Shown here in pieces: positions 1 through 63,268 of a DNA stretch of 63,268 bases. The stretch is from contig JBIOIQ010000005.1 in NCBI GenBank assembly GCA_044449985.1, forward strand, positions 1-63,268. Reading direction: 5' to 3'. The first letter of the stretch is position 1. The number at the start of each line of letters is the position of its first letter. A program made the position numbers and the translations under genes. The notes under the pieces are model-generated. The model was given only the letters and a program-made list of their open reading frames with translations, was not told the DNA's origin and ran no database searches. The stretch is from Candidatus Saccharimonadia bacterium. GTDB taxonomy: Bacteria; Patescibacteriota; Saccharimonadia; UBA4664; JBIOIQ01.

Positions 1-150
1 CCCCACACCCCCCGGGGGGCCCCCCCCCCGGGGCCCACCCCCCCACACCGCCCTCAAAAACCCCCAACCCCCCCCAACCCCCCATTGGTACCCCCCCGTT
101 TGCCGGGGGGGGGGGGGCGCCCCCCCCCCCCCCCCCCCCCCACGCCCAAA
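1..150. repeat. Homopolymeric C/G low-complexity tract at contig edge (probable sequencing/assembly artefact)
   Basis: Runs of C and G up to ~25 nt with no ORF or periodic unit. It abuts the window start and ends abruptly at normal-complexity sequence. Confidence 0.7.
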
Positions 151-176
151 CCACTCATTGGAAAGGAGTGGTTTTT
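148..176 (+). terminator. Intrinsic terminator-like hairpin (end of an unseen upstream gene)
   Basis: CCACTC (151-156) pairs with GAGTGG (166-171) across a 9-nt loop. The stem is flanked by AAA and followed by TTTTT (172-176). Confidence 0.5.
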
Positions 177-420
177 CTTTAGTAATTACGTAGATCAAAA
201 GAAATACTGATTTTTATGGTTATTACTTAGTTATATTTGTTAATTTATTGGACTTTTAGACACCGTAATTTGTCTTATAATTTGGGTAAATATACTCTTG
301 ACCGACCGTTTTAATCCGTGGTAAAGTTGAGAGCGGTCATAACGGAGCCATGTATGAGTAGACAACAAACCAGCCACGGAGCCGCATCGATTAGCGAGTA
401 GTTGCCTTTTCTTATGTGAG

Positions 421-449
421 CTCCGCCCAGGTACACCACCGAAGCGGAG
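421..449 (+). promoter_or_regulatory. boxB-like hairpin in rRNA leader
   Basis: CTCCGC (421-426) pairs with GCGGAG (444-449). The hairpin lies directly upstream of a boxA-like sequence, as in rrn antitermination leaders. Confidence 0.35.
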
Positions 450-457
450 TTTTAAGT

Positions 458-468
458 TACTTTAACAA
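458..468 (+). promoter_or_regulatory. boxA-like rRNA antitermination element
   Basis: TACTTTAACAA matches the core of the E. coli rrn boxA (TGCTCTTTAACAA). It sits ~170 nt upstream of the 23S 5' end. Confidence 0.5.
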
Positions 469-613
469 ACAACGATACTTTTTAGATTTTCTATTTTTTA
501 GAAAATCTATTACGTTAAATCGTTCATAGAATTTAGATTAACGAAAGTTAATCTGGGTAAATGACAATTTCAACGAATCATTAAAAAGATTCAAATTGTG
601 TACTGGTAATTTG

Positions 614-637
614 TTTATACAAATTGCTAGTCAAACT
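614..637 (+). other. 5' strand of the 23S processing (RNase III-type) stem
   Basis: CAAATTGCTAGTCAAAC (620-636) is the perfect reverse complement of 4977-4993. Flanking A-U and G.U pairs extend the helix. Confidence 0.8.
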
Positions 638-914
638 CTTGTAAGAAAGTTACTTAAGGGCGCATGAAGGATGCCTTGACGTAAAGTACCGACGAAGGGC
701 GTAGAAGGCTGCGATAAGCCTCGGTGAGCTGCCAATCAAGCTTTGACCCGGGGATTTCCGAATGGGGCAACCCAGTACGGGTAATACCGTATTACCATCA
801 TCTGAATATATAGGATGATCGGAGGGCACGTTGTGAACTGAAACATCTTAGTAGCAACAGGAAGAGAGAGAAACCTCAATTCCCCAAGTAGCGGCGAGCG
901 AACAGGGAAGAGCC

Positions 915-1095
915 AAAACTTTTTAATTTTTCGCAAGTTTACTTGCGAATAAGCTGACAGGCGAATAATTAAAAAGGGTTGTGAGACTACAAACGACCAT
1001 TAAAGAGCACTGTTACAGTTAATCTGGCAAAAGTGGTCTTTAATGTGACGGAACCGCTGTCACGGACCGGTAAGGTAAGAAAATTAGAGATTAAT
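915..1095 (+). other. AT-rich expansion block in 23S domain I (~145-180 extra nt)
   Basis: About 180 nt lie between the GAGCC and GGAAGGATCTGGAAAG landmarks, versus ~36 nt in E. coli. The block has internal stems, for example CTTTTTAATT/AATTAAAAAG. Confidence 0.6.
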
Positions 1096-2526
1096 GGAAG
1101 GATCTGGAAAGTTCCGCCAAAGAGAGTGAAAGCCTCGTACATGAAAACCTCTAGTCCTTATGTTTGTTTTCTCGAGTAGGTCGGGACACGTGAAACCCTG
1201 ACTGAATCTGGGAGGACCACCTCCCAAGGCTAAATATACTTTACGATCGATAGCGAACAAGTACCGTGAGGGAAAGGCGAAAAGAACCCCGGAAGGGGAG
1301 TGAAATAGAACCTGAAATCATGTGCCTACAATGAGTCAGAGCAGATTTATTCTGTGATGGCGTGCTTTTTGTAGAACGATCCAGCGAGTTAATTTACAGT
1401 GCGTTAGGTTAAGCCATATGGCGGAGCCGTAGTGAAAGCGAGGGTTAATAACCCGAATTAGTACTGTGGATTAGACCCGAAACCGGGTGACCTAACCATG
1501 GGCAGGCTGAAGCGTAGGTAACACTACGTGGAGGGCCGAACCAGGGACAGTTACAAATGTCTTGGATGACCTGTGGTTAGCGGAGAAATTCCAATCGAAC
1601 TCGGAGATAGCTGGTTCTCGTCGAAATAGCTTTAGGGCTAGCGTCATAAACTACCTCCTGGGGGTAGAGCTCTGTTTGGGTTAGGGCCAGCAATGGTACC
1701 ACGCCCTGGCAAACTGCGAATACCGGGAGAGACTATTATGGCAGTCAGAAAGTGGGGGCTAAGCTCCATTTTCAAAAGGAAAACAGTCCAGACCGCCGTC
1801 TAAGGCCCCTAAATTCTAGCTAAGTGGGAAACGATGTGGAGATGCATAAACAACCAGGATGTGGGCTTAGAAGCAGCCATGCATTTAAAGAGTGCGTAAC
1901 AGCTCACTGGTCAATTGTGACTCTGCGCGGAAAATATAACGGGGCTCAAGCTAGATGCCGAAGACGCGGACTTCGTACGCAAGTACGGATTGGTAGACGA
2001 GCGTTCCTCGTGTTGTGAAGCCGAGCCGGAAGGCCAGGTGGAATGCGGGGAAGTGAGAATGCTGGAATAAGTAACCATAAGTCGGGTGAGAATCCCGACC
2101 ACCGAAAGAGCAAGGTTTCCTGGGCAACGATTATCGTCCCAGGGTTAGTCGGGCCTAAGCCGAGGCGAGTAGCGTAGGCGATGGACAACGGATTAATATT
2201 TCCGTACCGGCGACGATGTTGTCTATGATTGCGCGGCGTGGTAGCTCGAGCGGATTTTTGGCTATATCCGTCCAAGCAGGTAGTCTGCCGTAAGGCAGGT
2301 GAGACGCAAATGAAACGGCCGTAAAAGGCTGAATTCGAGCAAGCCAAGCTGACCAGAAAAGATCATAGATGTATGAAATCGTAGCCGCCCGTACCGCAAA
2401 CCGACTCAGGTGCTCAGGTCGAGTAGACCAAGGTGTACGAGAGAACCCTCGTTAAGGAACTCGGCAATACAGCGACCGTAACTTCGGGATAAGGTCTGCC
2501 GGGGCGCTCTTCACTTTGTGAAGTGC

Positions 2527-2605
2527 AATTCCCTAAATTGAAAGTATTTTTTTCTTGAATCAAAAGAATACTACGTGTAAAGAAAGAAGACATTGTTAAG
2601 CTCAT
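2527..2605 (+). other. AT-rich expansion block in 23S domain IV variable helix (~70 extra nt)
   Basis: The region between AACTTCGGGATAAGG and GCGACTGTTTAGCAAAAACACAGG is about twice the E. coli length. Confidence 0.5.
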
Positions 2606-2799
2606 TACACAGTGATGAGCGTCTCGGCCGCAGCAAAAGAGCCCATGCGACTGTTTAGCAAAAACACAGGTCTGTGCTAAAGCGAAAGCTGATGTATACG
2701 GACTGACGCCTGCCCGGTGCTGGAAGGTTAAGTGGAGAGGTGCAAGCTTTGAAATGAAGCCCCAGTAAACGGCGGCGATAACTATAATCGTCCTAAGGT

Positions 2800-3114
2800 A
2801 GGATAAAGCTGCTTTAGTGAGGTGAGAGCCCTCCTCTAGTTTTACCTCTGTGCAGAGGTTTTAAGAGAAAATCTGGCTATATGCTGGAAAACCCGTGAAT
2901 CCTGGACTAGTCAGAATGCTTCACTGCATACTGACTGACAATGTTATAGGTGCGGATGATCAGCAGGAAAGATTTGATTATAAATCAAATATCCTCAGAG
3001 ACTACACGCCGGATCTGCTTTAATAGGCAGAAAGATATAGTCCGAACTGTTTGGCGACAAACAGACTACGAGATAGCTAAAGTCACGTAGCACGAAATAT
3101 CGTGTAACAAATTA
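2800..3114 (+). ncRNA. Group I intron without ORF in 23S at about E. coli U1931 (boundaries +/-2 nt)
   Basis: It interrupts CCTAAGGT|AGCGAAATTCC. Exon CTAAGGT (2793-2799) pairs with intron GCTTTAG (2811-2817), giving U2799.G2811 at the splice site. The core motif CAGAGACTACA...AAAGATATAGTCC (J8/7-P7) is present. Confidence 0.8.
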
Positions 3115-3134
3115 AGCGAAATTCCTTGTCGGGT

Positions 3135-3848
3135 AAGACAAGGCAACCCGTGTTAAATACGGGAAGTGAACTTGCCCATGCTGGCTAATAACGGTGAAAC
3201 CCTATTGCTTGTTCGTATTATGTTCGGTAAATTGAACATATGATTTCAATCAAGGGTAATACCGTGGGAAGTCGTCCAACATGTTGGATTGACCCCGTAA
3301 CGACTAAGTCGAAAGACGCGATAGTGGCTACTACTCCTGATGGAGTAAATTTATGGCTACTATAATACGCCGGCCTCAGACCTATATTGCCCCATATTTC
3401 TCAGGTTTTATCGATGGCGAAGGCTGTTTTACAGTTTCAGTTAGTCGAAGAGCAAAGATGAATATGGGCTGGGAAGTTAGACCAAGTTTTTCAGTAAGTC
3501 AGAATAAAGATAGAGCAAATGTGCTGTATCTGATGATGGATTATTTTCAATGTGGTTCAATCCGTCCGGATCGATCCGATAATACTTTGAAATATGAAGT
3601 TAGATCGCTTACGAAGCTTACAGATAACATTATTCCTCATTTTGAGGAATATCCTTTGCTTTCTAGTAAACAAAATTCATTTCAGGCTTTTAAAAAGATC
3701 TGTTTAGAAATGCAAGATGGCAAACATTTGTCACCGAAACATTTAAACTCGATTTTACAAAGAGCAGAAATGATTAACGGCGGAAAACGCAAGTATAGAT
3801 TTGGGAAGATATAGTCTGGTCCTACGAGTAATCGTAGACACGGAATCG
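3135..3848 (+). mobile_element. Group I intron with LAGLIDADG homing endonuclease gene in 23S at E. coli U1951
   Basis: It interrupts TTGTCGGGT|AAGTTCCGACCTGCACGAATGG. The guide sequence GAACTTGCCC (3168-3177) pairs GCCC with the 5' exon GGGT (U.G at the splice site) and GAACTT with the 3' exon AAGTTC. The intron ends in G3848 and carries the core motif GGAAGATATAGTC. Confidence 0.9.
3353..3814 (+). CDS. LAGLIDADG homing endonuclease, single-motif (I-CreI-like homodimer type), intron-encoded
   Basis: The 153-aa protein has the motif YFSGFIDGEGCF near the N-terminus. GGAG lies 7 nt upstream of the ATG, and the ORF sits inside the L1951 intron. Confidence 0.9.
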   Translation: MATIIRRPQTYIAPYFSGFIDGEGCFTVSVSRRAKMNMGWEVRPSFSVSQNKDRANVLYLMMDYFQCGSIRPDRSDNTLKYEVRSLTKLTDNIIPHFEEYPLLSSKQNSFQAFKKICLEMQDGKHLSPKHLNSILQRAEMINGGKRKYRFGKI

Positions 3849-4107
3849 AAGTTCCGACCTGCACGAATGGCGTAACGATATGGGCACTGTCTCAACGAGG
3901 GACTCGGTGAAATTGTATTAGCGGTAAAGATACCGTTTACCCGCACCAAGACGGAAAGACCCCGTGGAGCTTTACTACAACTTGGCATTGGGCCGAGTTG
4001 CGACATGTGTAGAATAGGTGGGAGGCTTTGAAGCGTCGGCGCTAGCCGATGTGGAGCCGCAATATGAAATACCACCCTTGCTGTAACTTGTGTCCTAACC
4101 AGTGCCG

Positions 4108-4214
4108 CAAATTGCGCATAAAAGTTGGATCAGAGTAGAGAGCATCCAAATGGTCCGACTAAATATTACTTTCAAATGGTTTTTACATACCTTTTGTTAA
4201 ATTATGCTCAATTT
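4108..4214 (+). other. 107-nt AT-rich insertion capping a 23S domain V helix (E. coli ~2200-2225 region)
   Basis: The conserved stem CAGTGCCG/CGGCACTG (4100-4107/4216-4223) encloses 107 nt, where E. coli has a short hairpin loop. Confidence 0.6.
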
Positions 4215-4599
4215 CCGGCACTGGAACAGTGTCTGGTGGGTAGTTTAACTGGGGCGGTTGCCTCCCAAAGAGTAACGGAGGCGTTCAAAGGTTGGCTAGG
4301 TTCGGATGGAAATCGAACCGATAGTGCAAACGCAGAAGCCAGCTTGACTGTGAGGCCTACAAGCCGATCAGGTACGAAAGTAGGAGTTAGTGATCCGCTG
4401 CAAATTAGTCCCGATGCTTTTGTGTCGGGATGCGAAAGTGGAATCTGCAGCGCTCAACGGACAAAAGTTACCCCGGGGATAACAGGCTTATAGCGCCCAA
4501 GCGTCCACAGCGACGGCGCTGTTTGGCACCTCGATGTCGGCTCGTCCTATCCTGGGGGGGAAGCACCTCCCAAGGGTTTGGCTGTTCGCCAATGAAAAG

Positions 4600-4647
<48 letters not shown>

Positions 4648-4975
4648 TGGTGTGGGCGTAAGGAAATTTGAGAGGAGTGACTCCTAGTACGAGAGGACCG
4701 GAGTGAACGAACCTCTGGTGTATCGGTTGTTCTGCCAAGGGCTTCGCCGAGTAGCTATGTTCGGACGAGATAAGCGCTGAAAGCATATAAGCGCGAAACT
4801 TACCTCAAGATTAGATTTCCCAATCAGACCCCATGTAGACTACGTGGTTGATAGGCACTAGGTGTAAGCACAGTAATGTGTTCAGCCGAGGTGTACTAAT
4901 AGGTCGAATGACTTTTTTACAAAACTTTTTTTGTCATATTGTCGATTTTTTGGGCAAAATGGCGCTAAAAGTATT

Positions 4976-4999
4976 GGTTTGACTAGCAATTTGTGTGAT
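4976..4999 (+). other. 3' strand of the 23S processing stem
   Basis: GTTTGACTAGCAATTTG (4977-4993) is the reverse complement of 620-636. Confidence 0.8.
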
Positions 5000-5089
5000 C
5001 AAACACTTCTCATTGTCATTTACTTTTACAATAATTCTTACCAGGCGAAAGCCTCGGTCAAATCGGCAAGATAGTTTCGTGCCGTTTGA

Positions 5090-5196
5090 CCGGTGCTTTT
5101 GGCGAGGAGGTCACACCGGTTCCCATCCCGAACACCGAAGTTAAGCTCCTCAGCGGCGATGATACTGCAATAGCGGGAAAGTAGCACGGTGCCGGA
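5090..5196 (+). rRNA. rrf: 5S ribosomal RNA
   Basis: Contains the conserved CCCATCCCGAACACCGAAGTTAAGC loop C/helix III block and GGGAAAGTAGCACGGTGCCGG at the 3' end. The terminal helix pairs 5' CCGGTGC with the 3' end. Length is ~107 nt. Confidence 0.93.
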
Positions 5197-5201
5197 TTAT
5201 C

Positions 5202-5229
5202 AAAAAACTCTGCGAAAGTGGAGTTTTTT
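5202..5229 (+). terminator. Intrinsic terminator of the 23S-5S unit
   Basis: CTCTGC-GAAA-GTGGAG hairpin with a GNRA loop, flanked by AAAAAA and TTTTTT. Confidence 0.8.
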
Positions 5230-5328
5230 GCGTTAATAAGCCAGTAAAAATAATAGTACTTTTTAAAGCTTAAGCACTTTCTCAGACAACTTGATTAATA
5301 TCTTTGTAGACAATAACGATGAAAGTTG

Positions 5329-5357
5329 TTGACAGCATAACCAAATTATGCTAATAT
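5329..5357 (+). promoter_or_regulatory. Sigma70-type promoter (TTGACA-17-TAATAT)
   Basis: Perfect -35 TTGACA (5329-5334), a 17-nt spacer and -10 TAATAT (5352-5357), ~135 nt upstream of CDS 5494. Confidence 0.6.
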
Positions 5358-5493
5358 CGTTGTTACCTTACTGCTTGTGTTCGATTTCCCAACAACAGAG
5401 GATTCGTTTCCAAACTTTTTGGCAAATTAACTAAAGCGGAATGGGTGTCTAAATGGCACAATTTATTAAGAAATGTAATAGGAGTTTAACGCT

Positions 5494-5697
5494 ATGGCAG
5501 GAACACGCAAAGGTGGACAAAAAGCGGCTCAAACCAACAAACAACGCTACGGAATGAACTTTTATGAAGTCATCGGAGCTGCTGGTGGACGAGCTAGCAA
5601 TACTGGGGGATTCGCGAAAAATCGCGAACTCGCCAAAATTGCAGGCCAACGTGGCGGACGCGCAAGCCGACGTCGCAAACCTGAATCTCAGGCATAA
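5494..5697 (+). CDS. KGG-repeat stress-induced protein (YciG/GsiB-like)
   Basis: The 67-aa protein has repeated Gly-rich basic motifs (RKGGQKAAQ, AGGRASNTGGFAKNRELAKIAGQRGGRASRR). AGGAG lies upstream and a terminator follows. Confidence 0.7.
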   Translation: MAGTRKGGQKAAQTNKQRYGMNFYEVIGAAGGRASNTGGFAKNRELAKIAGQRGGRASRRRKPESQA

Positions 5698-5699
5698 TT

Positions 5700-5729
5700 A
5701 AAAAAGACCCTTTTGCAGGGTCTTTTTTA
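5700..5729. terminator. Bidirectional intrinsic terminator between convergent genes
   Basis: AAAAAGACCCT-TTTGC-AGGGTCTTTTTT, with A-run and T-run flanks. Confidence 0.85.
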
Positions 5730-5750
5730 ATACCAGATAATTGTTGGTTG

Positions 5751-6164
5751 TTAAAAGATATGGATCGGTTCAAAGCGGTGCGTAATTGTACGCATTACGC
5801 GACGGTCCTTTCGATCATTAACTTTCCATTCTGAACCGCAGGCAAAGCAGGCAAAGGTAGTGCGGTCTTTTTGCAGACTAAAATTTTCGCAGTCCGGACA
5901 TGTAGCTCGCTTGGAGAGCCAATGATCATAGCTCGCAATAGCCCGTGAGATGTGCTCTTCATCAACCAGGATCTGATATTTGGGGGCGAGCTCACGCGCA
6001 ATATCCCAGGCTTCCATTTCCATACGCAGAAGCTCCATATCGTATTTATAAACCCGATGCGAGAGTATGCCGTGGCCGATCTCGTGCAGCAGGCCTAGCT
6101 TACCCAAATTATTATTCATACGGCGAGAATTATAATAAATGGTCTTGGTATAAGGCGACCACAT
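5751..6164 (-). CDS. HExxH zinc-metallopeptidase-like protein with C-terminal CxxC..CxxC zinc ribbon
   Basis: HEIGH motif, then CPDC...CFAC. The frame stays open upstream to 6236, and a strong AAGGAGG (6224-6230) precedes CTG at 6216-6218, so the true start may be non-ATG. Confidence 0.6.
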   Translation of the reverse strand: MWSPYTKTIYYNSRRMNNNLGKLGLLHEIGHGILSHRVYKYDMELLRMEMEAWDIARELAPKYQILVDEEHISRAIASYDHWLSKRATCPDCENFSLQKDRTTFACFACGSEWKVNDRKDRRVMRTITHRFEPIHIF

Positions 6165-6349
6165 GTTATAGCGTCCGGGTCGGAACGCGAACTCCGGAAA
6201 ATCCTTGGCTAGTTCCAGAATACCCTCCTTTTTGGTTTAGCTTGCTCGGATTAATCTAGACGAAGTATAAGCTTGCGAAAAACGAATGTCTAGCATAAGC
6301 ATTTTTGTTATTCTATCTGAAAATGAGGCAAGAATTTGATGATTTGATT

Positions 6350-6378
6350 TTGACAATCAGGTACAAATGTGGTAGACT
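6350..6378 (+). promoter_or_regulatory. Sigma70-type promoter (TTGACA-17-TAGACT)
   Basis: -35 TTGACA (6350-6355), a 17-nt spacer and -10 TAGACT (6373-6378). This would give a ~225-nt leader for CDS 6609. Confidence 0.5.
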
Positions 6379-6608
6379 TTTTGCCAAACGGGGTCGGTCG
6401 GAGGGTGCTGGTCGCCAGTTGGGGCTTTAAAAATTAGTGTATGAGTGCTCACCTCCTTGTATACTACGTTCCTTTAAAAGCCCCATCTCGTGTCCGGAGA
6501 TTTGAGAAGTCAACAAATCGTAATTGGGCAATATTCCAAATACTCCCTTGCAAAGCTCCAAAATCCAGAGTATAACCTAAGTAGATCGTTTAAGGAGATG
6601 CTCAGAAG

Positions 6609-6941
6609 ATGAAACGAGATACAATGCAATCTATCGGAGCAATTATTTTGATTGTGGGAATTGTCGCCACAACTTTTTGGTATGGCAATCGGCAGCGCCA
6701 AGCTCAAATTAAAAAAGATCAAACCCTGTCTTCGCAAACTGCCAAGCCAAATCCAGCTCCTACTCCAAAGCAGAATCCAACCCCTAAACCAACGCCAGCA
6801 CCGGTGGTAGCTACTTCTACAAGTATTCCAAAAACCGGTGCAGAGAGTGACTTGCTTATCCCGCTTGGTGCACTTGTCGGGGTAGTTTATCTGCAGCGCG
6901 GCTCAAAGCGCTCGCTTAAGCGCTCGCTGCTTAGTTCATAA
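6609..6941 (+). CDS. Small surface protein with N-terminal TM/signal segment, Pro/Thr-rich linker and LPXTG-like (IPKTG) sortase sorting signal
   Basis: IPKTG (6825-6839) is followed by the hydrophobic stretch LLIPLGALVGVVYL and the basic tail RGSKRSLKRS. The N-terminal hydrophobic helix is IGAIILIVGIVATTFW. Confidence 0.7.
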   Translation: MKRDTMQSIGAIILIVGIVATTFWYGNRQRQAQIKKDQTLSSQTAKPNPAPTPKQNPTPKPTPAPVVATSTSIPKTGAESDLLIPLGALVGVVYLQRGSKRSLKRSLLSS

Positions 6942-6968
6942 ACAAAACAAGTTTGTTACAATAGCGTA

Positions 6969-7268
6969 ATGAATGTTTTTATTTTTGTGCTGTTTGTCGA
7001 TATTATGCCGCTCGTCATAATCTTTGGCGCATTGTATCTGGTTTATCGAAAAACGAAAAAATTTCCGCACATTTCACTCGTTCAACGCGGTATTTTTAGC
7101 ATTGTTATTAGCACAATTTGGACTGTGATTGGCTACGTTGGTCTCGATAAAAAAATCTTTAATATAAATTTGGCCGGTGCGATTCTCTTAATATCCGGAT
7201 TTGGCTATGGCATGGGGATCAGCCGCTTAATGCGGGCAAAAAAAGAGTCAGAGCACCGGAGTGTTTAG
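6969..7268 (+). CDS. Small integral membrane protein, unknown function
   Basis: 99 aa with three hydrophobic segments and a basic C-terminus. Confidence 0.55.
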   Translation: MNVFIFVLFVDIMPLVIIFGALYLVYRKTKKFPHISLVQRGIFSIVISTIWTVIGYVGLDKKIFNINLAGAILLISGFGYGMGISRLMRAKKESEHRSV

Positions 7269-7476
7269 CTAATCTATCTAGCGGCTTTACTTATGCGGCT
7301 AAAACCAGTAAAATAAATGTTAATCACTCTTAAAAATTAATGAGAGTGAAATCAATTCTTGCACTTTTAGCCAGAGATGGTAGTCGATCTGTCCTGGCGA
7401 TTTTCTACGTTTAAGCCGTAGTTATTATCACGAAAAAGTGTTGGAAAAATATATTTTCAAGGAGGCATTGAAGATA

Positions 7477-8583
7477 ATGCCAAGTAAGACTAGTGCAATG
7501 ACAATGGAAGAGCTGCTGGCAACCTCCAGTATTGGAGCTATGGCAGTCGGCGACGTTGTTGAAGGTAAGGTGATCGCAGCCGAGAAACATGAGATTTGGT
7601 TGGATCTCGGTCCGCGTGGTACAGGACTCGTTATAGGACGAGAAATTGAACAATCCGAGGAAATAAGTCCCGGTGATACCATTAGCGCGAGCGTACTAGA
7701 ACCGGAAACAGAAGAAGGCTACGCGGTCTTGAGTCTGAAAAAAGTTGCCAAAGAAAAAGGCTGGGAATCGCTCGAGGAGCGTTTAACCAATGCCGAAGTA
7801 TTTGCCGTATCACCGTTTGATGCCAATAAGGGTGGACTGCTTGTCGAAGTAGATGGAATTCGCGGATTTCTTCCGGTTTCTCAACTCTCGGCCGAAAATT
7901 ATCCCAGGGTCTCCGGAGCCGATAAAGATGAAATTTTGCATCGCTTAACCCGTCTGGTGGGCAAGCCGTTACAGGTTAGAATTCTTGATCTTGATCGGCG
8001 AGAAAATAAGCTTATCTTTAGCGAGAAAGCGGCCCGCCGAGAGGATACCGAAGGCAAGGTTGCCAAGATGGCAGTTGGAGATGTAGTCAAAGGAGCCGTA
8101 ACCGGAGTTGTAGACTTCGGAATTTTCGTCAACGTCGACGGAGTTGAAGGACTGGTTCATATATCTGAAATCGCATGGGACCGGGTCGAGAGCCCGGCAA
8201 AATATGTCAAAGTCGGCGATACGATCGAGGCGAAAATTATTTCAATCGACCGGGATAAGTTATCTCTTTCGATGAAGCAACTTAAACCTGATCCATGGAT
8301 CGAAGAGATATCAGGGTATAAGGTTGGAGACAGTGTGAAAGGCAAGATTACCAGAATTACGCCTTTCGGCGCCTTCGTCCAAGTTACTTCTGTGATCGAA
8401 GCGCTTGTTCATATTTCTGAATTATCCGACGAGCATGTTGACGACCCCAGCAAACTGGTCAATCTCGGCGAAACCAAAACTTTTAAGATAATTGCCATTG
8501 AACCGGATGCTCATAAACTTTCATTAAGCTTAAAAGGCCTAACGGAAGAAAAGAAGAGTCCTAAAACCAAAAAATCGGAGTAA
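7477..8583 (+). CDS. rpsA: 30S ribosomal protein S1 (short, four S1 domains)
   Basis: Repeated S1 OB-fold signatures: GDVVEGKV, GDVVKGAVTGVVDFGIFVNV..GLVHISE and GDSVKGKITRITPFGAFVQV..ALVHISE. I prefer the ATG at 7477, preceded by AAGGAGG, over the track GTG at 7438. Confidence 0.9.
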   Translation: MPSKTSAMTMEELLATSSIGAMAVGDVVEGKVIAAEKHEIWLDLGPRGTGLVIGREIEQSEEISPGDTISASVLEPETEEGYAVLSLKKVAKEKGWESLEERLTNAEVFAVSPFDANKGGLLVEVDGIRGFLPVSQLSAENYPRVSGADKDEILHRLTRLVGKPLQVRILDLDRRENKLIFSEKAARREDTEGKVAKMAVGDVVKGAVTGVVDFGIFVNVDGVEGLVHISEIAWDRVESPAKYVKVGDTIEAKIISIDRDKLSLSMKQLKPDPWIEEISGYKVGDSVKGKITRITPFGAFVQVTSVIEALVHISELSDEHVDDPSKLVNLGETKTFKIIAIEPDAHKLSLSLKGLTEEKKSPKTKKSE

Positions 8584-8587
8584 GCCC

Positions 8588-8779
8588 GTGCCCATGCTCG
8601 AGCGACAATGCCGGGTATGCCGGAAACGTGCTCCCAAGTCGAGTCTCAATCGCTGGGTTTTGAGCGGAGCAGTACTCGTTCTCGACGAGCACAAAAAATT
8701 ACCCGGGCGTGGCTATTACAGCTGCCAAGGGGAATGTAGCAATAAGATCTTAAGCAAACCGATTCGGATTAAACCATGA
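8588..8779 (+). CDS. ylxR: YlxR/RnpM family RNA-binding protein (DUF448)
   Basis: RQCRVCRKR...PGRGYYSC..EC pattern. It lies immediately upstream of infB and overlaps it. Confidence 0.8.
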   Translation: MPMLERQCRVCRKRAPKSSLNRWVLSGAVLVLDEHKKLPGRGYYSCQGECSNKILSKPIRIKP

Positions 8780-10542
8780 GCGAACTAGTAACCACCCAAA
8801 TTGAACTACCAAGTGTCGTAACCGTCGGCGATTTTGCCGAACGTTTGGGCGTACCAGTGACGAAAGTGATTGGCGAGCTGATGCGCAACGGAGTACTCGC
8901 GACCATTAACGAGCAGATTGATTTCGACACTGCTGCCATTATCGGGTCGGATCTTGGATTTGTAATTGTAGCCCAAGCCGAAGTTGAAAAAGACAATTCC
9001 ACGCTTAAACAAATTCTGCCGGCCGGAACCGGTGAGAACCGACCCCCGATCGTTGCGATTATGGGCCATGTTGATCATGGTAAAACGACCTTGCTCGACG
9101 CTATTCGGGAAACCAGCGTGGCCAAAGGTGAGGCCGGTGGAATAACTCAGCATATTGGAGCTTACCAAATCAAACGAAATGATCGTTGGATAACTTTTCT
9201 CGATACCCCCGGTCATGAAGCATTTTCGGCCATTCGCGCGCATGGAGCACGTATGACGGACGTAGCGGTGATCGTGGTGGCCGCAGATGATGGTGTGAAA
9301 CCGCAAACCAAAGAAGCCATACGCTATGCCCAGGAAGCGGGTAACCAAATTGTCATTGCGATAAATAAGGTTGATAAGGAAGGGGCGGATTCAAACCGAG
9401 TTAAACAAGAACTCAATGGCTTGGGGCTCGTGCCGGAAGACTGGGGCGGCTCCACTGTCATGGTCGAGATATCTGCTCGCACCGGTCAAAATATCGACCA
9501 ACTGCTCGATTTAGTGTTATTGGTGGCTGATCTCGAAGATTTACGTGCTCGTCCCGATGGTCCGGCCGAAGGTCTGATTATTGAATCACATCTCGAAAGT
9601 GGTCGGGGACCGGTGGCGACCGTGCTCGTTCAGCAGGGTATTTTAAAGTTGGGAGACTATTTGGTGTCCGGCGACACCCATGCTAAGTTACGCAGTCTTG
9701 AAGATTTTCGCGGTAAACGCATCAAATCTGCCGCTCCGGGAATGCCGGCAGTGGTAACCGGATTTAAAGCTGTACCGGCTTTCGGAAATACTTTTTATGC
9801 CGTTGAATCAGAGAAAGAAGCTCGCGAAGCAGCGGTCGGTAGTAAACGCGCCGAACAGGCTAAAAGCATGCTGAAAGTCAAGAAAATTGGCTTAGACGAG
9901 CTTAAAGATGCAATCACCGCCGGTCAGGTCAATGAGCTGAATGTAGTCGTAAAAGCTGATGTGCAAGGATCGCTTGAATCACTGCTTGAGAGTTTAGCGA
10001 ATCTGCGCAATGAAGAAGTTGGTATAAAGATTGTCAGCTCGGGGGTCGGTGATATTAGTGAGACTGATGTTTCGAATGCGAAAACGTCAGCGGCTCTTTT
10101 GATAGGCTTTAATGTTGGTATCAGCTCAGCCGTAAAACAACTAGCTAACCGTGAAAACGTGAAAGTTCAAATTTACAAAGTTATTTATGAACTGCTCGAT
10201 GATTTGCACAGCGTGTTATCGCAAATGTTAAAACCCGAAATAATTGAAACCACTGTCGCCAAACTTGAGATCCTGGGAGTATTTAAAATTACCAAAACTC
10301 ATGTCATCTGCGGCGGAAAAGTCACCTTTGGTCGTATCGAGCCAAAACTGGCCGTCAAAATTTTCCATAAAAAAGACCAAGTTGGTGTGGGTACAATCAC
10401 GAATTTACAACGCGACAAGCAGGATGCCAAAGAAGTCTTTGAAGGCGAAGTTTGTGGTATGAGTTTAGCCACCACGTCAAATGTTGAAATTGGCGACCAA
10501 GTCGAGTTTTATACTACAGAAACTAGAGCCCGAACTCTTTAA
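8776..10542 (+). CDS. infB: Translation initiation factor IF-2 (short N-terminus)
   Basis: G-domain motifs GHVDHGKTTLLD, DTPGH and NKVD, followed by rbfA. Confidence 0.97.
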   Translation: MSELVTTQIELPSVVTVGDFAERLGVPVTKVIGELMRNGVLATINEQIDFDTAAIIGSDLGFVIVAQAEVEKDNSTLKQILPAGTGENRPPIVAIMGHVDHGKTTLLDAIRETSVAKGEAGGITQHIGAYQIKRNDRWITFLDTPGHEAFSAIRAHGARMTDVAVIVVAADDGVKPQTKEAIRYAQEAGNQIVIAINKVDKEGADSNRVKQELNGLGLVPEDWGGSTVMVEISARTGQNIDQLLDLVLLVADLEDLRARPDGPAEGLIIESHLESGRGPVATVLVQQGILKLGDYLVSGDTHAKLRSLEDFRGKRIKSAAPGMPAVVTGFKAVPAFGNTFYAVESEKEAREAAVGSKRAEQAKSMLKVKKIGLDELKDAITAGQVNELNVVVKADVQGSLESLLESLANLRNEEVGIKIVSSGVGDISETDVSNAKTSAALLIGFNVGISSAVKQLANRENVKVQIYKVIYELLDDLHSVLSQMLKPEIIETTVAKLEILGVFKITKTHVICGGKVTFGRIEPKLAVKIFHKKDQVGVGTITNLQRDKQDAKEVFEGEVCGMSLATTSNVEIGDQVEFYTTETRARTL

Positions 10543-10545
10543 GTC

Positions 10546-10878
10546 ATGAGCCAGCGGATAGCAAAAGTTGAATCCTTGGTCCAGCAAGTTGTTGCGAAGT
10601 CACTGATCGAAGTTTTACCGGGTGAGTCAGCGCGCCTTACCATAACCGGGGTAGATGTCTCACCCGATATCCGCAGTGCCACCGTCTGGGTTGGAGTTTT
10701 AGCCGATGATGAGCCGGCTCAGCAAGCCTTATTTGATCGGGTGGTGGGTATGGCAGGCGTGTTGCAGCAACAATTAGCCCGAGTTATTACCACCAAATTT
10801 GTGCCTCGTCTAACATTTCGCCTTGATACTGGAGGCCGTTATGCGGAGCATATTAATAGACTCCTGGGTAGTCTCTAA
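10546..10878 (+). CDS. rbfA: Ribosome-binding factor A
   Basis: 110 aa in the infB-rbfA synteny, with an RbfA-like N-terminus (RIAKVESLVQQVVAKSL). Confidence 0.85.
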   Translation: MSQRIAKVESLVQQVVAKSLIEVLPGESARLTITGVDVSPDIRSATVWVGVLADDEPAQQALFDRVVGMAGVLQQQLARVITTKFVPRLTFRLDTGGRYAEHINRLLGSL

Positions 10879-10928
10879 AAAGCTTTAGCACAATATGCTA
10901 TAGTTTGGTTGATAATCGAGGGTATCTA

Positions 10929-12212
10929 ATGGCTGGCGAAAAGGGAACTGCACCGGGACCGGCTGAGGAAAATTTCGAGGACGAGGTAGTTAGTCTAGCT
11001 CAAGCGTCGACCAGGGCGAGTACCGGCCAAGTCGATAGTAGTGATTTGGCTCAAGAAATGGCCACAATTGAAGACGAGGCCTACAATGCGGAAGCCTCAT
11101 CTACCAACGCGACGCAGGCCAAAGCCGCCCGCAAAACTCGACAAAATGTTTCGCCTGAGCAAGACAAACTTGAGATTTTGCATGCCCTAAAGCATGCGCC
11201 TGCTGCTCAGGACAAAAGCGAAGAAGTGCTTACGCCCGTGTTATCTGCAGAAGAGCAGCGAATCAGTGATTCTCGAGTTGAACTCGAAACAGCAGTTGGA
11301 AGTGATTATGAAGTGATGCGGGCCGCCGCCGAACGTGAAGATGCGGCTAGGGAGCGCAGCGGGGCATTGGGCGAAAGAGTCCGAGCGGCTGAAGCCTTAG
11401 ATAAGCTTAAAACCACCAAAGCCCAAGAACTGGTCGGAGGCGAGAGTTCGGAATTAATCGATTATGAAGCTGTTAAACGTGATCAAATTAAGAATGCCCA
11501 AGCTCGCCTAGAAGCTTTAACTTCTGCCGAAAGTCAGATTGGCAGTGCTGCCAGTGACCAATTTTTGGTCGAACGCGCAAAAGTTACCGAAAAGGTTAGC
11601 GCTATTGTTTCGGCCATGGAGCACTTATCTACAAACCCGATCGTCTATGCAGCAAAAAATGGAGAAATTGTCGATCTGGCGGTGACCGGTGCCTTAGCCA
11701 ATCTGGTCAAACAGGCCCAAACCCCTTTTCTTGAACGAAACTTGGGTGGCCAGGACAAATTAATGATCAAAGAATTGCTATATCATACCGATCAAGATAA
11801 TCGCATTGTAGTGGAGCGCTGGAACAATTCAACGGGGAAGTTAATTGCCACAATTGTGATTGAGGGGCAGGAGCTGACAAAATTAAAAGCTGATTCGAGG
11901 TCGACGAAACCTTTAGTAATGATGCGGGGTGATTTTAGAAAGTTACGTGGTAAAGATCATATCCTTGAGGTTGCCTCGGCTAATCTTGATAAAAAATTGT
12001 CAAAAATAATCGACGCTGACCCTGCCAGTAAAGAGGCTCTGGACCATGCATTTGAGCAGAGCGGGAGCACGTCTGGTGATTATGGCCCAATCGCAACCCG
12101 AGAACTTCATAAGAATTTAACTCAGATTCACTCGCTCGAAACATCAAAAAAACTGCCGAAACCTCGTAAGCGACGAAGCTTTTTCGAGAGTCTGTTTGGC
12201 CGAACTAGCTAA
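10929..12212 (+). CDS. Acidic coiled-coil-rich protein with C-terminal amphipathic helix, unknown function
   Basis: The 427-aa ORF (ATG 10929; the track gives TTG 10905) has a Glu/Ala-rich N-terminal half. The C-terminus is KKLPKPRKRRSFFESLFGRTS. Confidence 0.6.
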   Translation: MAGEKGTAPGPAEENFEDEVVSLAQASTRASTGQVDSSDLAQEMATIEDEAYNAEASSTNATQAKAARKTRQNVSPEQDKLEILHALKHAPAAQDKSEEVLTPVLSAEEQRISDSRVELETAVGSDYEVMRAAAEREDAARERSGALGERVRAAEALDKLKTTKAQELVGGESSELIDYEAVKRDQIKNAQARLEALTSAESQIGSAASDQFLVERAKVTEKVSAIVSAMEHLSTNPIVYAAKNGEIVDLAVTGALANLVKQAQTPFLERNLGGQDKLMIKELLYHTDQDNRIVVERWNNSTGKLIATIVIEGQELTKLKADSRSTKPLVMMRGDFRKLRGKDHILEVASANLDKKLSKIIDADPASKEALDHAFEQSGSTSGDYGPIATRELHKNLTQIHSLETSKKLPKPRKRRSFFESLFGRTS

Positions 12213-13117
12213 AGCGGATTTCCAGCTAAAAACTCGGCTGCGCCCATGTCGTTTTTACCGGCTGGTTTTAAAGTGTTAATAAAAAGAGCGCCTTTTTTGC
12301 AGTAGACTCCAAGCGATTTTCCTTGCTTAAAAAAATGGCCAGGATTGCCGGACTGCTGGACCACTGTCACTGAGGTGATAATGACGTCTTTAGTTGCAAT
12401 GGTGCTGCGGCTGGTTGGCCAATTTAGATAAGCTCTTATTTCCTTTTCGATCTGAGTGGCGGGTTTATCCCAGTTAATTAGAGATTGGTCTTTTGTCAAA
12501 GGATTGGTATAGGTAGGCTCACCGGTTTGCGCAGACGGCGTAAGTTCTCCGCAGAGAATCCCTGATAGGTTCTTAAGAAGTAGCTCACCGCCAACTTGTA
12601 GGAACCGCTCCGACAGCTCTTGTTTTGATTCGTCGCCTGAAAGGGCGATCGTTTTTTGGGCGTACAAAGGTCCGGCGTCCATGGCCTGTTCGAGAGACAT
12701 TATTGAAACTCCGGACTCACTCGAGCCTTCAAGGATGGCGGTTTCAATGGGGGTAGTGCCGCGTAGTTTTGGGAGCAGCGATGGATGAAGGTTAACTATT
12801 CCTAGCTTAAAAGACTCAATAATTGACTGAGGAATAATTCGACCGTAGGCCACTAAAACGCCTAAGGCAGGTTCGGCTGCGTTTAGTCGGCTCAACAGAT
12901 CAATTGGCTTGTCTCTCCAGATAGGAATGTTATGGGCGAGTGCAATTTCTTCAACTTCAAGTACTCGGGCCGTTCGTGACGACTGGGGCCGATCATTTAC
13001 GACTACCGCTACTACGTTATATGACTTATTAATTAAGGCAGGTAGAATGACCGGAGTTATTTTGCCTAGGCCGGTGGCTAAGCGTTCATTTCCAAAAAAT
13101 ATTATAGGTGGATTCAC
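12209..13117 (-). CDS. fmt: Methionyl-tRNA formyltransferase
   Basis: NLHPSLLPKLRG motif, and def-fmt synteny with a 4-nt overlap. Confidence 0.93.
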   Translation of the reverse strand: MNPPIIFFGNERLATGLGKITPVILPALINKSYNVVAVVVNDRPQSSRTARVLEVEEIALAHNIPIWRDKPIDLLSRLNAAEPALGVLVAYGRIIPQSIIESFKLGIVNLHPSLLPKLRGTTPIETAILEGSSESGVSIMSLEQAMDAGPLYAQKTIALSGDESKQELSERFLQVGGELLLKNLSGILCGELTPSAQTGEPTYTNPLTKDQSLINWDKPATQIEKEIRAYLNWPTSRSTIATKDVIITSVTVVQQSGNPGHFFKQGKSLGVYCKKGALFINTLKPAGKNDMGAAEFLAGNPL

Positions 13118-13653
13118 GATGGCTTGATCGGCACTAATTTGCCGTCTTCTTCAAGGTGGAATAGTTTGGTTGGATCACTGATACGATCAACAAATACAAT
13201 GCCGTTGGTATGATCGATTTCATGCTGTAACACCTCCGCCAAAAAATCGGTGGCAGTAATTCTGATCGCTTTGCCATCGAGGTTGAGGGCTTTTACCTTA
13301 ACTTTAGGGTAGCGCATGACATGACCATAAATGTCGCCGACACTCAAACAACCTTCCAACCACTCGGTCGGTTGACCCTCGGATTTTACTATTTCAGGGT
13401 TAATCAGGACGTCGAAGGATTTATCCTCCTTGTTCTCGAAATCATGACGAACGACAACCAGCCGGACGGCCTTTGCCACTTGTACCGCTGCAAGTGCTGC
13501 CCCCGACTCGTGATCGCGACTAGCTTCCCAGTCAAGTGTGGCATCAATCATATTTTGAGCAAGTCTATGTATGTCCTCGTCAATAAAAGTAATTCTCTTA
13601 CTTTTGGTGCGTAAGAGTGGATTTGGAAGCGTTATGATATCGTTTCTAGTCAT
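13114..13653 (-). CDS. def: Peptide deformylase
   Basis: Motifs GAALAAVQV, EGCLS and HEIDH. Confidence 0.95.
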   Translation of the reverse strand: MTRNDIITLPNPLLRTKSKRITFIDEDIHRLAQNMIDATLDWEASRDHESGAALAAVQVAKAVRLVVVRHDFENKEDKSFDVLINPEIVKSEGQPTEWLEGCLSVGDIYGHVMRYPKVKVKALNLDGKAIRITATDFLAEVLQHEIDHTNGIVFVDRISDPTKLFHLEEDGKLVPIKPS

Positions 13654-13656
13654 AGA

Positions 13657-15597
13657 TTATAAAAGATTAATTGGATCGAGATCAATTGTCCAGTCCGGGG
13701 TAGTGTCTTTGACCAACTCAACTAATCGGCTGCGAGACTTTGATTTAATGATGAGATGCCAGTAGTAGCGATTTCGGTTTTTTTCAATGAAAGCCGGTGC
13801 AGGACCGAGAACAATGATCCCAGGTGTTTGACTTAATTGAAGTTTTTTATTTTGGGCGGTCTGTTGAGCTTGGGCACTACTGGGCGCCGCGCAAGTTAAT
13901 TTTAACAAGAAAACATACGGCGGGTAAGCCAAAAGTGCCCGATCTTCGAGTTCAATATCAGCGAAATTCCGGTAATCTTGGGTGGCGGCCTTCACAATTG
14001 CCGGGTGATTTGGAGTATATGACTGGATTATAACGTTTCCGGGGCGATCACCGCGACCGGCCCGTCCGCTGACCTGTGTCAGTAAACTGAAAGTGCGCTC
14101 ACTGGCCGTGTAATCGGGGACATGTAGCATAGTATCGGCCGAAACAATACCGACCAGATCCAGATTGGCTATATCCAGACCTTTGGCTACCATCTGGGTG
14201 CCTATGAGAATATCGATCGAGCGATCATGGAGCCCTTTATAGACATCGTCGATAAGCTGTGGGGTTGCGCTATCGCGATCGAGTCTGGCAAGCCGAGCGG
14301 TTGGCAATAGTTTCGTAACTTCGGCTTCAATTCTTTTCGTACCGCCACCTAAATAGCGTAAATTGGTTGAGTGACAATTAGGACATACCGCCGGCGGTAA
14401 CCGTCGGGCTCCGCAGTAATGACAAATGAGTCGAACGTAATCCGCATGAAACGTCATCGGAAGTTGGCAATTCGGGCAATCGCTGACTGTACCGCAGTCA
14501 CTGCAAATTTGCGAAGAAGCGCTACCGCGCCGATTGATAAATAATAAACTTTGCCGACCCGACACTAAGGTGTCTGCGAGGGCTGCAAGTAAAGGTTTTG
14601 AAATAAATTGGTTTGACAAACGAACTTGAGGGTCACGCAAATCGACAATAGTAGTTTTTGGTAAGAGCTGATTGTTGGCTCTTTCTAGAAGCTCTATTTG
14701 TTCGAGTTTACCGACGCGGGCTAAGTAGTATTGGCTAAGCGATGGGGTGGCACTGCCAAGAATTAATGAAGCATTCGCCAGATGTGCAAGTTTGGCGGCT
14801 ACACTATCTGTCTGATAACGGGGTGATTGTTCCTGTTTATAGCTCGTTTCATGCGCTTCATCGATAATAATCAGGCCGAGATTTGCGAAGGGCAGAAACA
14901 AACTTGATCTTGGTCCAATCACAATTCTCGGGGTATCACTGCCGTAAGCTTTTAACCAAGCCCGGTGGCGATCACTTTCGCTCATGGCCGAATGATTGGT
15001 TATTACAATATCACCGAAGGTGGCAATAAATATTGCGACCAGTTGTGGCGTCAGAGTAATTTCAGGCACTAGTAATATGACAGACCGGCCCGATTCTAAA
15101 ACTTCTCTGGTCCGTTCGATATAGAGCTGGGTTTTGCCTGATCCGGTGATGCCAAAGAGCAGAATCGGTTTATGCTCAAACTTTCGCATTAGAGCGAGTG
15201 CTTCAACCTGTTTTGGGGTTAGGGCGTGATTAGTTTTGGGCAAGGAGAATATTGTTTTTTCGGTTTTGGGTGGACGACGTTTTTTTAATATTCCCGTTGG
15301 TAATATGGTTTGCCAGACTGCTTTTGGCGAGGCTTGATAATAATCGTGCAGCCATTCGGCCAAAGCGATGAGATGCGGCGGTAATATCAGATCAATCATC
15401 TCGGCGACTGGCTTGGTCGCAAATTTTGGTTGCGAAACTTCGGCTAGGACAACCCCGACGCTCATATCCCTTCGCAGGGGGATCTTAACGAGACGGCCCA
15501 TTTCTAACTCAGCCTCCGATTGGTAAGTAAATCCAAAATCCTTCTCACCACCATGAGAAAGGGCAGAGATAACATAATACTGAGTTGCTCCTGGCAT
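13657..15597 (-). CDS. priA: Primosomal protein N' (replication restart helicase PriA)
   Basis: Walker A GITGSGKT, IIDEAHE, and a Cys-rich zinc insert CSDCG..CPNC..CHYCG..CPNC. Confidence 0.93.
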   Translation of the reverse strand: MPGATQYYVISALSHGGEKDFGFTYQSEAELEMGRLVKIPLRRDMSVGVVLAEVSQPKFATKPVAEMIDLILPPHLIALAEWLHDYYQASPKAVWQTILPTGILKKRRPPKTEKTIFSLPKTNHALTPKQVEALALMRKFEHKPILLFGITGSGKTQLYIERTREVLESGRSVILLVPEITLTPQLVAIFIATFGDIVITNHSAMSESDRHRAWLKAYGSDTPRIVIGPRSSLFLPFANLGLIIIDEAHETSYKQEQSPRYQTDSVAAKLAHLANASLILGSATPSLSQYYLARVGKLEQIELLERANNQLLPKTTIVDLRDPQVRLSNQFISKPLLAALADTLVSGRQSLLFINRRGSASSQICSDCGTVSDCPNCQLPMTFHADYVRLICHYCGARRLPPAVCPNCHSTNLRYLGGGTKRIEAEVTKLLPTARLARLDRDSATPQLIDDVYKGLHDRSIDILIGTQMVAKGLDIANLDLVGIVSADTMLHVPDYTASERTFSLLTQVSGRAGRGDRPGNVIIQSYTPNHPAIVKAATQDYRNFADIELEDRALLAYPPYVFLLKLTCAAPSSAQAQQTAQNKKLQLSQTPGIIVLGPAPAFIEKNRNRYYWHLIIKSKSRSRLVELVKDTTPDWTIDLDPINLL

Positions 15598-15730
15598 ATC
15601 CTAATTATATCAAGATAAGAGCATCCACTGGGGATTGGTTACTAAGTCGTAGCGTCGGGAGCGGAACATCTAGTCATCTTTCGCCTGACTTTGAACGGAT
15701 AAACTGCAAACGTGCTACTCCTTAGTTTGG

Positions 15731-15760
15731 TTGACGCAAACGCAAGCAATCAGGTATAGT
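15731..15760 (+). promoter_or_regulatory. Sigma70-type promoter for secDF (TTGACG-18-TATAGT)
   Basis: -35 at 15731-15736 and -10 at 15755-15760, 14 nt upstream of the secD ATG. Confidence 0.45.
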
Positions 15761-15773
15761 CAAGCGAAGAACA

Positions 15774-17093
15774 ATGAGTTTGAGAACAAAATTTATCTTA
15801 ATAATTCTGCTTGCAGTTATAGCCAGTCTTTTTGCATATCCTAAAGTTAATACGGTGATGCATAAACTGGGTTGGAAAAGTGCTAATCTGAAAATTCGAG
15901 AAGGGCTCGATCTCCAAGGTGGGATTCAGTTAATATTTCAAGCTGATCTAAGTAAGACTGCGGTTTCGGCGCGGCCGAGTACCATGGGAAGCTTAGTTGA
16001 TGTGATGCAGCGGAGGGCAAATCCGGGTGGAACTTCCGAAGCCACAGTTGAGCAAGCCAATGGTGATCGGGTAATCGTTCAGCTGCCCGGAGAAACGAAT
16101 GCAGCCGATGCCATTAATCGGATTGGAAAGCCGGCGCAGCTGAGTTTCTTAGAAATTATTAATTCCGGTGGAACGCCACGCGAAATTGACACGGGGATCT
16201 CAGGAAAAGACGTCGATAGCGCTAACGTTGATTTCGATCCATCGACCGGAAAGCCGATCGTAACTCTGCAACTAAAATCCGGTAATTCTACCCAAAAATT
16301 CGGCCAGATTACGACTCAAATAAATCAGTCGGGAGCCGAGCTCCTGACAATGCTTGATCAACAAATCATTTTTGGCCCAGCAACTGTATCGAGTCCGATT
16401 ACCGACGGAAAAGCGCAGCTCCAAGGCAACTTCACGGTAGATCAGGCTCAAACCATTGCCCAAGAAATTAATGATGGGGCGTTGCCGGTACCAGTATTAC
16501 TGGTTTCACAAAACACTATTGGTCCTACGCTCGGCAAAGATTCTTTAGCGCACAGCGTAATCGCAGGAATTATTGGTCTTAGCATCGTGGCACTGTTTAT
16601 GCTGATTTACTACCGCATGGCAGGTCTTGTGGCAGTTGTGGCTCTCGGTATATATACTGTGCTGACCATCGCGCTCTATAAACTGAGCGTTTTTACGCCC
16701 CTCACCATTACTCTGTCACTGGCTGGAATAGCCGGATTTATCTTAAGTATTGGTATGGCAGTTGATGCTAATATTTTGATATTTGAGAGAACCAAGGAAG
16801 AAGTACGAGCCGGCAAAAGCTTAGTGGCAGGTGTAGAAGCCGGGTTTGACCGGGCCTGGACCAGTATTCGCGACTCCAATTTATCGACTCTCATCACCTG
16901 CGTTATTCTTTATGAATTTAGCTCAAACACACCCCTTATCCGAGGTTTTGCCGTAACCTTGGGATTGGGAGTTTTGATCAGTATGTTTACGGCGGTACTA
17001 ATTAGCCGAACATTGCTACGTATGGTGATGGGGTCGCGCTTAGGAAAGAATCCGAAACTGTTCGGTTTTGCCAAAAAAGAGGTTAGCTCATGA
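15774..17093 (+). CDS. secD: Protein translocase subunit SecD
   Basis: N-terminal TM segment, large periplasmic-type domain and a C-terminal 5-TM bundle (AGIAGFILSIGMAVDANILIFER). It overlaps secF by ATGA. Confidence 0.93.
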   Translation: MSLRTKFILIILLAVIASLFAYPKVNTVMHKLGWKSANLKIREGLDLQGGIQLIFQADLSKTAVSARPSTMGSLVDVMQRRANPGGTSEATVEQANGDRVIVQLPGETNAADAINRIGKPAQLSFLEIINSGGTPREIDTGISGKDVDSANVDFDPSTGKPIVTLQLKSGNSTQKFGQITTQINQSGAELLTMLDQQIIFGPATVSSPITDGKAQLQGNFTVDQAQTIAQEINDGALPVPVLLVSQNTIGPTLGKDSLAHSVIAGIIGLSIVALFMLIYYRMAGLVAVVALGIYTVLTIALYKLSVFTPLTITLSLAGIAGFILSIGMAVDANILIFERTKEEVRAGKSLVAGVEAGFDRAWTSIRDSNLSTLITCVILYEFSSNTPLIRGFAVTLGLGVLISMFTAVLISRTLLRMVMGSRLGKNPKLFGFAKKEVSS

Positions 17094-18001
17094 ATATAAT
17101 CGGACATCGACGCATCTGGTACACAATATCGCTGGTACTTATCGTTCCGGGATTAATTTCACTTATTATGTTTCATCTTCAACTGGGAATTGATTTTAAA
17201 GGAGGCTCGGTTCTGACTATTTCCGGCCCTGCTAACAGCAATGTTATTTTGAGTGATGCTCAAGCGCTTGGCTTTAAAGATGTGACCATCGCGGGATCCG
17301 GATCATCCCAAACCGCTATTCGGTACCGAGATACCGCAACGGGTGCTCAAGCCGAGTCAAATCACCAGCTATTTCGCACAAAACTGGCCAAAGACGGTAT
17401 GAGCGAAGTCAGCTTCGATACGGTCAGCGGGAGCGTCAGTAGTGATATAGCGAGAAATGCCATTCTAAGCATTATTGCGGCTTCAATTGCGATTGTTCTC
17501 TACATTGCTTATGCTTTTCGCAATATGCCACCACCGGTCTCTCCTTGGGCTTTTGGCATTGCCGCTATAGTAGCACTGCTACATGACGCCTTTTTTGTCA
17601 TTGGATTATTTTCAATCCTGGGAAAAGTTGCCGGGGTAGAAATAGATTCTCTTTTTGTGACGGCAGTCCTGACAATTATTGGATTTTCCGTGCACGATAC
17701 CATAGTGGTATTTGATCGGATCCGAGAAAACCTGCGCCGCCGCAAAGGAACTTTCGAAGAAGTCGTCAACGCCAGTATTTTAGAAACCTTTGCCCGCTCA
17801 TTAAATACTTCTATTACCGTACTACTAACCTTACTGGCTCTATTTTTATTCGGCGGTTCATCAACTAAGTTGTTTATTCTTGCTTTGCTCGCCGGTATTG
17901 CTTCGGGAACTTATTCCTCGATCTTCAATGCTTCACCGCTCCTAGTAAGCTGGCATAATTATAAGCAAAAGAAGCTGCTCGCTACTCCTAAACGCTCCTA
18001 A
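17090..18001 (+). CDS. secF: Protein translocase subunit SecF
   Basis: GIDFKGGS motif, IGFSVHDTIVVFDRIREN, and the position after secD. Confidence 0.93.
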   Translation: MNIIGHRRIWYTISLVLIVPGLISLIMFHLQLGIDFKGGSVLTISGPANSNVILSDAQALGFKDVTIAGSGSSQTAIRYRDTATGAQAESNHQLFRTKLAKDGMSEVSFDTVSGSVSSDIARNAILSIIAASIAIVLYIAYAFRNMPPPVSPWAFGIAAIVALLHDAFFVIGLFSILGKVAGVEIDSLFVTAVLTIIGFSVHDTIVVFDRIRENLRRRKGTFEEVVNASILETFARSLNTSITVLLTLLALFLFGGSSTKLFILALLAGIASGTYSSIFNASPLLVSWHNYKQKKLLATPKRS

Positions 18002-18124
18002 ATCAGACTTTAAAGCTACTGTCGATAGCGTTCTGCGCATTAAAAGCCTAAGCCTACAAAACCATGTTTAAGTGCCGTATTGCAACTCTACTCTTAGCTA
18101 TTTTAGTGTAGTTAATCTCGTAAT

Positions 18125-18403
18125 TTAAGCGGTAACGGTTCGGCGAGATCGAGAACTGATGTGGGCGACGTGGATTCTTATTGATTTTGCAATTTTTGGG
18201 GGTTTGCTTTCAGCCCGTTTTGTTGGGACAAGTTTTGCCGGTTTTTGTAGTCTTGAGTTTTTCACAGGCTGGACTACCGAGCCGATTTGGATCAATTTTT
18301 TGCGCGAAGAGGTCAATTCGCCACATTCGAGACAAAAAGTTCCATGTAGGGTCATAACCTGTTGTTGAGGGTCGTGTTGACAATGTTTTGAAAGTTTTTT
18401 CAT
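18125..18403 (-). CDS. Small basic protein with Cys/His-rich N-terminus, unknown function
   Basis: I take MKKLSKHCQHD...CLECGE... as the likely start, because the track extension to 18514 runs through AT-rich promoter-like DNA. The C-terminal half is Lys/Arg/Pro-rich. Confidence 0.4.
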   Translation of the reverse strand: MKKLSKHCQHDPQQQVMTLHGTFCLECGELTSSRKKLIQIGSVVQPVKNSRLQKPAKLVPTKRAESKPPKIAKSIRIHVAHISSRSRRTVTA

Positions 18404-18529
18404 AAAAGTGTTGTAATTATTCTTACGTTTATTATATACTATATTTGTTAAAACAACACTGAAAAACTTTAAGTTAGTTGTGATGATAACAATTGTTTTT
18501 ATCACAACAATCACTTAAGATAAAAACAA

Positions 18530-18802
18530 ATGCTGGACTTGTTCATTTCCTCTAAAACGCGCCGTAAAATAATTACGGTATTCACAAAATACCCGGATTT
18601 TAAGATTCATGTACGTGGCTTGGCGACACGAATCAAAGAAGACCCGGGGAACGTTCAGCGTGAGTTACAAAAGTTAGAAAAAGTGGGGTTTATTAAATCG
18701 ACGCGAGAGGCCAATACCAAGGTCTACTTCGCAAATGAAAAGTTCTTACTTTACCGGGAGCTGCAGGCGATGGTCTTAAAATCACAGGCCCGCCGCAGCT
18801 GA
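18530..18802 (+). CDS. Winged-helix DNA-binding protein (ArsR/MarR-like fold), putative regulator
   Basis: 90 aa with HTH-like GLATRIKEDPGNVQRELQKLEKVGFI followed by a beta-wing-like segment (REANTKVYFAN). It is divergent from 18125-18403. Confidence 0.5.
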   Translation: MLDLFISSKTRRKIITVFTKYPDFKIHVRGLATRIKEDPGNVQRELQKLEKVGFIKSTREANTKVYFANEKFLLYRELQAMVLKSQARRS

Positions 18803-18845
18803 TCCGGTTCACAAAACCACATAAAAACCATATACGAGGGTAAAA

Positions 18846-19001
18846 ATGTTAAATAAACTCAAACAAATCGCGATTTTGGCTAATGTCGTGCCAGCAGAAC
18901 ACCAAATTACTATTCATAATCGGATTTACCGGCCGGAACCACCACTCGGGTTTGTTTCAAGAACTGATCCGAATTTTTATTTCTTACAGAAAAAATTCTA
19001 A
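18846..19001 (+). CDS. Possible 51-aa small ORF (below the track threshold)
   Basis: ATG at 18846 preceded by GAGGG. It is the only open frame in the 265-nt gap between the wHTH gene and recJ. No recognisable motif. Confidence 0.2.
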   Translation: MLNKLKQIAILANVVPAEHQITIHNRIYRPEPPLGFVSRTDPNFYFLQKKF

Positions 19002-19067
19002 CTTTATTACGGCTTTTTAACTGTTAGAACTCGCCAGTTGTTAGTTGTCTCGAATTGCTATACTTAG

Positions 19068-20738
19068 GTGGTAGTGAGTAAGTTAATTAGTCCGAATTCA
19101 ATATTTGCGCAAATTCTAGCGAACCGAGGTTTAACCAGTTCCGAACAGGTAGAGCACTTTTTGCATCCGAAGTATGAGCGAGACCAGGCCGATCCATTTT
19201 TACTTACAGATATGAATCTGGCCGTTGCGCGCATTTCCGTGGCCATCGAAGCTGGGGAAGACATCGTTATATATGGCGACTATGATATCGACGGCTTAAC
19301 CGCCAGCGTTGTCATGCTAGAAACACTGCGAGCCATGGGCGGTCGGGCCAGATCATATATACCCGATCGGTTTGAAGAGGGCTATGGGATTAATCTCGCG
19401 GCGTTAAAGAAGCTCAAAAAACAGGGTTGCTCATTAGTTGTTTCGGTAGATTGTGGCATTACGAGCAAATCTGAAATTGCGTGGGCAATGGGACATGGTC
19501 TTGATGTCATTGTGACCGATCATCACGCCGTGCCAACAGAGCTGCCGGAAGCGGTAGCCGTAGTTAACCCCAAGCGAGTTGGCGACAAGTATCCTTTTAA
19601 GGACTTGGCCGGTGTCGGAGTTGCTTTTAAGTTAATTTGCGCCCTTCAGATTGAAGGGCGAGCGCATGGCCGAGATCTCTTTCAATCCGGTCAGGAAAAA
19701 TGGTTACTCGATTTGGTTGCTCTCGGCACGGTCTGCGATGTTGTCAGCTTAACGGGTGAGAACCGGGTGCTTGCCCACTATGGACTGATGGTCATGCAAA
19801 AAACGCGTCGGCCTGGTCTGATAGCCCTCGCAGGAGTTGCGGAAGTCTCGCTAGCGCAGCTTCGAGCCTATCACTTGGGTTTTGTATTTGGACCTCGGCT
19901 CAATGCTGCAGGGAGGCTTGAGCATGCGGCCAAAAGTTTAGAGCTTCTAATGACCGATGATCCAAAAGTTGCAAGCCAAGTTGCCGAGCAGCTTAACGCA
20001 CTTAATCGCCAGCGCCAAAGTGATCAACAACGCATCGTCGAAGAGGCAACCGAGCAGGCCAAACACTTTTCGGATGATGTGATTTTAGTCTTAGCCAATA
20101 AATCTTGGAGCCATGGCATAGTTGGAATCGTCGCCTCCAAACTGGTTGAGAAATATCATAAACCGACTCTCGTGATGCAAGTCCTAGGCGAGACAGCCAA
20201 AGGCTCAGCCAGAAGTATCGGGGATTATAATATGGTCGAGTCGCTGCGGGCGACCGAGGCTTTACTGATAAGACATGGCGGTCATCATTTTGCCGCCGGA
20301 TACACACTAAATACGAAAGATATCGATCTTCTTCGGCGGACACTCAACGCAAATGCTCGGGCACAGGGTATCACAACGGAGTTTGAGGCACAGGTTCATT
20401 ATGACGTCGAGTTAGAAGATTTTACTTACCTTGATTACGCCTTGTATGAGCTTCTCGTATTACTTGAGCCGCTCGGCAGCGGTAATCCAAAGCCTTTATT
20501 TAAAATTACTTCACTGACAATCTCAACTCTTAGATGGGTTGGTCAATCTGCAAACCATGCCAAACTGACGCTGAGCGACTCAGTCAACCAGTCATTTTCG
20601 GCAATCTTTTTCAATGCCAAGGAAAAATTTCCGGATATTGTAGAGGGAGGCGATTACGGGGCAATATGTCAGCTTGATAATAATGAATTTAACGGAAATT
20701 CCAGCCTTCAGCTGATCATAGAGCAATTTAGTGAATAA
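19068..20738 (+). CDS. recJ: Single-stranded-DNA-specific exonuclease RecJ
   Basis: DHH family motifs (GDYDIDGLT, VDCG, VTDHH), the DHHA1-like GGHHFAAG, and a GTG start. Confidence 0.92.
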   Translation: MVVSKLISPNSIFAQILANRGLTSSEQVEHFLHPKYERDQADPFLLTDMNLAVARISVAIEAGEDIVIYGDYDIDGLTASVVMLETLRAMGGRARSYIPDRFEEGYGINLAALKKLKKQGCSLVVSVDCGITSKSEIAWAMGHGLDVIVTDHHAVPTELPEAVAVVNPKRVGDKYPFKDLAGVGVAFKLICALQIEGRAHGRDLFQSGQEKWLLDLVALGTVCDVVSLTGENRVLAHYGLMVMQKTRRPGLIALAGVAEVSLAQLRAYHLGFVFGPRLNAAGRLEHAAKSLELLMTDDPKVASQVAEQLNALNRQRQSDQQRIVEEATEQAKHFSDDVILVLANKSWSHGIVGIVASKLVEKYHKPTLVMQVLGETAKGSARSIGDYNMVESLRATEALLIRHGGHHFAAGYTLNTKDIDLLRRTLNANARAQGITTEFEAQVHYDVELEDFTYLDYALYELLVLLEPLGSGNPKPLFKITSLTISTLRWVGQSANHAKLTLSDSVNQSFSAIFFNAKEKFPDIVEGGDYGAICQLDNNEFNGNSSLQLIIEQFSE

Positions 20739-20839
20739 ATAATTTGCTCACATTGAATAAGTCTTGTCTTGAGGAGTTTCCTTGCTGAAGGCATAAAATT
20801 GGTGTAATCTCGAGATTAATAGATTGTGAGGAAAGACTG

Positions 20840-22114
20840 GTGGCGAAACAGCAATTTCAGAATGTTCGTGGGATGCCTGATGTTTTACCGCAGGATCAAC
20901 CGGTGCTCCGTCACATCTACTCAAACTTTAATAAAATTGCTTCGCAAGCGGGTTTTTTGGAAATTGAGACGCCGATTGTGGAAGACAGGTTAGTGTTCGT
21001 CCGCGCTGTCGGAGAAGGCACCGACGTAGTCGACAAAGAGATGTATGTCTTTAATGACCGATCCGATAATCAGGTGGCACTTCGACCGGAGCCAACGGCC
21101 GGTATTGTTCGTTCTTATATTCAAAATGGTATGGGGAGCTGGCCTCAACCGGTAAAATTTCAAGTTAGCGGGCCGATGTTTCGCTACGATCGACCCCAAG
21201 CCGGCAGGCAGAGGCAGTTCCACCAAATCGGTGTCGAAATGTTTGGCGAAGTCTCACCGAGTGCTGATGCACAAGTAATACTTCTCGCCAACCGACTTTT
21301 TAAGTCGATTGGTCTCACCCAGTTGTCGCTCCAAATCAACAGTATCGGGGATGGTACTTGCAGGCCAAAGTATAGAAAATTGTTAGTCGATTATCTAAAC
21401 GCCCACAAGAATCAATTGTGTGAGCTGGATCAAGCCAGAATTGAAAAAAATCCTCTGCGTGTACTCGATTGTAAAGAGCCGCAATGTCAAGCAGTGATCG
21501 CGGATGCCCCTCAAACGCTTAATAATCTCTGCAAAAATTGCCAGGAACATTTCTCTGGGGTAATCGAGTATCTTGACGCTCTCGAAATTAGTTATGAGCT
21601 CAATCCCTTACTTGTGCGCGGTCTCGATTATTACACCAGAACTGTTTTTGAATTTTATGGTCAACGAGAAGGCGCGCAAAGTAGCTTGGGTGGAGGTGGT
21701 CGATATGACGGCCTGGTGGAACTCCTGGGTGGGCAGTCGACCCCGGCGGTCGGATTTGGTTTAGGAGTCGAACGGATGGCAATCGAGATTGTGGCCGAGA
21801 ACATTGAACCCGAACCAGCGCGAGCAGTTGATGTATTTGTCGCTAGCCTAGGTGAACCGGCTAGACTAGCCGCCTTTAAATTGCTCGAACAACTGCTCGA
21901 TGCCGGGGTTGGTGCGGCTGGGGCGGTCGATAAAAATGGTATCGCTTCGCAACTGTCTCGAGCCGATCGATTGGGAGTGAAGTCAACAATTATTATTGGT
22001 CAAAAAGAAGTTTTTGACCAAACAGTGATCGTACGTGATATGGCTTCCGGTGCTCAGGAAATGATTCCAATTAACAAGGTTGTGGGTGAACTGCAACGTA
22101 GATTTAAGTCTTAG
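20840..22114 (+). CDS. hisS: Histidyl-tRNA synthetase
   Basis: Class II motifs ([38 protein letters not shown]), a GTG start and GAGGAAAG upstream. Confidence 0.95.
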
Positions 22115-22122
22115 GAGGATTT

Positions 22123-22884
22123 ATGGGTTACATTATCATTTTGATTCTGATTATAGCAGTCTCGATGGGAGTACGAGTTGTCCAAGAATATGAGAGGGGG
22201 GTAGTATTTCGGCTCGGGAAAGTCCGAAAAAATGTCAAAGGTCCGGGCCTTACACTTATTATCCCGCTGGTCGATAATCTGCGTAAAATTAGCCTCCGGA
22301 TTGTGACACTACCCGTGCAATCGCAGAAAATAATTACGCGTGACAACGTTTCAATTGATGTCGCCGCCGTAGCCTACTACCAGATCAACGATCCGATAAA
22401 ATCGATTGTTCAAATCGAAAATATTGTATCGGCCATTTATCAGGTGGCTCAAACAACCGTCCGTAATATTGTCGGCCAATCGACGCTTGACCAGGTTTTA
22501 TCAAATACTGAGGCGATTAATGAAGCCATAAAAAAGATTCTTGATGTCAGTACAGAAAAGTGGGGAGTGGTAATAAATACGGTCGAATTAAAAGATATCC
22601 AACTACCGGATTCAATGCAGCGGGCAATGGCAAAAGAAGCCGAAGCCGAGCGCGAAAAAAGGGCAAAAATTATTGCTGCCGAAGGTGAAAAACTGAGTGC
22701 TGCGGCGCTTGGCGATGCAGCCGATGTAATTTCAGCTCATCCAATTGCAATGCAGCTGCGGAATCTTCAGGTTTTGAGCGAGATTGCTGCGGAAAAAAAT
22801 TCCACGATTATTTTTCCAGCTCAAATAATGGACAGTATCAATGATGTCCGTAAATTTATTGAAGGCGAAAAACCGGTTAAGTAA
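22123..22884 (+). CDS. SPFH/band-7 (stomatin-like) membrane protein
   Basis: N-terminal TM segment, then an SPFH core and a coiled-coil [20 protein letters not shown]. Confidence 0.88.
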
Positions 22885-22924
22885 GTGTCTGCCTACGTCT
22901 GAAATATAGGGAGAGTCCTAGGGT

Positions 22925-23185
22925 ATGTATACGGTTTTTGTGAATTTATATAACCAATTTTTGGTCATTTTTCCTGCTCAACTTCAGTGGTTAGTAACTC
23001 TATTGATCATTGTTGGCCTGGTTGCGGCTTTTGTGTCGCTCTTAAGACATAATCTTTTGTTTGCAATTATCCTCATCGTGTTGCTGCCTTTTATTGCACC
23101 AATAGTGCAGCACTTTTTTACTGATCTGTATCATTTCTTGCTTTTTTTAATCAACCAACTCGCCAAAACGGCCCCACGCCAATAA
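22925..23185 (+). CDS. Small integral membrane protein, unknown function
   Basis: 86 aa, almost entirely hydrophobic, with 2-3 TM segments. It follows the SPFH gene. Confidence 0.5.
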   Translation: MYTVFVNLYNQFLVIFPAQLQWLVTLLIIVGLVAAFVSLLRHNLLFAIILIVLLPFIAPIVQHFFTDLYHFLLFLINQLAKTAPRQ

Positions 23186-23226
23186 CCTCCTTTGAGCCTA
23201 ATATGGTGGGATATTTATATTTATGT

Positions 23227-23256
23227 TTGACAGAATTATCAGCACTTGACTATAAT
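23227..23256 (+). promoter_or_regulatory. Consensus sigma70 promoter (TTGACA-18-TATAAT)
   Basis: Perfect -35 (23227-23232) and perfect -10 (23251-23256) with an 18-nt spacer. Confidence 0.7.
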
Positions 23257-23312
23257 CCTTCCAACCGGGTGAAATACATCTGGTTTCTCGTGAGTCTAGA
23301 AGGAGGGGGCTG

Positions 23313-23606
23313 GTGCCAAATCCAGCACGGCTGCATCTCGTGACTCCGCCGGTGAGCATCAAATCACCGACGAAAGAAGAGATTGCAGCTCAAATCTCCC
23401 AGTTGGTTGAGCAGGCGGGGGCCAAGGTCACCCGAATCCCTGTTCGAAAGCTGAAGCGAGAGCAACTCTTACGCATGCTCCGGGTTCTCCAGGGCAGCGT
23501 GACGACTGTTCGCCGAGGCGAGTGGCTAAATGCCCAGCAGTGTCTGGGTGAGCTACCGCCGATCTCGGCGAGGGTGTATGTGTCGCGACCGATGAGTCTG
23601 GTATGA
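23313..23606 (+). CDS. Hypothetical 97-aa protein in a GC-rich cassette
   Basis: GTG start 6 nt after AGGAGG (23301-23306). I counted 36/60 G+C at the ORF start versus 17/60 in the neighbouring gene. Confidence 0.5.
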   Translation: MPNPARLHLVTPPVSIKSPTKEEIAAQISQLVEQAGAKVTRIPVRKLKREQLLRMLRVLQGSVTTVRRGEWLNAQQCLGELPPISARVYVSRPMSLV

Positions 23607-23758
23607 ACTCGGCTGCATCGGTGGACGCAACGACATGTGAGCAGCGGGATCTGCCGACAGACGAAATCCCGACCTCGCGCAGGAAACCGCAGACGAACCG
23701 ACGACCTCGTTTCGTGCGGCTACAGCGGACCCCCCTTTCGAAGGGAAAAATCCGCTAA
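23603..23758 (+). CDS. Possible 51-aa Arg/Lys-rich ORF translationally coupled to the preceding ORF
   Basis: Its ATG (23603-23605) overlaps the TGA (23604-23606) of the upstream ORF as ATGA. The GC-rich zone ends at its stop codon. It is not in the track because it is under 60 aa. Confidence 0.35.
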   Translation: MNSAASVDATTCEQRDLPTDEIPTSRRKPQTNRRPRFVRLQRTPLSKGKIR

Positions 23759-23803
23759 GAGTTTGGCGCTACCTATTCGTCTTAAGGAAGAGATGAATGT
23801 TTT

Positions 23804-23850
23804 GGCCCCGTTACTGAAATGGATTTTAGTGACGGGGCCGCCTTTTTTTA
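23804..23850 (+). terminator. Strong intrinsic terminator
   Basis: GGCCCCGTTACT (23804-23815) pairs with AGTGACGGGGCC (23828-23839), 12 bp including one G.U. A T7 run follows (23843-23849). Confidence 0.85.
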
Positions 23851-23863
23851 TTACACTTGCAGT

Positions 23864-24196
23864 ATGGAAGATTGTTTATTTTGTAAAATAGCAAACTCCG
23901 ATCCGAGTGAACTCGTTTGGCAAAATGAATATGTATCGGCATTTAAGGATATTCATCCTAAAGCGTCGGTGCACGTTTTGATAGTGCCAAGAAGTCATGT
24001 TGCAAATCTTGATGACTTAACTGATAAAACTTTAGCGTCCGAATTGTTTAGCTCAATTGCGGAAATTGCCAAATTATTAGGCGTCTCTGGGGCATACCGA
24101 ATTCAGGTAAATAACGGCCAGTCGGCGGGGCAAGTAATACAGCATCTGCATGTTCACCTTCTGGGGGGCGCAAAATTACCGAAATCTCTAGTCTAA
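23864..24196 (+). CDS. HIT family (histidine triad) nucleotide hydrolase/transferase
   Basis: MEDCLFCKI N-terminus and the histidine triad HLHVHLLGG. I prefer the ATG at 23864 because the track start at 23819 lies inside the terminator hairpin. Confidence 0.88.
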   Translation: MEDCLFCKIANSDPSELVWQNEYVSAFKDIHPKASVHVLIVPRSHVANLDDLTDKTLASELFSSIAEIAKLLGVSGAYRIQVNNGQSAGQVIQHLHVHLLGGAKLPKSLV

Positions 24197-24407
24197 GTTA
24201 GGCAATGTTCTGGATTTTAGATCTGCAAAGAATATAAACATTTTTAGCTTAGCCTTGAAGTAAAACCGAATATGTTGTAGACTAAACAGGTTCATTCATA
24301 AATTTTGGTATTAATTGGTTGCAGATGAGAGCTCTTTAGAAAAAAGTCCTCGTTTCAACCGACTGATACCCTCTAATCGACAATACCACCTAAGGAGGTG
24401 ACTTACT

Positions 24408-24620
24408 TTGCTTCAAGTCGTCCGTAAGGATGAAAAAGAATCACTCGAGAATCTGATCCGCCGCTTTAATAAGAAAGTGCAGCAATCAGGTGTTTTAGGT
24501 GTGGCCAGACGTAAAAAATATTTTGAGAAACCGTTATCGAAGCGTGAACAACGTGAAATTGCAATTCGAAAACGAGCCCGCAAAGAGCTTAAAGCCAAAC
24601 AGTATTTAGGAGTCCGTTAA
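24408..24620 (+). CDS. rpsU: 30S ribosomal protein S21
   Basis: 70-aa basic protein (RRFNKKVQQSGVL..RRKKYFEKPS-like) with a TTG start 7 nt after TAAGGAGGTG. Confidence 0.9.
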   Translation: MLQVVRKDEKESLENLIRRFNKKVQQSGVLGVARRKKYFEKPLSKREQREIAIRKRARKELKAKQYLGVR

Positions 24621-25063
24621 TGTCGCTGGTCGAGCGTATCAACACTGATTTGACAAGCGCCATGAAGACACAAGATACCGGTCGAACGGCGGTTCTACGT
24701 CTTATAAAAACCAGCATGACTAACGAACGCATCAAACTGGGAAAAGAGCTGAGTGATGATGACGTGCTTAAGTTGCTCCAAAAAGAAGCCAAACAGCGTC
24801 GTGATTCGATTGATGCATACAACTCCGGCGGGAGGGGAGATTTAGCGGCGGAGGAAGAAGCTGAACTCATTTTGATAAATGAGTATTTACCCAAACAGCT
24901 GCATGAGTCGGAATTGTTCAATATTATTGATCAAGTCATAGCCGATCTTGGCGCCACTGAACTGTCTCAAGCCGGGCTCGTGATTGGCAAAGTAATGGGC
25001 CTCGTAACGGGTCGGGCGGATGGCGGACTTGTTTCCCGGCTCGTAAAAGAACGGCTGAGCTAA
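24620..25063 (+). CDS. yqeY: GatB/YqeY domain protein
   Basis: 147 aa with a YqeY-like sequence (LTSAMKTQD..VLRLIK...EAELILINEYLPKQL). Sits in the rpsU-yqeY synteny. Confidence 0.85.
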   Translation: MSLVERINTDLTSAMKTQDTGRTAVLRLIKTSMTNERIKLGKELSDDDVLKLLQKEAKQRRDSIDAYNSGGRGDLAAEEEAELILINEYLPKQLHESELFNIIDQVIADLGATELSQAGLVIGKVMGLVTGRADGGLVSRLVKERLS

Positions 25064-25065
25064 AC

Positions 25066-25572
25066 GTGTCGGCCGAAACTTCGGCACATCAGGTACTGTC
25101 GTTACAACTTCTAGGACATGTTCCTTCTGGATTTGATCCGGATTATCTCAAGCGCTTATGCGCAAGCATTAATAGTCTTTCACCGATTTGGCTCATTAGT
25201 GGAAACGTTAACGTTAAATTGGTTGACGATGCTGAAATTCAAGCATTAAATAAAGAATACAGCGGCAACGATTATCCGACCGATGTCCTGAGTTTTAGTT
25301 ATATTGAGCAGGGTGCAAAGCCACTTGCTAACGAACTCGGTGATATCGCAATAAGCTATGAGATTGCAATTAAACAAGCCGCCCAGGCCGGAACGAAATT
25401 AGAAGATGAAGTTGCTACACTCTGCCTACATGGGATATTACATATATTTGGATTTGATCACGTAATGCAGGATGAGCAAAAAGTAATGGACGGCCTCCAA
25501 AAACAAATTCTCTCATCTGCTCATATAATCTACCGAGATTTCGGATGGAAAAACGGATATGTCGAAGCTTAG
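25066..25572 (+). CDS. ybeY: rRNA maturation endoribonuclease YbeY
   Basis: HGILHIFGFDH zinc-binding motif. Confidence 0.9.
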   Translation: MSAETSAHQVLSLQLLGHVPSGFDPDYLKRLCASINSLSPIWLISGNVNVKLVDDAEIQALNKEYSGNDYPTDVLSFSYIEQGAKPLANELGDIAISYEIAIKQAAQAGTKLEDEVATLCLHGILHIFGFDHVMQDEQKVMDGLQKQILSSAHIIYRDFGWKNGYVEA

Positions 25573-25948
25573 AAGACTAATTTTAGGGTTTAAATATGCG
25601 CTCGTTGGACTTGAGCATATTTTGCGTAATGAGCAAAATGCCAGGATTCATCTGGTAGTAGCAGTGACGGTGCTGGTTATTGGATTCATTGTTGGCTTAA
25701 CCAGCGAAGAGCTAGCGGCGGTCTTTTTCGCGATTATTATCGTGTTTATAGCGGAAGTCTTAAATACGGCGATTGAACGGACACTTGACCTGATAGAGCC
25801 TGAGGTGAATGGTAAAGTTGCGATTATTAAAGACATGTCCGCCGGGGCAGTCTTAGTTGCAGCTACCGGTGCGACAATAATTGGGGTTGTGATATTTTGG
25901 CCCTATATGTTGCAGATTATCTACCAATTTAACTTATTTCATCGCTAA
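25559..25948 (+). CDS. dgkA: Diacylglycerol/undecaprenol kinase (DgkA family)
   Basis: 129 aa with three TM segments and an EVLNTAIE motif. Sits in the ybeY-dgkA synteny. Confidence 0.85.
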   Translation: MSKLRRLILGFKYALVGLEHILRNEQNARIHLVVAVTVLVIGFIVGLTSEELAAVFFAIIIVFIAEVLNTAIERTLDLIEPEVNGKVAIIKDMSAGAVLVAATGATIIGVVIFWPYMLQIIYQFNLFHR

Positions 25949-26499
25949 TGGCAGCCGAAGTTATTATTATTGTTGGTCCCCAAGGCTCCGGTAAAGGTAC
26001 CCAAGCCGAGATTTTAGCGAACCGACTCCATGGGCTGCATCTTTCGACAGGTCAAATGTTTCGTGAGCGGAAAGATAAAGTGGTGCTTGATCAGATCGAT
26101 AATGGAAAGCTGGCACCAAGCGAAAATTTTCGAGAAGTTGTCAGTGCCGCACTTCGCGCCAGCGATCCTAATCAGATAATCGTACTCGACGGGGTCGCTC
26201 GCAAGCTACCCGAAGCTCAGTGGTTATTTTCGCTGTTAGGACAACTCGGTCGAAAATTAAGCTATGTGATAATTCTTGAGATTCCACGCAGCGAGTCCGT
26301 GGCGCGCCTGTTGCGACGAGAAGGTTCTGAGCATCGCGCCGACGACAATGAAATCGGCATAAACAACCGGCTTGATTACTTTGAGAAAGAAACGCTTCCG
26401 GTAATTGAGTTTTGGAATTCACTGGGCGTTACTCGAGTCGTTGATGGCCTGGGAAGTATCAATGAAGTTACTCAGAGAATAAACCGGATAATCAAGTGA
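25948..26499 (+). CDS. adk: Adenylate kinase (short form)
   Basis: P-loop GPQGSGKGTQA, 183 aa. Confidence 0.88.
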   Translation: MAAEVIIIVGPQGSGKGTQAEILANRLHGLHLSTGQMFRERKDKVVLDQIDNGKLAPSENFREVVSAALRASDPNQIIVLDGVARKLPEAQWLFSLLGQLGRKLSYVIILEIPRSESVARLLRREGSEHRADDNEIGINNRLDYFEKETLPVIEFWNSLGVTRVVDGLGSINEVTQRINRIIK

Positions 26500-27257
26500 A
26501 ACCAAAGACGCAAAATGAAATAGCGGATATGCGCATCAGCGGAAAAATGTTGGCAACCGTACTTGATCATCTGAAGCGAAACGTGAGTGCAGGTATCTCG
26601 ACCAAAGAAATTGCCCAAATTGCCGCGAGCGAACTGGCAAAGCTGGGGGGTCAGGCGCCTTTTTTATATTTCGGCGGTGGGCGTAATATTCCTCCATTTC
26701 CGGACGTAATTTGTATATCGGTCAATGACGAGGTGGTTCATGGAATTCCCGGAAATTATGTTTTAAAAGACGGAGACATTGTCGGACTTGATTTTGGAGT
26801 GTCGTATCACAAGATGATTACTGACGGTGCGATCACGATTGGTATTGGTAAGATTTCGGCCGAAGCATCTCGGCTAATCAGAGCAACCAAACAAGCGCTG
26901 ATCGCGGGGATTTCCGAGGTCAAAGCTGACGCACGAGTGGCGCAAATTTCATCTGCAATTGAACAACGCCTAGTTAAAGACCGCTTGGGTATTGTTGAAG
27001 AACTGGCCGGCCACGGGGTTGGGCATGCTCTTCATGAAGAGCCATGGATCCCTAATTTTAATACTGGTCACCTTGGGCCACGTTTAAAGTCCAATATGAC
27101 AATTGCTATTGAGCCGATGGCAACGCTCGGACGAAAAGAAGTCATGTGGCACCGAGACGGATGGACCATATCGACCCTTGATCAGAGCTTATCGGCACAT
27201 TTTGAGCATACCGTCTTGGTATGCGAAAATGGTTTTGAAATACTTACAAAAATTTGA
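26496..27257 (+). CDS. map: Methionine aminopeptidase type I
   Basis: Metal ligand context (DIVGLDFG, GHGVGHALHEEP, IEPM). Sits in the adk-map synteny. Confidence 0.93.
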   Translation: MKPKTQNEIADMRISGKMLATVLDHLKRNVSAGISTKEIAQIAASELAKLGGQAPFLYFGGGRNIPPFPDVICISVNDEVVHGIPGNYVLKDGDIVGLDFGVSYHKMITDGAITIGIGKISAEASRLIRATKQALIAGISEVKADARVAQISSAIEQRLVKDRLGIVEELAGHGVGHALHEEPWIPNFNTGHLGPRLKSNMTIAIEPMATLGRKEVMWHRDGWTISTLDQSLSAHFEHTVLVCENGFEILTKI

Positions 27258-27408
27258 AACGTTACTTTTATTATTTGTGAATATTAGCGATCTTGCTCGT
27301 TGTTGTGAAGTTTCGTTTGTTTTTTTGTTTTTTGTGCAAACTGCTATACTCAATAGTAGTCCCACCCCAATCTGAGGCAATCGGGCTATGATACAATAGG
27401 CAAAATAT

Positions 27409-28644
27409 ATGGCTGCAAAACCACAAGAAGAAATATATATAGGTCTCGACATCGGCAGTACGAAAGTAGCTTGTGTCGTTGGCTTAACTGAAGAAGGCTC
27501 CTCAACACCAAGTGTGATTGGGGTGGGTGTTGCACCAACGAATGGGATGCGGCGGGGGGTGGTTGTTGACGTTGAAGAAACCGTCAGTTCGATCACGGCT
27601 GCAGTTGATGAGGCCGAACGTATTTCTGGTGTCCCCATTGATAGGGCGACCGTTAGTATAGATGGTGCCAATGTCCAGAGTATGAATTCAAAAGGGGTGA
27701 TTGCGGTTGGACGAGCTGATCAGGAAATATCAATCGAAGATTTACGTCGAGCGGAAGAGGCTGCCACGGCTGTGCACATGCCGCCGAATCGAGAAATATT
27801 ACAGGTTTTCCCAAGAAGTTATACCGTAGATGGTCAGACGAATATCAAAGATCCGGTTGGGATGAATGGGGTTCGTCTTGAAGTTGAAACGCATATTATC
27901 ACCGGTGCTACACCGGCCATCAAAAACTTAAATCGCAGTATATATCAGGCCGGGATAGACATCGAAGGGCAAGTTTTGGTGCCATTAGCCGCAGCCAGAG
28001 CTGTACTGTCTAAACGCCAGAAAGAGCTTGGGGTTGCGGTTATTGATATTGGAGGCGGAACCACAGGAATAGCAATTTATGAAGAAGGAGACGTGCTCTA
28101 TAGCAGTGTACTGCCAATTGGGGCTGCCCATATCACCAACGACCTAGCAATTGGGCTGAGGACGAATGTTGATACAGCAGAAAAGATTAAGCAAAAATAT
28201 GCCAAAGCCGATCATCATAAAAACGTCTCAAATGAAAAAATACGGATCGAGGAGCTTGAAGGCGATGACGCTTTGGTAAGTCGAAAAGAGCTTAATAAAA
28301 TAGTCGGAGCTCGTCTTGATGAGATATTTCAGATGGTTCGCGAAGAACTGCGAAAAGTTGGAAAAGACGTAATGCTTCCGGGAGGGGTTGTCCTTACCGG
28401 AGGGGGAGCAAAAATGCCGGGTATTGAAGAATATGCTAAGGAAGCTCTAAAACTCCCGGTCATTATCGGTAAACCCGAAGGACTCTCAGGTATGATCGAT
28501 AAGGTTAGCGATCCTGCCTTTGCGGCTCCCGTTGGACTGATGCTTGAAAATATGAGCTTTGCCGGCAATGTTGATCATGCAAATGCTAAAATTGGCCAGA
28601 CCGTCGAAAAAATCAAAAATACCTTGCGCAACTTACTACCATAA
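27409..28644 (+). CDS. ftsA: Cell division protein FtsA
   Basis: Actin-fold motifs (GLDIGSTKV, VIDIGGGTT, VLTGGGA), upstream of ftsZ. Confidence 0.93.
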   Translation: MAAKPQEEIYIGLDIGSTKVACVVGLTEEGSSTPSVIGVGVAPTNGMRRGVVVDVEETVSSITAAVDEAERISGVPIDRATVSIDGANVQSMNSKGVIAVGRADQEISIEDLRRAEEAATAVHMPPNREILQVFPRSYTVDGQTNIKDPVGMNGVRLEVETHIITGATPAIKNLNRSIYQAGIDIEGQVLVPLAAARAVLSKRQKELGVAVIDIGGGTTGIAIYEEGDVLYSSVLPIGAAHITNDLAIGLRTNVDTAEKIKQKYAKADHHKNVSNEKIRIEELEGDDALVSRKELNKIVGARLDEIFQMVREELRKVGKDVMLPGGVVLTGGGAKMPGIEEYAKEALKLPVIIGKPEGLSGMIDKVSDPAFAAPVGLMLENMSFAGNVDHANAKIGQTVEKIKNTLRNLLP

Positions 28645-28671
28645 AACCGTAACTATCCCAGTCTTCTGAGT

Positions 28672-28700
28672 CCATCGCCATTTGAGCGGTGGTATTTTTT
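28672..28700 (+). terminator. Intrinsic terminator after ftsA
   Basis: CCATCGC/GCGGTGG 7-bp stem (one G.U) with a 7-nt loop, followed by TATTTTTT. Confidence 0.65.
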
Positions 28701-29014
28701 GCGAACAATGTAGCCAACTGGTGTCCATTTGTGTTCAGACTGCACAAATATTTATTAAAAGTTTTTAGTTAGAAAATACTCGTAAATAATCGTTTCAAAA
28801 TTACTTGTAGATTTATGGGCTTGATAGAGCCATAATATTAAGAAAGAACAAATATATTGCGCAATTTATCTTACTTAAATATATCGAATAAACTATTTGC
28901 ATTATTTGACGAGGGCAGATATACTCGCAATTGTACTTCAAACCATTTGCCAAAATGGTTGTCCAGTTGGAAGTGCATGTGTGACCTAGTGGTAAGGAGT
29001 GGAATAATTATCAT

Positions 29015-30373
29015 ATGGCTGAAATACTTCCAGAAGTTGAGACTTTTGCCCGCATAAAAGTTATCGGTATTGGTGGTGGCGGTGGTGCTGCCATCGAAAG
29101 AATGATCGTATCGAAGGTGCAGGGAATAGAGTTTGTAGCGGTTAATACCGATGCGCAGGCTTTGCATTACTCCCATGCCCAACATAAGCTTCATATCGGA
29201 AAACAGACCACTCGCGGACTTGGTGCGGGTGCTGACCCGGAAGTAGGTCGAAAAGCAGCTGAGGAAAGCGAATCGGATATTGCCGATATGCTCAAAGGCT
29301 CTGATATGGTATTTATAACAATTGGTGCTGGAGGTGGAACCGGTACCGGAGCAGCGCCGTTAGTTGCTGCCACCGCCCGGGAGACTGGCGCATTAGTCGT
29401 AGGGATTGCCACCAAACCGTTTACTTTTGAAGGTGAGCGACGTCGGCGAGTGGCCGAGGCCGGGATAGTCGAGCTAAAAGACAATGTTGATACCTTAATT
29501 ACAATCCCGAACGATCGCTTGCTCCAAATGATCGATCGTAAAACTTCACTGCTTGATGCCTTTAGCGTTGTCGACGAAGTTTTGCAACAAGGCGTGCAGG
29601 GCATATCCGATCTCATTACGATTCATGGCCTGATAAATCTCGATTTTGCTGACGTTAAGGCGATTATGAGCAATGCCGGATCGGCACTGATGGGAATTGG
29701 TCGAGCGGCCGGAGATAATCGAGCGATTGAAGCTGCCCGTCAGGCGATTGATTCGCCATTACTTGAGATATCAATTGATGGCGCTAAGGGAGTACTCTTT
29801 AATATTACCGGTGGACGCAACATGAGCATGCATGAAATTGATGAGGCGGCCAAAACTATTACGGGCGCTGTCGATCAGGATGCCAACATAATATTCGGTG
29901 CAGTGCTGGATGATACGATGGATGATGATATTAAAATTACGGTGGTCGCGACTGGGTTTGATAACCGACCTCGAGAACATATTCATGTAGAAAATCGACC
30001 GGAAAGATTGCAAGAACGTTTGCTTGTTCCTGAGGAAGAACCCGAACCGGTGTTCGCGAGCCCAGTAATTACTGAGAATCGTAAGCCATTTATTGATGAA
30101 CGTCCGCAATTTATTGAACCTGAAACCATCCTTGAGGACCCGGTGATTGCGGAAGTCGTTGTCTCGTCTGTTATGAGTATCGAACCTGACCCGGAAGAAT
30201 TCGAACCCGAAGCCAGTTTTTTTGAAGAACCAGCACCGCGAAAGAGTATCTTAAATGATAAGCCAATGATTGAAAAAAATCCGCCGGAGCCGGAAGCCAA
30301 GCCAAACGAACGGGAGTTTCCATCAGAGGATGATCTCGACATTCCGGCCTTTATCCGACGCAAAGTCGAGTAA
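29015..30373 (+). CDS. ftsZ: Cell division protein FtsZ with long Pro/Glu-rich C-terminal linker
   Basis: [10 protein letters not shown] tubulin signature and the conserved C-terminal peptide [12 protein letters not shown]. Confidence 0.97.
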
Positions 30374-30389
30374 CAACACTTAGCCCAAG

Positions 30390-30418
30390 TTGACATTCCA
30401 TTTATCTGGAATTACTAT
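30390..30418 (+). promoter_or_regulatory. Sigma70-type promoter (TTGACA-17-TACTAT)
   Basis: -35 at 30390-30395 and -10 at 30413-30418, 17 nt after the ftsZ stop. Confidence 0.55.
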
Positions 30419-30508
30419 AGCTTTCGTGAAGACAACGCCACAACTTATGAAGAGATATTACCGAGGGTTTGCACTTGATCTCTTTATTGTTGCCCCCCGC
30501 TGCTAACG

Positions 30509-30555
30509 GCCTTTTAAATGATCATCATAAAAGGCCTCCAAGAGAGGCCTTTTTC
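30509..30555 (+). promoter_or_regulatory. Mutually exclusive hairpins: candidate antiterminator plus intrinsic terminator (attenuator-like)
   Basis: Hairpin 1 is GGCCTTTTA (30509-30517) with TAAAAGGCC (30529-30537). Hairpin 2 is AGGCCTC (30533-30539) with GAGGCCT (30544-30550), followed by a T run. The two share 30533-30537. Confidence 0.5.
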
Positions 30556-30560
30556 AATAC

Positions 30561-30681
30561 TAGCCTGTAGCTCAATGGAAGAGCGCACAAAGTTAGTCCG
30601 GAAGTGCTCCTACGTATCCCTAGTAGCACTTTTTAGCGACGGTACAGAGTGAGGTTATGGGTTCGACTCCCATCAGGCTGC
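30561..30681 (+). tRNA. Non-canonical tRNA-like gene (normal acceptor, D and T arms; 72 nt in place of the anticodon/variable region); isotype undetermined
   Basis: Acceptor TAGCCTG/CAGGCTG, then TA, D arm GCTC-AATGGAA-GAGC and T arm ATGGG-TTCGACT-CCCAT. There is no encoded CCA, and the internal segment is ~50 nt too long. Confidence 0.5.
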
Positions 30682-30685
30682 TCCA

Positions 30686-30764
30686 GGGGGCTTAAGCTGA
30701 TATATGGACAGCTGCTGCAGCGGTTTTGCAGTGTATGAGAGTTCGAATCTCTCAGCCTCCACCA
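30686..30764 (+). tRNA. tRNA with alanine identity set (G3.U70, A73, encoded CCA) but aberrant anticodon loop GCGGTTT (nominal anticodon GGT)
   Basis: Full cloverleaf: GGGGGCT/AGCCTCC acceptor, AGCT/AGCT D stem, CTGCA/TGCAG anticodon stem, 5-nt variable loop and GAGAG-TTCGAAT-CTCTC T arm. Position 33 is C and position 37 is T. Confidence 0.6.
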
Positions 30765-30968
30765 CTTTAGAATGGCACTGGTCGGTTGCAATCACCCAGA
30801 AAGAGGGGGACTGCTGTGAGCAATACCAGGATTCACTTCTTTTTTCGAGCTGCGGGACGCAGAGAATGCACCAACCCTCAAGTTATTGAGCAAGGTGCGG
30901 CGGCCTGGAAAGTTGTCGAGCCTCTCATTTTAGAGGGCTTAATAGTGCCAAGATGGCCGATCGGAAAG

Positions 30969-31124
30969 GTTAAGGCCTATACTTACTCCTTGTGGACTCT
31001 GTGTCAGGTTGAAATACCTGATCAATCTCGAGCCACCGTTGCCGAGCGAATTTACGTCGTCGGATTCCTCGCCCAGCGTTCACCGAAGCCTGCCCGGCTC
31101 GCGTCGGAGGATCTGTACGACTAA
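30969..31124 (+). pseudogene. Possible truncated paralogue of the downstream 31218-31475 gene
   Basis: The track ORF 30786-31124 ends ...KVKAYTYSL..AERIYVV..SP..RLASEDLYD*. This is colinear with VKAYVLYT..AEEIYAD..SP..RIAEIYDL in the downstream protein. It lacks an SD or start and lacks the C-terminal half. Confidence 0.3.
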
Positions 31125-31154
31125 ATCCAAGCCAGTTCAAAAATGTCGAGATAT

Positions 31155-31196
31155 GCCGGTGATGGGAGTTTGTTCAAACGAACTCTTATCACCGGC
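31155..31196 (+). other. 19-bp uninterrupted hairpin with 4-nt loop (no T-run)
   Basis: GCCGGTGATGGGAGTTTGT-TCAA-ACGAACTCTTATCACCGGC, 19 consecutive pairs including 3 G.U. Confidence 0.7.
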
Positions 31197-31217
31197 TCGC
31201 GTGTTATACTTACCCGT

Positions 31218-31475
31218 GTGAAGGCTTACGTTTTATACACCCAAGATTCGCCGATTCATCGAGAAGTTGCTCGTTTCTGTGAGAAATTAATTCGACTTGG
31301 GGTTGAAGCCGAAGAGATCTATGCTGATTCGCCTGAAGGATCAAGGATAGCCGAAATTTATGATCTTATGAGTCGACCCAGTGTCTTACTGGTGCGCGGT
31401 GACGGTAGTGTAGTTGAACGTTGGGAGCATGATCTGCCGCAGCCTGAAGATGTCAGTTACCTGGCGCATATATGA
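31218..31475 (+). CDS. Small glutaredoxin/thioredoxin-fold-like protein lacking CxxC, unknown function
   Basis: The beta-alpha-beta-alpha-beta-beta pattern runs KAYVLYT / SPIHREVARFCEKLIRLG / EAEEIYAD / RIAEIYDL / SVLLVRGDGSVVERWE. I prefer the GTG at 31218 because the track ATG at 31143 would translate through the 19-bp hairpin. It overlaps yggT by ATGA. Confidence 0.55.
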   Translation: MKAYVLYTQDSPIHREVARFCEKLIRLGVEAEEIYADSPEGSRIAEIYDLMSRPSVLLVRGDGSVVERWEHDLPQPEDVSYLAHI

Positions 31476-31738
31476 TCATTTCTGTATTGTTGGTGTTTTT
31501 TGATTTGTTCGTAAACGTTTTTGACGTCATTATTATTATTCGAATCGTCTTGTCGTGGATTGTGCCTGATCTGCATAACAATATGTTTGGTCGACTTACC
31601 ATCGAGCTGACCGAACCGATCTTGGGTCCGATCAGAAAACTGCTTCCCCAGGGCGGAATGATTGATTGGGCACCATTAGTAGCTGTTTTTGGGCTGTATT
31701 TAGTTCGGCAAGTAGTTTTTAACTTGATTATTCGCTAA
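31472..31738 (+). CDS. yggT: YggT family membrane protein (division-cluster associated)
   Basis: 88 aa with two TM segments and a YggT-like IIRIVLSWI..P...PIL.PIRK motif. Located between ftsZ and ileS, as in Gram-positive dcw clusters. Confidence 0.85.
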   Translation: MIISVLLVFFDLFVNVFDVIIIIRIVLSWIVPDLHNNMFGRLTIELTEPILGPIRKLLPQGGMIDWAPLVAVFGLYLVRQVVFNLIIR

Positions 31739-31744
31739 AAAAGA

Positions 31745-31968
31745 GCGATGATAAGCCCGACATTATGTAAAGCGTTTCATCAATAATCGATGAAAGAGCG
31801 GCTATCAACCGCAATGAGTGGGACAAGTTCTCGGCGCGCAGCAGGAAAAATCGAGAACCTTCTCGACTAGAACCTGACGGACTGCCTCGTAAGTGCAGCA
31901 ATGAAGTTCCACCAAGCAGGGTGGTACCTCCGCTGGTTTAGCGGACCCTGCAGAGGTGGTTTTTTGTT
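31745..31968 (+). promoter_or_regulatory. T-box riboswitch leader of ileS
   Basis: T-box sequence AAGCAGGGTGGTACCTCCG (31914-31932) lies within a terminator/antiterminator region (CCACC..GCAGGGT..CCGCT/AGCGG..ACCCTGC..GGTGG plus T6). A GATGA K-turn-like element sits at the base. Candidate AUC-A specifiers are at 31804-31807 or 31778-31781. Confidence 0.8.
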
Positions 31969-31979
31969 AAGGAGAACTC

Positions 31980-34880
31980 ATGAAGAAAGCCCAAGTTGCC
32001 GATTTTCCTGCCTTCGAGCACGAAATGCTCGCGGTATGGAAGCGCGAAAAAACATTTGAAAAAAGTCTTGAACTTCGCCGTGGTGCACCCTTATTTCGAT
32101 TTTATGACGGTCCGCCATTTGCGAATGGCCTACCTCATTATGGGCATGTCGTGGCAATAACCGAGAAAGACTCAGTCACTCGCTATAAAACTATGCGGGG
32201 GTATTATGTCCCGAGACGAAACGGCTGGGATACACATGGACTGCCGGTGGAATTCGAAGTTGAAAAACAACTCGGAATCTCTGGTAAAAAGCAGATCGAA
32301 GCCATGGGCATTGAAAAATTTAATGCTGTCGCCAGGGCGAGTGTGTTTAAGTATAAAGCTCAGTGGGAAGACTTTATGACCCGCATTGGTCGGTGGGCCG
32401 ATAAAGATGCCTATGCCACCATGGATGATGAGTATATCGAGAGTGTTTGGTGGGTATTGTCCGAGCTGAATCGCAAAGGCTTGGTTTATCGGGGATTTCG
32501 ATGTAACCCGTATTGTCCGCGCTGTGCGACTCCATTATCTAATTTTGAGCTCAATCAGGGATATCAAGATAATGTGTCCGATCCTAGTGTATACGTGAAG
32601 TTTAGCTTAAAAAATGATCAAAACACCGCTTTTTTGGCTTGGACCACCACACCCTGGACCCTACCTGCAAATTCTGCTCTGGCTGTGGTCGGTGATGCCA
32701 AATACGTCACAGTTGAGCTATTAACGGATGGAGATTCTTGGACCAAAGGTGAAAAGTTAATTTTGGCTAAGGCCAGACTCGATACGCTTGAGCTACGCAA
32801 TACTGAATATAAGGTTGTCAAAACCGTAGTTGGGAAAGAGCTAGCTGGAACGCAGTATCTGCCGCTCTACCAAGCCCCGAGTTTAACCGCATCCGAGCGT
32901 TCAAAAGCCTTTCGAATCTATGTCGATGACAGTGCCAGTATCGAAGATGGTACGGGAGTTGTGCATAGTGGCACGCGCTACGGTGAAACTGATTTAGCCC
33001 TATGTTTAGCCGAAGGACTACCTCTAATTGACAGCGTGAACGGCTCAGGCCAGATGAGTGATTGGCTCGAGTTTGTTGCCGGTAAGTTTTTTAAAGCGGC
33101 CGATCCTTTGATTATTGAGGATCTTACGAAAAAAGGGCATATTTTTGCCGCCGAAACTTTTACTCATACTTATCCTTTTTGTTGGCGCTGTGAAACGCCA
33201 CTCATGTATTATTCCATGCCGAGCTGGTTTGTACGTGTTTCAGATCTACGTGAGCGGTTAGTCGCAAATAATAATCAGATTAATTGGATTCCCGAGCATA
33301 TTCGTGAAGGTCGATTCGGCAATTGGTTGGCGGAAGCCCGGGATTGGAATTTTAGCCGTAATCGATATTGGGGAGCACCACTACCGATTTGGGTCAACGA
33401 GAGCGACGAGAATGATTTTTTCGTGATTGATTCAATCAAGATGCTCAAACAACTTTCCGGTCGCGATGAGTTTGATTTGCATCGTCCGGGAATTGACGAG
33501 CTCGTAATTATTCGAGACGGCAAGACTTATAAGAGAGTGGAAGAAGTCTTTGATTGTTGGTTCGAATCGGGCAGTATGCCTTATGCCCAGCTACATTACC
33601 CGTTTGAACATAAAGACTCATTTCCTAGTTCATTCCCGGCTGAATTTATTGCCGAAGGGCTTGATCAGACCCGGGGGTGGTTCTATACCTTACATGTACT
33701 AGGCACCGCATTGTTTGAAAAACCAGCTTTTAAAAATGTCATCGTCCATGGGATGGTGCTAGCGGCTGACGGTAAAAAATTATCCAAACGCCTGAGAAAC
33801 TATCCCGAGCCAAGAGAGATATTTGAAGGTACGGGGGCCGATAGTCTGCGCTACTTTTTAATGAGCAGTCCAGTCGAGAATGCGGAAGATGTCAGATTTA
33901 GCTATGACGCTGTCGATGAAGTGACCAGGAACGTGTTTATGACACTCTGGAATGTCTATAGCTTCTTTTCGACTTACGCTGAAATCGACAAATGGGAAGC
34001 GCCCAAAGAGTTGAGTATTGAAGGACTCAAGAATCCCCTTGATCAGTGGCTAATTGCTCGCCTCGAGGAGACGATTACCGAGACGACCTCGCAGGCTGAT
34101 GCATATCAGGTGTCTCGAGCTGTTCGACCACTGCGTGATCTAATTGATGATCTAAGTAATTGGTATGTTCGTCGGAGTCGTCGGAGATTTTGGAAGAGCG
34201 AAGACGATCAAGATAAACAGCAAGCCTACGCCACGCTCTATTACGCCCTGGTTCGCATAACGCAATTGTTAGCCCCCTGGGCGCCGTTTATCAGTGACAA
34301 ACTGTGGCGAGCTTTAACGGCAGGCACCAGTCTACCGAGCTCAGTACATCTGAGCGATTGGCCAACTCCCAACAAATTTGATAACCAAATTCTCGACCAA
34401 ATGAAACAGCTCCGAGAAATTGTCACGGTTGGTTTGTCCGCCCGAGCTGCAGCCGGTATAAAAGTGCGACAACCGTTGCAAGATTGTGTCGTTGTTGGCT
34501 ATTCGGAACTTGCCGAAGGGCTTGCTACTATTGCAAGAGAGGAGCTAAACATTAAAAAACTTGTTCAGAAGAATGGAAGTGAAAAAGCCGTTTTGTTGAA
34601 CACGGAAATTACTCAAGAACTCAAACTAGAAGGTCTTGCGCGCGATCTCATTCGCTCAATCCAAGCCAAACGCAAACAAATTGGACTTGAGGTTGACGAT
34701 CGAATTAATCTGGAAATCGGGGTTAATTCGGGCGACCTAGCCAATGCCGCAAAAAAATTTAGTGACCTTATTGCTCAGGAGACTCTGGCGACAGAGATAC
34801 ACCATACCAAACTCTCTCTTGCAGAAGTTCCTATCCGAATTGGGGAAGATAGTTTAACGCTTACTCTAACGAAGAGTTAA
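31980..34880 (+). CDS. ileS: Isoleucyl-tRNA synthetase
   Basis: HIGH-type PHYGH and KMSKS-type KLSKR motifs, a CP1 editing domain, 966 aa. Confidence 0.97.
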   Translation: MKKAQVADFPAFEHEMLAVWKREKTFEKSLELRRGAPLFRFYDGPPFANGLPHYGHVVAITEKDSVTRYKTMRGYYVPRRNGWDTHGLPVEFEVEKQLGISGKKQIEAMGIEKFNAVARASVFKYKAQWEDFMTRIGRWADKDAYATMDDEYIESVWWVLSELNRKGLVYRGFRCNPYCPRCATPLSNFELNQGYQDNVSDPSVYVKFSLKNDQNTAFLAWTTTPWTLPANSALAVVGDAKYVTVELLTDGDSWTKGEKLILAKARLDTLELRNTEYKVVKTVVGKELAGTQYLPLYQAPSLTASERSKAFRIYVDDSASIEDGTGVVHSGTRYGETDLALCLAEGLPLIDSVNGSGQMSDWLEFVAGKFFKAADPLIIEDLTKKGHIFAAETFTHTYPFCWRCETPLMYYSMPSWFVRVSDLRERLVANNNQINWIPEHIREGRFGNWLAEARDWNFSRNRYWGAPLPIWVNESDENDFFVIDSIKMLKQLSGRDEFDLHRPGIDELVIIRDGKTYKRVEEVFDCWFESGSMPYAQLHYPFEHKDSFPSSFPAEFIAEGLDQTRGWFYTLHVLGTALFEKPAFKNVIVHGMVLAADGKKLSKRLRNYPEPREIFEGTGADSLRYFLMSSPVENAEDVRFSYDAVDEVTRNVFMTLWNVYSFFSTYAEIDKWEAPKELSIEGLKNPLDQWLIARLEETITETTSQADAYQVSRAVRPLRDLIDDLSNWYVRRSRRRFWKSEDDQDKQQAYATLYYALVRITQLLAPWAPFISDKLWRALTAGTSLPSSVHLSDWPTPNKFDNQILDQMKQLREIVTVGLSARAAAGIKVRQPLQDCVVVGYSELAEGLATIAREELNIKKLVQKNGSEKAVLLNTEITQELKLEGLARDLIRSIQAKRKQIGLEVDDRINLEIGVNSGDLANAAKKFSDLIAQETLATEIHHTKLSLAEVPIRIGEDSLTLTLTKS

Positions 34881-34914
34881 TGGCTCATTCTAAAAAAGCG
34901 CTATACTGGTAAGG

Positions 34915-36024
34915 ATGTTTCAAAAGCGGTTTTGGAAAAACTTTGATCTGATCTTACTTGTCGTAACATTGCTACTCACGAGCGTTGGCATATTGGTGCT
35001 ATATTCCATTCGTTTTCATGCGACAGATGTCGGTTCATCGGTTGATGTTCGTAATCAGATAATATTTACGCTTGGTGGTTTAATTGGGCTGTTCGTTGCT
35101 GCCCGGATCGATTACCGGACTTGGGCCAAGTTTACGGCGCCGTTATATGGCCTGATGTTAATGCTACTTATTATCGTGATGCTGGCAGGCAAATCTGCCC
35201 TCGGTGCAACTCGTTGGATAAACTTGGGATTTTTCCAATTTCAGCCTTCAGAACTAGCGAAACTGGTTCTAATCATTGTGCTGGCGCGGTTTTTTGCTGA
35301 TCACTACGAACAAATGGATCAACCGCGCTATATGATAGCCTCGGTCTTATATTTAATTCTTCCGCTAGGACTGGTGCTTGGGCAACCTGATCTAGGTACC
35401 GCCATGGTGCTGGGCGTAGTTTGGCTGGCTATGATATTAATGACTAAGATTCCCAAGTATTACTTCTTAATCGCTGCGGCCCTGGCGGTAGTAATGTTTC
35501 CTATCGGTTACCGATTTTTGGGAGCCTATCAAAAAGCCAGGTTGGCAGTATTTCTCCATCCGGCGGCTGATCCCCAAGGTCGTGGTTTTAATGTCTTGCA
35601 ATCGACAATTGCTGTCGGCAGCGGCCAAATTTTTGGACGAGGCCTAGCGGCCGGCAGCCAGAGCCAACTTAATTTTCTCCCGAGTCAACATACCGATTTT
35701 ATCTTTGCAGTCCTGGCCGAGAAACTGGGCTTAATCGGCGGGATTTTACTGCTGTTCTTGTTTGGCTTGATGTTATCGCGAGGCTTACTAATAGCTTATC
35801 GGGCACAAGATCGATTTGGGATGTTTCTGGCTATCGGGCTCGTGAGCATGTTTTTCTTTCATGTCTTTATAAATGTTGGGATGAATATGGGGATAATGCC
35901 GGTCACGGGCATACCTTTGCCGTTTATAAGTTATGGTGGTACTAGCTTAATTATCGGACTTATTGGGGTTGGGTTGTTAGAGTCCATCAACGTCAGACGT
36001 AAAAAACTCGAATTCGGAAATTAA
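34915..36024 (+). CDS. SEDS family peptidoglycan glycosyltransferase (FtsW/RodA)
   Basis: About 10 TM segments, with conserved SEDS motifs (QPSELAK, TDFIFA, PLPFISYGGTS). Confidence 0.9.
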   Translation: MFQKRFWKNFDLILLVVTLLLTSVGILVLYSIRFHATDVGSSVDVRNQIIFTLGGLIGLFVAARIDYRTWAKFTAPLYGLMLMLLIIVMLAGKSALGATRWINLGFFQFQPSELAKLVLIIVLARFFADHYEQMDQPRYMIASVLYLILPLGLVLGQPDLGTAMVLGVVWLAMILMTKIPKYYFLIAAALAVVMFPIGYRFLGAYQKARLAVFLHPAADPQGRGFNVLQSTIAVGSGQIFGRGLAAGSQSQLNFLPSQHTDFIFAVLAEKLGLIGGILLLFLFGLMLSRGLLIAYRAQDRFGMFLAIGLVSMFFFHVFINVGMNMGIMPVTGIPLPFISYGGTSLIIGLIGVGLLESINVRRKKLEFGN

Positions 36025-36081
36025 AGTCGCGCTTCTAAAGGGTTTACAGCTCGGGTTAAATCTGGTAATGTAGTTCAAGTT

Positions 36082-36381
36082 ATGCAAGCTGTAATTACAA
36101 CCGGTGGCAAGCAATATCTTGTTAAAAAGGACCAGACTCTAGAAGTTGAGTTGCTTGGTGATGCGAAAAAACTAGAGTTTGAAGCTTTGTTATGCATTGA
36201 CGGCGATAAGATTCAAGTCGGCAAGCCCTTTGTTAAAGACTTGAAAGTTAAAGCCGAAGTTCTCGAAGAAACCAAAGGCGAAAAAATAAAGGTCCTTAAG
36301 TTTAAGCCAAAAAAACGGGTTAAGAAATTGACCGGACATCGCCAACATTATTCAAAGATAAAGATCGTTTCTATCGGCTAA
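36082..36381 (+). CDS. rplU: 50S ribosomal protein L21
   Basis: MQAVITTGGKQY.V N-terminus and C-terminal KFK.KKR...GHRQ. Confidence 0.92.
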   Translation: MQAVITTGGKQYLVKKDQTLEVELLGDAKKLEFEALLCIDGDKIQVGKPFVKDLKVKAEVLEETKGEKIKVLKFKPKKRVKKLTGHRQHYSKIKIVSIG

Positions 36382-36520
36382 TATTATGTTCGCTGGGGCG
36401 TTTGGGAAGTAGCCGTTTAAGCCACGCGAGCGGACCGAAAACGCGCGTGAAAATACTCGAGACATACGAGCTAGTAGCATAAGCTCTAATCTGGTAAGAT
36501 AGAAATGAAATGAGGGGCAA

Positions 36521-37279
36521 TTGGCAAAAATAATTGCAATCACAAATCAAAAAGGTGGTGTTGGTAAAACTACTACCACGATCAACCTAGGCACCTACTT
36601 AGCTAAGGCCGGAAAAAGGGTTTTAGTGGTTGATCTTGATCCTCAAGGAAATACCTCAAGTGGGCTTGGGATTGATAAGCAGTCGCTAGCTCAGGATTTA
36701 TACTCTGTTTTGATTGATGGACTTGCACCTGCAAAAGTAATTATTCGAACCGATTTTCACGGGCTTGAAATTCTACCGGCAGCACCAATCTTGGCCGCGG
36801 CCGAAGTCGAATTAGTCTCAGCTGTAGCGCGCGAGTTTAAATTGCAACGGGCGCTCCGAGAGCTTGAGTACGATTTCATTTTAATTGATTGTCCGCCTTC
36901 ACTTGGGCTGCTGACGATCAATGGGCTAGTAGCGGCACAGTATGTCTTAATCCCTGTGCAGGCCGAATATTATGCACTTGAAGGACTTGGCCAACTCATT
37001 TCAACCATTCAGCGGGTCAAGAAAGCCTTAAATCCTGGCCTCAATCTCTTGGGCATCGTTGTGACGATGCATAACGGCCGGACGACTTTATCGGCGCAAG
37101 TGTATGATGAGGTGAAACGACATTTTCCTGATAAAACCTTTGAAACGATAATTCCCCGAAATGTTCGTCTGGCCGAAGCGCCGAGTCACGGCAAGCCGAT
37201 TAGTCACTATGATCGTTGGAGCAAAGGCGCCAAAGGTTATAAACTATTGGCAAAAGAAGTGCTTGATCGGATCAAATAG
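36521..37279 (+). CDS. parA: Chromosome partitioning ATPase ParA/Soj
   Basis: Deviant Walker A NQKGGVGKTTT and a TTG start, followed by parB. Confidence 0.93.
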   Translation: MAKIIAITNQKGGVGKTTTTINLGTYLAKAGKRVLVVDLDPQGNTSSGLGIDKQSLAQDLYSVLIDGLAPAKVIIRTDFHGLEILPAAPILAAAEVELVSAVAREFKLQRALRELEYDFILIDCPPSLGLLTINGLVAAQYVLIPVQAEYYALEGLGQLISTIQRVKKALNPGLNLLGIVVTMHNGRTTLSAQVYDEVKRHFPDKTFETIIPRNVRLAEAPSHGKPISHYDRWSKGAKGYKLLAKEVLDRIK

Positions 37280-37352
37280 TTTGATAAGTCCGCATTCGGT
37301 ACGTGTTTTTGCGGGCATGGATTTGTTAAATTCAACCTGATATAATGAAACC

Positions 37353-38255
37353 ATGAGCAGTAACAGTCGTGGGTTGGGAAGAGGATTTGATGCATTAATT
37401 CCGACTCAGATCATTGAGGAGGAATTTGATCCTACCGTGAAGCCGGTCGCATCTGGCAAAGCGGTATCTTCCGATATGATTCGGAATGTCCCCCCGAATT
37501 CGGTCAAGCCGAATCCTCATCAACCCCGTCAAAATTTTGATGAAGCATCTTTACAGGATCTGGCTGAATCTATTCGCCAGCATGGCATAATCCAAGCGTT
37601 AATTGTGACCGAGTCCGCTCCGAATGAATATGAGTTAATCGCTGGCGAAAGAAGACTACGCGCCGCCAAAATGGCCGGTCTTAGAACCGTACCGGTGATT
37701 GTTCGCAGCTATACCGATCAACAGAAACTCGAACTGGCTTTAATTGAAAATTTGCAGCGCAAAGATCTCAATCCAATTGAAACTGCTACATCTTATCGAA
37801 AATTGGTTGATCAGTTTAATTTAAGCGCACCGGAAATAGGTCGCCAAATTGGCAAAGACGAATCGACTATTCTAAATACAATGCGCTTGTTGACGCTGCC
37901 TCTTGAAGCGAAACGAGCAGTCGCGAATGGTCAGATAACGGAAGGTCATGCTCGAGTAGTTCTGACGGTCTCAAACCCTGAGAAACAACTAGAGTTAGCC
38001 AAACTCATTATCGAGCACGGCTGGACAGTTCGCCAAACCGAAGAATTTGCTCGTGTCTTCCGAGTCAAGCAAGCAACCAAAGAAACGGGAATGGCCCGAA
38101 TTGCTGGGACGAATGCTTTGACGCAGACGCTGGGCCAATATCTAGGTACGAAAGTGAACGTTGTCTATACTGCGAGGGGAGGGAGACTCCAAATAGAATT
38201 TTATTCAGATGAAGAGCTCGAACGCATCTTTAATGCTATACGGAAACAAGACTAG
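37353..38255 (+). CDS. parB: Chromosome partitioning protein ParB/Spo0J
   Basis: ParB-box motifs (NPHQPR, GERRLRAAK) and an HTH segment. Confidence 0.93.
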   Translation: MSSNSRGLGRGFDALIPTQIIEEEFDPTVKPVASGKAVSSDMIRNVPPNSVKPNPHQPRQNFDEASLQDLAESIRQHGIIQALIVTESAPNEYELIAGERRLRAAKMAGLRTVPVIVRSYTDQQKLELALIENLQRKDLNPIETATSYRKLVDQFNLSAPEIGRQIGKDESTILNTMRLLTLPLEAKRAVANGQITEGHARVVLTVSNPEKQLELAKLIIEHGWTVRQTEEFARVFRVKQATKETGMARIAGTNALTQTLGQYLGTKVNVVYTARGGRLQIEFYSDEELERIFNAIRKQD

Positions 38256-38267
38256 ATAATTTAGCCC

Positions 38268-39062
38268 CTAAATAAAGTGGGTGATGTAGAGAATAGGCAT
38301 TTCAGCTTCGGCAAAGAGCCTGAATTGATCAAGTGGCAGCAGGCGGACCACAGCATTACCGATAATATAACTCGATGGTAAGAAACCCCAATCCCTTGAA
38401 TCAAAAGAACCGTTGGGCGTGCGGTTATCACCTAGCACGAAAATGTCACCTTGAGGAACCGTATCGTCGAAATTGCCTAGGGTAGTGTTGGCGGCTCGTT
38501 GGTAGGTTTCAACATCGGGATTTAAACCGTTGGGATTGGCAGCATTGTAAACGGTCACTTGGCCATTTTTGACCACTACGTGTTCGCCCGGCAGTCCGAT
38601 TACACGCTTAACGAAAATTAAGCTCGGATCTTTCGGATAATGAAAAACAACAATATCATAGCGAGTTGGAATATAGTCTTTATGTTCGGCAGAACTGATG
38701 GTTTTGCCCAGCTTTGAAACGATAATGTAATCGGCGTCATGCAGGGTTGGATTCATGCTTGATCCGACGACATGAAAAGCTTGAAAGACGAAGTTATGTA
38801 GAATAAATACAATGATAAGTGGTATTACTATCCAGTTCAGAAGAGCAAAGAATACTCCGGAAAGTCGCGACCCAAAACTTGGTGAATCTTGATTTGACTC
38901 GGCTGGCGAGACTGGGGTTGGAACGTTTTGGGCGTGAGGTACTTCGTTAGGTGGCGCTGAAGGATTCAAAATTGGGGTGAAATCGGTTGGTATTACTGGA
39001 CCCGATTGGCTTGGTCCGACAGGAGTAATATCGTTCGAATTTTTCGTTTCGTTGGTATCCAT
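38268..39062 (-). CDS. lepB: Signal peptidase I
   Basis: GSSMNPTL (catalytic Ser), KRVIGLPGE (catalytic Lys), GDNR..S.DSR box E, and a long Pro-rich N-terminal tail. Confidence 0.92.
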   Translation of the reverse strand: MDTNETKNSNDITPVGPSQSGPVIPTDFTPILNPSAPPNEVPHAQNVPTPVSPAESNQDSPSFGSRLSGVFFALLNWIVIPLIIVFILHNFVFQAFHVVGSSMNPTLHDADYIIVSKLGKTISSAEHKDYIPTRYDIVVFHYPKDPSLIFVKRVIGLPGEHVVVKNGQVTVYNAANPNGLNPDVETYQRAANTTLGNFDDTVPQGDIFVLGDNRTPNGSFDSRDWGFLPSSYIIGNAVVRLLPLDQFRLFAEAEMPILYITHFI

Positions 39063-39155
39063 ACTTGCGTAGTATACGCGTCAGTCAATCACTTAAGCAA
39101 GCTTAGTGGAGTTATTGCTTTACGGTCGAAATTTAGATCGATATACTTAAGCGCA

Positions 39156-40559
39156 ATGAACAAACCTGAAAATTCTCGGAAGCGACAACTTGACGGACCG
39201 ATAAGAAAACGTCCAGTGCAACCCGCGGTAACGCTCGAGCGCGAGACCGCTGTCCTTCTACCGCCAAAAAATAATCTGCAGCCAAAACCAACTTCTTCGC
39301 CTAGAACAATTGCTCGAATTCTGATAGTCCTTGGGATTAGCTTAGTTGTACTTGTTCTTTATTTGGTGATTAAAATTTTTGTGGCGACCAATGCGATTAT
39401 TACGCGTAATACTTCGCTGGAGGCTCCGGCTTTGGTCGGTACGGTTACTCCGCAAAAACTTAAAGCCGAGGGTGATGGTCGGATCAATATTTTACTACTT
39501 GGGATCGGCGGGGCCGGTCATCCCGGGGGAAGTTTGAGTGATACTATGATGATCGTAAGTATTGATCCATCGAGCAAATCAGTCGCTATGTTAAGTATTC
39601 CTCGAGATCTCTGGGTCCAAATTCCCGGTCATGGTTACGCCAAAATTAATGCTGCCAACGCTTATGGTGGTCCTGATCTGGCGAAAAGTGTCGTTTCTAG
39701 CATCTTTGGTGTTCCAATTAATTACTACATTCAGCTTGATTTTGCGGGCTTTCGACAAGCAGTTGACGAAGTCGGAGGTATAGACGTCGTCAACGGCAAT
39801 AATTTAAGTGATCCGAATTACCCCTGTGATGATGAAAGTGGAAATATTTGCCCGTATTATTTAGCGGCGGGAAGTTATCATTTAGACGGGACCCAAGCTC
39901 TTAAATACGTCCGCTGTCGGGAAGGAACGTGCGGCACTAATTATGGGCGGGAAGACAGGCAGCGGCAAAGTTTGCTGGCGCTTCAAAAAAACGCCTTGGC
40001 TCTAGGAACGATTACGAATCCGGTGAAGTTGTCCAGCCTGATTGGAATAGTTGGAAATCACTTGCGAACTGATTTAAATTTAAGTGACATCGCCAAGCTC
40101 TCCTCGATGCTTTCAAGTGTTACGGCCTCAAACGTCGTCAGTTCGGGCCTAGAAGCCATCACTACTTCGGGCTGGATAGATGGTCAAAGTGTGGTACTAC
40201 CGAAAACCGGAAATTTACTTGAGCTACAAACCTTTGTTCATTCAATTTTTCCCGATAGCTATTTGACGCGTGAAAATGCGGCTATTGCGCTCGAAAATGG
40301 CAGTACCAAAGATGGCCTTGAAGAAAGCGTTGGTGCACTGCTTAAGTCATATAACTATCGTGTAATTTCAACGAGTGTTGCGAAAGATCGAAATTATCCC
40401 GCCACGATAATTTACGATTACACTAATGGAGCAAAGCCTTATACTCTTAATTATTTAGAAAATCGCTTTGGTGTTGGCGCTCAGGAAGCTACCCGACCAT
40501 CGGGAGACGCCGCTGATATACGGATCATAATAGGCGACAATTATCAACCATCATCCTAG
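39156..40559 (+). CDS. LytR-CpsA-Psr (LCP) family cell-envelope polymer transferase
   Basis: N-terminal TM segment, then INILLLGIGG...SDTMMIVSIDP...SIPRDLWV...KINAA. I prefer the ATG at 39156 because the track start at 39006 overlaps lepB. Confidence 0.88.
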   Translation: MNKPENSRKRQLDGPIRKRPVQPAVTLERETAVLLPPKNNLQPKPTSSPRTIARILIVLGISLVVLVLYLVIKIFVATNAIITRNTSLEAPALVGTVTPQKLKAEGDGRINILLLGIGGAGHPGGSLSDTMMIVSIDPSSKSVAMLSIPRDLWVQIPGHGYAKINAANAYGGPDLAKSVVSSIFGVPINYYIQLDFAGFRQAVDEVGGIDVVNGNNLSDPNYPCDDESGNICPYYLAAGSYHLDGTQALKYVRCREGTCGTNYGREDRQRQSLLALQKNALALGTITNPVKLSSLIGIVGNHLRTDLNLSDIAKLSSMLSSVTASNVVSSGLEAITTSGWIDGQSVVLPKTGNLLELQTFVHSIFPDSYLTRENAAIALENGSTKDGLEESVGALLKSYNYRVISTSVAKDRNYPATIIYDYTNGAKPYTLNYLENRFGVGAQEATRPSGDAADIRIIIGDNYQPSS

Positions 40560-40591
40560 GATAAGCCGGGCTGTAGTATAATCATGGAGCC

Positions 40592-41344
40592 ATGAAAATT
40601 CGGAGTTATTTACTTTCCCGAACTCTCGCCGCAAGCATCGGGATTGCAGTGCTTGCGAGCTTACTTGCAATTAATCACCAACCGGTAATCGGGATAATCA
40701 TTATTGGTCTGTTTGAGCTCGGTCGATGGTGGCGGGCGGGGGAACTCGAACTACCACAAATTCAGCGTGATTGTTGGATTTGGCTGTCCGGCTTCGCTGT
40801 GGTCGGAATCATTACACTCAACCCAGTCTTAGTCCCGCAAATAATAATTGGTGCTTTGTATGGCTTTTGGCGGAGTTATCTTGTGAGCGGTGATGCAAGC
40901 AAACAATTTTTTCGCCTGCGAGCTGCCGGTGTTACCCAGGCCCTGGTATTTTGGGCCATTTTTTTGTCCGCTGCCGTCTGGCATTGGAACGTAATCATCA
41001 TACTTATCTTAGTCTGGTCGAGCTCCTGGCTTATAAGCTACCAAGCTTTAAATGACAAAATTGATCGTTCGGCCGGAATCTTATCTTTAACTTGGGCTCT
41101 TATTGCCGCCGAATGTAGCTGGATATTTTCTTTATGGCTCGTAAATTACATTCTTTTTAACGGACTTATCATCATTCCGCAGCCTTCCTTAGTATTAACT
41201 GCAATGGGCTATTGTCTAGCTGGTATCTATGTGTCACATCGTCGAGGTCAATTGTCTCGCGCTAGGCTGGTAGAGTATCTGATGGTTGGTCTGGTTGTGC
41301 TTATCATCGTAATTGCAGGTACAAAATGGAACGGTGTGATTTAA
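40592..41344 (+). CDS. Polytopic membrane protein, unknown function
   Basis: 250 aa with ~7 hydrophobic segments and no recognisable catalytic motif. Confidence 0.55.
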   Translation: MKIRSYLLSRTLAASIGIAVLASLLAINHQPVIGIIIIGLFELGRWWRAGELELPQIQRDCWIWLSGFAVVGIITLNPVLVPQIIIGALYGFWRSYLVSGDASKQFFRLRAAGVTQALVFWAIFLSAAVWHWNVIIILILVWSSSWLISYQALNDKIDRSAGILSLTWALIAAECSWIFSLWLVNYILFNGLIIIPQPSLVLTAMGYCLAGIYVSHRRGQLSRARLVEYLMVGLVVLIIVIAGTKWNGVI

Positions 41345-41420
41345 TTAAAGCTTAAGCAAATTCTCAGTTGTGGTTGATAATTTCAGTATAATAGCCAAAA
41401 AGGAGTGAGTGAGGTTCATT

Positions 41421-42629
41421 ATGCCAGAAAAAAGCCCTAGTGAAGAAGCCAGCGAATTAGCGTCATTTCATAGGTCCTCGCATCACGGCGCGTCCCAACT
41501 GGAAGGTGCTAGTTTTAGCTACTCTATGCTTAAGAAATTCGTTGTCGTAGCGTTAGTATTCGGAGCAATCGGAGGTGTTGGTGGCGGTTTATTAATTGCG
41601 AAATATGGCAATATTTCTAGTTCATCGGTGGTGAGCCACCAACAAGTTGTGCTGCAAGATAGCTCGGCTGTGATCAGTGTTATAAAAAATGTATCACCCA
41701 GTGTCGTAAGTATAAGTTCGAGCTCAACGGTGGCAGGTTTATTTGGTCTTAGTACTTCACAAGAGTCTGCCGGAACGGGCATAATTGTGAGCTCGGACGG
41801 ACTAATCATGACAAATAATCATGTGGTTGACGGTCAATCCAGTCTCACGGTAACCACTTCTGACGGTAAAGTTTACTCGAATGCCACGGTCGTCGCCACG
41901 GATGCGACCCGAGATATTGCGTTTATTCGGGTCAAGGCCAGCGGACTCAAAACGGCGACACTAGGGGAATCAAATAATTTACAAGTTGGTACGCGAGTAG
42001 TGGCGATTGGTAATGCCCTGGGTCAATTCCAGAATTCTGCGACTGAAGGGATAATTTCCGGTTTGGGTCGAGACATCCAAGCAGGAGACCAATCGAGCAC
42101 TGCTAGCTCCGAGTCACTAAGCAATTTGATTCAAACCGATGCTGCCATTAACCCTGGAAACTCCGGCGGTCCGTTGGTTGATATTAGTGGCAATGTTATT
42201 GGCATGGACACTGCAATCTCATCGCAAGCCCAAAATATTGGTTTTGCTATACCGGTAGATGAACTGAAGTCAGCTCTTTCGAGTGTGCAGTCCAAGGGCA
42301 CGATCGCACACCCATATCTTGGAGTTCGCTATATAACGATTACTCCGGACTTTGCTGCCAACAATAATATCACTACTCAAAACGGTGCGTATATCACGGG
42401 AGACATCAATAACTTGGCTGTACTGCCCGGAAGTCCGGCTGCCAATGCGGGACTTGAAGAAGGCGACATTATTACCAAGGTCAACTCCGACACACTGGAC
42501 CAGAACAATGATTTGTCCGGCTTAATTAGTAAATACAATGTCGGTGATAAGTTAACTATTACTTACATACGTAGCGGAAAAACTCTGACAACAACCGTCA
42601 CTCTCCAGCAAGCTCCCAGCGGACAATAA
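41421..42629 (+). CDS. htrA: HtrA/DegP-family serine protease with one PDZ domain
   Basis: Catalytic triad context (TNNHVV, DIAFIRV, GNSGGPLV), an N-terminal TM anchor and a C-terminal PDZ domain (GSPAANAGLEEGDIIT). Confidence 0.92.
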   Translation: MPEKSPSEEASELASFHRSSHHGASQLEGASFSYSMLKKFVVVALVFGAIGGVGGGLLIAKYGNISSSSVVSHQQVVLQDSSAVISVIKNVSPSVVSISSSSTVAGLFGLSTSQESAGTGIIVSSDGLIMTNNHVVDGQSSLTVTTSDGKVYSNATVVATDATRDIAFIRVKASGLKTATLGESNNLQVGTRVVAIGNALGQFQNSATEGIISGLGRDIQAGDQSSTASSESLSNLIQTDAAINPGNSGGPLVDISGNVIGMDTAISSQAQNIGFAIPVDELKSALSSVQSKGTIAHPYLGVRYITITPDFAANNNITTQNGAYITGDINNLAVLPGSPAANAGLEEGDIITKVNSDTLDQNNDLSGLISKYNVGDKLTITYIRSGKTLTTTVTLQQAPSGQ

Positions 42630-42695
42630 TTAAGAGGTTTCCCGGGTTTTTGATCCTTCAGGTTTCGCTTTAAACGAGCCGAGAAATAGCTGGAG

Positions 42696-43064
42696 CTAGT
42701 GCTCGATCAATCCAAGAAGTCTGGTTCGTAGAGCTTTGGCTTGAGCAAGCGAGACGTCAAACACATTCTTACCGTAGGTTTCGACGATTGAGCTATCTGG
42801 ACGAAGCAAATAATGTTCAATATTTTCTGGCTCTTTAACGGTAATTTCGGCAAGCCATTCGAATTCAGGGCGGGCGATTTCCTCGGTAGTTGAGATTTCG
42901 ACGCTTGAATTATCAGTTGGTGTAAAGTAAGCAGTAGTGAGAATTAGTTCGTCCGGCGGAAAGTCTATTAAATCTCTCCCATGCGTGAGTTTCTTGTTCT
43001 GGGATTGATATATTAATCGGCTCACGATCGATATGAGCTCTGCGTGAAGTTGGGCAATATCCAT
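42696..43064 (-). CDS. Hypothetical 122-aa acidic protein abutting prmC
   Basis: Its start codon directly follows the prmC stop with no gap, and it is co-directional with prfA-prmC. No recognisable motif. Confidence 0.5.
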   Translation of the reverse strand: MDIAQLHAELISIVSRLIYQSQNKKLTHGRDLIDFPPDELILTTAYFTPTDNSSVEISTTEEIARPEFEWLAEITVKEPENIEHYLLRPDSSIVETYGKNVFDVSLAQAKALRTRLLGLIEH

Positions 43065-43871
43065 TTAGTTTTTAAATTCCATGATGAAATAATCCTCTCT
43101 TACCTTGACCAGACCGGAAGTTGTCGCAATATTTGCCAGCTTCTCTTGCTGCCAGGGGTCACATTCAGTATAAACGATCCCCGTCGGATTTAAGAATGTT
43201 TGAATCCGTAAAAAAAACTCCCGGTACAATTCTAATCCGTCATTTCCGCCAAACAATGCAACGCCAGGCTCATTCTTAACTTCCGGCAATAGCTCAGCGT
43301 CAGTTTTTAAATAAGGTAGATTGCATACAATTATATCAAAAGTACCATTTATATTTTGCCACATATTTGAGTGTATAAATTTTATATTCAATTTGTGCGA
43401 GAGAGCATTTTGCCGGGCAACTTGCAGAGCCTGCTCGGATATGTCGCTGGCAGTTAACTTCAGATCAGGCCGATGCTTTGCCAGTGCGATTGCAAGGGCT
43501 CCCGAACCTGTTCCCATATCGAGAACACGTGAGCCTTTCGGGGCGCTATTAATTGCCCAGTCGACCATGGTCTCAGTTTCGACTCGAGGCGTTAATACAT
43601 CCGCTGTAATGGAAACATCCAACCCATAAAACTCTTTTTTCCCTGTCAAATGGACTAGCGGTAGTCTTTGCGCCCTTTTTTCGATGAATCCCTCAAAAGT
43701 TGTTTGTTGATTCTTAGTGAGAACTTGATCCGAATGCGCCAAAATATATTCACGGTTAGTCTTTAAGGCATGTGCAAGCAATAATTCGCTGTCCAGTCGG
43801 GCAGAGGGAATCCTGCTACCGGCTAAACGGTTTTTGGCATGCTTTAATTGCTCCTCAATCGTCCGTCCCAT
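43065..43871 (-). CDS. prmC: Release factor glutamine N5-methyltransferase PrmC/HemK
   Basis: SAM motif VLDMGTGSGA, an NPPY-type motif (CNLPY), and the position downstream of prfA. Confidence 0.92.
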   Translation of the reverse strand: MGRTIEEQLKHAKNRLAGSRIPSARLDSELLLAHALKTNREYILAHSDQVLTKNQQTTFEGFIEKRAQRLPLVHLTGKKEFYGLDVSITADVLTPRVETETMVDWAINSAPKGSRVLDMGTGSGALAIALAKHRPDLKLTASDISEQALQVARQNALSHKLNIKFIHSNMWQNINGTFDIIVCNLPYLKTDAELLPEVKNEPGVALFGGNDGLELYREFFLRIQTFLNPTGIVYTECDPWQQEKLANIATTSGLVKVREDYFIMEFKN

Positions 43872-44926
43872 TATGAACTTAACTCAAGTGCTTGATCGAG
43901 TTCAGCTGAGTGCAAGGCTTCAATCATTTCTTTAATCTGCCCGTCCATGAATCCGGGCAAGTTATGCCGACTCATGCCAATTCGATGATCAGTTACCCGA
44001 TCTTGAGGGAAATTATAGGTGCGGATTTTTTCGCTTCGATCACCTGAACCAATTTGACTTCTGCGGGCACTGTCGAGCGCGTCATGTTCCTGCTCAAGTT
44101 TCAAAGCCAGCAGTCTCGATCGCAGAACGCTCATGGCTTTAAGCTTATTTTTTAGTTGGCTTTTCTCATCCTGGCAGGTCACAACCAGACCGGTTGGCAG
44201 ATGAGTGATACGGACTGCCGAATCAGTCGTATTGACCGATTGTCCGCCGTGACCTCCGGAGCGATAGACGTCAATTCGTAAATCATTCGGACTTATTTCA
44301 AGCTCTGTTTCTTCAACCTCTGGCAGTACTGCAACTGTGACGGTTGAAGTATGAATTCGGCCTCCCGATTCCGTCACAGGGATACGCTGGACTCGGTGTA
44401 CGCCGGATTCATATTGGAGTTCGCCGTAGACTGAAGTGCCATAGACGCCAAAGATTACTTCCTTGTATCCGCCGACATCATTAGGACTCTCAGAGATTAA
44501 TTCGACTTTCCAGCCCTTTGTTTCGGCGTAGCGAGAATACATGCGCAGTAGTTCTCCGGCGAAGAGGGAGGCTTCATCGCCACCGGCGCCGGCGCGAATC
44601 TCGACGATTGCATTACTATCGACGTATGGATTTTTGGGTATTAAGGCAATCTTGAGCTCATCAGTGAGACGGCTCAGCCTGGACTGAAGTTCAGCAATCT
44701 CCTCAGCTGCCAGATCTGCCATTTCGGGGTCATTCGCAAGCTCTCTAGCTTCGCGAAGTTCCTGCACTAGCTTGGCTTTATTATCATATAATGCTATCAA
44801 TTCTTGGAGTTCGCCTTGTCGTTTGCTGAGTTTGGCATAATCCGGAGATGAAAAAATATCCGGTTCGTTTAAGCGACTCGTTATGCTACTGTATTCGTCT
44901 CGATATTTAGATTCTATGTCGTCCAT
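43871..44926 (-). CDS. prfA: Peptide chain release factor 1
   Basis: GGQ motif ([12 protein letters not shown]) and a PxT-type tripeptide (PVT). Confidence 0.96.
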
Positions 44927-44980
44927 TGGATGGTTCCTGCAAGCTTTTTCTTGATTACATTGATACTTTGGAGTTGTTCC

Positions 44981-45028
44981 GTACTAAAAAACACTGTCCT
45001 TATTGTATCAGGCAGTGTTTTTTAGTAC
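44981..45028 (-). terminator. Perfect 16-bp palindromic terminator between rpmE and prfA
   Basis: GTACTAAAAAACACTG (44981-44996) pairs with CAGTGTTTTTTAGTAC (45013-45028), giving A/T runs on both strands. Confidence 0.8.
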
Positions 45029-45032
45029 GCGT

Positions 45033-45374
45033 TTAGTCTTCGGCAGGAGTATTTGCGGCTGAATTGTCGGTCGTTTCTTGCTCAAGTTTGGTTTCAATGT
45101 TTTCAAGCTCAGCTTCTTCGCTGGCGTTCGATTTTCGAGTAGCTTTGGGTTTGGCTGCGGCTTGGAGCTTTTCAGCATGGGTACGTCGGGCGTTAAACTT
45201 ATCCACTCGGCCGGCAGTATCTACTAGTTTTTGTTTACCAGTGTAGAAGGGATGGCAATTCGAACAGATCTCGACCGTAATTTCGGGCACGGTTGAGTGC
45301 GTTTTAAATGTCGTATTGCAACCATTACAGTGCACGGTTGTTTCCATATATTGTGGATGAATTGCTGATTTCAT
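45033..45374 (-). CDS. rpmE: 50S ribosomal protein L31 (zinc-binding type) with ~45-aa charged C-terminal extension
   Basis: [27 protein letters not shown] core, followed by a Lys/Glu/Ala-rich tail. I prefer the ATG at 45374 over the track start at 45407. Confidence 0.9.
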
Positions 45375-45475
45375 ATTGAAATAATATACCAGATTCCCTC
45401 GGTTCACGCAAGGAGTCCACGTTAAACCCGGATCGCATGGTTTTGACAGTTTTTATTAGTTGGGCGTCGGCAGGG

Positions 45476-45504
45476 TTGCTTAGCCTCACCTAATCTGTTA
45501 CAAT
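45476..45504 (+). promoter_or_regulatory. Sigma70-type promoter for rpsB-tsf-frr (TTGCTT-17-TACAAT)
   Basis: -35 at 45476-45481 and -10 at 45499-45504, ~90 nt upstream of rpsB. Confidence 0.5.
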
Positions 45505-45595
45505 CGGTCTTAGCAACTATCAATAAACGAATCAACTTCGACTCTTAATCCTCCGCACTCGCGGCGTCGGAGCCAAGCTAAAAGGAGATATTATT

Positions 45596-46360
45596 ATGGC
45601 AGAGGTTAGCCTCAAAGATTTACTCGAGGCCGGAGCACATTTCGGTCATCAAACTCGCCGCTGGAATCCAAAAATGAAGCCTTATATTTTTGGTGCCCGT
45701 GGTGGAAATCACATTATAGACTTAACAAAAACCAGCGAATGTTTGGAAGTCGCTGTCAGTTTTGCCGAAAAAGTTACCGGCGGCGGCGGTTCAATCCTAT
45801 TTGTTGGTACTAAAAAACAAATTCAGTCGATCGTGAAAAATGCTGCTATCGGTGCCGAACAACCATACGTAACCGAACGCTGGTTAGGTGGGATGCTGAC
45901 TAATTTTCGGACAATTCGTGCCCAAGTCAACCGACTCAAAAAACTGCAGGCTCAAAGCGAATCCGGAGAGTTGGCGGCGAATTATAACAAAAAAGAACAA
46001 GGCGTTCTAGGCGCGGAGATGGGTAAGTTAAGCTCAATATTTGGTGGTATTAAAGACATGGATGGTTTGCCGGCAGCATTGTTTGTGGTTGATGCACCGC
46101 GCGAGCATATTGCAATCAGTGAAGCCGTGAAACTCGGGATTCCGGTAATTGCAATTGCGGATTCGAATGCCAATCCGGACTTAATTGACTATCCAATTCC
46201 GGCAAATGATGACGCACTACGTTCAGTCATGATTATTACCGGCGCCATTGCGGATGCGGCCAAATCCGGCAGGCAAAAAGCCGGTGAGCGTGCCAAAGAG
46301 AATGAGCAATCGAGCGAATCAACCGATGAAGTAGCGCCGAAGACTAAGAAAAAGGAATAA
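45596..46360 (+). CDS. rpsB: 30S ribosomal protein S2
   Basis: LLEAGAHFGHQTRRWNPKM signature, with AAAGGAG upstream. Confidence 0.97.
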   Translation: MAEVSLKDLLEAGAHFGHQTRRWNPKMKPYIFGARGGNHIIDLTKTSECLEVAVSFAEKVTGGGGSILFVGTKKQIQSIVKNAAIGAEQPYVTERWLGGMLTNFRTIRAQVNRLKKLQAQSESGELAANYNKKEQGVLGAEMGKLSSIFGGIKDMDGLPAALFVVDAPREHIAISEAVKLGIPVIAIADSNANPDLIDYPIPANDDALRSVMIITGAIADAAKSGRQKAGERAKENEQSSESTDEVAPKTKKKE

Positions 46361-46363
46361 AGG

Positions 46364-46960
46364 ATGGCAAGTCTCGAAGACATTAAAAAATTACGGGATA
46401 TGACTGGCGCCGGAATGATGAGTGCCAAACGGGCTCTTGAAGAAGCCGACGGAAATTTTGAGCTTGCCATAGAAATCTTGCGCAAAGCCGGAGAAGCGAC
46501 GGCCGCTAAAAAAGCCGATCGCGACGCTAGCTGTGGAATAGTCGAAAGTTATATTCATGGCGGTCGCATTGGGGTGATTGTCGAGGTAAATTGCGAAACG
46601 GATTTTGTTGCTCGTACCGAGGAGTTTAAAAACTTTGCCCATGATATTGCCATGCAGGTTGCGGCAGCCAGTCCCGGATACCTAAATCCGTCCGACGTGC
46701 CCGAAGCGGTTATCAAAGCCGAGAAAGAAATATTTATGGCGGATCTCTCGGCTCAGAACAAACCAGCCGACGTGTTAGAGAAAATAATTCAAGGTAAAAT
46801 CGACAAATTCTACGAATCAGCCTGTCTCACCAAACAAGTTTATGTAAAAGATCCGGACCAAACTATCGAACAACTTACTAAGACTTTAATTGCTAAACTC
46901 GGCGAAAACATTGTCATTCGACGGTACAACCGATTAGAATTAGGAGTATATGACAACTAG
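46364..46960 (+). CDS. tsf: Elongation factor Ts (short form)
   Basis: UBA-like N-terminus IKKLRDMTGAGMMSAKRALEEA, in the rpsB-tsf synteny. Confidence 0.93.
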   Translation: MASLEDIKKLRDMTGAGMMSAKRALEEADGNFELAIEILRKAGEATAAKKADRDASCGIVESYIHGGRIGVIVEVNCETDFVARTEEFKNFAHDIAMQVAAASPGYLNPSDVPEAVIKAEKEIFMADLSAQNKPADVLEKIIQGKIDKFYESACLTKQVYVKDPDQTIEQLTKTLIAKLGENIVIRRYNRLELGVYDN

Positions 46961-47513
46961 AGATTTAGTGAATTCGACTGATCCAAAAATGGCCAAAGCC
47001 GTCGAGCATTTGCGCGATGAACTGAATAGTTTGCGTACTGGTCGGGCGAGCGTCGTGATGGTCGATGGAATAGTAGTTGATTATTACGGTCAGTCGATGC
47101 AGCTAAAGCAACTGGCGACGATTGGCACACCTGATGCGCGGACTCTAGCTATTACCCCATGGGACCACAATGCCATGGATCCGATCGAAAAAGCCATTCG
47201 AGATACGCAGAGCCTAGGGCTAACACCTAACAATGACGGGCATACGATCAGGTTAAATATTCCGCCGATGACCGAGGAGCGTCGCAAAGAAGTCGTTAAG
47301 TCTCTGGGTGAAAAGATAGAAAATACTCACGTGACGCTGCGAAATATCCGTCATGAAGTCTTAAATGAAGTGAAAAAACTCGAGAAAGACAAGCAAGCCA
47401 CTCAAGACGATGTGAAGTTTGCCGAACAGGAACTGAATCGAAAGATTGATAACTACCGCATCACGATTGAAGAGATCGAGAAAGCCAAGACTGCCGAAAT
47501 AATGCAGGTTTAG
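46950..47513 (+). CDS. frr: Ribosome recycling factor
   Basis: 187 aa with RTGRAS and PPMTEERRKE motifs. Confidence 0.95.
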   Translation: MTTRDLVNSTDPKMAKAVEHLRDELNSLRTGRASVVMVDGIVVDYYGQSMQLKQLATIGTPDARTLAITPWDHNAMDPIEKAIRDTQSLGLTPNNDGHTIRLNIPPMTEERRKEVVKSLGEKIENTHVTLRNIRHEVLNEVKKLEKDKQATQDDVKFAEQELNRKIDNYRITIEEIEKAKTAEIMQV

Positions 47514-47572
47514 TCTTATAACTTTTGTGAGGTTGCTATTAGGCTAGCGCCTAAACAAGCAAATGAGGGATT

Positions 47573-48274
47573 ATGGTAGAGTCAAATCACGTGGTAGTTC
47601 CGCTCCATATAGCTATTATTCCGGACGGTAATCGAAGATGGGCGAAAGCCCAAGGCAAGCCTGTTTTTGTGGGACATAGGGCGGGCTATGATAATCTTAA
47701 AAGAATCTGCGAATACGCGGCTTCGCGTGGTGTAAGCTACCTCTCGGCTTATGTGTTCTCAACCCAGAATTGGCAAAGACCAGCCCGCGAAGTCGATTTC
47801 TTAATGGATCTTTTGACTACCGGTCTTGCTAAAGATTTTGATTGGTTTGAGAAAAATAATTTTCGGTTGCTTTGGATTGGGCAGTCGGACAAAGTAAATC
47901 CCAAACTCGCCCGTGAGCTAAACCTACTCGCTCAAAAGACCAAGGATTTTACTAAAGCCACTATCAACCTCTGTTTTAATTATGGGGCTCGCGAAGATAT
48001 TGTAATGGCATTACGCCAGATCTTGCGAGAAGGGGTATCTCCCGAACAGGTAAATGAAGAGGTAGTTTCCGCACATTTATCAACGGCGGGTATTCCGGAT
48101 CCGGATTTAATTATTCGTACATCCGGTGAATATCGGTTATCTAACTTTTTACTATGGGAGAGTACTTATAGTGAATTGTATTTTTCAGCGAAATATTGGC
48201 CAGAATTTGATACAGTAGAGTTTGAGCTTGCACTAGCGGAATATGCCAGGCGGCAAAGAAGATTCGGACGATAA
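47573..48274 (+). CDS. uppS: Undecaprenyl diphosphate synthase
   Basis: IIPDGNRRWA, and RTSGEYRLSNFLLWE at the C-terminal motif. Confidence 0.95.
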   Translation: MVESNHVVVPLHIAIIPDGNRRWAKAQGKPVFVGHRAGYDNLKRICEYAASRGVSYLSAYVFSTQNWQRPAREVDFLMDLLTTGLAKDFDWFEKNNFRLLWIGQSDKVNPKLARELNLLAQKTKDFTKATINLCFNYGAREDIVMALRQILREGVSPEQVNEEVVSAHLSTAGIPDPDLIIRTSGEYRLSNFLLWESTYSELYFSAKYWPEFDTVEFELALAEYARRQRRFGR

Positions 48275-48297
48275 CAAGGAATTAGGCACATCTGCTC

Positions 48298-49401
48298 ATG
48301 ATACTAACGCTTATTTTGGTCATAGTGATATTTGGATGCTTAGTATTCGTTCATGAGTTTGGCCACTTTTTAGTTGCAAAAAAAAGCGGAGTTGAAGTCG
48401 AAGAGTTTGGATTTGGATTTCCACCTCGGATTGTGGGACGCAAAGTCGGTAAAACTGTCTACAGTCTTAACTGGTTGCCATTGGGTGGATTCGTCCGGCT
48501 CTACGGGGAAGATTCTTCAGACACTCGCCCAAAAACATTTGGTGCGGCTTCTATCGGGGTCAAAACGGCCATCTTGCTGGCCGGGGTTGTGATGAATTTA
48601 ATTCTGGCATACCTTATCGTGCTGGTGCTTTGTTTTACCGGTCTTCCAGCCGTTTTCACGAGTGGATTTGTACTTCCAAAACCGGTATCGAGTACGCCGA
48701 AGCAGGTGATGGTAGTTGATGTTGGGAGTGGCACTCCGGCGGCAACAGCAGGAATTGTTCGAGGCGACATTATTCTCTCAGGCGGCTCCCAAGAATTTAC
48801 GGACGAAAATCAGCTGATTGCTTTTACCAAGTCTCATGCCGGGGAGACTGTCGATTTTTCGGTCCTGCATGGAGGCAAAAAAGTTCAAGACCAGATTAGT
48901 CTGCGGAGCAAGAAAGCCGGTGCGACTTCCGGTTACCTCGGCGTAACTCCCTTGCAGGTTTACAGTCTTTATTATGGACTGAGCTCGTTCTGGGTGGCGG
49001 GCTCTCTGAGTGCCCAAGTCGTCTGGGCGACGCTTGCCGGGGTAATACTCTTATTTATTCATTTGCCAGCACTTATTGTGGGACTCTTCCAACCCGGGAT
49101 TCCGCAAGCAGCCGCCGGAGTGGCCGGACCAATTGGTATATTTACTCTGATTCAGAGTATTACGGCTCTGGGGTGGAACTATTTAATGTTCCTTGTCATG
49201 ACGATATCAGTGGCCCTCGCTGTCTTTAATGTTCTGCCAATTCCTGTGCTTGATGGAGGAAAACTCTTTCTGATTTGGTTGCAAAAGTTACTGAATCGAA
49301 CCTTCAGTCCTCGGACCGAGGCCAGGATTTATACCGCCAGCTTTGCCGTGCTTGGTTTACTTATCATCATGATTAGTATTTTTGATATCCGGAGACTTTA
49401 A
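48298..49401 (+). CDS. rseP: Site-2 protease RseP/M50 family zinc metalloprotease with PDZ domain
   Basis: HEFGHF motif in TM1, an internal PDZ-like segment, and NVLPIPVLDGG at the C-terminal motif. Confidence 0.92.
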   Translation: MILTLILVIVIFGCLVFVHEFGHFLVAKKSGVEVEEFGFGFPPRIVGRKVGKTVYSLNWLPLGGFVRLYGEDSSDTRPKTFGAASIGVKTAILLAGVVMNLILAYLIVLVLCFTGLPAVFTSGFVLPKPVSSTPKQVMVVDVGSGTPAATAGIVRGDIILSGGSQEFTDENQLIAFTKSHAGETVDFSVLHGGKKVQDQISLRSKKAGATSGYLGVTPLQVYSLYYGLSSFWVAGSLSAQVVWATLAGVILLFIHLPALIVGLFQPGIPQAAAGVAGPIGIFTLIQSITALGWNYLMFLVMTISVALAVFNVLPIPVLDGGKLFLIWLQKLLNRTFSPRTEARIYTASFAVLGLLIIMISIFDIRRL

Positions 49402-50134
49402 TGTCTTGAAGAAACTCGAACCGATTCGTGTTCCATGGAAGCCAGTAGACGGACTGATAGTATTCGGTCTGGCCTGGATAGGAGTGCCGGTCGTTTTGAT
49501 AATTTTTATGCGCCTGGCGTCTCCGCTCGTGCCAATCTTTGGCACGCTTCTAGTGAGCTTTCGCAACGGCGATATTGTGGCGAGCTTTGTCTTTGCAATA
49601 GTCAATGCTGTCGCGGCACTTGGAGTCATTGCATTTTATCTTCATCGCTACCATGCCAGTTGGCAAGATTTGGGATGGCGAAAATTTAACTTTGCCAGAA
49701 CTATAATGTATCTGGTGATCGGATTTATATTGTTTCTCGTTATCATTCAACTGACTTTCATGGCCCTGGTTTGGCTGGTGCCCTCATTTAATCCGGCTCA
49801 GCCGCAAACCAATGACTTTACGGCTCCGACCACTTCACTCGGGAGGCAATTAAGCTTAATCGCGCTCGTTTTACTGCCTCCGGTAGTCGAAGAAACCGTC
49901 TTTCGTGGCTTTATTTTTCCAGCCTTCTCAAAATGGCGAGGGGAAGTGGTGGGGGCGATTATGACGAGTATATTATTTGGTTTTGCCCATCTGCAATACA
50001 ACGTTAGTATCTACACGCTTATCTTAAGTCTGATATTATGTTATATGTACTGGAGACTACGCAGTATTTGGCCAGGAGTCGCACTACATATGATCAATAA
50101 CTATATTGCTTATTCAGCCATCATAAAGAAATGA
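49382..50134 (+). CDS. CPBP (CAAX) family intramembrane metalloprotease
   Basis: EETVFRG, FGFAH and HMINN motifs. The start is uncertain (TTG at 49382 overlaps rseP by 20 nt). Confidence 0.85.
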   Translation: MISGDFNVLKKLEPIRVPWKPVDGLIVFGLAWIGVPVVLIIFMRLASPLVPIFGTLLVSFRNGDIVASFVFAIVNAVAALGVIAFYLHRYHASWQDLGWRKFNFARTIMYLVIGFILFLVIIQLTFMALVWLVPSFNPAQPQTNDFTAPTTSLGRQLSLIALVLLPPVVEETVFRGFIFPAFSKWRGEVVGAIMTSILFGFAHLQYNVSIYTLILSLILCYMYWRLRSIWPGVALHMINNYIAYSAIIKK

Positions 50135-51372
50135 AATTATCTCAAACCTTTGTTCGTACAGATAAGAATTATTCCGGTGAGGGGGAAGCTGCCAATCATC
50201 GTTTGCTGGTCAAAGCCGGCTTTGTGCGCCAGGAAGCGGCCGGTATTTACAGTTATTTGCCGCTGGGGTTGCGGGTACTGCGTAATATTGAGGCAATTGT
50301 CCGAATTGGAATGAATAATTTGGGGGCAGAAGAAATTCTCATGCCGGTACTTCATCCCGCCGCACCCTGGAAGACGACCGGAGGATGGGATTCGATTGAT
50401 GTACTCTATAAGTTAAAGAGTCGGACCGGCCAAGAATATGCGCTTGGGCAGAGTGAAGAAGAGATTGTGACTCCGCTCGTTATGGGCATAGTCAGCTCTT
50501 ATAAAGATTTACCAAGAATTGTCTACCAAATCCACTGGAAATATCGCGATGAACTGAGAGCGAAATCCGGTATCCTGCGCGGTCGTGAATTTTTTATGAA
50601 AGATATGTATAGTTTTCATGCTTCGCAGGAAGATTTTGATAGTTTTTACAAGCGAGCCAAGGATGCATATATTGATATTTATGGGGAGCTCGGTCTGACG
50701 GCCAAAGTAACCGAAGCATCGGGGGGTAATTTTTCCGAAAAAATCTCCTATGAGTTTGAGGTTCTGACCGATGCCGGGGAAGACGTGATTTATTATTGTG
50801 AAAACTGTGATTTCTGCGTCGAAGATGAAGTTGCCAAAGTGAAGCCGGGAGACCTTTGTCCGAGATGCGCCAAAGCCAAACTAAAAAGTGCCAAAGCTGC
50901 CGAAGTTGGCAATGTCTTTGATCTCGGTCAAAAATATGGTAAAGATTTCGATCTGGGCTATGTTGACCAAAAAGATGAGAAACATTATCCGATAATGGGG
51001 TGTTATGGTATAGGGATTTCGAGAGTAATGGGTGTGATCGTTGAAAAATATCACGACGAGGCTGGTATTATTTGGCCGGAATCAGTTGCACCTGCCAAAG
51101 TGCACATTATCTCGATCGGAGGCGAAAAATCCGCCGCCGCTGCGGGAATTGTTTATGAAAAGCTGACGAAGCAAGGTATAGAATGTATCTTTGACGATCG
51201 TGATAATGTCACCGCGGGTGAAAAGTTTGCTGATTTTGATCTTATTGGTTGCCCCTATCGCGTAACCATTAGTCAAAAAACACTCGCGCAAGACGGAGCA
51301 GAAATCAAACGAAGAACCTCCAGTGCTACCGAAATCATTCCTTTAAGTCAGCTTGTAAAGTCGTTTACTTAG
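50131..51372 (+). CDS. proS: Prolyl-tRNA synthetase, compact form lacking the INS editing domain, with a Cys4 zinc-ribbon insert
   Basis: Class II motifs (FRDELRAKSGILRGREF, GCYGIGISR), an anticodon-binding C-terminus, and CENC...CPRC at 50797-50868. Only 413 aa. Confidence 0.9.
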   Translation: MKLSQTFVRTDKNYSGEGEAANHRLLVKAGFVRQEAAGIYSYLPLGLRVLRNIEAIVRIGMNNLGAEEILMPVLHPAAPWKTTGGWDSIDVLYKLKSRTGQEYALGQSEEEIVTPLVMGIVSSYKDLPRIVYQIHWKYRDELRAKSGILRGREFFMKDMYSFHASQEDFDSFYKRAKDAYIDIYGELGLTAKVTEASGGNFSEKISYEFEVLTDAGEDVIYYCENCDFCVEDEVAKVKPGDLCPRCAKAKLKSAKAAEVGNVFDLGQKYGKDFDLGYVDQKDEKHYPIMGCYGIGISRVMGVIVEKYHDEAGIIWPESVAPAKVHIISIGGEKSAAAAGIVYEKLTKQGIECIFDDRDNVTAGEKFADFDLIGCPYRVTISQKTLAQDGAEIKRRTSSATEIIPLSQLVKSFT

Positions 51373-51571
51373 TCATAAAGGCAGTCGAAGTGTCTGTCTC
51401 GAATAAAAATGTTATGCTTTTTGTTCGAGAAAATCGCGTAATTTATTGTTGGATAACAAAGTTACACTTGTGAGTGGAAGTGAGCATTGATAAACTTACA
51501 GATATGATACTGCTTTTGTCTGTGGAACGACTGGTGGCTGGTTACCGAGTGTCTTGGGGTGCCAAAAAAAG

Positions 51572-52624
51572 ATGATAAACCGCTTTCTAGGGCTGTTTTC
51601 TCATGATATTGGTATTGATTTGGGTACTGCAAATACTTTGGTGTATGTCAGGGGCAAGGGCATATCGATCAACGAACCAAGTGTTGTTGCGGTTAACACT
51701 AAAACCAACCAAGTCTTAGCCATTGGTGACGAGGCTAAAAAAATGGTCGGGCGAACACCAGCCAATATCGTGGCTACCCGGCCCTTGGTTGACGGAGTTG
51801 TCAGCGATTTTGAAGTCACTGAGCAGATGCTCAAGTACTTTATCGATAAGGTACATAAAGAAAGCTTCAGTATTTTTCCAAGACCGCGGGTAGTTATCGG
51901 TATTCCGAGTGGGGTGACCGAAGTTGAGAAACGGGCGGTTGAAGATGCGGCCACCAATGCCGGAGCAAGGCAAACATTTTTGGTCGAAGAACCAATGGCC
52001 GCCGCCATTGGCAGTCGTCTGCCTATTCAAGATGCGGCTGGGAGTATGATCGTCGATATTGGGGGTGGTACCACAGAAGTTGCCGTTATTTCGCTCGGTG
52101 GTATCGTAGCGTCGCGCAGTTTGCGCATCGCCGGAGACGAATTGTCTGAAGATATTATTCAGTTTGCCCGCGACGAGTTTAATCTTCAAATTGGTGAGCG
52201 GACGGCGGAAAATATCAAAATCGCCATCGGTTCTGCTTATCCCATGCAGAAAGTCTCCGAAGCACCGATGCGCGGGCGAGACCTTGTGACCGGTCTGCCG
52301 AAAGAGATAATTGTTAACTCTGATCAAATTCGAGCGGCCCTTTCAAAAAGCATTCGCACGATCGTTGATGCTATTAAAATTACGATTGAAGAAACCCCAC
52401 CGGAGCTCGTTGCTGATATTATGGACCGCGGGATTATTTTAGCCGGGGGAGGCGCACTTTTGCGCGGACTCGACCTGCTGCTTCATCGAGAGACGAAGAT
52501 GCCGGTTTATGTAACTGACGACCCACTGACCGCGGTGGCTCGCGGAACGGGACTGGTACTCGAAGATATTGATAGTTTAAAAGATGTTTTAGTTTCTACG
52601 CAGTTTGGAAAAATACCTCGTTAA
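51572..52624 (+). CDS. mreB: Rod-shape determining actin homologue MreB
   Basis: FSHDIGIDLGTANT, DIGGGTTE and LAGGGALL motifs. I prefer the ATG at 51572 (N-terminus MINRFLGLFS, as in MreB). Confidence 0.95.
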   Translation: MINRFLGLFSHDIGIDLGTANTLVYVRGKGISINEPSVVAVNTKTNQVLAIGDEAKKMVGRTPANIVATRPLVDGVVSDFEVTEQMLKYFIDKVHKESFSIFPRPRVVIGIPSGVTEVEKRAVEDAATNAGARQTFLVEEPMAAAIGSRLPIQDAAGSMIVDIGGGTTEVAVISLGGIVASRSLRIAGDELSEDIIQFARDEFNLQIGERTAENIKIAIGSAYPMQKVSEAPMRGRDLVTGLPKEIIVNSDQIRAALSKSIRTIVDAIKITIEETPPELVADIMDRGIILAGGGALLRGLDLLLHRETKMPVYVTDDPLTAVARGTGLVLEDIDSLKDVLVSTQFGKIPR

Positions 52625-52684
52625 TTATGATGCGAAAAGAGAATGTTTGATCGTTTTGTTAGACATTTCGGAGTGGTTTAAGCG

Positions 52685-53479
52685 ATGAGAAATCGACTAT
52701 CCAACCGAGTCTTAATCGTACTCGTCGTAGGGTTTGTTTTGGTGCTAGCCGGTTTAGTCGGCCTGCTTCGGCCGGTTGAACGAGTTATCGGGGTGGTTAC
52801 GACTCCGGTCGCTCGCGTATTTCGTATAAGTGGTACGGGAACGGGTAGTTTTTTTAGTTTCTTTTCTCAGATTAAGAACTTAAATCAAGAAAATATTTCG
52901 CTCTCGAATGAAGTAAACCAACTCAAACTACAACTTGCGGCAGATGCGCAGATGAGGGCAGAGGACGAAATCCTAAAGCAACAACTCGGTTTCACGCAAG
53001 CTTCCACTCAAGTCACCATACCTGCTCAAGTTATAGCCTTTCAACCGGATAATTTTAGAGCTTTTATTACTATAAATCGGGGTAAACGGGATGGTCTCAC
53101 AGATGGCATGGCGGTGTTATCGGGTGGATATTTTATTGGGACTTTAACCGAAGTAAGTGATGATAGCGCCAAGGTATTTTTAACCATAGATCCAGATTTT
53201 CGGGTTGCGGTAATGGACCAGAATACTCAAGCCACCGGTCTCGTGCACGGTGAAATAGGTCAAGGTATGAGTCTCGAAGAAGTTCCCCAGGACCAAACCA
53301 TAAAACCCGGAGATACCCTGGTAACAAGTGGACTAGGGGGAGACGAGCCGAAAGGACTCGTGATTGGTCAGATTGAAACTATTAATCATCAGGATAACGC
53401 AATTTTTCAAACCGCTCAGGTCGTCGCCAACGTCAACCTCGATCAACTTGATCTAGTGTTTGTAGTGACACATTCATAA
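52685..53479 (+). CDS. mreC: Rod-shape determining protein MreC
   Basis: N-terminal TM segment, coiled coil (LNQENISLSNEVNQLKLQL) and beta-barrel domains (VLSGGYFIGTLTEV; VTSGLGG..PKGLVIGQI). Confidence 0.9.
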   Translation: MRNRLSNRVLIVLVVGFVLVLAGLVGLLRPVERVIGVVTTPVARVFRISGTGTGSFFSFFSQIKNLNQENISLSNEVNQLKLQLAADAQMRAEDEILKQQLGFTQASTQVTIPAQVIAFQPDNFRAFITINRGKRDGLTDGMAVLSGGYFIGTLTEVSDDSAKVFLTIDPDFRVAVMDQNTQATGLVHGEIGQGMSLEEVPQDQTIKPGDTLVTSGLGGDEPKGLVIGQIETINHQDNAIFQTAQVVANVNLDQLDLVFVVTHS

Positions 53480-53480
53480 T

Positions 53481-53996
53481 ATGAACGGTATTAAACTAAT
53501 TCTTATCACATTGGTGGCGGTCTGGCTGGAGGTCAGCTTTTTCGGTGCCTTGCGACCTTTTGGGATTATACCGAACGTATTTTTAGTCATTATATTAGAG
53601 GCGGCTGCCATCTTGCCCCGCTCGAGTGATGCACTAGCTATGGCGGTCGGAGGGGGGTTTTTACTTGATCTTTCAAGCGGTGTTGATTTCGGTCTGCGAA
53701 CCGGTTTTTTTACCTTTCTAACGTTACTAGTTACACTGATGCGTCGGACCGGCGCCGATTTTTCAAGAATATCGATGCGACTAACAGCTGTCATGAGTGG
53801 GACCATTCTTTATAATTTGGCGGTGCTAAGTACATTGGCTTTGTCTCACAGCACGATTCCGGTTGGGCTAGTTGCCGAAAAGATCATTATTGAAATCGTC
53901 GAAAATATCATTCTAGCAGTAGTGCTGCATTATCCAATTCGGAAACTGATTGAGAATCAACATCCGAATATTCCCGTAATTCCAAGAGTGGAATAA
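53481..53996 (+). CDS. mreD: Rod-shape determining protein MreD
   Basis: 171-aa polytopic membrane protein directly after mreC. Confidence 0.8.
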   Translation: MNGIKLILITLVAVWLEVSFFGALRPFGIIPNVFLVIILEAAAILPRSSDALAMAVGGGFLLDLSSGVDFGLRTGFFTFLTLLVTLMRRTGADFSRISMRLTAVMSGTILYNLAVLSTLALSHSTIPVGLVAEKIIIEIVENIILAVVLHYPIRKLIENQHPNIPVIPRVE

Positions 53997-53998
53997 CC

Positions 53999-56077
53999 AT
54001 GGCTCGTAAAACGAAATTTTCATATGATAATCCCGAGACATCGCAGGGACGGTGGAAGATCAAAAGAAAGTTAGCCGGTCACGAACAGTGGGTGGAAGCC
54101 GTTTTACCCGCGGAAACAAGTGTTGGTAAAGTTGAAATCGAGACCAACCGAAAACCGCTTTTGATCATGGCATCGGTGATTTTCATCTCGTTTCTTGTCC
54201 TCGTTGGCCGGATGTTCATATTAGAAGTCGTTCAAGGTAAAGAAAACTTAAGCTATGCGGATAACCAGCGCATCCGTGAAACCGTAATTCGCGCCCCCAG
54301 AGGAATTATCTATGATACTAATCATCAGGTCTTAGTTCAGAACGAGTCTAATTATGACATTACCGTTACTCCGGATGAGCTGCCTCCGGATAGAAGCTCC
54401 AGATTCAATTTGTACGCAGAGGTTGGTTCAATTATTGGCGTAAGTCCAACTAGTATTCAAAAAACTTTAGAAACTGATTGCATCGCCACCAATTCAGGTG
54501 GCGGCAATACCGCAGCGGAAGCTTTAGCCGAGTGTTTAGGAAGTTCGGAACCGGAACTGGTGGCGAGTAATATTACGCGCGATCAGGCTTTATTATTTGA
54601 TCAGCGTCTCGGGAGTTTTCCTATGTTCAGTCTGGATGTAAATCCGATTCGCCAGTATCTGGATAACTCAACGCTTGCCCAAACGCTTGGTTATACCGGA
54701 CGAATCTCACCCGATGAGTTGGCGAACGATCCAACTTATTTACCGACCGATTACATCGGCAAACTTGGTATTGAGAGTGAGTATGAAAGTTTGCTTCGGG
54801 GTATCGATGGCAGCCAACAAACCGAGGTTGATGTCACCGGCAAGCCAGTCAAGGTCTTAGCCAGTCAACCGGCAACGCCCGGAGACAACCTGGTCTTATC
54901 GATTGATATGGGACTTGAGCAGCATATGACTGATGCGATCAAGGGAGAACTGGCCGCGGCTCAGGCTAAAGGCATTAATGCCCAACAGGCTGCCGGGGTA
55001 GCGCTTGATCCCTCGACGGGCGATATTCTGGCGCTCGTGAGTCTCCCAGGTTATGACGATAACTTATTTGCGAAAGGCATATCTCAGGCCGATTACTCGA
55101 AGTTAGTTGGAAATTCTGCCCAACCGTTATTTAATAAACCCGTCGATGGAGCCTATCCAACTGGGTCAATTATTAAGCCCTTAATTGCATCGGCGGCACT
55201 CCAGGAACATATTGTGACTCCGACTACTATGGTTGATGATACCGGTCAGCTGACGATTCCCAACCCGTACGATCCGTCGAGTCCGTTCATTCAGAGAAGT
55301 TATGAGCCGGGCGGTTTTGGGTTTTTGGATATAACCGATGCAATAAGACTATCTTCAAACGTTTTTTTCTATACCATGGGTGGTGGCTATGGCAATCTGG
55401 TTGGACTCGGAGCTGAGCGCCTGACCAAATACTATGGCTATTACGGCCTTGGTAAAAAGCCGGGTATAGATCTACCCGATCAAACCGCCGGGCTAGTGCC
55501 GACGCCGTCTTGGAAGCAAAAGACCTTGAATCAGCCCTGGTATCTCTCAGATACCTACAATATTTCTGTCGGTCAAGGTGATATGCTGATTTCTCCCTTG
55601 CAACAAGCCGATGCCATCGCCGGAATTGCGAACGGTGGTACCATTTATAAACCTCACTTAGTCACGGAAGTCCTTGATAGTGGTAACCATGTTGTACAAA
55701 AGATTAAACCGCAAGTGCAGTACAAAATACCGGTCGATATTGCGAACTATAAAATTATTCAAAATGCCATGCGACTGGTAATGTCAACGCCGACGGGCAC
55801 CGGCTGTTGCCTGACGGAAAAGTATTTACCAGGGCTCGTGGCCGGCAAGACCGGTACGGCCGAAACCGGAGGATACACCGGTACGGCTCTGCCTCATGCC
55901 TGGTTTGAAGCCTATGCGCCTTATGCCAATCCTCATATCGTCGTTGTGATTATGGTTCAGAACGTTGGCGAAGGGGCCGTTTACGCACTTCCGGCAGTTC
56001 GCGAGACCCTGCAATATTACTTTTCGCAAGGAGCCGGGAAGTCATATTTGACCCAACCTTTACCACCGCAGAGCTAA
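53999..56077 (+). CDS. mrdA: Penicillin-binding protein 2 (class B transpeptidase)
   Basis: SxxK (TGSIIKP), SxN (SSN) and KTG (KTGTA) motifs, downstream of mreBCD. Confidence 0.93.
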   Translation: MARKTKFSYDNPETSQGRWKIKRKLAGHEQWVEAVLPAETSVGKVEIETNRKPLLIMASVIFISFLVLVGRMFILEVVQGKENLSYADNQRIRETVIRAPRGIIYDTNHQVLVQNESNYDITVTPDELPPDRSSRFNLYAEVGSIIGVSPTSIQKTLETDCIATNSGGGNTAAEALAECLGSSEPELVASNITRDQALLFDQRLGSFPMFSLDVNPIRQYLDNSTLAQTLGYTGRISPDELANDPTYLPTDYIGKLGIESEYESLLRGIDGSQQTEVDVTGKPVKVLASQPATPGDNLVLSIDMGLEQHMTDAIKGELAAAQAKGINAQQAAGVALDPSTGDILALVSLPGYDDNLFAKGISQADYSKLVGNSAQPLFNKPVDGAYPTGSIIKPLIASAALQEHIVTPTTMVDDTGQLTIPNPYDPSSPFIQRSYEPGGFGFLDITDAIRLSSNVFFYTMGGGYGNLVGLGAERLTKYYGYYGLGKKPGIDLPDQTAGLVPTPSWKQKTLNQPWYLSDTYNISVGQGDMLISPLQQADAIAGIANGGTIYKPHLVTEVLDSGNHVVQKIKPQVQYKIPVDIANYKIIQNAMRLVMSTPTGTGCCLTEKYLPGLVAGKTGTAETGGYTGTALPHAWFEAYAPYANPHIVVVIMVQNVGEGAVYALPAVRETLQYYFSQGAGKSYLTQPLPPQS

Positions 56078-56187
56078 ACCGGTATCGAGAGCTCTGACAG
56101 ATTAAAAAATTTGTTAAAAGATAAGCGGATTCTGATAATATAAATTGACAATAGTAACTATTGACACTTGAGGATTTGGGGGCGAAA

Positions 56188-56279
56188 ATGGAGCAGCGTT
56201 GGCACGAAATAACATCAAAGATTGCCGCGTTCAAATCACAATGTAGGTGAGCTCGGCTATCTAGCCCGAGTGTTTTTTT
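56188..56279 (+). ncRNA. Candidate small transcript or 20-aa micro-ORF with its own terminator
   Basis: Tandem TTGACA boxes lie upstream (56145-56150 and 56161-56166). The ORF MEQRWHEITSKIAAFKSQCR spans 56188-56250. A CTCGG/CCGAG hairpin plus T7 follows (56251-56279). Confidence 0.3.
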
Positions 56280-56432
56280 CTCCCTAAATCGTGAAACAAT
56301 AAGATCATGAGCATGCGCCGTAATGACAGCCAAGATAGCTGATACGGTGAAGCGCGATAAGCGTTGCATCATGATTTCATGGTTTTGAAAGAGGCACGCG
56401 ATATGAATCAGAAAAGGAGCATTAGTAAAGCT

Positions 56433-56900
56433 ATGCAAGTCAGTAAAAAAGAATTCTATTTGACGACCGAAGGTGTTGGTAAGCTTAAAGAAGAACTTAA
56501 TGATCTGGTGCATAATAAGCGAGTCCAAATTGCCGCTCGTCTTAAGGAAGCCAAAGAGTATGGCGACTTAAGTGAAAATATTCAGTGGGATGATGCCAAA
56601 GATCAACAAGCTTTTATTGAGGGCCGTATTTCTGAAATTGAGAATATTCTTAAGCATGCCAGCTTAATTGAACAGAAAAAAGGCGGAGTCGTATCACTGG
56701 GCTCAACCGTCCATCTCGAACTGGAAGACGGTGTGCAGCGTTATATTATTGTCGGATCAACTGAAGCGAACCCCGAAGAAGGACGGATATCCAACGAGTC
56801 GCCCATCGGGAAAGCTTTAATCGGTCGCAAGCCGGGTGAAGAAGTAGAAGTTATCGTTCCCTCCGGGACACTCAAGTATAAGATAACCAAGGTAGAATAA
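56433..56900 (+). CDS. greA: Transcription elongation factor GreA
   Basis: N-terminal coiled coil (LTTEGVGKLKEELNDL...AKEYGDLSEN) and a C-terminal FKBP-like domain (ISNESPIGKALIGRKPGE). I prefer the ATG at 56433. Confidence 0.92.
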   Translation: MQVSKKEFYLTTEGVGKLKEELNDLVHNKRVQIAARLKEAKEYGDLSENIQWDDAKDQQAFIEGRISEIENILKHASLIEQKKGGVVSLGSTVHLELEDGVQRYIIVGSTEANPEEGRISNESPIGKALIGRKPGEEVEVIVPSGTLKYKITKVE

Positions 56901-56932
56901 CGCGAGCCTCCTAGAATTTAAGAAGATGTTTT

Positions 56933-56955
56933 AGGGCTCACCGAGGAGCCCTTTT
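56933..56955 (+). terminator. Intrinsic terminator after greA
   Basis: GGGCTC-ACCGAG-GAGCCC hairpin followed by TTTT. Confidence 0.75.
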
Positions 56956-56991
56956 ACAAATGTTTGCGAACAATTTGTTACAATTACAACT

Positions 56992-58584
56992 ATGCAAGAA
57001 TCCTCACACTACTGGCTTAATCTGGCAACGAAAGAAATTCTCGAGCACTATCCCGTAGGAGATTTAGTTGTTTCAAGTGGTATTTCACCATCGGCCTCTT
57101 ATCACGTTGGACATTTTCGCGAAATTTTGACGGCTGACGCAATCTGTTGGGGCCTGCGCAAAAGTGGTCGAAAAGTAACGCACACACACGTGGTCGATAA
57201 TTTTGATCCGCTTCGCAAACGCTACGACTGGCTCCCAGAAAGCTATGAAAGCTATGTCGGTCAACCAATTTGTATTGTGCCTGATCCATTCGATAAATGT
57301 CGGGCGCGTCACCTTACCTACGCCGAGCATTTTTACCAAGAATTTGAGAAATACGCTCGGGCTATGGGAATTGGCGGCGAAGGCTTTAAAGTAATTCGAA
57401 GTTATGAGGATCTCTATCTCACAGGCAAGATGGCGACTCAGATAGAGAAAGTGATCGAAATGCAAAATCTAGTGCGTCAGATCTTTAAAGACATGTCGAA
57501 TCGAGAGTTGGGTGAGGATTGGCTGCCCCTACAACTACTCGGTCCGCACAAGGATTTTAATGAACTGCGTTACCAATCGATCGAAAAAAAGAACCATCAG
57601 ATCATGGGAGTCGATAGTGCCGGTACAGAAATTAATCTGGATTACTCGAAAGGCGAAGTAAAATTAAATTGGCGGCTTGATTGGCCGGCGCGTTGGCAAG
57701 TATTGGGCGTAAAAGTCGAGCCATTTAGTGCCCAGGAACATGGGGCAGCCGGGGGCTCGTATGACACCGGGGTCCGCTTTAGCCGTGAGATCTTTGGTTA
57801 TGAGCCACCTATACCTGGTGTGCGCTACGCGAACATTCATTTGGTCGGCGATAATAAGAAAATGAGTTCTTCGAAAAATAACCTGATTACTCCCGAAGAA
57901 GCGCTGCGCATCATGCCGGCCGAAATATTGCGATATTTTATCGTTCGCTCCAAACCTGATCGAACGCTTTATTTTGATTCGGGAATCGGCTTATTTAATT
58001 TGATTGACGAATATTCACAGATTGAACATAAAGCCAAAAACGGTGAAAAGTCCGAGTTTTATGATGCCTGGGAATTTGCGTCTGGTTCGAATAATACGCC
58101 ACTTGGTCAGAAGATTTCGAGCGTAGCTTTTAATCATCTAGTATCGGTTTATCAGGCGGCAAATGCTAACTCAACCGAAGCTTTAAAGATCTTAGCTCGC
58201 ACCGGTTACACGGAGGAAGTCTCCGCTCAAAAAGAGGTAATCCTAACTGAATTTAAATTCGTGGCGAATTGGCTTGAACAATACGCTCCGGAGAGCGTCA
58301 AATTTAAGATTCAAGACTCAATTCCTCAACTTGAGTTAGGTCTTAACGAGAAGAAGTTTCTAAAAAATTTATCGGAAGCGGTTGCCGCCCATAATGACAT
58401 TGATGGCAATACCATGCATAAGCTTATTTATGACTCTATCCAGAGCAGCGAGATTGCGGCAGGTGCGGCCTTTAAAGCTATATATCAGGTGATTCTCGCG
58501 AAAGATTCAGGACCTAAGGCTGGGTGGTTTCTGGCAAGTCTTGATCGTAGTTGGTTGATAGCGAGACTGGCACTACTTGCATAA
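56992..58584 (+). CDS. lysK: Lysyl-tRNA synthetase, class I (archaeal-type LysK)
   Basis: SGISPSASYHVGHFRE (HIGH region typical of class I LysRS) and KMSSSK (KMSKS), 530 aa. Confidence 0.9.
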   Translation: MQESSHYWLNLATKEILEHYPVGDLVVSSGISPSASYHVGHFREILTADAICWGLRKSGRKVTHTHVVDNFDPLRKRYDWLPESYESYVGQPICIVPDPFDKCRARHLTYAEHFYQEFEKYARAMGIGGEGFKVIRSYEDLYLTGKMATQIEKVIEMQNLVRQIFKDMSNRELGEDWLPLQLLGPHKDFNELRYQSIEKKNHQIMGVDSAGTEINLDYSKGEVKLNWRLDWPARWQVLGVKVEPFSAQEHGAAGGSYDTGVRFSREIFGYEPPIPGVRYANIHLVGDNKKMSSSKNNLITPEEALRIMPAEILRYFIVRSKPDRTLYFDSGIGLFNLIDEYSQIEHKAKNGEKSEFYDAWEFASGSNNTPLGQKISSVAFNHLVSVYQAANANSTEALKILARTGYTEEVSAQKEVILTEFKFVANWLEQYAPESVKFKIQDSIPQLELGLNEKKFLKNLSEAVAAHNDIDGNTMHKLIYDSIQSSEIAAGAAFKAIYQVILAKDSGPKAGWFLASLDRSWLIARLALLA

Positions 58585-58647
58585 GCTTGCTTTATAACAC
58601 CTGAGCTAATTTATTTCTCGCGCAATAAGGCATATAATGAATGCCAA

Positions 58648-59880
58648 ATGGTAGACCTAAAACATCTGCGCCAAAATCCGAAAGACTATATCGACTCCGC
58701 TCACTTGCGCGGAGTTACTGTTGATATCCACAAATTGCTCGAGCTTGACACCAGACGCGCAGAAATGATCGGTCAAATCGATGCCCTGCGCAGCAAACTC
58801 AAGTCTAAAGCAAAGCCAGCCGAAAAAGAGCGAACCGAGCTTCAGGCGGCCAAAGTTAAACTCGAAGCACTGGAAGCAGACTTTATACCGGTTGATGCGG
58901 ATATAACCGAACTGCTATGGCGCATTCCCAATTTGATTGCTGACGGTACGCCTCATGGGGGAGAAGAAGCCAATAAAGAGCTGCGAACTTGGAAACCGGC
59001 AGAGAACTCTAAGGTAAAAGCTCCTAAGGATCATTTGAGTTTGGCGATCGAAAAAGATTTACTCGATTTTGAACGTGGGGCGAAAGTTGCCGGAAGCAAG
59101 TTCTTGTTTACCAAAGGCGCAACAATTCGACTTGAGATGGCGGTCATGAGACTGGCGATAGATGTGGCCGAAGCAGCCGGTTTTACCATTATGGGTGTAC
59201 CCCACATGGTCAATGATCGGATTGCGGCGGGGACCGGATTCCTGCCTCGAGGTGAAGAAGCTCAGATTTACCGCGTTGAAGGGCAGGATTTGAACTTGAT
59301 TGCGACTGCCGAACTGCCTCTGACTGGATATCACGCGGATGAAATACTGGACCCCGAGAAATTGCCCATTTTGTATGCGGGCATTAGCCCTTGCTATCGG
59401 CTCGAAGCCGGTGCTTATGGCAAACATAGTAAAGGATTTTATCGGGTGCATCAGTTCGATAAGCTTGAGATGTATGTCTACGCCAAAGCCTCTGAGAGTA
59501 GTGACTGGCACGAAAAACTACTAGCCATTGAGGAAGATATTGTTAAGATGCTGGAAATTCCCTACCGGGTTGTTCGAATAGCTGCCGGGGATTTGGGCGC
59601 TCCGGCCTATAAAAAATACGATATTGAGTACTATAGCCCGGTCGATAAAACTTACCGCGAACTGACCAGTTGCTCTAACTGTACCGATTTTCAGGCTCGA
59701 CGGCTCGCAATCAGAACGCGGGGCGCCAATGGGCAAACCGAGTTTGTGCATACCTTAAACGGGACTGCTATTGCTTTTAGCCGAGTGTTTATAGCATTGC
59801 TCGAAAATCATCAAACCGAAGATGGTTCAATTGCGATACCGGCGGCATTACAATCATATTATGGAGGCAAGACCCTATGA
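58648..59880 (+). CDS. serS: Seryl-tRNA synthetase
   Basis: N-terminal coiled-coil arm and class II motifs (FYRVHQFDKLEM, TLNGTAIA). Confidence 0.95.
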   Translation: MVDLKHLRQNPKDYIDSAHLRGVTVDIHKLLELDTRRAEMIGQIDALRSKLKSKAKPAEKERTELQAAKVKLEALEADFIPVDADITELLWRIPNLIADGTPHGGEEANKELRTWKPAENSKVKAPKDHLSLAIEKDLLDFERGAKVAGSKFLFTKGATIRLEMAVMRLAIDVAEAAGFTIMGVPHMVNDRIAAGTGFLPRGEEAQIYRVEGQDLNLIATAELPLTGYHADEILDPEKLPILYAGISPCYRLEAGAYGKHSKGFYRVHQFDKLEMYVYAKASESSDWHEKLLAIEEDIVKMLEIPYRVVRIAAGDLGAPAYKKYDIEYYSPVDKTYRELTSCSNCTDFQARRLAIRTRGANGQTEFVHTLNGTAIAFSRVFIALLENHQTEDGSIAIPAALQSYYGGKTL

Positions 59881-60248
59881 TCCAACTTCAGATTAGTGGT
59901 AACAATTATGAGCTGAATGATAATATCGTCGATTACGTCGAGACAAAAATTGGCGAACTTGAGAAATATCTCCCGCGCTCAGTCCGAGACGGGGTCAGAG
60001 CGACTGTCACCTTGATCACCGATCAATCTGGTCGGGAAGATAATCAATCGATCTGTGAAGTGGCCATTTTAGTCAAAGGCAGTAAATTGCAAGCAAGAGA
60101 AGCGACTATTAACATGTTTGCCGCGGTTGATATTGTCGAGCAAAAGCTCAAAAGCCAAATCCTGAAGTATAAACAGAAAACCTCGCCTCGACAAAATCGG
60201 GCAAAAATATTCGTTTCAAAAATAATGGGTCGCGCGGCCGAAGAATAA
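59877..60248 (+). CDS. hpf: Ribosome hibernation promoting factor (HPF/RaiA family, short)
   Basis: MIQLQISGNNYELNDNIVDYVETKIGELEKY N-terminus and a DIVEQKL element. Confidence 0.88.
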   Translation: MIQLQISGNNYELNDNIVDYVETKIGELEKYLPRSVRDGVRATVTLITDQSGREDNQSICEVAILVKGSKLQAREATINMFAAVDIVEQKLKSQILKYKQKTSPRQNRAKIFVSKIMGRAAEE

Positions 60249-60421
60249 CGCTTAAAAAAGTCTAGAGCTCGACTCGACGAAGCGGCCCGTTTTGCGCTAC
60301 AATGGTGCTACTTTGGCTGCTGAGACGATCGATTTAGTTTTTACAATTGTTTGGGATTTTAAGAAAAAATATAAAGAATAATCTTAAAGGATTCTTTCGC
60401 TAGTCCGAGAGAAATTAAGCA

Positions 60422-63043
60422 TTGAACTTAGTTACCAAAATCATGGGCGATCCGAATGCGCGGGAGATAAAACGGGCTGAGCCGAAAATTGCCAAAATCA
60501 ATGCCCTTGAAGAAGATATCAAAAGCTTAAGTGACGGGGAACTGCGTGCTCAAACCGCAAAGCTTCGGTCTGAGATTGAAAAAGGTCGAAGTCTTGACGA
60601 TATTTTACCGGAAGCTTTTGCCAGTGTTCGCGAAGCAGCTCAACGCGCCATTGGGCAACGACATTTTGATGTGCAGTTGATTGGTGGCATTGTGCTTCAT
60701 GAAGGCAAAATTGCCGAAATGCGCACCGGTGAAGGCAAAACTTTGGTGGCGACTGCGCCGGTCTATTTAAACGCTTTGACCGGAAGAGGCGTACATATAG
60801 TGACGGTTAATGATTATTTGGCCACATTACACGGTGCCTGGATGGGAAAAATTTATTACGCTCTTGGGCTCTCGACCGGAATCATCATTCATGAGCAAGC
60901 CTTAATGTATGATCCGGATTACACGAATGAGCTTCATGAAGATCCCCGAATGCAACCCTTGCGTCCGGTCAGTCGTCAGCAAGCCTACCAAGCCGATATT
61001 ACTTATGGAACAAATAATGAATTCGGTTTTGATTACCTGCGCGACAATATGGTTGATGATGTGCATAAAATGGTTCAAAGGCCGCTCCATTATGCGATTG
61101 TCGATGAGGTTGACTCGATTCTAATCGATGAAGCCAGGACCCCGCTGATAATCTCGGCGCCGGCCGAAGAAAGTACTGATAAATATTTTCAATTCTCGCG
61201 TCTGGCTGCCAGGTTAAATCCAGAAACGGATTACACTGTTGATGAGAAATTAAAAGCTGTTAGCTTAACCGATGAAGGCATTGCGGCTATCGAAAAAGTA
61301 TTAGGGGTCGAAAATGTTTACGAAGCTGGGCGAATCGATGATGTGCATCATATTGAACAATCGTTAAAGGCGGAAGCCCTCTTTCGGCGTGATCGGGATT
61401 ATGTCGTTCGCGACGGAGAAATTATTATTGTCGATGAATTTACTGGGCGCTTAATGTTTGGTCGGCGCTACAGCGAAGGCTTGCATCAGGCCATCGAGGC
61501 CAAAGAGGGGGTGCAGGTCAAAAATGAGTCTCTAACTCTTGCCACCATTACGTTTCAAAATTACTTTCGTTTATATGAGAAGCTTGCTGGAATGACGGGA
61601 ACTGCCGCAACTGAAGCCGAAGAGTTCGGGAAAATCTATGAGCTCGACGTTACAACCATTCCAACGCACCGACCGATGGTCAGGCAAGATATGTCAGATC
61701 GGATCTATAAAACGGAACTGGGTAAATTCCGAGCTGTAGCCGGAGAAATTGCCGAGCGCCATAAAAATGGTCAACCGGTGCTCTTGGGTACCGTTTCAAT
61801 TGAGAAAAATGAAATACTCTCAGGAATACTCAATCAGCTTAATATTGAGCATACGGTCTTAAACGCGAAAAATAACGAAGCCGAAGCCTCAATTATCGCG
61901 GCCGCCGGTCAGCGTGGGGCGGTGACTCTGGCTACCAATATTGCCGGTCGAGGAACCGATATTATGCTGGGACACGGTGTTGATAAATTGGGTGGCTTGC
62001 ATGTAATTGGGACTGAGCGACATGAATCGAGGCGGATTGATAATCAGCTGCGAGGTCGCTCCGGCAGACAAGGCGACCCCGGATCAACTCAATTTTATGT
62101 GTCACTCGAAGACGATTTAATGCGCATCTTTGGGGGCGAGCGGATTGGTGCGATGATGGAAAATTTGGGCATCGACGACCAGACCCCGATCGAGAACAAA
62201 ATCATCACTCGTTCGATAGAAAGTGCCCAGAAAAAAGTCGAAGGTCATAACTTTGATATCCGTAAACAGCTAGTCGAGTATGACGACGTTATGAACAAGC
62301 ACCGCACCGCGGTCTATTCGAGACGCCGAAAAGCCCTCGAGAATGAAAATTTACGACCCGATATACTCGGATTTATCGAGCACGAAATTACTGCCGCCGT
62401 TGCGGCGCATCGAGACGAGAAGACCGGACAAGTCAGTGAAGAAGCTTTGTTTGAAGCGATTGGCTCAATGTTGCCGCTCAGTGAGGAGCTAAAAGTACGG
62501 ATTAAAGCTGCCCACCACAGCGAGCTGGTGTCGCTTATTACCGAAGAGGCCGGAAAAATTTACGAACAAAGAATTGCGCAGTTTGGCGAAGAACCGATGC
62601 GACTGATGGAGCGCTTAATCTACTTACGGGTGCTCGATAATTTATGGATTGAACACTTAGAAGCGATGGATAGCTTACGTAGCGGTATTGGACTTCGCGC
62701 CGTTGGACAGAGAGATCCGCTGGTTGAGTATAAGAGCGAAAGCTTTAAGATGTATAAAAACCTGGTGGCGTTAATGGAAGCCGAGATAGCTTCGACTATC
62801 TTTAAGAGCTCAATCGGACCGGCCGAGAGCGCCGAGTTACCGGTTGAAACTGCTCTTACAAAAGCCGCTAAAGAAGCGGATACCAATGCTCCGACCGATG
62901 AGCCGAGAAAAAAACCTACTCAAAAATCCGCCAAAACGGTCATTGACGGGAAAAAAATTGGCCGGAATGATTTGTGTCCTTGCGGCTCAGGCCTTAAGTA
63001 TAAAAAGTGCGGCATGATATCCGCACCTCAACATAAGGGGTAA
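60422..63043 (+). CDS. secA: Preprotein translocase ATPase SecA
   Basis: MRTGEGKTL Walker A, DEVDSILIDEARTPLIIS, TNIAGRGTDI, and a C-terminal zinc finger CPCGSGLKYKKCG. The TTG start gives a canonical LVTKIMG..N.REIKR N-terminus. Confidence 0.97.
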   Translation: MNLVTKIMGDPNAREIKRAEPKIAKINALEEDIKSLSDGELRAQTAKLRSEIEKGRSLDDILPEAFASVREAAQRAIGQRHFDVQLIGGIVLHEGKIAEMRTGEGKTLVATAPVYLNALTGRGVHIVTVNDYLATLHGAWMGKIYYALGLSTGIIIHEQALMYDPDYTNELHEDPRMQPLRPVSRQQAYQADITYGTNNEFGFDYLRDNMVDDVHKMVQRPLHYAIVDEVDSILIDEARTPLIISAPAEESTDKYFQFSRLAARLNPETDYTVDEKLKAVSLTDEGIAAIEKVLGVENVYEAGRIDDVHHIEQSLKAEALFRRDRDYVVRDGEIIIVDEFTGRLMFGRRYSEGLHQAIEAKEGVQVKNESLTLATITFQNYFRLYEKLAGMTGTAATEAEEFGKIYELDVTTIPTHRPMVRQDMSDRIYKTELGKFRAVAGEIAERHKNGQPVLLGTVSIEKNEILSGILNQLNIEHTVLNAKNNEAEASIIAAAGQRGAVTLATNIAGRGTDIMLGHGVDKLGGLHVIGTERHESRRIDNQLRGRSGRQGDPGSTQFYVSLEDDLMRIFGGERIGAMMENLGIDDQTPIENKIITRSIESAQKKVEGHNFDIRKQLVEYDDVMNKHRTAVYSRRRKALENENLRPDILGFIEHEITAAVAAHRDEKTGQVSEEALFEAIGSMLPLSEELKVRIKAAHHSELVSLITEEAGKIYEQRIAQFGEEPMRLMERLIYLRVLDNLWIEHLEAMDSLRSGIGLRAVGQRDPLVEYKSESFKMYKNLVALMEAEIASTIFKSSIGPAESAELPVETALTKAAKEADTNAPTDEPRKKPTQKSAKTVIDGKKIGRNDLCPCGSGLKYKKCGMISAPQHKG

Positions 63044-63051
63044 CAAATACA

Positions 63052-63268
63052 GTGGATAATATTCCTGAAAATGCCGACAAAGTATTTTCAGGAATATTAT
63101 TTGACGTCTATCAATGGCCGCAGACCCTCTATGATGGTAAGGAGGTAACCTTTGAAGCAGTGTCCCGTCGCCCAACCGTTCAGGTTATTGCCGTAAAAGG
63201 CGATGAAATAGTCTTGCTGCATGAAGAGCAGCCTATGAAAGCCTTAAGCTTTAATTTAATTGGCGGAC
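63052..63268 (+). CDS. Partial CDS (5' part), possibly a NUDIX-type hydrolase; runs off the window
   Basis: Open frame from the GTG at 63052 to the window end (VDNIPENADKVFSGILFDVYQWPQTLYDGKEVTFEAVSRRPTVQVIAVKGDEIVLLHEEQ...). This resembles the N-terminal beta-strand region of ADP-ribose pyrophosphatase-like proteins. The Nudix box itself lies beyond the window. Confidence 0.4.
   Translation, partial: MDNIPENADKVFSGILFDVYQWPQTLYDGKEVTFEAVSRRPTVQVIAVKGDEIVLLHEEQPMKALSFNLIGG

Follow-up and report, generated by a model that had tools for sequence, protein, structure and literature searches.

A GC-rich, promoter- and terminator-bounded unit with a probable orphan small-protein gene in a Saccharibacteria-type genome

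A self-contained unit upstream of the HIT gene

In the window, i.e. the whole stretch of 63,268 nucleotides that was analysed, a unit of ~590 nt on the + strand lies between a sigma-70 promoter that matches the consensus perfectly and a strong intrinsic terminator. From its sequence signals, we read this unit, with about even confidence, as a gene that is self-contained, is driven by a strong promoter and encodes a basic protein of 97 residues (ORF97); this gene would be lineage-specific, fast-evolving and devoid of detectable relatives. The original prediction had described a compact, self-contained cassette of two small coupled genes. Its self-contained character was confirmed by the presence of a consensus promoter, a Shine-Dalgarno sequence (SD) and a terminator belonging to the unit; the second gene is considered further below. 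The features of the unit are the following.

23227-23256, + strand: sigma-70-type consensus promoter, TTGACA-N18-TATAAT (12/12 in the promoter scan)
23263-23312, + strand: putative 5' untranslated region (UTR) with a 5' hairpin and the SD (sequence read and predicted fold)
23307-23323, + strand: 5' arm of a predicted long-range helix, over the GUG start codon (partner at ~23760-23775; in the minimum-free-energy and centroid folds)
23313-23606, + strand: ORF97, GTG-initiated, 97 aa, probably a real coding sequence (SD-led frame, periodicity, codon model)
23603-23758, + strand: ORF51, 51 aa, whose start overlaps the ORF97 stop as ATGA (weak coding signal)
23607-23803, + strand: GC-rich 3' tail with three ordinary hairpins and a repeat, non-periodic when taken to ~23799-23803 (chi2=4.9, P=0.55; fold z=-1.0)
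23803-23850, + strand: intrinsic terminator (stem 23803-23840, 17 pairs, 4-nt loop, then a T7 run)

The window originates from a genome of the Saccharibacteria (TM7) type: its SPFH gene has its closest homologues in Saccharibacteria metagenome-assembled genomes, at 77% identity or less. The overall GC content of the window is 45.8%. A 5S rRNA and a 23S rRNA lie in it; the latter is 4278 nt long and contains a group I intron. Around the unit, the gene order is hisS, an SPFH/Band_7 gene, a gene for an 86-aa membrane protein, the unit, HIT, rpsU (S21), yqeY, ybeY, dgkA and adk. The HIT start codon lies at 23864, 13 nt past the terminator of the unit, and no recognisable promoter or SD of its own could be read in front of it. 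HIT would probably be expressed by read-through from the unit or from a near-leaderless start.

The predicted promoter was found exactly as announced. Only one perfect TTGACA-N18-TATAAT is present in the whole window, for 0.03 expected by chance. Transcription would start at ~23263, and the unit is likely to be transcribed independently and at a high level. In the 5' UTR, the arms of the predicted hairpin are ACCGGGUG and CAUCUGGU. The sequence also bore out the AGGAGG placed ahead of the GTG-initiated frame: the SD occupies 23301-23306 and the GTG start codon of ORF97 follows 6 nt on, at 23313. Eight AGGAGG copies occur on the + strand; in only three cases, among them that of ORF97, does a start codon with an ORF of at least 50 aa follow. 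At the other end, the terminator was located at the expected site (23804-23850 in the original prediction), but its stem is longer than the 12 bp that had been proposed.

Base composition of the unit

The unit contains the 400-nt stretch with the highest GC content of the window (0.60), about 4 sd higher than the mean of 0.458 (sd 0.034). Taken as a whole, its GC content is ~0.59 versus 0.46 for the genome, i.e. an excess of ~13 GC points. The abrupt change of composition that had been deduced from local counts was thus borne out, and the counts themselves (36/60 G+C at 23313-23372, 17/60 at 22925-22984) were exact. Likewise, the GC-rich zone had been said to stop at the second stop codon (23758), and the GC content indeed drops back to ~0.45 directly past 23760. 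Codon usage is atypical as well, since the GC3 of ORF97 amounts to 0.63 compared with 0.43 ± 0.025 among the genes of the window. The GC1/2/3 values of ORF97 (.66/.46/.63) follow the classical coding pattern.

ORF97 is probably a coding sequence

Three-base periodicity was evaluated from a table of nucleotide against codon position. ORF97 gave a chi2 of 26.9 (P=0.0007 versus ORFs of at least 70 aa from dinucleotide shuffles, mean 6.5), and the median for same-length chunks of real window genes was 24.9. In a sliding scan, the periodicity spans ~23260 to 23600 and then collapses. Furthermore, a codon model was trained on 4481 codons from the Pfam-supported genes of L081 and L165, two related Saccharibacteria of similar GC content. 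With this model, the frame of ORF97 ranked first of the six and scored 3.9 z units above shuffles, to be compared with 3.5 for the HIT and 4.2 for the S21 of the window. A chance ORF of at least 97 codons turned up in 15% of the shuffles of the unit stretch. From the periodicity and the codon model, two independent intrinsic tests, it was concluded that ORF97 is probably a real coding sequence.

The encoded protein is basic (pI 11.2, net charge of about +9), with a GRAVY of -0.13, and possesses neither a signal peptide nor a transmembrane segment. The AlphaFold2 model obtained with a single-sequence input has a pLDDT of 53, with helices at residues 21-34 and 49-61, and a Foldseek search with this model yielded no match at E<=0.001. 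The product of translation would then be a cytoplasmic, basic and partly helical small protein, whose tryptic peptides, deduced from the translation, include GEWLNAQQCLGELPPISAR and EEIAAQISQLVEQAGAK. Because of its size, its charge and its helical core, our best guess, made with low confidence, is that ORF97 functions as a small nucleic-acid-binding or regulatory protein.

ORF97 is missing from the protein collection in which the HIT of the same contig is present; therefore, automatic gene calling passed over ORF97. Its composition accounts for this omission by standard gene calling. If ORF97 is translated, an unannotated and probably abundant protein exists in a reduced episymbiont genome with little spare sequence. 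At present, the value of the finding is chiefly that of an annotation correction and of a lead.

In several respects, ORF97 resembles orphan (ORFan) small-protein genes: it is an SD-led ORF shorter than 100 codons, its periodicity is coding-like, and neither a homologue nor an automatic annotation was found for it. Unlike typical ORFan genes, however, the unit has a perfect consensus promoter, a GC content ~13 points above that of the genome and an unusually strong predicted mRNA structure, and its same-slot counterparts in relatives cannot be aligned with ORF97. The pLDDT of 53, the omission by the gene callers and the exclusively non-synonymous substitutions in the corresponding ORF of L081 (see below) are observations that count against the preferred small-protein gene.

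Searches for relatives

No relative of ORF97 was found among ~15 billion proteins. A word-indexed collection of 5.8 billion proteins returned no match, and a full HMMER search of 1.84 billion representatives gave only two matches, both spurious (FN3 and sushi repeat proteins). No match was obtained in Pfam, NCBIfam, PHROGs, PADLOC and PDB sequence searches, in agreement with the original remark that neither peptide has a recognisable motif. Viral and metagenome scans with ORF97 found nothing, and neither blastn nor tblastn recovered a match in phage and plasmid collections.

The neighbouring genes were used as well. A genome scan with SPFH gave 80 loci, none of which had the synteny of the window or resembled the unit. 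With HIT, a metagenome scan mostly recovered gut Firmicutes, and two HIT matches (P0006 and P0010) are not from Saccharibacteria. Exact-protein look-ups with the genes of the window matched no record. In the sequencing-run search, the window gave no match, and L082 was found in a single soil DNA run only. The best HIT homologues of the window are 54-61% identical, and no close relative of the window was present in any collection searched.

RNA structure of the unit

The fold of the unit (23263-23800) is exceptional, with z=-5.2 on the + strand and z=-2.3 on the - strand. Eighteen control segments of 538 nt had a mean z of -0.7 (sd 1.1), and the sole control below -2.2 overlapped the unit itself. 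The + strand value lies outside the 17 coding controls and is comparable to that of a 23S rRNA segment. The signal comes from ORF97 (z=-3.2) and from long-range pairing. It is not located in the tail, for which the z values relative to shuffled sequence are -1.0 (23607-23803) and +0.8 (23600-23749). The three consecutive hairpins that had been noticed in the ORF51 region are present in the minimum-free-energy fold, but the stability of this region does not exceed that of shuffled sequence. The long-range helix between 23307-23323 and ~23760-23775 encloses the GC-rich zone, with a complementarity marginally above chance (P=0.04). As a conserved feature, this pairing between the start region and the tail was rejected, since it is not significant in L081 and L082.

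According to these predicted folds, the GC-rich and heavily base-paired body would probably stabilise the message. Initiation at ORF97 may be limited, the start codon being inside the predicted long-range helix.

The z value of -5.2 is also compatible with a structured RNA, an observation that runs counter to the small-protein gene. The whole ~590 nt could then be one large, structured and non-coding RNA, belonging to a family not described so far, and both ORFs would be chance products of the high GC content. Indeed, the unit stands out by its GC richness from a lower-GC genome and has a promoter and a terminator at its limits; its + strand fold (z=-5.2, versus -2.3 for the - strand) lies outside the range of the coding controls, and the L081 unit reaches a z of -5.7. 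Moreover, no protein homologue was found and an ORF as long as ORF97 is not rare in shuffles (15%). Long GC-rich intergenic regions are enriched for structured RNAs, and screening on GC content and intergenic length gave the large GC-rich structured bacterial RNAs OLE, ROOL, GOLLD and raiA (PMC8632094, PMC11109978). The unit is similar to these RNAs by its length, its GC richness in a lower-GC genome, its promoter and terminator and its strong fold z-score; it differs from them by the presence of a coding signal and by the absence of an Rfam match and of a conserved sequence.

A match with a known structured RNA family, as envisaged in the original prediction, was not obtained. The Rfam 15 covariance models, which cover RNase P, tmRNA, 6S, SRP, OLE, ROOL, GOLLD, HEARO, raiA and riboswitches among other families, did not match the unit, whether the gathering threshold or E<=10 was applied, and nothing was detected by ARAGORN; the units of the relatives gave no match either. 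No relatives that could be aligned for a covariation analysis were found. In addition, the periodicity and the best codon score of the six frames fall in exactly the SD-led frame, which is not expected for an RNA gene. Finally, the L082 unit is weakly structured (z=-2.0), and the structure lies in the ORF in the window and in the tail in L081. A purely non-coding RNA is consequently regarded as unlikely.

The coding signal and the exceptional fold z-score coexist in one molecule, which also suggests a dual-function transcript in which ORF97 would be translated while the structured RNA (body or GC-rich tail) would act as a regulator. S. aureus RNAIII (hld) and SgrS/SgrT are dual-function RNAs of this sort. 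Like them, the transcript of the unit would be ~500-600 nt long, with many predicted hairpins and a small ORF inside; unlike them, the ORF fills half of the transcript, and there is no sequence relationship. In favour of a dual function, a non-periodic GC-rich tail of 150-400 nt is common to the window, L081 and L082 units, and the GC3 of ORF97 is raised by ~8 sd, for which the amino-acid content alone is insufficient. On the other hand, no target complementarity or conserved RNA motif was identified, the tail of the window is not unusually structured and the pattern is inconsistent across the three units. This dual role was judged unlikely. The original prediction had offered, as its alternative, a small protein gene with a structured 3' RNA: the first half agrees with the gene-like behaviour of ORF97, but the second does not fit the ordinary folding of the tail.

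ORF51 and the GC-rich tail

The ATGA overlap and the 51-aa peptide at 23603-23758 are as had been described. The peptide, which includes MNSAASVDATTCEQR, is hydrophilic (GRAVY -1.2), Arg/Pro-rich and disordered-looking, without a transmembrane segment; its N-terminal half is acidic and its C-terminal half very basic, and the whole is strongly basic. The periodicity of ORF51 is not significant (P=0.235), although 17% of real 156-nt coding chunks have a periodicity as weak as this. In the codon model, ORF51 is at the top of the six frames with z=2.1, a score inflated by the lack of stop codons. The joint chance expectation for an ATGA overlap followed by a 51-codon frame, estimated from base composition, is ~4%. 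The tail also harbours a 20-nt imperfect direct repeat (23658-23677 and 23690-23709). It is more likely that ORF51 belongs to a GC-rich tail that is not translated than that it is a second gene; its translation through reinitiation at AUGA is possible. A -1 frameshift joining ORF97 to ORF51 was also considered and set aside, as no slippery heptamer was visible by eye in 23552-23606.

These data bear on the toxin-antitoxin-like or phage/plasmid-derived module that had been put forward, in which both ORFs would be translated through the ATGA coupling. The overlap and the rank of the ORF51 frame speak for it, as do a composition foreign to the genome and a slot content that varies between relatives. 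The unit also recalls type II toxin-antitoxin operons by its two neighbouring small ORFs that share the 4 nt of ATGA, by its own promoter and by its variable presence between genomes. Unlike in such operons, however, no toxin or antitoxin domain was detected (Pfam, NCBIfam, PADLOC, PHROGs), both products are strongly basic, and no mobile-element context was observed: no flanking repeats, integrase or other mobility genes were found around the unit, tblastn against phages and plasmids was unmatched, and no donor-like sequence appeared where searched. Its second ORF is a 51-aa hydrophilic frame without a clear coding signal, and an Arg/Pro-rich, hydrophilic product is typical of spurious ORFs in GC-rich DNA. 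Type I systems (hok/sok-like) associate a small hydrophobic membrane toxin with an antisense RNA; in contrast, the GRAVY values of ORF51 and ORF97 are -1.2 and -0.13, and no antisense promoter was detected inside the unit in the promoter scan. The searches of domain, phage, plasmid and protein collections thus lend no support to this module, which appears very improbable.

The same slot in other Saccharibacteria

Counterparts of the unit were found in two other loci, L081 and L082. The slot is called orthologous because the flanking small membrane protein (48% identity, E=1e-24) and HIT (54-60%) are homologous and are followed by S21 and YqeY. L081 is a Logan-assembled contig of 12 kb with the order hisS, a homologue of the 86-aa membrane protein gene, a transglycosylase on the minus strand, the unit on the + strand, and HIT-S21-YqeY-YbeY. 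L082 was seen in ENA, JGI and Logan, with the order transglycosylase, unit, HIT and S21. Their units are as follows.

L081, ~1471-2266, + strand: unit with promoter at 1471-1500, ORF at 1548-1832 and terminator at 2244-2262
L082: unit with promoter at 886-914 (11/12) and, at 949-1188, a 79-codon periodic ORF (P=0.001) with an AGGAGG-N6-TTG start

The first ORF of L081 opens with AGGAGA-N8-ATG, is periodic (P=0.0005) and has GC1/2/3 values of.74/.51/.79; like ORF97, it is an orphan for which no homologue was found. It is followed by a non-periodic tail of 71% GC, where the structure of this unit (fold z=-5.7) is located. The L082 unit has a GC content of 61% versus ~50% in its neighbours, carries a second SD-led ORF of 60 codons (P=0.017) and is not unusually structured. 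The first ORFs of both units, 79-94 codons long, show GC1>GC2<GC3. The window, L081 and L082 therefore share a common build, i.e. a promoter, an SD, a periodic ORF, a GC-rich tail and a hairpin, and each of the three units lies 10-15 GC points above its own genome.

In spite of this common build, none of the three units could be aligned with another at the DNA level, and the similarity of their first ORFs is not significant (P=0.3-0.99). The first ORF of L081 had looked similar to ORF97 on visual inspection, but this resemblance did not survive the shuffle test, and collinear tblastx matches between units proved to be composition noise, antiparallel pairing giving better scores. That ORF97 has no homologue and that the three first ORFs are unalignable is a further observation at odds with the small-protein gene. 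The presence of the cassette in relatives, a point raised by the original prediction, is not universal: L165, an NCBI metagenome-assembled genome, keeps hisS-SPFH...HIT-S21 as in the window, and its slot is occupied by two minus-strand genes instead of a unit.

Strain variants of L081 differ by only three substitutions in the unit, all within the ORF and all non-synonymous, a number too small to discriminate between the readings. With regard to the predicted fold, two of these three changes fall at unpaired positions and one breaks a pair. Such substitutions, together with the orphan status and the atypical codon usage of ORF97, would also fit a foreign or decaying gene of which only a remnant without function is left and whose frame is open by chance. 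Nevertheless, it is unlikely that a perfect promoter, an optimally spaced SD and a strong terminator, along with an uninterrupted frame of 97 codons, would last unselected in a reduced genome, and the same build has been retained in two distant lineages. A remnant is therefore considered improbable. A derivation of the unit from the genes that occupy the slot in relatives (transglycosylases, a 234-aa membrane protein) was discarded, as no similarity was observed.

Under the preferred reading of a lineage-specific small-protein gene, the slot between the small membrane-protein gene and HIT would be one fast-evolving, lineage-specific locus rather than the site of a recent toxin-antitoxin or phage import. 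The GC excess is consistent in three lineages of differing base composition and has no identifiable donor, which argues against three recent imports. This pattern, as far as sequence comparison goes, fits a vertically kept, fast-diverging locus. The excess might result from selection acting on the structure of the mRNA or from GC-biased gene conversion in a slot prone to recombination; the former explanation is weakened by the inconsistent structure pattern of the three units.

A broader proposal, which we put forward as speculative and unlikely, is that Saccharibacteria keep a self-contained and highly expressed unit in a fixed slot upstream of HIT-rpsU, the sequence of which turns over beyond recognition, each copy being 10-15 GC points up and encoding a different small protein followed by a non-coding GC-rich tail. 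If true, this fast-evolving locus would be unlike any described so far, and the turnover could stem from a hot spot of recombination or biased gene conversion, from a factor involved in host interaction or from an RNA/protein with a dual function. The candidate phyla radiation (CPR) is a group of ultrasmall bacteria that includes Saccharibacteria. Unalignable, GC-elevated units in the same slot hint at an unusually fast turnover, which bears on lineage-specific functions in reduced CPR genomes.

Two minor observations were made on these loci. A fourth candidate counterpart, in L167, was rejected when its GC-rich stretch turned out to be a minus-strand 86-aa hydrophobic ORF. Finally, in the promoter of the adjacent transglycosylase, ~50 bases can be aligned between L081 and L082, including an 18-mer that is identical in both.

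Genes and sequences bordering the GC-rich unit

The gene directly upstream of the unit and the content of the corresponding slot in L167, another relative, are as follows:

Window 22925-23185, hydrophobic ORF of 86 aa
L167 412-672, minus strand, GC-rich hydrophobic ORF of 86 aa, in the slot upstream of HIT

The exact sequence of the window ORF had no record in the protein collection, and no Pfam family was found for it. In L081, a contig of a distant Saccharibacteria relative, the ORF next after hisS (347-613) was 48% identical to it over 87 aa. The window ORF encodes a genuine small membrane protein that is conserved.

As the slot of L167 is occupied by an opposite-strand ORF (GC1/2/3 of.61/.40/.66), upstream of which lies the GC-rich 3' end of a plus-strand gene with its own terminator, L167 provides further evidence that the content of the slot upstream of HIT varies.

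An exact 18-mer, ATAAGCGGTATTTGTCAA, is common to L081 (1371-1388) and L082 (825-842), a second distant relative, and is also found in L083, L085 and L168-L172. It overlaps the promoter of the minus-strand transglycosylase gene and, directly downstream of it, toward the GC-rich unit, the L081/L082 alignment was lost. The HIT proteins of these two lineages are only 52% identical.

Within both the GC-rich tail and ORF51 of the window unit, an imperfect 20-nt direct repeat was observed (80% identity, spacing of 32 nt):

Window 23658-23677, CAGACGAAATCCCGACCTCG
Window 23690-23709, CAGACGAACCGACGACCTCG

Only 13 nt separate the T-run of the unit terminator from the HIT start codon (window 23840-23866), a region in which no Shine-Dalgarno sequence was found, and the sole promoter-like sequence for HIT, located within the terminator, is weak (TTAGTG-17-TATTAC). 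This tight arrangement recurs in L081 and L082. HIT may depend on read-through or on a near-leaderless start.

Lineage and rRNA genes of the contig

Since the window proteins are only 50-77% identical to their nearest relatives (up to 87% for S21), the lineage has no close relative within the collections searched. ARAGORN found no tRNA genes in the whole 63-kb window. The 23S rRNA region comprises:

Window 643-4920, 23S rRNA
Window 2790-3064, group I intron (Rfam, 66.5 bits)
Window 3353-3814, LAGLIDADG homing-endonuclease ORF of 153 aa (Pfam, E=2e-29)

Because the gene spans 4278 nt, versus 2925 nt for the model, and contains both of these elements, it probably carries more than one insertion.

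Follow-up and report, generated by a model that had tools for sequence, protein, structure and literature searches.

Non-decoding tRNA-shaped RNAs are rare and informative, and the main examples are tmRNA, Y RNA-like RNAs, and mascRNA. tmRNA contains a tRNA-like domain, and its reduced mitochondrial forms lack the mRNA part. mascRNA, the MEN-beta tRNA-like structures, and tRNA-Other of Bacillus cereus are processed by tRNA enzymes and are not ordinary adaptors. YrlA is reportedly a two-part RNA that consists of a tRNA-like module, with T- and D-arm mimicry, and a long helical stem. Lak megaphages were reported to contain tRNAs with "enigmatic introns," which are short and belong neither to group I nor to group II (Devoto et al. 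2019, PMC6784885). According to the authors, introns had previously been unreported in phage tRNAs (PMC6784885).

Here, we analyzed a 63,268-nt stretch of DNA (i.e., the window) from a member of the candidate phyla radiation, a Candidatus Saccharimonadia bacterium, and compared two tandem elements, E1 and E2, with these systems. The Lak megaphage tRNAs with enigmatic introns are the sole precedent that we found in the literature. Like E1, they are oversized and are missed, or cannot be classified, by tRNA finders in bacterial mode; unlike E1, they were assigned an anticodon and an excision point by tRNAscan in eukaryote mode (PMC6784885). Neither of the E1 orthologs has a readable anticodon, and E1 lies on a bacterial chromosome behind an attenuator. 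Our search for literature on tRNA-like RNAs or tRNA introns in Patescibacteria and Saccharibacteria returned nothing relevant. The 5' and 3' ends of YrlA lie in its Ro-binding stem, at the position of the anticodon stem, whereas E1 ends in its acceptor stem. The YrlA model (RF02553) scored 14.5 bits near E1 against a cut-off of 69, with the match running across the E1/E2 junction, which places E1 outside this family, and no Ro/TROVE gene was found among the window ORFs scanned. mascRNA, MEN-beta, and tRNA-Other differ from E1 in organism and context, are of ordinary tRNA size, and have no rod in place of the anticodon arm.

E2 shares with tmRNA an alanine acceptor (G3:U70, A73, and CUCCACCA), a T arm, and the lack of an anticodon. 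The ends of the tmRNA model (RF00023) align with E2, with a score of 27.6 bits that is below the gathering score of 47 and with 302 model positions skipped. Unlike tmRNA, E2 is only 79 nt long, its D stem is a true one and its anticodon-type arm is closed, and it contains no resume codon, tag ORF, or pseudoknots (i.e., no mRNA-like domain). ARAGORN in tmRNA mode found no tmRNA.

We propose, with a probability of roughly 55%, that E1 is a stable non-coding, non-decoding tRNA mimic in which a handle for tRNA enzymes carries a variable rod. Such mimics are a known kind of element, and so are the unexplained inserts of phage tRNA genes. We found no description of a chromosomal bacterial example that has an ortholog with compensatory changes and no recoverable anticodon, nor of a tandem, anticodon-less tRNA-Ala look-alike as its partner or of attenuator control. 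The locus described here combines a conserved tRNA core bearing a rod, an anticodon-less neighbor with an alanine signal, and a translation-sensing attenuator upstream.

The ftsZ-yggT locus and its leader

Metagenome-assembled genomes of Saccharimonadia and Patescibacteria contain the best relatives of the FtsZ encoded in the window (29015-30373). The locus reads adk, map, ftsA, ftsZ, an intergenic region of approximately 440 nt, ORF X, ORF Y (a small conserved ORF between ORF X and yggT), yggT, ileS, a FtsW/RodA-family gene, and a gene for a ParA-type ATPase. The remainder of the window is housekeeping chromosome, and we found no similarity to deposited phages in the E1 region. The features downstream of ftsZ are as follows:

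30390-30418, + strand: sigma-70-type promoter (TTGACA, 17 nt, TACTAT; 10/12 matches)
30447-30506, + strand: leader ORF of 19 codons (MKRYYRGFALDLFIVAPRC), with its stop codon 1 nt before the antiterminator arm
30508-30536, + strand: antiterminator hairpin (GGCCTTTTA ... TAAAAGGCC), its 3' arm overlapping the 5' arm of the terminator
30530-30556, + strand: intrinsic terminator (AAAGGCCTC-CAAGA-GAGGCCTTT and a T-run), ending 5 nt before E1
30561-30681, + strand: E1, a 121-nt tRNA-shaped RNA gene downstream of ftsZ, without an anticodon arm
30561-30567 and 30674-30680, + strand: E1 acceptor stem, TAGCCTG paired with CAGGCTG (7 bp, U1.G72)
30568-30569, + strand: E1 linker, TA
30570-30573 and 30581-30584, + strand: E1 D stem, GCTC/GAGC, with the loop AATGGAA, which contains GG
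30585-30656, + strand: E1 D-to-T interval, 72 nt versus approximately 23 nt expected in a tRNA
30586-30651, + strand: E1 rod, approximately 60-66 nt long, with identical MFE and centroid structures
30657-30673, + strand: E1 T arm, ATGGG-TTCGACT-CCCAT, with a TTCGA loop
30681, + strand: E1 discriminator, C
30682-30685, + strand: spacer TCCA, 4 nt between E1 and E2
30686-30764, + strand: E2, a 79-nt tRNA-Ala-like cloverleaf with an encoded CCA
30816-31124, + strand: ORF X, 102 codons, with a GTG start after AAGAGGGGGA, approximately 50 nt after E2

The promoter at 30390-30418 is the sole promoter-like site between ftsZ and the downstream ORFs; neither E1 nor E2 has a promoter of its own, and none lies between the terminator and E1. 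The relatives L081, L082, L083, L172, and L165 have equivalent TTGACA promoters ahead of this leader, and related leader peptides (MK...L-[FLV]-I-V...) with synonymous codon differences are found in L081, L082, L083, and L172. A truncated fold of the antiterminator gives -12.3 kcal/mol, and the alternative pairing (GAGGCTTTCG with CGAAGGCCTC) is present, with compensating changes, in L081, L082, L083, L172, and L165. A terminator had been predicted 5 nt before E1, and we found a hairpin and T-run that end at precisely this distance; the terminator was read from the sequence and its fold, and a simple terminator scan did not list it. The attenuator is conserved in six loci. Since the leader stop codon falls inside the 5' arm of the antiterminator, or adjoins it, in each of these loci, we infer that the leader functions as a classical translation-coupled attenuator.

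The attenuator does not appear to be simply a control of ileS since ileS has a T-box-like leader of its own (31805-31952; 22.9 bits, under threshold). ORF X matched no family in Pfam, PHROGs, or NCBIfam and is poorly conserved, not extending across four lineages; a resemblance, and a weak one, exists only between the versions of L081 and L083. We also considered the stress-induced tRNA operon of Anabaena as a parallel to the attenuator, which we dropped because the paper mentions neither a leader nor an attenuator.

Structure and conservation of E1 and E2

The coordinates, arms, and 72-nt gap given for E1 in the original prediction were all reproduced base for base. E1 shares with a canonical decoding tRNA the acceptor stem, a D arm with G18G19, and a T loop of the T-Psi-C type, all in register. 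It lacks a 5-bp anticodon stem and a 7-nt loop with U33 and a purine at position 37, and at 121 nt it falls outside the canonical length of 73-93 nt and escapes a standard finder (default ARAGORN). The MFE fold of the 121 nt is a cloverleaf in which the anticodon arm is a single long irregular hairpin. This rod starts with 3 bp (CAC/GTG) at the position of the anticodon stem, followed by internal loops, and its distal part consists of a 9-bp helix (GGAAGTGCT/AGCACTTTT), an apical CTA/TAG stem, and an 8-nt loop. The inner pairing of AGTGCT (30603-08) with AGCACT (30625-30) had been foreseen and recurs in our analysis at the same positions. By itself, the fold energy of E1 is ordinary compared to shuffled sequence (z = -0.72).

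Rfam and ARAGORN runs had been proposed as checks of E1. In a 601-nt search (30350-30950), the Rfam tRNA model (RF00005) scored 39.1 bits against a gathering score of 29 (E = 9.4e-07) and aligned with E1 from end to end (model positions 1-71), with 60 nt in the anticodon arm taken as an insertion. A filtered Rfam scan of the whole window missed E1 and matched only 23S rRNA, the group I intron within it, and 5S rRNA. We ran ARAGORN in default, intron, lowered-threshold, tmRNA, and mitochondrial modes. Default ARAGORN found no tRNA in the entire 63-kb window, and E1 was called in intron mode only, as Val(UAC) with a 31-nt intron at 35/36 and a 22-nt variable arm. In the same mode, the ortholog in L081 was called as Ser(GCU) with an odd, non-canonical intron site. 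We rejected the Val-UAC model, which is ad hoc and is contradicted by the call of the ortholog.

We next compiled 172 loci, including 80 loci from GTDB species and 80 JGI metagenome loci chosen by FtsZ. The best FtsZ identity among these GTDB and JGI loci was only 63-71%, and ARAGORN, a regular expression, and a covariance model found neither E1 nor E2 in them, barring one weak candidate (L028). An exact-protein look-up with the window FtsZ returned no match. Among the 172 loci, E1 was found only in the closest relatives (FtsZ at least 77% identical). L081 (Logan ERR6862845; FtsZ 82% identical), an independent assembly from another sample, contains an E1 ortholog (L081:5584-5695) at this site, again preceded by the leader and terminator. 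The Rfam tRNA model scores this ortholog at 43.1 bits with a 50-nt insertion, and the fold energy of the whole element has a z of -5.1. Between the window and L081, both sides change in acceptor pairs 1 (U.G to A-U) and 2 (A-U to G-C), anticodon-stem pairs 28 (A-U to U-A) and 29 (C-G to U-A), and T-stem pair 49-65 (A-U to G-C), giving five compensatory double changes, a count that is suggestive rather than statistical since it comes from two clear E1 copies and one degenerate copy. Acceptor pair 5 changes from C-G to U.G. The TTCGA of the T loop, the GG of the D loop, and U8 are kept in both copies. The rods share no sequence between copies and contain a 9-bp helix in the window and an 11-bp helix in L081. 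MAFFT aligned the D arms and rods of E1, and likewise those of E2, in a structurally incorrect way, and a covariance-model alignment was used for E2 instead.

L083 (FtsZ 77%) contains a degenerate version of E1 at the same position (L083:6273-6363). This version has a closing stem of 7-8 bp with A-CCA after it, a long hairpin, and a tetraloop-capped stem of 6 bp, but neither its D loop nor its T loop is canonical. In L082 (FtsZ 79%), the position of E1 is occupied by a palindromic repeat of approximately 130 nt that is unrelated to it, and L172 (FtsZ 78%) has no element there. Palindromic repeats of this intergenic region (L082:6096-6225 and L083:5328-5415) are 75% identical to each other, and no part of the E1 rod matches the repeat elements of L082 and L083. 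The loci of the closer relatives L164 and L172 end at contig ends, and L165-L171 have a different or compact arrangement without E1 and E2. By sequence comparison, E1 is a real element that is under structural constraint in part of the clade, yet dispensable. We also considered E1 and E2 as remnants of an integration site, which we rejected since neither 3' half has a second copy within the 63-kb window.

The second odd tRNA that had been placed 4 nt downstream of E1 is E2, which begins at 30686 after the TCCA spacer and is the more widely conserved of the two elements. Its acceptor comprises G1-G4 and C69-C72, including G3:U70, and A73, and its 3' end reads ...AGCCTCC-A-CCA. E2 folds as a cloverleaf (z = -2.5). 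The "anticodon" arm of the window copy can be drawn with 7 bp and a 5-nt loop or with 5 bp and the loop GCGGUUU; the arm has 7 bp and the loop UUAUCGG in L082, and 5 bp and a UUCG tetraloop in L083. Among the 172 loci, a covariance model built on E2 found orthologs only in L082 (6237-6312) and L083 (6409-6477). The start of E2 (GGGGACTAGGTAACTA, with the same GGGGACT) is present at the contig end of L172, and L081 is without E2.

G3:U70 is the major identity determinant for AlaRS. G1-C72, G2-C71, G3.U70, G4-C69, and A73 are invariant in all three full E2 copies, while 10 of the 21 pairs change on both sides, a count that is likewise suggestive and not statistical with three full copies. Paired cells make up 96.7% of the E2 alignment versus 41-49% (about 45%) when the partners are slid, in three sequences whose alignment was fitted to the covariance model and thus leans towards the structure of that model. 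E2 has thus retained the full AlaRS acceptor identity set and has lost any anticodon. Ordinary phage tRNA-Ala genes reach 40-51 bits with the three-sequence E2 model, as would fit an origin of E2 from tRNA-Ala. E1 does not carry the alanine acceptor identity (U1.G72, G3-C70, and C73). A weaker and less tRNA-like E2 candidate (L028:5396-5471; 24 bits) is located downstream of ftsZ in a relative that is more distant. It combines G3:U70 and A73 with a T loop that is not canonical and has an apparent -10 box and terminator of its own.

Long tRNA-like genes in phage tRNA arrays

We scanned IMG/VR for TAGCTCAATGG and GGTTCGANTCC separated by 60-90 nt, which gave at least 120 stretches and at least 84 instances of this pattern in viral contigs. 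Among the matches listed, 55 (48 distinct) have at least six of the seven acceptor pairs in tRNA register together with a T stem, for which we calculated a chance rate of approximately 1.3%. The long tRNA-like genes among the matches listed sit inside phage tRNA arrays, and nearly all of those listed have 48-71 nt between the D and T arms. The Rfam tRNA model scores the five that we examined at 43-56 bits via one large insertion (L173:272-386, 56.5 bits; L189:553-655, 53.5; L242:1271-1375, 49.3; L182:72-176, 44.1; L229:953-1061, 43.3). A canonical tRNA with a single anticodon-loop insertion is readable in 6 of the 48 distinct genes among the matches listed, and the L173 gene, for instance, can be read as tRNA-Asn(GUU) plus 43 nt. 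Approximately half of the long tRNA-likes among the matches listed fold with a single rod, as in E1, and the rods of the homologs L183 and L255 differ by compensated changes. One phage subfamily carries a conserved hairpin followed by ACAGCAA.

Like E1, the phage genes have the TAGCTCAATGG D arm, the GGTTCGANTCC T arm, and a 7-bp acceptor stem. E1, the phage long tRNA-likes, and the tRNAs with enigmatic introns also have in common an excess of tens of nucleotides between the D and T arms that fits no known intron class. Unlike E1, which resides on a housekeeping chromosome, the phage genes lie among ordinary phage tRNA genes; the hairpin and ACAGCAA of the one subfamily are absent from E1, and we found no sequence similarity of the phage genes to the E1 rod. 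We know of no description of these IMG/VR long tRNA-like genes. E1 is best explained as a member of a larger group of long tRNA look-alikes that are plentiful in phage tRNA arrays and for the most part uncharacterised. Long tRNA-likes are skipped or inconsistently called by standard tRNA finders, and the tRNA inventories of phages and candidate-phyla-radiation bacteria are probably miscounted. We also observed that L192, a huge-phage contig, contains a long tRNA-like gene and a mini tRNA-like gene with a G3:U70/A73 acceptor and a T arm.

Explanations of E1 and E2

The original prediction had left open whether E1 is a new type of intron, a tRNA mimic, or a decayed tRNA, and had named an assembly error in the insert as a refuting outcome. 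If E1 is a tRNA gene with a short, Lak-like intron of a new kind, removal of the rod should produce a decoding tRNA. Phage tRNA genes with short insertions that lack an explanation have been reported (PMC6784885), the six phage genes described above combine a canonical tRNA with one loop insertion, and ARAGORN does call E1 in intron mode. We enumerated all single contiguous excisions from E1 and from the L081 copy. None yields a 5-bp stem and 7-nt loop with U33, nor an anticodon arm with U33 even at three of five stem pairs, and the window copy has just 3 bp of anticodon stem. A search for a canonical anticodon stem-loop throughout the 72 nt of E1 likewise found none, and neither the window copy nor the L081 ortholog has a readable anticodon, as had been stated for E1. 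The apical loops of L081 and L083 pass for U33 and R37, with triplets that differ (CGU and GAC) and a chance pass rate of one in eight loops. The Val and Ser calls disagree, and they need non-canonical sites and a long variable arm. The group I intron model (RF00028) has no match at E <= 10 in 30350-30950, although it detects the 23S intron at 2790-3064 of the same window, and the E1 insert of approximately 50-60 nt, versus at least about 200 nt for a group I catalytic core, sets E1 apart from that class. A relaxed scan for BHB motifs gave four matches in E1 and two in L081, compared to 2.1 and 3.4 in shuffled sequences (i.e., chance level), and none lies at the anticodon-loop position; no splicing endonuclease or ligase was found among the ORFs scanned, which were those of the 63-kb window and the short loci rather than of a whole genome. 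Lastly, the E1 orthologs differ in the discriminator and the first acceptor pairs (U1.G72/C73 in the window versus A1-U72/G73 in L081), so E1 has no conserved amino-acid identity, which argues further against an intron. We consider the intron, as offered in the original prediction, to be unlikely.

A rather unlikely explanation, though one that is less readily set aside, is that E1 and E2 act in cis as punctuation: they would be sites for RNase P and 3' processing that free the mRNA from its leader and set its stability, with no function as free RNAs. The absence of a separate promoter fits this explanation, as do the start of E1 5 nt past the terminator, the end of E2 approximately 50 nt before ORF X, the replacement of E1 by another hairpin element in L082 and its absence from L172, and the degenerate L083 version, which keeps the overall shape only. 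Yet punctuation has no need for an alanine identity set, and G3:U70, A73, and G1-G4 are invariant in E2 amid other changes; the possible relative in L028 seems to be a stand-alone gene, and the phage long tRNA-likes sit in tRNA arrays rather than mRNA leaders. It is improbable, to a greater degree, that E1 is a dead tRNA gene in decay after the insertion of a small palindromic mobile element into its anticodon loop, as might be supposed from the hairpin repeats of approximately 110-130 nt that occupy the same intergenic region in L082 and L083 and from the fact that E1 is not universally present. Decay would not be expected to keep the stems paired through compensatory double changes, to leave both rods as intact helices despite their lack of common sequence, or to retain the TTCGA T loop, the D-loop GG, and U8 in both copies, and the rod is without any match to the repeats. 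Relatives carry either the same odd element or none, rather than an ordinary tRNA at this site, which also speaks against the decay option of the original prediction. That the E1 insert is an assembly artefact is, in practice, refuted by L081, which has this architecture at the same site. Both an assembly error and a decaying pseudogene are disfavored because L081 contains E1 with five compensatory changes and a strong hairpin.

The tRNA mimic, which was among the original options, is supported by the core and long hairpin that are kept in L081 through compensatory changes, with no readable anticodon in either copy. We hypothesize that E1 is made only upon read-through of the leader-peptide attenuator. 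A ribosome at the leader stop codon would cover the antiterminator arm and favor termination, and a ribosome stalled earlier, in the L-F-I-V stretch, would favor read-through. E1 would be co-transcribed with E2 and the downstream small ORFs, judging from the absence of another promoter. RNase P might then cut at 30561 and 30686, with trimming of the 3' ends and addition of CCA where it is not encoded; E1 would keep the features recognized by processing enzymes (i.e., the acceptor/T-arm stack and the elbow formed by the D and T loops). Processing would release a stable E1 of approximately 121 nt and an E2 of approximately 76-79 nt and would part the leader from the downstream mRNA. E1 would be unable to read a codon because the hairpin rod replaces the anticodon arm. 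Since its acceptor identity is not conserved, E1 is more likely to serve as a handle and rod, as in a protein-binding or decoy RNA, than as an amino-acid carrier. E2 could be charged by AlaRS and, being non-decoding, would act outside ordinary translation. If E1 and E2 are stable and E2 is charged, this would point to an undescribed use of the tRNA scaffold and would offer a comparatively simple chromosomal system for studying the enigmatic introns of megaphage tRNAs.

A more far-reaching and tentative possibility is that E1 and E2 form a pair of mimics induced by ribosome stalling on the leader peptide, with E2 charged with alanine and serving, away from normal decoding, in its delivery or as a decoy, and that E1-type "rod tRNAs" are a widespread, undescribed class. 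For E2, examples might be cell-wall or lipid aminoacylation or the handling of stalled ribosomes. The rod tRNAs would be common to candidate-phyla-radiation bacteria and phage arrays and might have a function of their own, for example as decoys for tRNA-targeting enzymes.

Conserved features around the tRNA-like pair

We found that the window and the ftsZ loci of relatives (L numbers below) share several features in addition to E1, the tRNA-shaped RNA with a rod in place of the anticodon arm.

Features of the window and of the ftsZ loci of relatives
Attenuator-like leader: window 30390-30556; L081:5390-5570; L082:5905-6095; L083:6083-6255; L172:4006-4185; L165:3886-4035
E2, tRNA-Ala-like cloverleaf 3' of E1: window 30686-30764; L082:6237-6312; L083:6409-6477; L172:4203-4217
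ORF Y, small conserved protein: window 31143-31475; L081:6221-6478; L082:6737-7063; L083:7008-7283; L168:4297-4548
Palindromic, MITE-like elements of approximately 110-130 nt: L082:5318-5440; L082:6096-6225; L083:5328-5415

The leader region has conserved parts, namely a promoter, a short leader ORF whose peptide follows the pattern MK...L-[FLV]-I-V..., and two hairpins that exclude each other, one an antiterminator and the other a terminator, which together look like a translation-coupled attenuator. At L165, where the leader peptide has no L-[FLV]-I-V stretch, other genes follow the leader, namely those for an M20 peptidase and GCS2.

Conservation across the clade is greater for E2 than for E1. 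The G1-G4/C69-C72 pairs of E2, including G3:U70, are invariant, as is A73, while the arm at its anticodon position ranges from one with a 7-nt loop to one capped by a UUCG tetraloop. ORF Y, located between ftsZ and yggT-ileS in the window, has the pattern ...YILY.KDSP...VEADS.EG...YDL..RPS...DGS..ERW.G.LP...VSYLAH and always lies just 5' of yggT, except that this is unconfirmed for L082, where the YggT gene was not called. It has no matches in Pfam, NCBIfam, or PHROGs.

The MITE-like elements of L082 and L083 form long hairpins (-30 to -46 kcal/mol). L082:6096-6225, which occupies exactly the site that E1 holds in the window, is 75% identical to L083:5328-5415; L082:5318-5440 was counted among these elements by eye and has no BLAST match.

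The ileS leader, 23S rRNA gene and tRNA content

Directly 5' of ileS, at window 31805-31952, is a T-box-like leader with a short Stem I and a AGGGUGGUACC motif, scoring 22.9 bits, well under the Rfam cut-off of 93. At L004, a sequence resembling this leader also lies 5' of ileS.

The 23S rRNA gene (window 643-4920) spans 4278 nt compared to 2925 in the model and has further large insertions, e.g., around 928-1075, besides the two features listed here.

Features within the 23S rRNA gene
Group I intron: window 2790-3064
LAGLIDADG homing-endonuclease ORF: window 3353-3814

Neither ARAGORN with default settings nor Rfam at its gathering thresholds finds an ordinary tRNA gene in the 63-kb window (1-63268). 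The window does encode several aminoacyl-tRNA synthetases (IleRS, HisRS, class I LysRS, SerRS, and another class II enzyme).

Long and mini tRNA-likes of phages

In one subfamily of phage long tRNA-likes (tRNA cores with an enlarged D-to-T gap), the sequence ACAGCAA(U) comes directly after an internal hairpin that is conserved among the members. Covariation is found in the acceptor, hairpin, and T stems, and no match of the subfamily to known RNA families was found.

tRNA-like genes in IMG/VR contigs and at L028, the ftsZ locus of a more distant relative
ACAGCAA(U) subfamily, IMG/VR contigs: L198:3235-3348; L254; L269; L179; L180; L195; L258; L292; L228
Mini tRNA-likes: L192:220-296 (huge-phage contig); L028:5396-5471

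The mini tRNA-likes have a T arm and a G3:U70/A73 acceptor stem, with normal D and anticodon arms absent, and are matched by the two ends only of the tmRNA model (22.8 bits for L192, 15.7 bits for L028). On another viral contig, L182:1-61 matches the 3' end of GOLLD RNA (29.4 bits), with the locus end falling within the match, immediately 5' of a long tRNA-like gene at L182:72-176.

What the first reader, a model, noticed from the sequence alone, without database searches (positions are those of the whole stretch)
30686..30764. Alanine-identity tRNA (G3.U70, A73, encoded CCA) with an anticodon loop that breaks the universal rules
The cloverleaf is otherwise standard: GGGGGCT/AGCCTCC acceptor with a G3.U70 wobble, A73, a genomically encoded CCA, and a good T arm.
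- The 5-bp anticodon stem CTGCA/TGCAG (30715-19/30727-31) encloses GCGGTTT (30720-26).
- That loop puts C at position 33 (normally the invariant U) and T at position 37 (normally a purine). The nominal anticodon is GGT, which is Thr.
- The string TTTGCA, the core of a normal tRNA-Ala(UGC) loop, is present at 30725-30730 but lies in the 3' half of the stem.
- G3.U70 is the established dominant determinant for AlaRS, so the RNA should be alanylated whatever its anticodon.
- A charged tRNA that decodes poorly is reminiscent of the non-proteinogenic tRNAs that feed Fem-type peptidoglycan cross-bridge or aminoacyl-lipid synthesis. The gene lies in the division/cell-wall cluster. That functional link is speculation.
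Basis: partly seen in the sequence, partly recalled or inferred. Interest (0 to 1): 0.65.

Follow-up and report, generated by a model that had tools for sequence, protein, structure and literature searches.

The report
Anticodon-less alanine-type tRNA-like gene
A small group of Saccharimonadales (TM7) bacteria carries, just after ftsZ, a tRNA-shaped RNA gene that keeps the marks for charging with alanine but has a closed hairpin where the anticodon should be, so it probably accepts alanine without reading codons; its use is unknown.

Summary
The cloverleaf at 30686-30764 is real and at the stated coordinates. ARAGORN misses it. Rfam matches only its ends to tmRNA, at 27.6 bits against a threshold of 47.

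Four full orthologues in related Saccharimonadales genomes sit in the same slot after ftsZ. In them G1-C72, G2-C71, G3.U70, G4-C69 and A73 never vary. Ten of the 20 modelled pairs change on both sides while keeping the pairing. The anticodon arm is a closed hairpin with a different loop in each genome: GCGGUUU, AGGA, UUAUCGG, UUCG. The encoded CCA is present only in the window.

So this is a conserved, non-decoding RNA that is probably charged with alanine. It is neither a decoder nor a decaying pseudogene. It follows a leader-ORF/terminator unit and a second tRNA-like gene (30561-30685). The long arm of that second gene evolves like a coding sequence but has no start codon.

The closest known things are the tRNA-like-domain-only ("TLD-only") tmRNA forms. 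The cell-wall idea has no support: no Fem or MprF gene lies in the window, and the element is patchy even among close relatives.

No expression or charging data could be found. The element appears only in a narrow clade.

The parts
30390..30418 (+). Sigma-70-type promoter TTGACA-17 nt-TACTAT. It probably drives the leader ORF and, by read-through, the tRNA-like genes.
   Evidence: 10 of 12 matches. TTGACA with a similar -10 box is seen at the same place in L001, L002, L003, L168, L169 and L170.
30426..30506 (+). Short leader ORF: GTG at 30426 or ATG at 30447, encoding MKRYYRGFALDLFIVAPRC. It has almost no 5' leader.
   Evidence: The peptide motif ..LGLFIV.. recurs in 7 loci.
30508..30554 (+). 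Intrinsic terminator (GGCCTC 30533-38 / GAGGCC 30544-49, then T5), with an upstream segment GGCCTTTT (30508-15) that can pair with AAAAGGCC (30529-36). This looks like an attenuator.
   Evidence: Folding. The same arrangement, with changed letters (GAGGCT/AGCCTC), occurs in the other loci. The consensus terminator scan missed it. Function is inferred.
30561..30685 (+). e1: a tRNA-like gene. Acceptor TAGCCTG/CAGGCTG, D arm, T arm ATGGG-TTCGACT-CCCAT. A 60-nt irregular hairpin replaces the anticodon arm. The 3' tail is C-TCCA.
   Evidence: Rfam tRNA 39.1 bits. Orthologues are in L171 and L001 (43.1 bits), with compensatory acceptor and T-stem changes.
30571..30636 (+). Start-less open frame inside the e1 arm (..LNGRAHKVSPEVLLRIPSSTF*) that evolves like a coding sequence.
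   Evidence: All 8 nucleotide differences from L171 across 15 codons are synonymous. Simulation gives P of at most 1e-5. The other five frames show 0-5 synonymous against 9-14 non-synonymous codon changes.
30686..30764 (+). e2, the finding: an alanine-identity tRNA-like gene whose anticodon arm is a closed hairpin.
30816..31124 (+). Fast-evolving gene of about 100 aa, function unknown. It starts 30-80 nt after the last tRNA-like element in every locus and is preceded by an RBS, GAGGGGG.

Best explanation
**Shown**
- 30686-30764 is a real RNA gene restricted to one lineage. It occurs only in a narrow Saccharimonadales subclade, in loci whose FtsZ is at least 77% identical to the window's.
- Selection maintains its tRNA cloverleaf and its elbow nucleotides (GG in the D loop, a UUCRA T loop).
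- It keeps the full AlaRS recognition set: G2-C71, G3.U70, G4-C69 and A73.
- Its anticodon arm has become a stable closed hairpin whose loop differs in every genome.

**Inferred**
- The gene probably descends from a tRNA-Ala gene. It has a covarying D stem and a CUGC/GCAG anticodon stem.
- It is transcribed from the TTGACA promoter by read-through of the leader terminator.
- RNase P cuts its 5' end, which would also create the CCA-ending 3' end of e1. It is then trimmed and given CCA by the CCA-adding enzyme. The lineage's true tRNA-Phe also lacks an encoded CCA.
- It is charged with alanine by AlaRS, which does not read the anticodon.
- It cannot pair with a codon.

**Committed mechanism**
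It works like the anticodon-less alanine acceptor of tmRNA, that is, like a 'TLD-only' tmRNA form. It would engage EF-Tu, SmpB or stalled ribosomes, or titrate those factors, rather than take part in normal decoding. It may work with the neighbouring e1, which carries a start-less reading frame under selection.
For: **Structure and selection**
- cloverleaf folds in all copies.
- 96% of cells paired, 10 of 20 pairs with changes on both sides, 0 of 500 shuffles as high.
- Between the closest pair, window and L171, the body of e2 is about 85% identical and the flanking spacer about 63%. The T-stem pair 50:64 changed from A-U to G-C.

**Alanine identity**
- Pairs 1-4 and A73 are invariant in window, L171, L002 and L003.
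- In e1 the same distal acceptor pairs do change between window and L001.
- The very different long-arm element of L170 also has G3.U70, A73 and CCA.

**No decoding**
- Loops are GCGGUUU, AGGA, UUAUCGG and UUCG.
- ARAGORN calls only the L002 copy, as an odd 'tRNA-Asp(atc)'.
- Rfam gives no tRNA or tmRNA match at E up to 0.1 for the L002 and L003 copies.

**tmRNA likeness**
- Rfam tmRNA ends match at 27.6 bits and, for L170, 20.4 bits.
- The e1 arm has a coding signature without a start codon.
- The L001 e1 arm reads A-L-A-A-stop.

**Precedents**
- Phage DS6A carries a TLD-only tmRNA. A similar molecule inhibits tmRNA, perhaps by titrating SmpB (PMC4131195).
- Plastid tmRNAs of about 65 bp without a coding sequence, and mitochondrial tmRNAs without a tag frame, are reported (PMC11915505).
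Against: - There is no expression, processing or charging evidence. No public run holds the stretch.
- Only four full copies and one truncated copy are known, representing about three independent lineages. Conservation of G3.U70 could still be inheritance.
- e2 has a D stem and an anticodon-arm-like hairpin where SmpB sits on a tmRNA TLD, so it is more like a tRNA than like a TLD.
- The Rfam tmRNA score is below the family threshold. tRNA-Ala shares the same ends.
- Presence is patchy. L001 has e1 only, L002 and L168 have e2 only, and L169 has neither. That argues against an essential role and against obligate e1-e2 cooperation.
- Standard tmRNA genes were found in 5252 of 6765 Patescibacteria genomes, so a normal ssrA probably exists elsewhere in this genome.
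Confidence: 0.4

Rival explanations
1. Processing-only element. e1 and e2 are tRNA-shaped 'punctuation' in a leader - tRNA-like - mRNA transcript. RNase P and 3' processing enzymes cut them out, which sets the 5' end of the downstream mRNA. The alanine marks are a relic of descent from tRNA-Ala and are not used.
For: - There is no room for a promoter between the terminator and e1 (6 nt), or between e1 and e2 (4 nt).
- The RBS of the next gene follows within 30-80 nt in every locus.
- e1 keeps its shape without any conserved identity set.
- L169 has a different multi-hairpin structure in the same slot (z = -5.7).
- This reading explains why the anticodon arm is free to vary and why presence is patchy.
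Against: - It does not explain why G1-G4, the G.U wobble and A73 stay fixed in all e2 copies and recur in the L170 element, while the neighbouring pairs, and the distal acceptor pairs of e1, change.
- A single U-to-C change would make the helix stronger.
Confidence: 0.2
2. One reading: a dedicated non-proteinogenic alanyl donor for a Fem/MurM-type peptidoglycan transferase, an MprF-type lipid aminoacylase, or another aminoacyl-tRNA-dependent enzyme.
For: - AlaRS needs no anticodon, so a donor tRNA-Ala could lose its anticodon.
- G1-C72 and G2-C71 are critical for FemX of Weissella (PMC2175331), and they are invariant in e2.
- Specialised non-proteogenic tRNA-Gly exist in staphylococci (PMC7826273).
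Against: - No Fem, MprF or other such transferase was found among the 45 window ORFs scanned with Pfam, which include all 43 ORFs of 150 aa or more that lie outside the rRNA and other genes, or in the neighbouring genes of the related loci.
- The element is absent from close relatives L001 and L169 and from all other Saccharimonadales loci examined. A core cell-wall role would not allow that.
[quoted passage not shown] Here the T loop and the D-loop GG are canonical.
Confidence: 0.12
3. Regulatory decoy: an uncharged or charged tRNA mimic that titrates AlaRS, a T-box leader or a tRNA-directed toxin or nuclease.
For: - It lies in an attenuator-controlled unit.
- A weak T-box-like leader lies about 1 kb downstream, before ileS (22.9 bits).
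- The neighbouring small protein gene evolves fast.
- Irregular tRNA-like genes have been proposed to go with toxin-antitoxin or mobile elements (PMC7609411).
Against: - No toxin, nuclease or integrase gene lies nearby.
- T-box binding needs an anticodon match.
- The downstream protein has no recognisable fold match.
Confidence: 0.1
4. A decaying tRNA-Ala pseudogene, an assembly error, or a left-over attachment site of an integrated element.
For: - The region between ftsZ and yggT varies in content among relatives.
- The window shows long-read-type artefacts: poly-C at 1-150, and a 2-nt difference in an A/G run at 30803-06.
Against: - Compensatory changes keep all four helices in every copy.
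- The short-read contig L171 confirms the architecture.
- The elements are complete cloverleaves, not 3' fragments, and no integrase is present.
Confidence: 0.06
5. A decoding tRNA with an odd loop: alanine inserted at ACC (Thr) codons through anticodon GGU.
For: A 5-bp stem with a 7-nt loop can be drawn in the window copy. ARAGORN reads the L002 copy as anticodon AUC.
Against: - The window copy has C33 and U37.
- The nominal anticodons differ (GGU, AUC) or are absent, with tetraloops in L171 and L003.
Confidence: 0.02

Closest known systems
TLD-only / CDS-less tmRNA forms: mycobacteriophage DS6A, Mallomonadaceae plastid genes of about 65 bp, mitochondrial tmRNA (PMC4131195, PMC11915505)
   Same: A small RNA that is little more than an alanine-identity acceptor stem, a T arm, an elbow and a short closing helix. 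It has no anticodon and no tag frame. It sits beside normal translation rather than in it.
   Different: e2 has a covarying 4-5 bp D stem, a 5-nt variable region and an arm the length of an anticodon arm, so it is built like a tRNA. Descent from tmRNA is not shown. It is chromosomal, in Saccharimonadales, next to a second tRNA-like gene.
Canonical bacterial tRNA-Ala(UGC)
   Same: GGGG...CUCCA acceptor with G3.U70 and A73, the cloverleaf, a canonical T loop, and (from my own knowledge) the CUGC/GCAG anticodon stem.
   Different: No 7-nt loop with U33 and a purine at 37, and no UGC or GGC anticodon. The loop differs in each genome. ARAGORN and Rfam tRNA do not call it at their thresholds.
Standard tmRNA (RF00023)
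   Same: An alanine-accepting tRNA-like domain without an anticodon. The Rfam model aligns to both ends (27.6 bits).
   Different: No mRNA-like domain or pseudoknots: 17-20 nt where tmRNA has about 300. It has a D stem. The score is below the gathering threshold of 47.
Non-proteogenic tRNA-Gly of Staphylococcus aureus, and the tRNA-Ala used by FemX of Weissella (PMC7826273, PMC2175331)
   Same: The idea of an aminoacyl-tRNA kept away from the ribosome. G1-C72 and G2-C71 are kept.
   Different: By my own knowledge those tRNAs keep normal anticodon loops, and a Fem transferase partners them. [quoted passage not shown] No transferase was found here, and the elbow is canonical.
Irregular or allo-tRNA-like sequences reported from soil bacteria and metatranscriptomes (reviewed in PMC7609411)
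   Same: Non-canonical tRNA-shaped genes, sometimes in polycistrons, of unknown function and not usable in translation.
   Different: Those have 8/4 or 9/3 acceptor/T structures. e2 has the standard 7/5 (7/4 in two copies) and a clear alanine identity set.

Membership tests
Elongator tRNA (tRNA-Ala) | Cloverleaf with a 7-bp acceptor stem, D and T arms and elbow nucleotides | tested here: met
   GG in the D loop and a UUCRA T loop are seen in all four copies.
Elongator tRNA (tRNA-Ala) | 7-nt anticodon loop with U33, a purine at 37 and a conserved anticodon that reads alanine codons | tested here: not met
   The window copy has C33, U37 and 'GGU'. L171 has an AGGA tetraloop, L003 a UUCG tetraloop, and L002 'AUC'.
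Elongator tRNA (tRNA-Ala) | Recognised by the standard detectors at their thresholds | tested here: not met
   ARAGORN finds 0 genes in the window. Rfam at gathering thresholds gives no tRNA or tmRNA match. tRNAscan-SE was not available.
Elongator tRNA (tRNA-Ala) | AlaRS identity set: G3.U70, with G2-C71, G4-C69 and A73 | tested here: met
   Invariant in all four copies. This is at the sequence level only; charging was not tested.
tmRNA (standard, RF00023) | mRNA-like domain with a tag frame and pseudoknots between the two halves of the tRNA-like domain | tested here: not met
   Only a 17-20-nt hairpin lies there.
tmRNA (standard, RF00023) | Score at or above the family's gathering threshold (47 bits) | tested here: not met
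   27.6 bits, ends only.
TLD-only / CDS-less tmRNA-like RNAs | Little more than an alanine-identity tRNA-like domain, with no tag coding sequence | tested here: met
   The family is described in PMC4131195 and PMC11915505.
TLD-only / CDS-less tmRNA-like RNAs | Closer homology to tmRNA than to tRNA | tested here: inconclusive
   The tmRNA model outscores tRNA in the clan comparison. But the D stem and the anticodon-type stem point to tRNA-Ala. No canonical tRNA-Ala or tmRNA of this genome was available for comparison.
TLD-only / CDS-less tmRNA-like RNAs | Binds SmpB or interferes with trans-translation | not testable with these tools
   Needs biochemistry. smpB is not in the window.
Non-proteogenic cell-wall tRNAs (Fem system) | A partner aminoacyl-tRNA transferase (Fem/MurM/MprF) in the genome | tested here: inconclusive
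   None found among the 45 window ORFs scanned with Pfam, which include all 43 ORFs of 150 aa or more that lie outside the rRNA and other genes, or among the neighbours in related loci. The rest of the genome could not be read.
Non-proteogenic cell-wall tRNAs (Fem system) | Weak EF-Tu and ribosome binding through D- and T-arm changes | not tested
   The T loop and D-loop GG are canonical here. Pair 49:65 is G-C, G.U, or mismatched in two copies. No affinity prediction was made.

The most novel reading that the evidence does not exclude
The locus holds a tmRNA-like system split over two adjacent tRNA-shaped genes.
- e1 carries the messenger part: a reading frame without a start codon, kept by purifying selection, inside the arm that replaces the anticodon arm.
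- e2 carries the alanine-acceptor part, with no anticodon.
- Relatives show the possible intermediates. L170 has one element with G3.U70/A73/CCA and a long arm. The arm of L001 e1 ends in A-L-A-A-stop.

This would be a new architecture for ribosome rescue or tagging, existing beside the standard ssrA.
Probability: 0.1. Interest if true: 0.85.

Novelty: new variant of a known kind. Interest (0 to 1): 0.6.

Why it matters
Apart from tmRNA and its reduced forms, I know of no natural cellular RNAs that keep an aminoacylation identity while having no anticodon.

A chromosomal, tRNA-built example would extend that class to the Patescibacteria. It is kept by compensatory evolution in a reduced-genome epibiont. 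It sits in an attenuator-controlled unit, next to a tRNA-shaped RNA with a translated-looking, start-less frame.

It would give a simple test case for three questions:
- How AlaRS, EF-Tu, SmpB and RNase P treat anticodon-less substrates.
- Whether small genomes use such RNAs for ribosome rescue, for regulation or as amino-acid donors.
- How tRNA genes are turned to new uses.

It is also a practical warning. Standard annotators either miss these genes or call them as odd tRNAs ('tRNA-Asp atc'), or as the 5' end of the next protein gene (L002, L171).

Tried and rejected
- **Standard detectors.** ARAGORN and Rfam at gathering thresholds give no call for e2.
- **FtsZ-based scans.** None carries the elements. 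The close relatives had to be fetched one at a time. One (P0005) had no DNA, and two contigs end inside or before the slot (L165, L168).
- **Sequencing runs.** None was found for the stretch, so expression could not be tested.
- **Phage collection.** No similarity to e1-e2.
- **Permuted or two-piece tmRNA reading of e1+e2.** Rejected by eye. Each element closes its own acceptor stem, and the 3' tail of e1 pairs with the 5' strand of e2 over only 4 bp.
- **e2 as part of the downstream protein gene.** Gene callers extend the ORF over e2 in L002 and L171. However, open frames of 25-43 codons are equally common in the other frames. Only a weak excess of synonymous change is seen in the spacer. I rejected this as the main explanation and kept it as a note.
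- **The e1 arm as a copy of, or antisense to, another gene.** No second copy of the DNA or the peptide occurs in the window or in any locus.
- **The downstream protein as a clue to function.** No Pfam family. One close homologue only. Two distant repeat proteins. The AlphaFold model has pLDDT 67 and no significant PDB match.
- **Literature.** Searches for tRNA-like or tmRNA oddities in Saccharibacteria found nothing specific.

Full report
**The organism and the locus**

The window is housekeeping DNA of a Saccharimonadales (TM7, Patescibacteria) bacterium. The best FtsZ matches are 82-63% identical, and the sources that name them call them Saccharimonadales or Saccharibacteria. The genes around the finding run in this order: adk, map, ftsA, ftsZ (29015-30373), the finding, a gene of about 100 aa with unknown function, a small thioredoxin-sized gene, yggT, ileS and ftsW/rodA. 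The rest of the window holds ribosomal RNA, translation factors, aminoacyl-tRNA synthetases, Sec, Mre and PBP genes.

**The observation**

- Acceptor GGGGGCU/AGCCUCC with G3.U70, then A73 and CCA.
- D arm, then anticodon stem CUGCA/UGCAG around GCGGUUU.
- Variable region UGUAU, then T arm GAGAG-UUCGAAU-CUCUC.

The cloverleaf is the minimum-free-energy fold (z = -2.5). ARAGORN finds no tRNA or tmRNA anywhere in the window. Rfam at curated thresholds finds only 23S rRNA, 5S rRNA and a group I intron. With permissive thresholds, the two ends of the tmRNA model align to the element at 27.6 bits against a threshold of 47. At 30561-30681, 4 nt upstream, lies a second tRNA-like gene. I call it e1 and call the finding e2. 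e1 scores 39.1 bits against the tRNA model and has a 60-nt insert where the anticodon arm should be.

**Relatives**

Two FtsZ-based scans of genome and metagenome collections returned only distant Patescibacteria. Neither my pattern scans nor a covariance model of e2 (0.99 Mb) found anything like e2 in them. Loci fetched one by one for the closest FtsZ proteins show that a narrow subclade shares the order ftsZ - slot - yggT - ileS. The content of the slot varies:

| Locus | Content of the slot |
|---|---|
| window | e1 + e2 |
| L171 | e1 + e2 (closest relative, short-read contig) |
| L003 | a degenerate long-arm element + e2 |
| L002 | e2 only |
| L168 | start of e2 at the contig end |
| L001 | e1 only |
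| L170 | a true tRNA-Phe + a long-arm tRNA-like element with G3.U70, A73 and CCA |
| L169 | no tRNA-like element; another multi-hairpin structure instead |

Relatives at 70-73% FtsZ identity, and one with 81% identity over 80% of the query, have other genes after ftsZ.

**What is conserved in e2**

The model built from the window and L171 copies recovers the L003 and L002 copies at E about 4e-5 and 2e-4. On the resulting alignment:
- 96% of pair cells are standard pairs.
- 10 of 20 pairs carry changes on both sides.
- None of 500 shuffles reaches these values.
- Sliding the partners drops pairing to 44-56%.

That alignment was fitted to the model, which favours the structure. However, the separate folds of each copy agree with it.

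Pairs 1-4 (G-C, G-C, G.U, G-C), pair 6 and A73 never vary. Pair 5:68 is G-C, A-U or C-G, and pair 7:66 is U-A or G-C. The D, anticodon and T stems covary.

The anticodon arm is a hairpin of 5-9 bp in every copy. Its loop is GCGGUUU (or CGGUU) in the window, AGGA in L171, UUAUCGG (or AUC) in L002 and UUCG in L003. The three letters after A73 are CCA, CUA, CUG and CGA. The true tRNA-Phe of L170 also lacks an encoded CCA, so this lineage presumably adds CCA after transcription.

Window and L171 are 89% identical overall across the slot. Within that, the e2 body is about 85% identical, the spacer after it about 63%, and the arm far less.

**Reading of e2**

Decay or an assembly artefact is excluded by the compensatory changes and by the independent short-read copy. 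Decoding is excluded by the loops.

The set of positions that stays fixed is, by established knowledge of tRNA-Ala identity, the set AlaRS reads: G3.U70 with G2-C71, G4-C69 and A73. In e1 the distal acceptor pairs do change between window and L001 (U.G to A-U, A-U to G-C), so there is no general constraint on them. G3.U70 and A73 also recur in the otherwise very different L170 element.

I therefore conclude that charging with alanine is probably a selected property. The basis is about three to four independent lineages, so the evidence is suggestive and not proof. The D stem and the CUGC/GCAG stem suggest descent from a tRNA-Ala gene.

**The surroundings**

Upstream of the tRNA-like genes every locus has three things:
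- A TTGACA promoter.
- A nearly leaderless ORF of 19-33 codons with a shared ..LGLFIV.. motif.
- A strong intrinsic terminator.

A segment at the end of the ORF can pair with the 5' half of the terminator. The letters differ between the window (GGCCUUUU/AAAAGGCC) and the other loci (GAGGCU/AGCCUC), but the pairing is kept. This looks like a translation-sensing attenuator. There is no room for another promoter before e1 or e2, so they are probably made by read-through. RNase P cleavage at the 5' end of e2 would leave e1 ending in ...GCUCCA. The RBS of the next gene follows 30-80 nt after the last element in every locus.

**The unexpected feature of e1**

Between window and L171 the body of e1 is almost identical, while the distal hairpin of its arm differs at many positions. 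In one plus-strand frame, 15 consecutive codons (LNGRAHKVSPEVLLR) are identical at the amino-acid level. All 8 nucleotide differences are synonymous, including CTC to TTA and CGT to AGA.

Simulations give P of at most 1e-5 for random positions, and 0.0055 even when the observed positions are kept. The other five frames show 0-5 synonymous against 9-14 non-synonymous codon changes. The 3' strand of the hairpin has followed with compensatory changes in a shifted register.

The frame has no conserved start codon, and in the window a stop codon precedes it. No other copy of the DNA or the peptide exists in the window or in any locus. In L001 the arm reads GCU UUA GCU GCA UAA, that is A-L-A-A-stop. 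By my own knowledge this is the ending of the classical ssrA tag.

The only known way to translate a start-less internal frame in bacteria is tmRNA-type resumption. Yet e1 has G3-C70 and a variable discriminator base, so by the usual rule it is not an AlaRS substrate. This remains unexplained.

**Comparison with what is known**

- tmRNA is the known natural RNA that is alanylated without an anticodon.
- Reduced forms exist. Phage DS6A carries a TLD-only gene, and a similar molecule strongly inhibits tmRNA, perhaps by titrating SmpB (PMC4131195).
- Plastid genes of about 65 bp without a coding sequence, tag-less mitochondrial tmRNAs and two-residue tags are reported (PMC11915505).
- Standard tmRNA genes were found in 5252 of 6765 Patescibacteria genomes (supplement of the same paper). 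The elements here are therefore probably extras and not the housekeeping ssrA.
- e2 works like these TLD-only forms on paper, but it is built like a tRNA, with a D stem and a variable region. It fails the tmRNA score threshold. I do not file it as a tmRNA.
- For the cell-wall idea, the staphylococcal non-proteogenic tRNA-Gly (PMC7826273) and the FemX/tRNA-Ala work (PMC2175331) are the right comparison. But no transferase gene is in the window or in the neighbouring loci, and the patchy distribution does not fit a core wall function.

**Verdict**

The cell-wall link is not.

My best reading, at confidence 0.4, is a non-decoding, alanine-accepting tRNA-like RNA that acts like a TLD-only tmRNA form. 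Its main rival, at 0.2, is a purely processing role with a relic identity.

The element is a new variant of a known kind. The whole locus deserves experimental follow-up: attenuator, e1 with its coding-like arm, and e2. Limits of this study:
- Only four full copies and one truncated copy are known.
- No expression data could be found.
- The rest of the genome could not be read.

Noticed in passing
window 30561-30685 (ORF 30571-30636): A second tRNA-like gene (e1), 4 nt upstream of the finding. A 60-nt arm replaces its anticodon arm. The 5' strand of that arm evolves like a coding sequence against L171: 8 of 8 nucleotide changes are synonymous, P of at most 1e-5. The frame has no start codon. 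The L001 orthologue's arm reads A-L-A-A-stop.
   Followed up: partly
window 30390-30554: Promoter, short nearly leaderless ORF (MKRYYRGFALDLFIVAPRC) and intrinsic terminator, with an alternative pairing (30508-15 with 30529-36). The unit is conserved in 7 loci with changed letters. It looks like a leader-peptide attenuator in front of tRNA or tRNA-like genes.
   Followed up: partly
L170 4661-4846: In a relative with 74% FtsZ identity the same slot holds a canonical tRNA-Phe(GAA). It is followed by a 100-nt tRNA-like element with G3.U70, A73, CCA, a UUGGAGU T loop and a 50-nt arm (Rfam tmRNA ends, 20.4 bits).
   Followed up: partly
L169 1855-1985: A close relative (81% FtsZ identity) has no tRNA-like gene in the slot. 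It has instead a closing stem around four hairpins (z = -5.7), directly before the RBS of the next gene.
   Followed up: no
window 31805-31952: A weak T-box-leader match (22.9 bits, E = 0.006, far below the gathering score of 93) in the 240-nt gap before ileS.
   Followed up: no
window 30800-30815 and L171 182-268: There is a 2-nt length difference in A/G homopolymers between the window and L171. In L171 the downstream ORF runs on upstream into the 3' half of e2 (GTG at 182), and the spacer shows a weak excess of synonymous changes. This is either a homopolymer error in the window or a real N-terminal extension that overlaps e2.
   Followed up: partly
window 30816-31124: A gene of about 100 aa, fast-evolving and of unknown function, always follows the tRNA-like elements. 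It has one close homologue and two distant proteins that repeat the roughly 55-aa unit 5-6 times. The AlphaFold model (pLDDT 67) is alpha/beta and has no PDB match.
   Followed up: partly
window 643-4920: The 23S rRNA gene is 4278 nt long against 2925 model positions. It contains a group I intron (2790-3064), a LAGLIDADG endonuclease ORF (3353-3814) and further insertions. No 16S gene or tRNA lies in the 640 nt upstream.
   Followed up: no
window 1-150: Runs of C and G without structure at the start of the window. This is most likely an assembly artefact at a contig end.
   Followed up: no
L002 4320-4420 and 5110-5215; L003 4320-4440; L170 4345-4440: Similar imperfect palindromic repeats of about 100 nt flank the slot in several relatives. 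I saw these by eye only. They may be small mobile or REP-like elements that contribute to the variability of the region.
   Followed up: no
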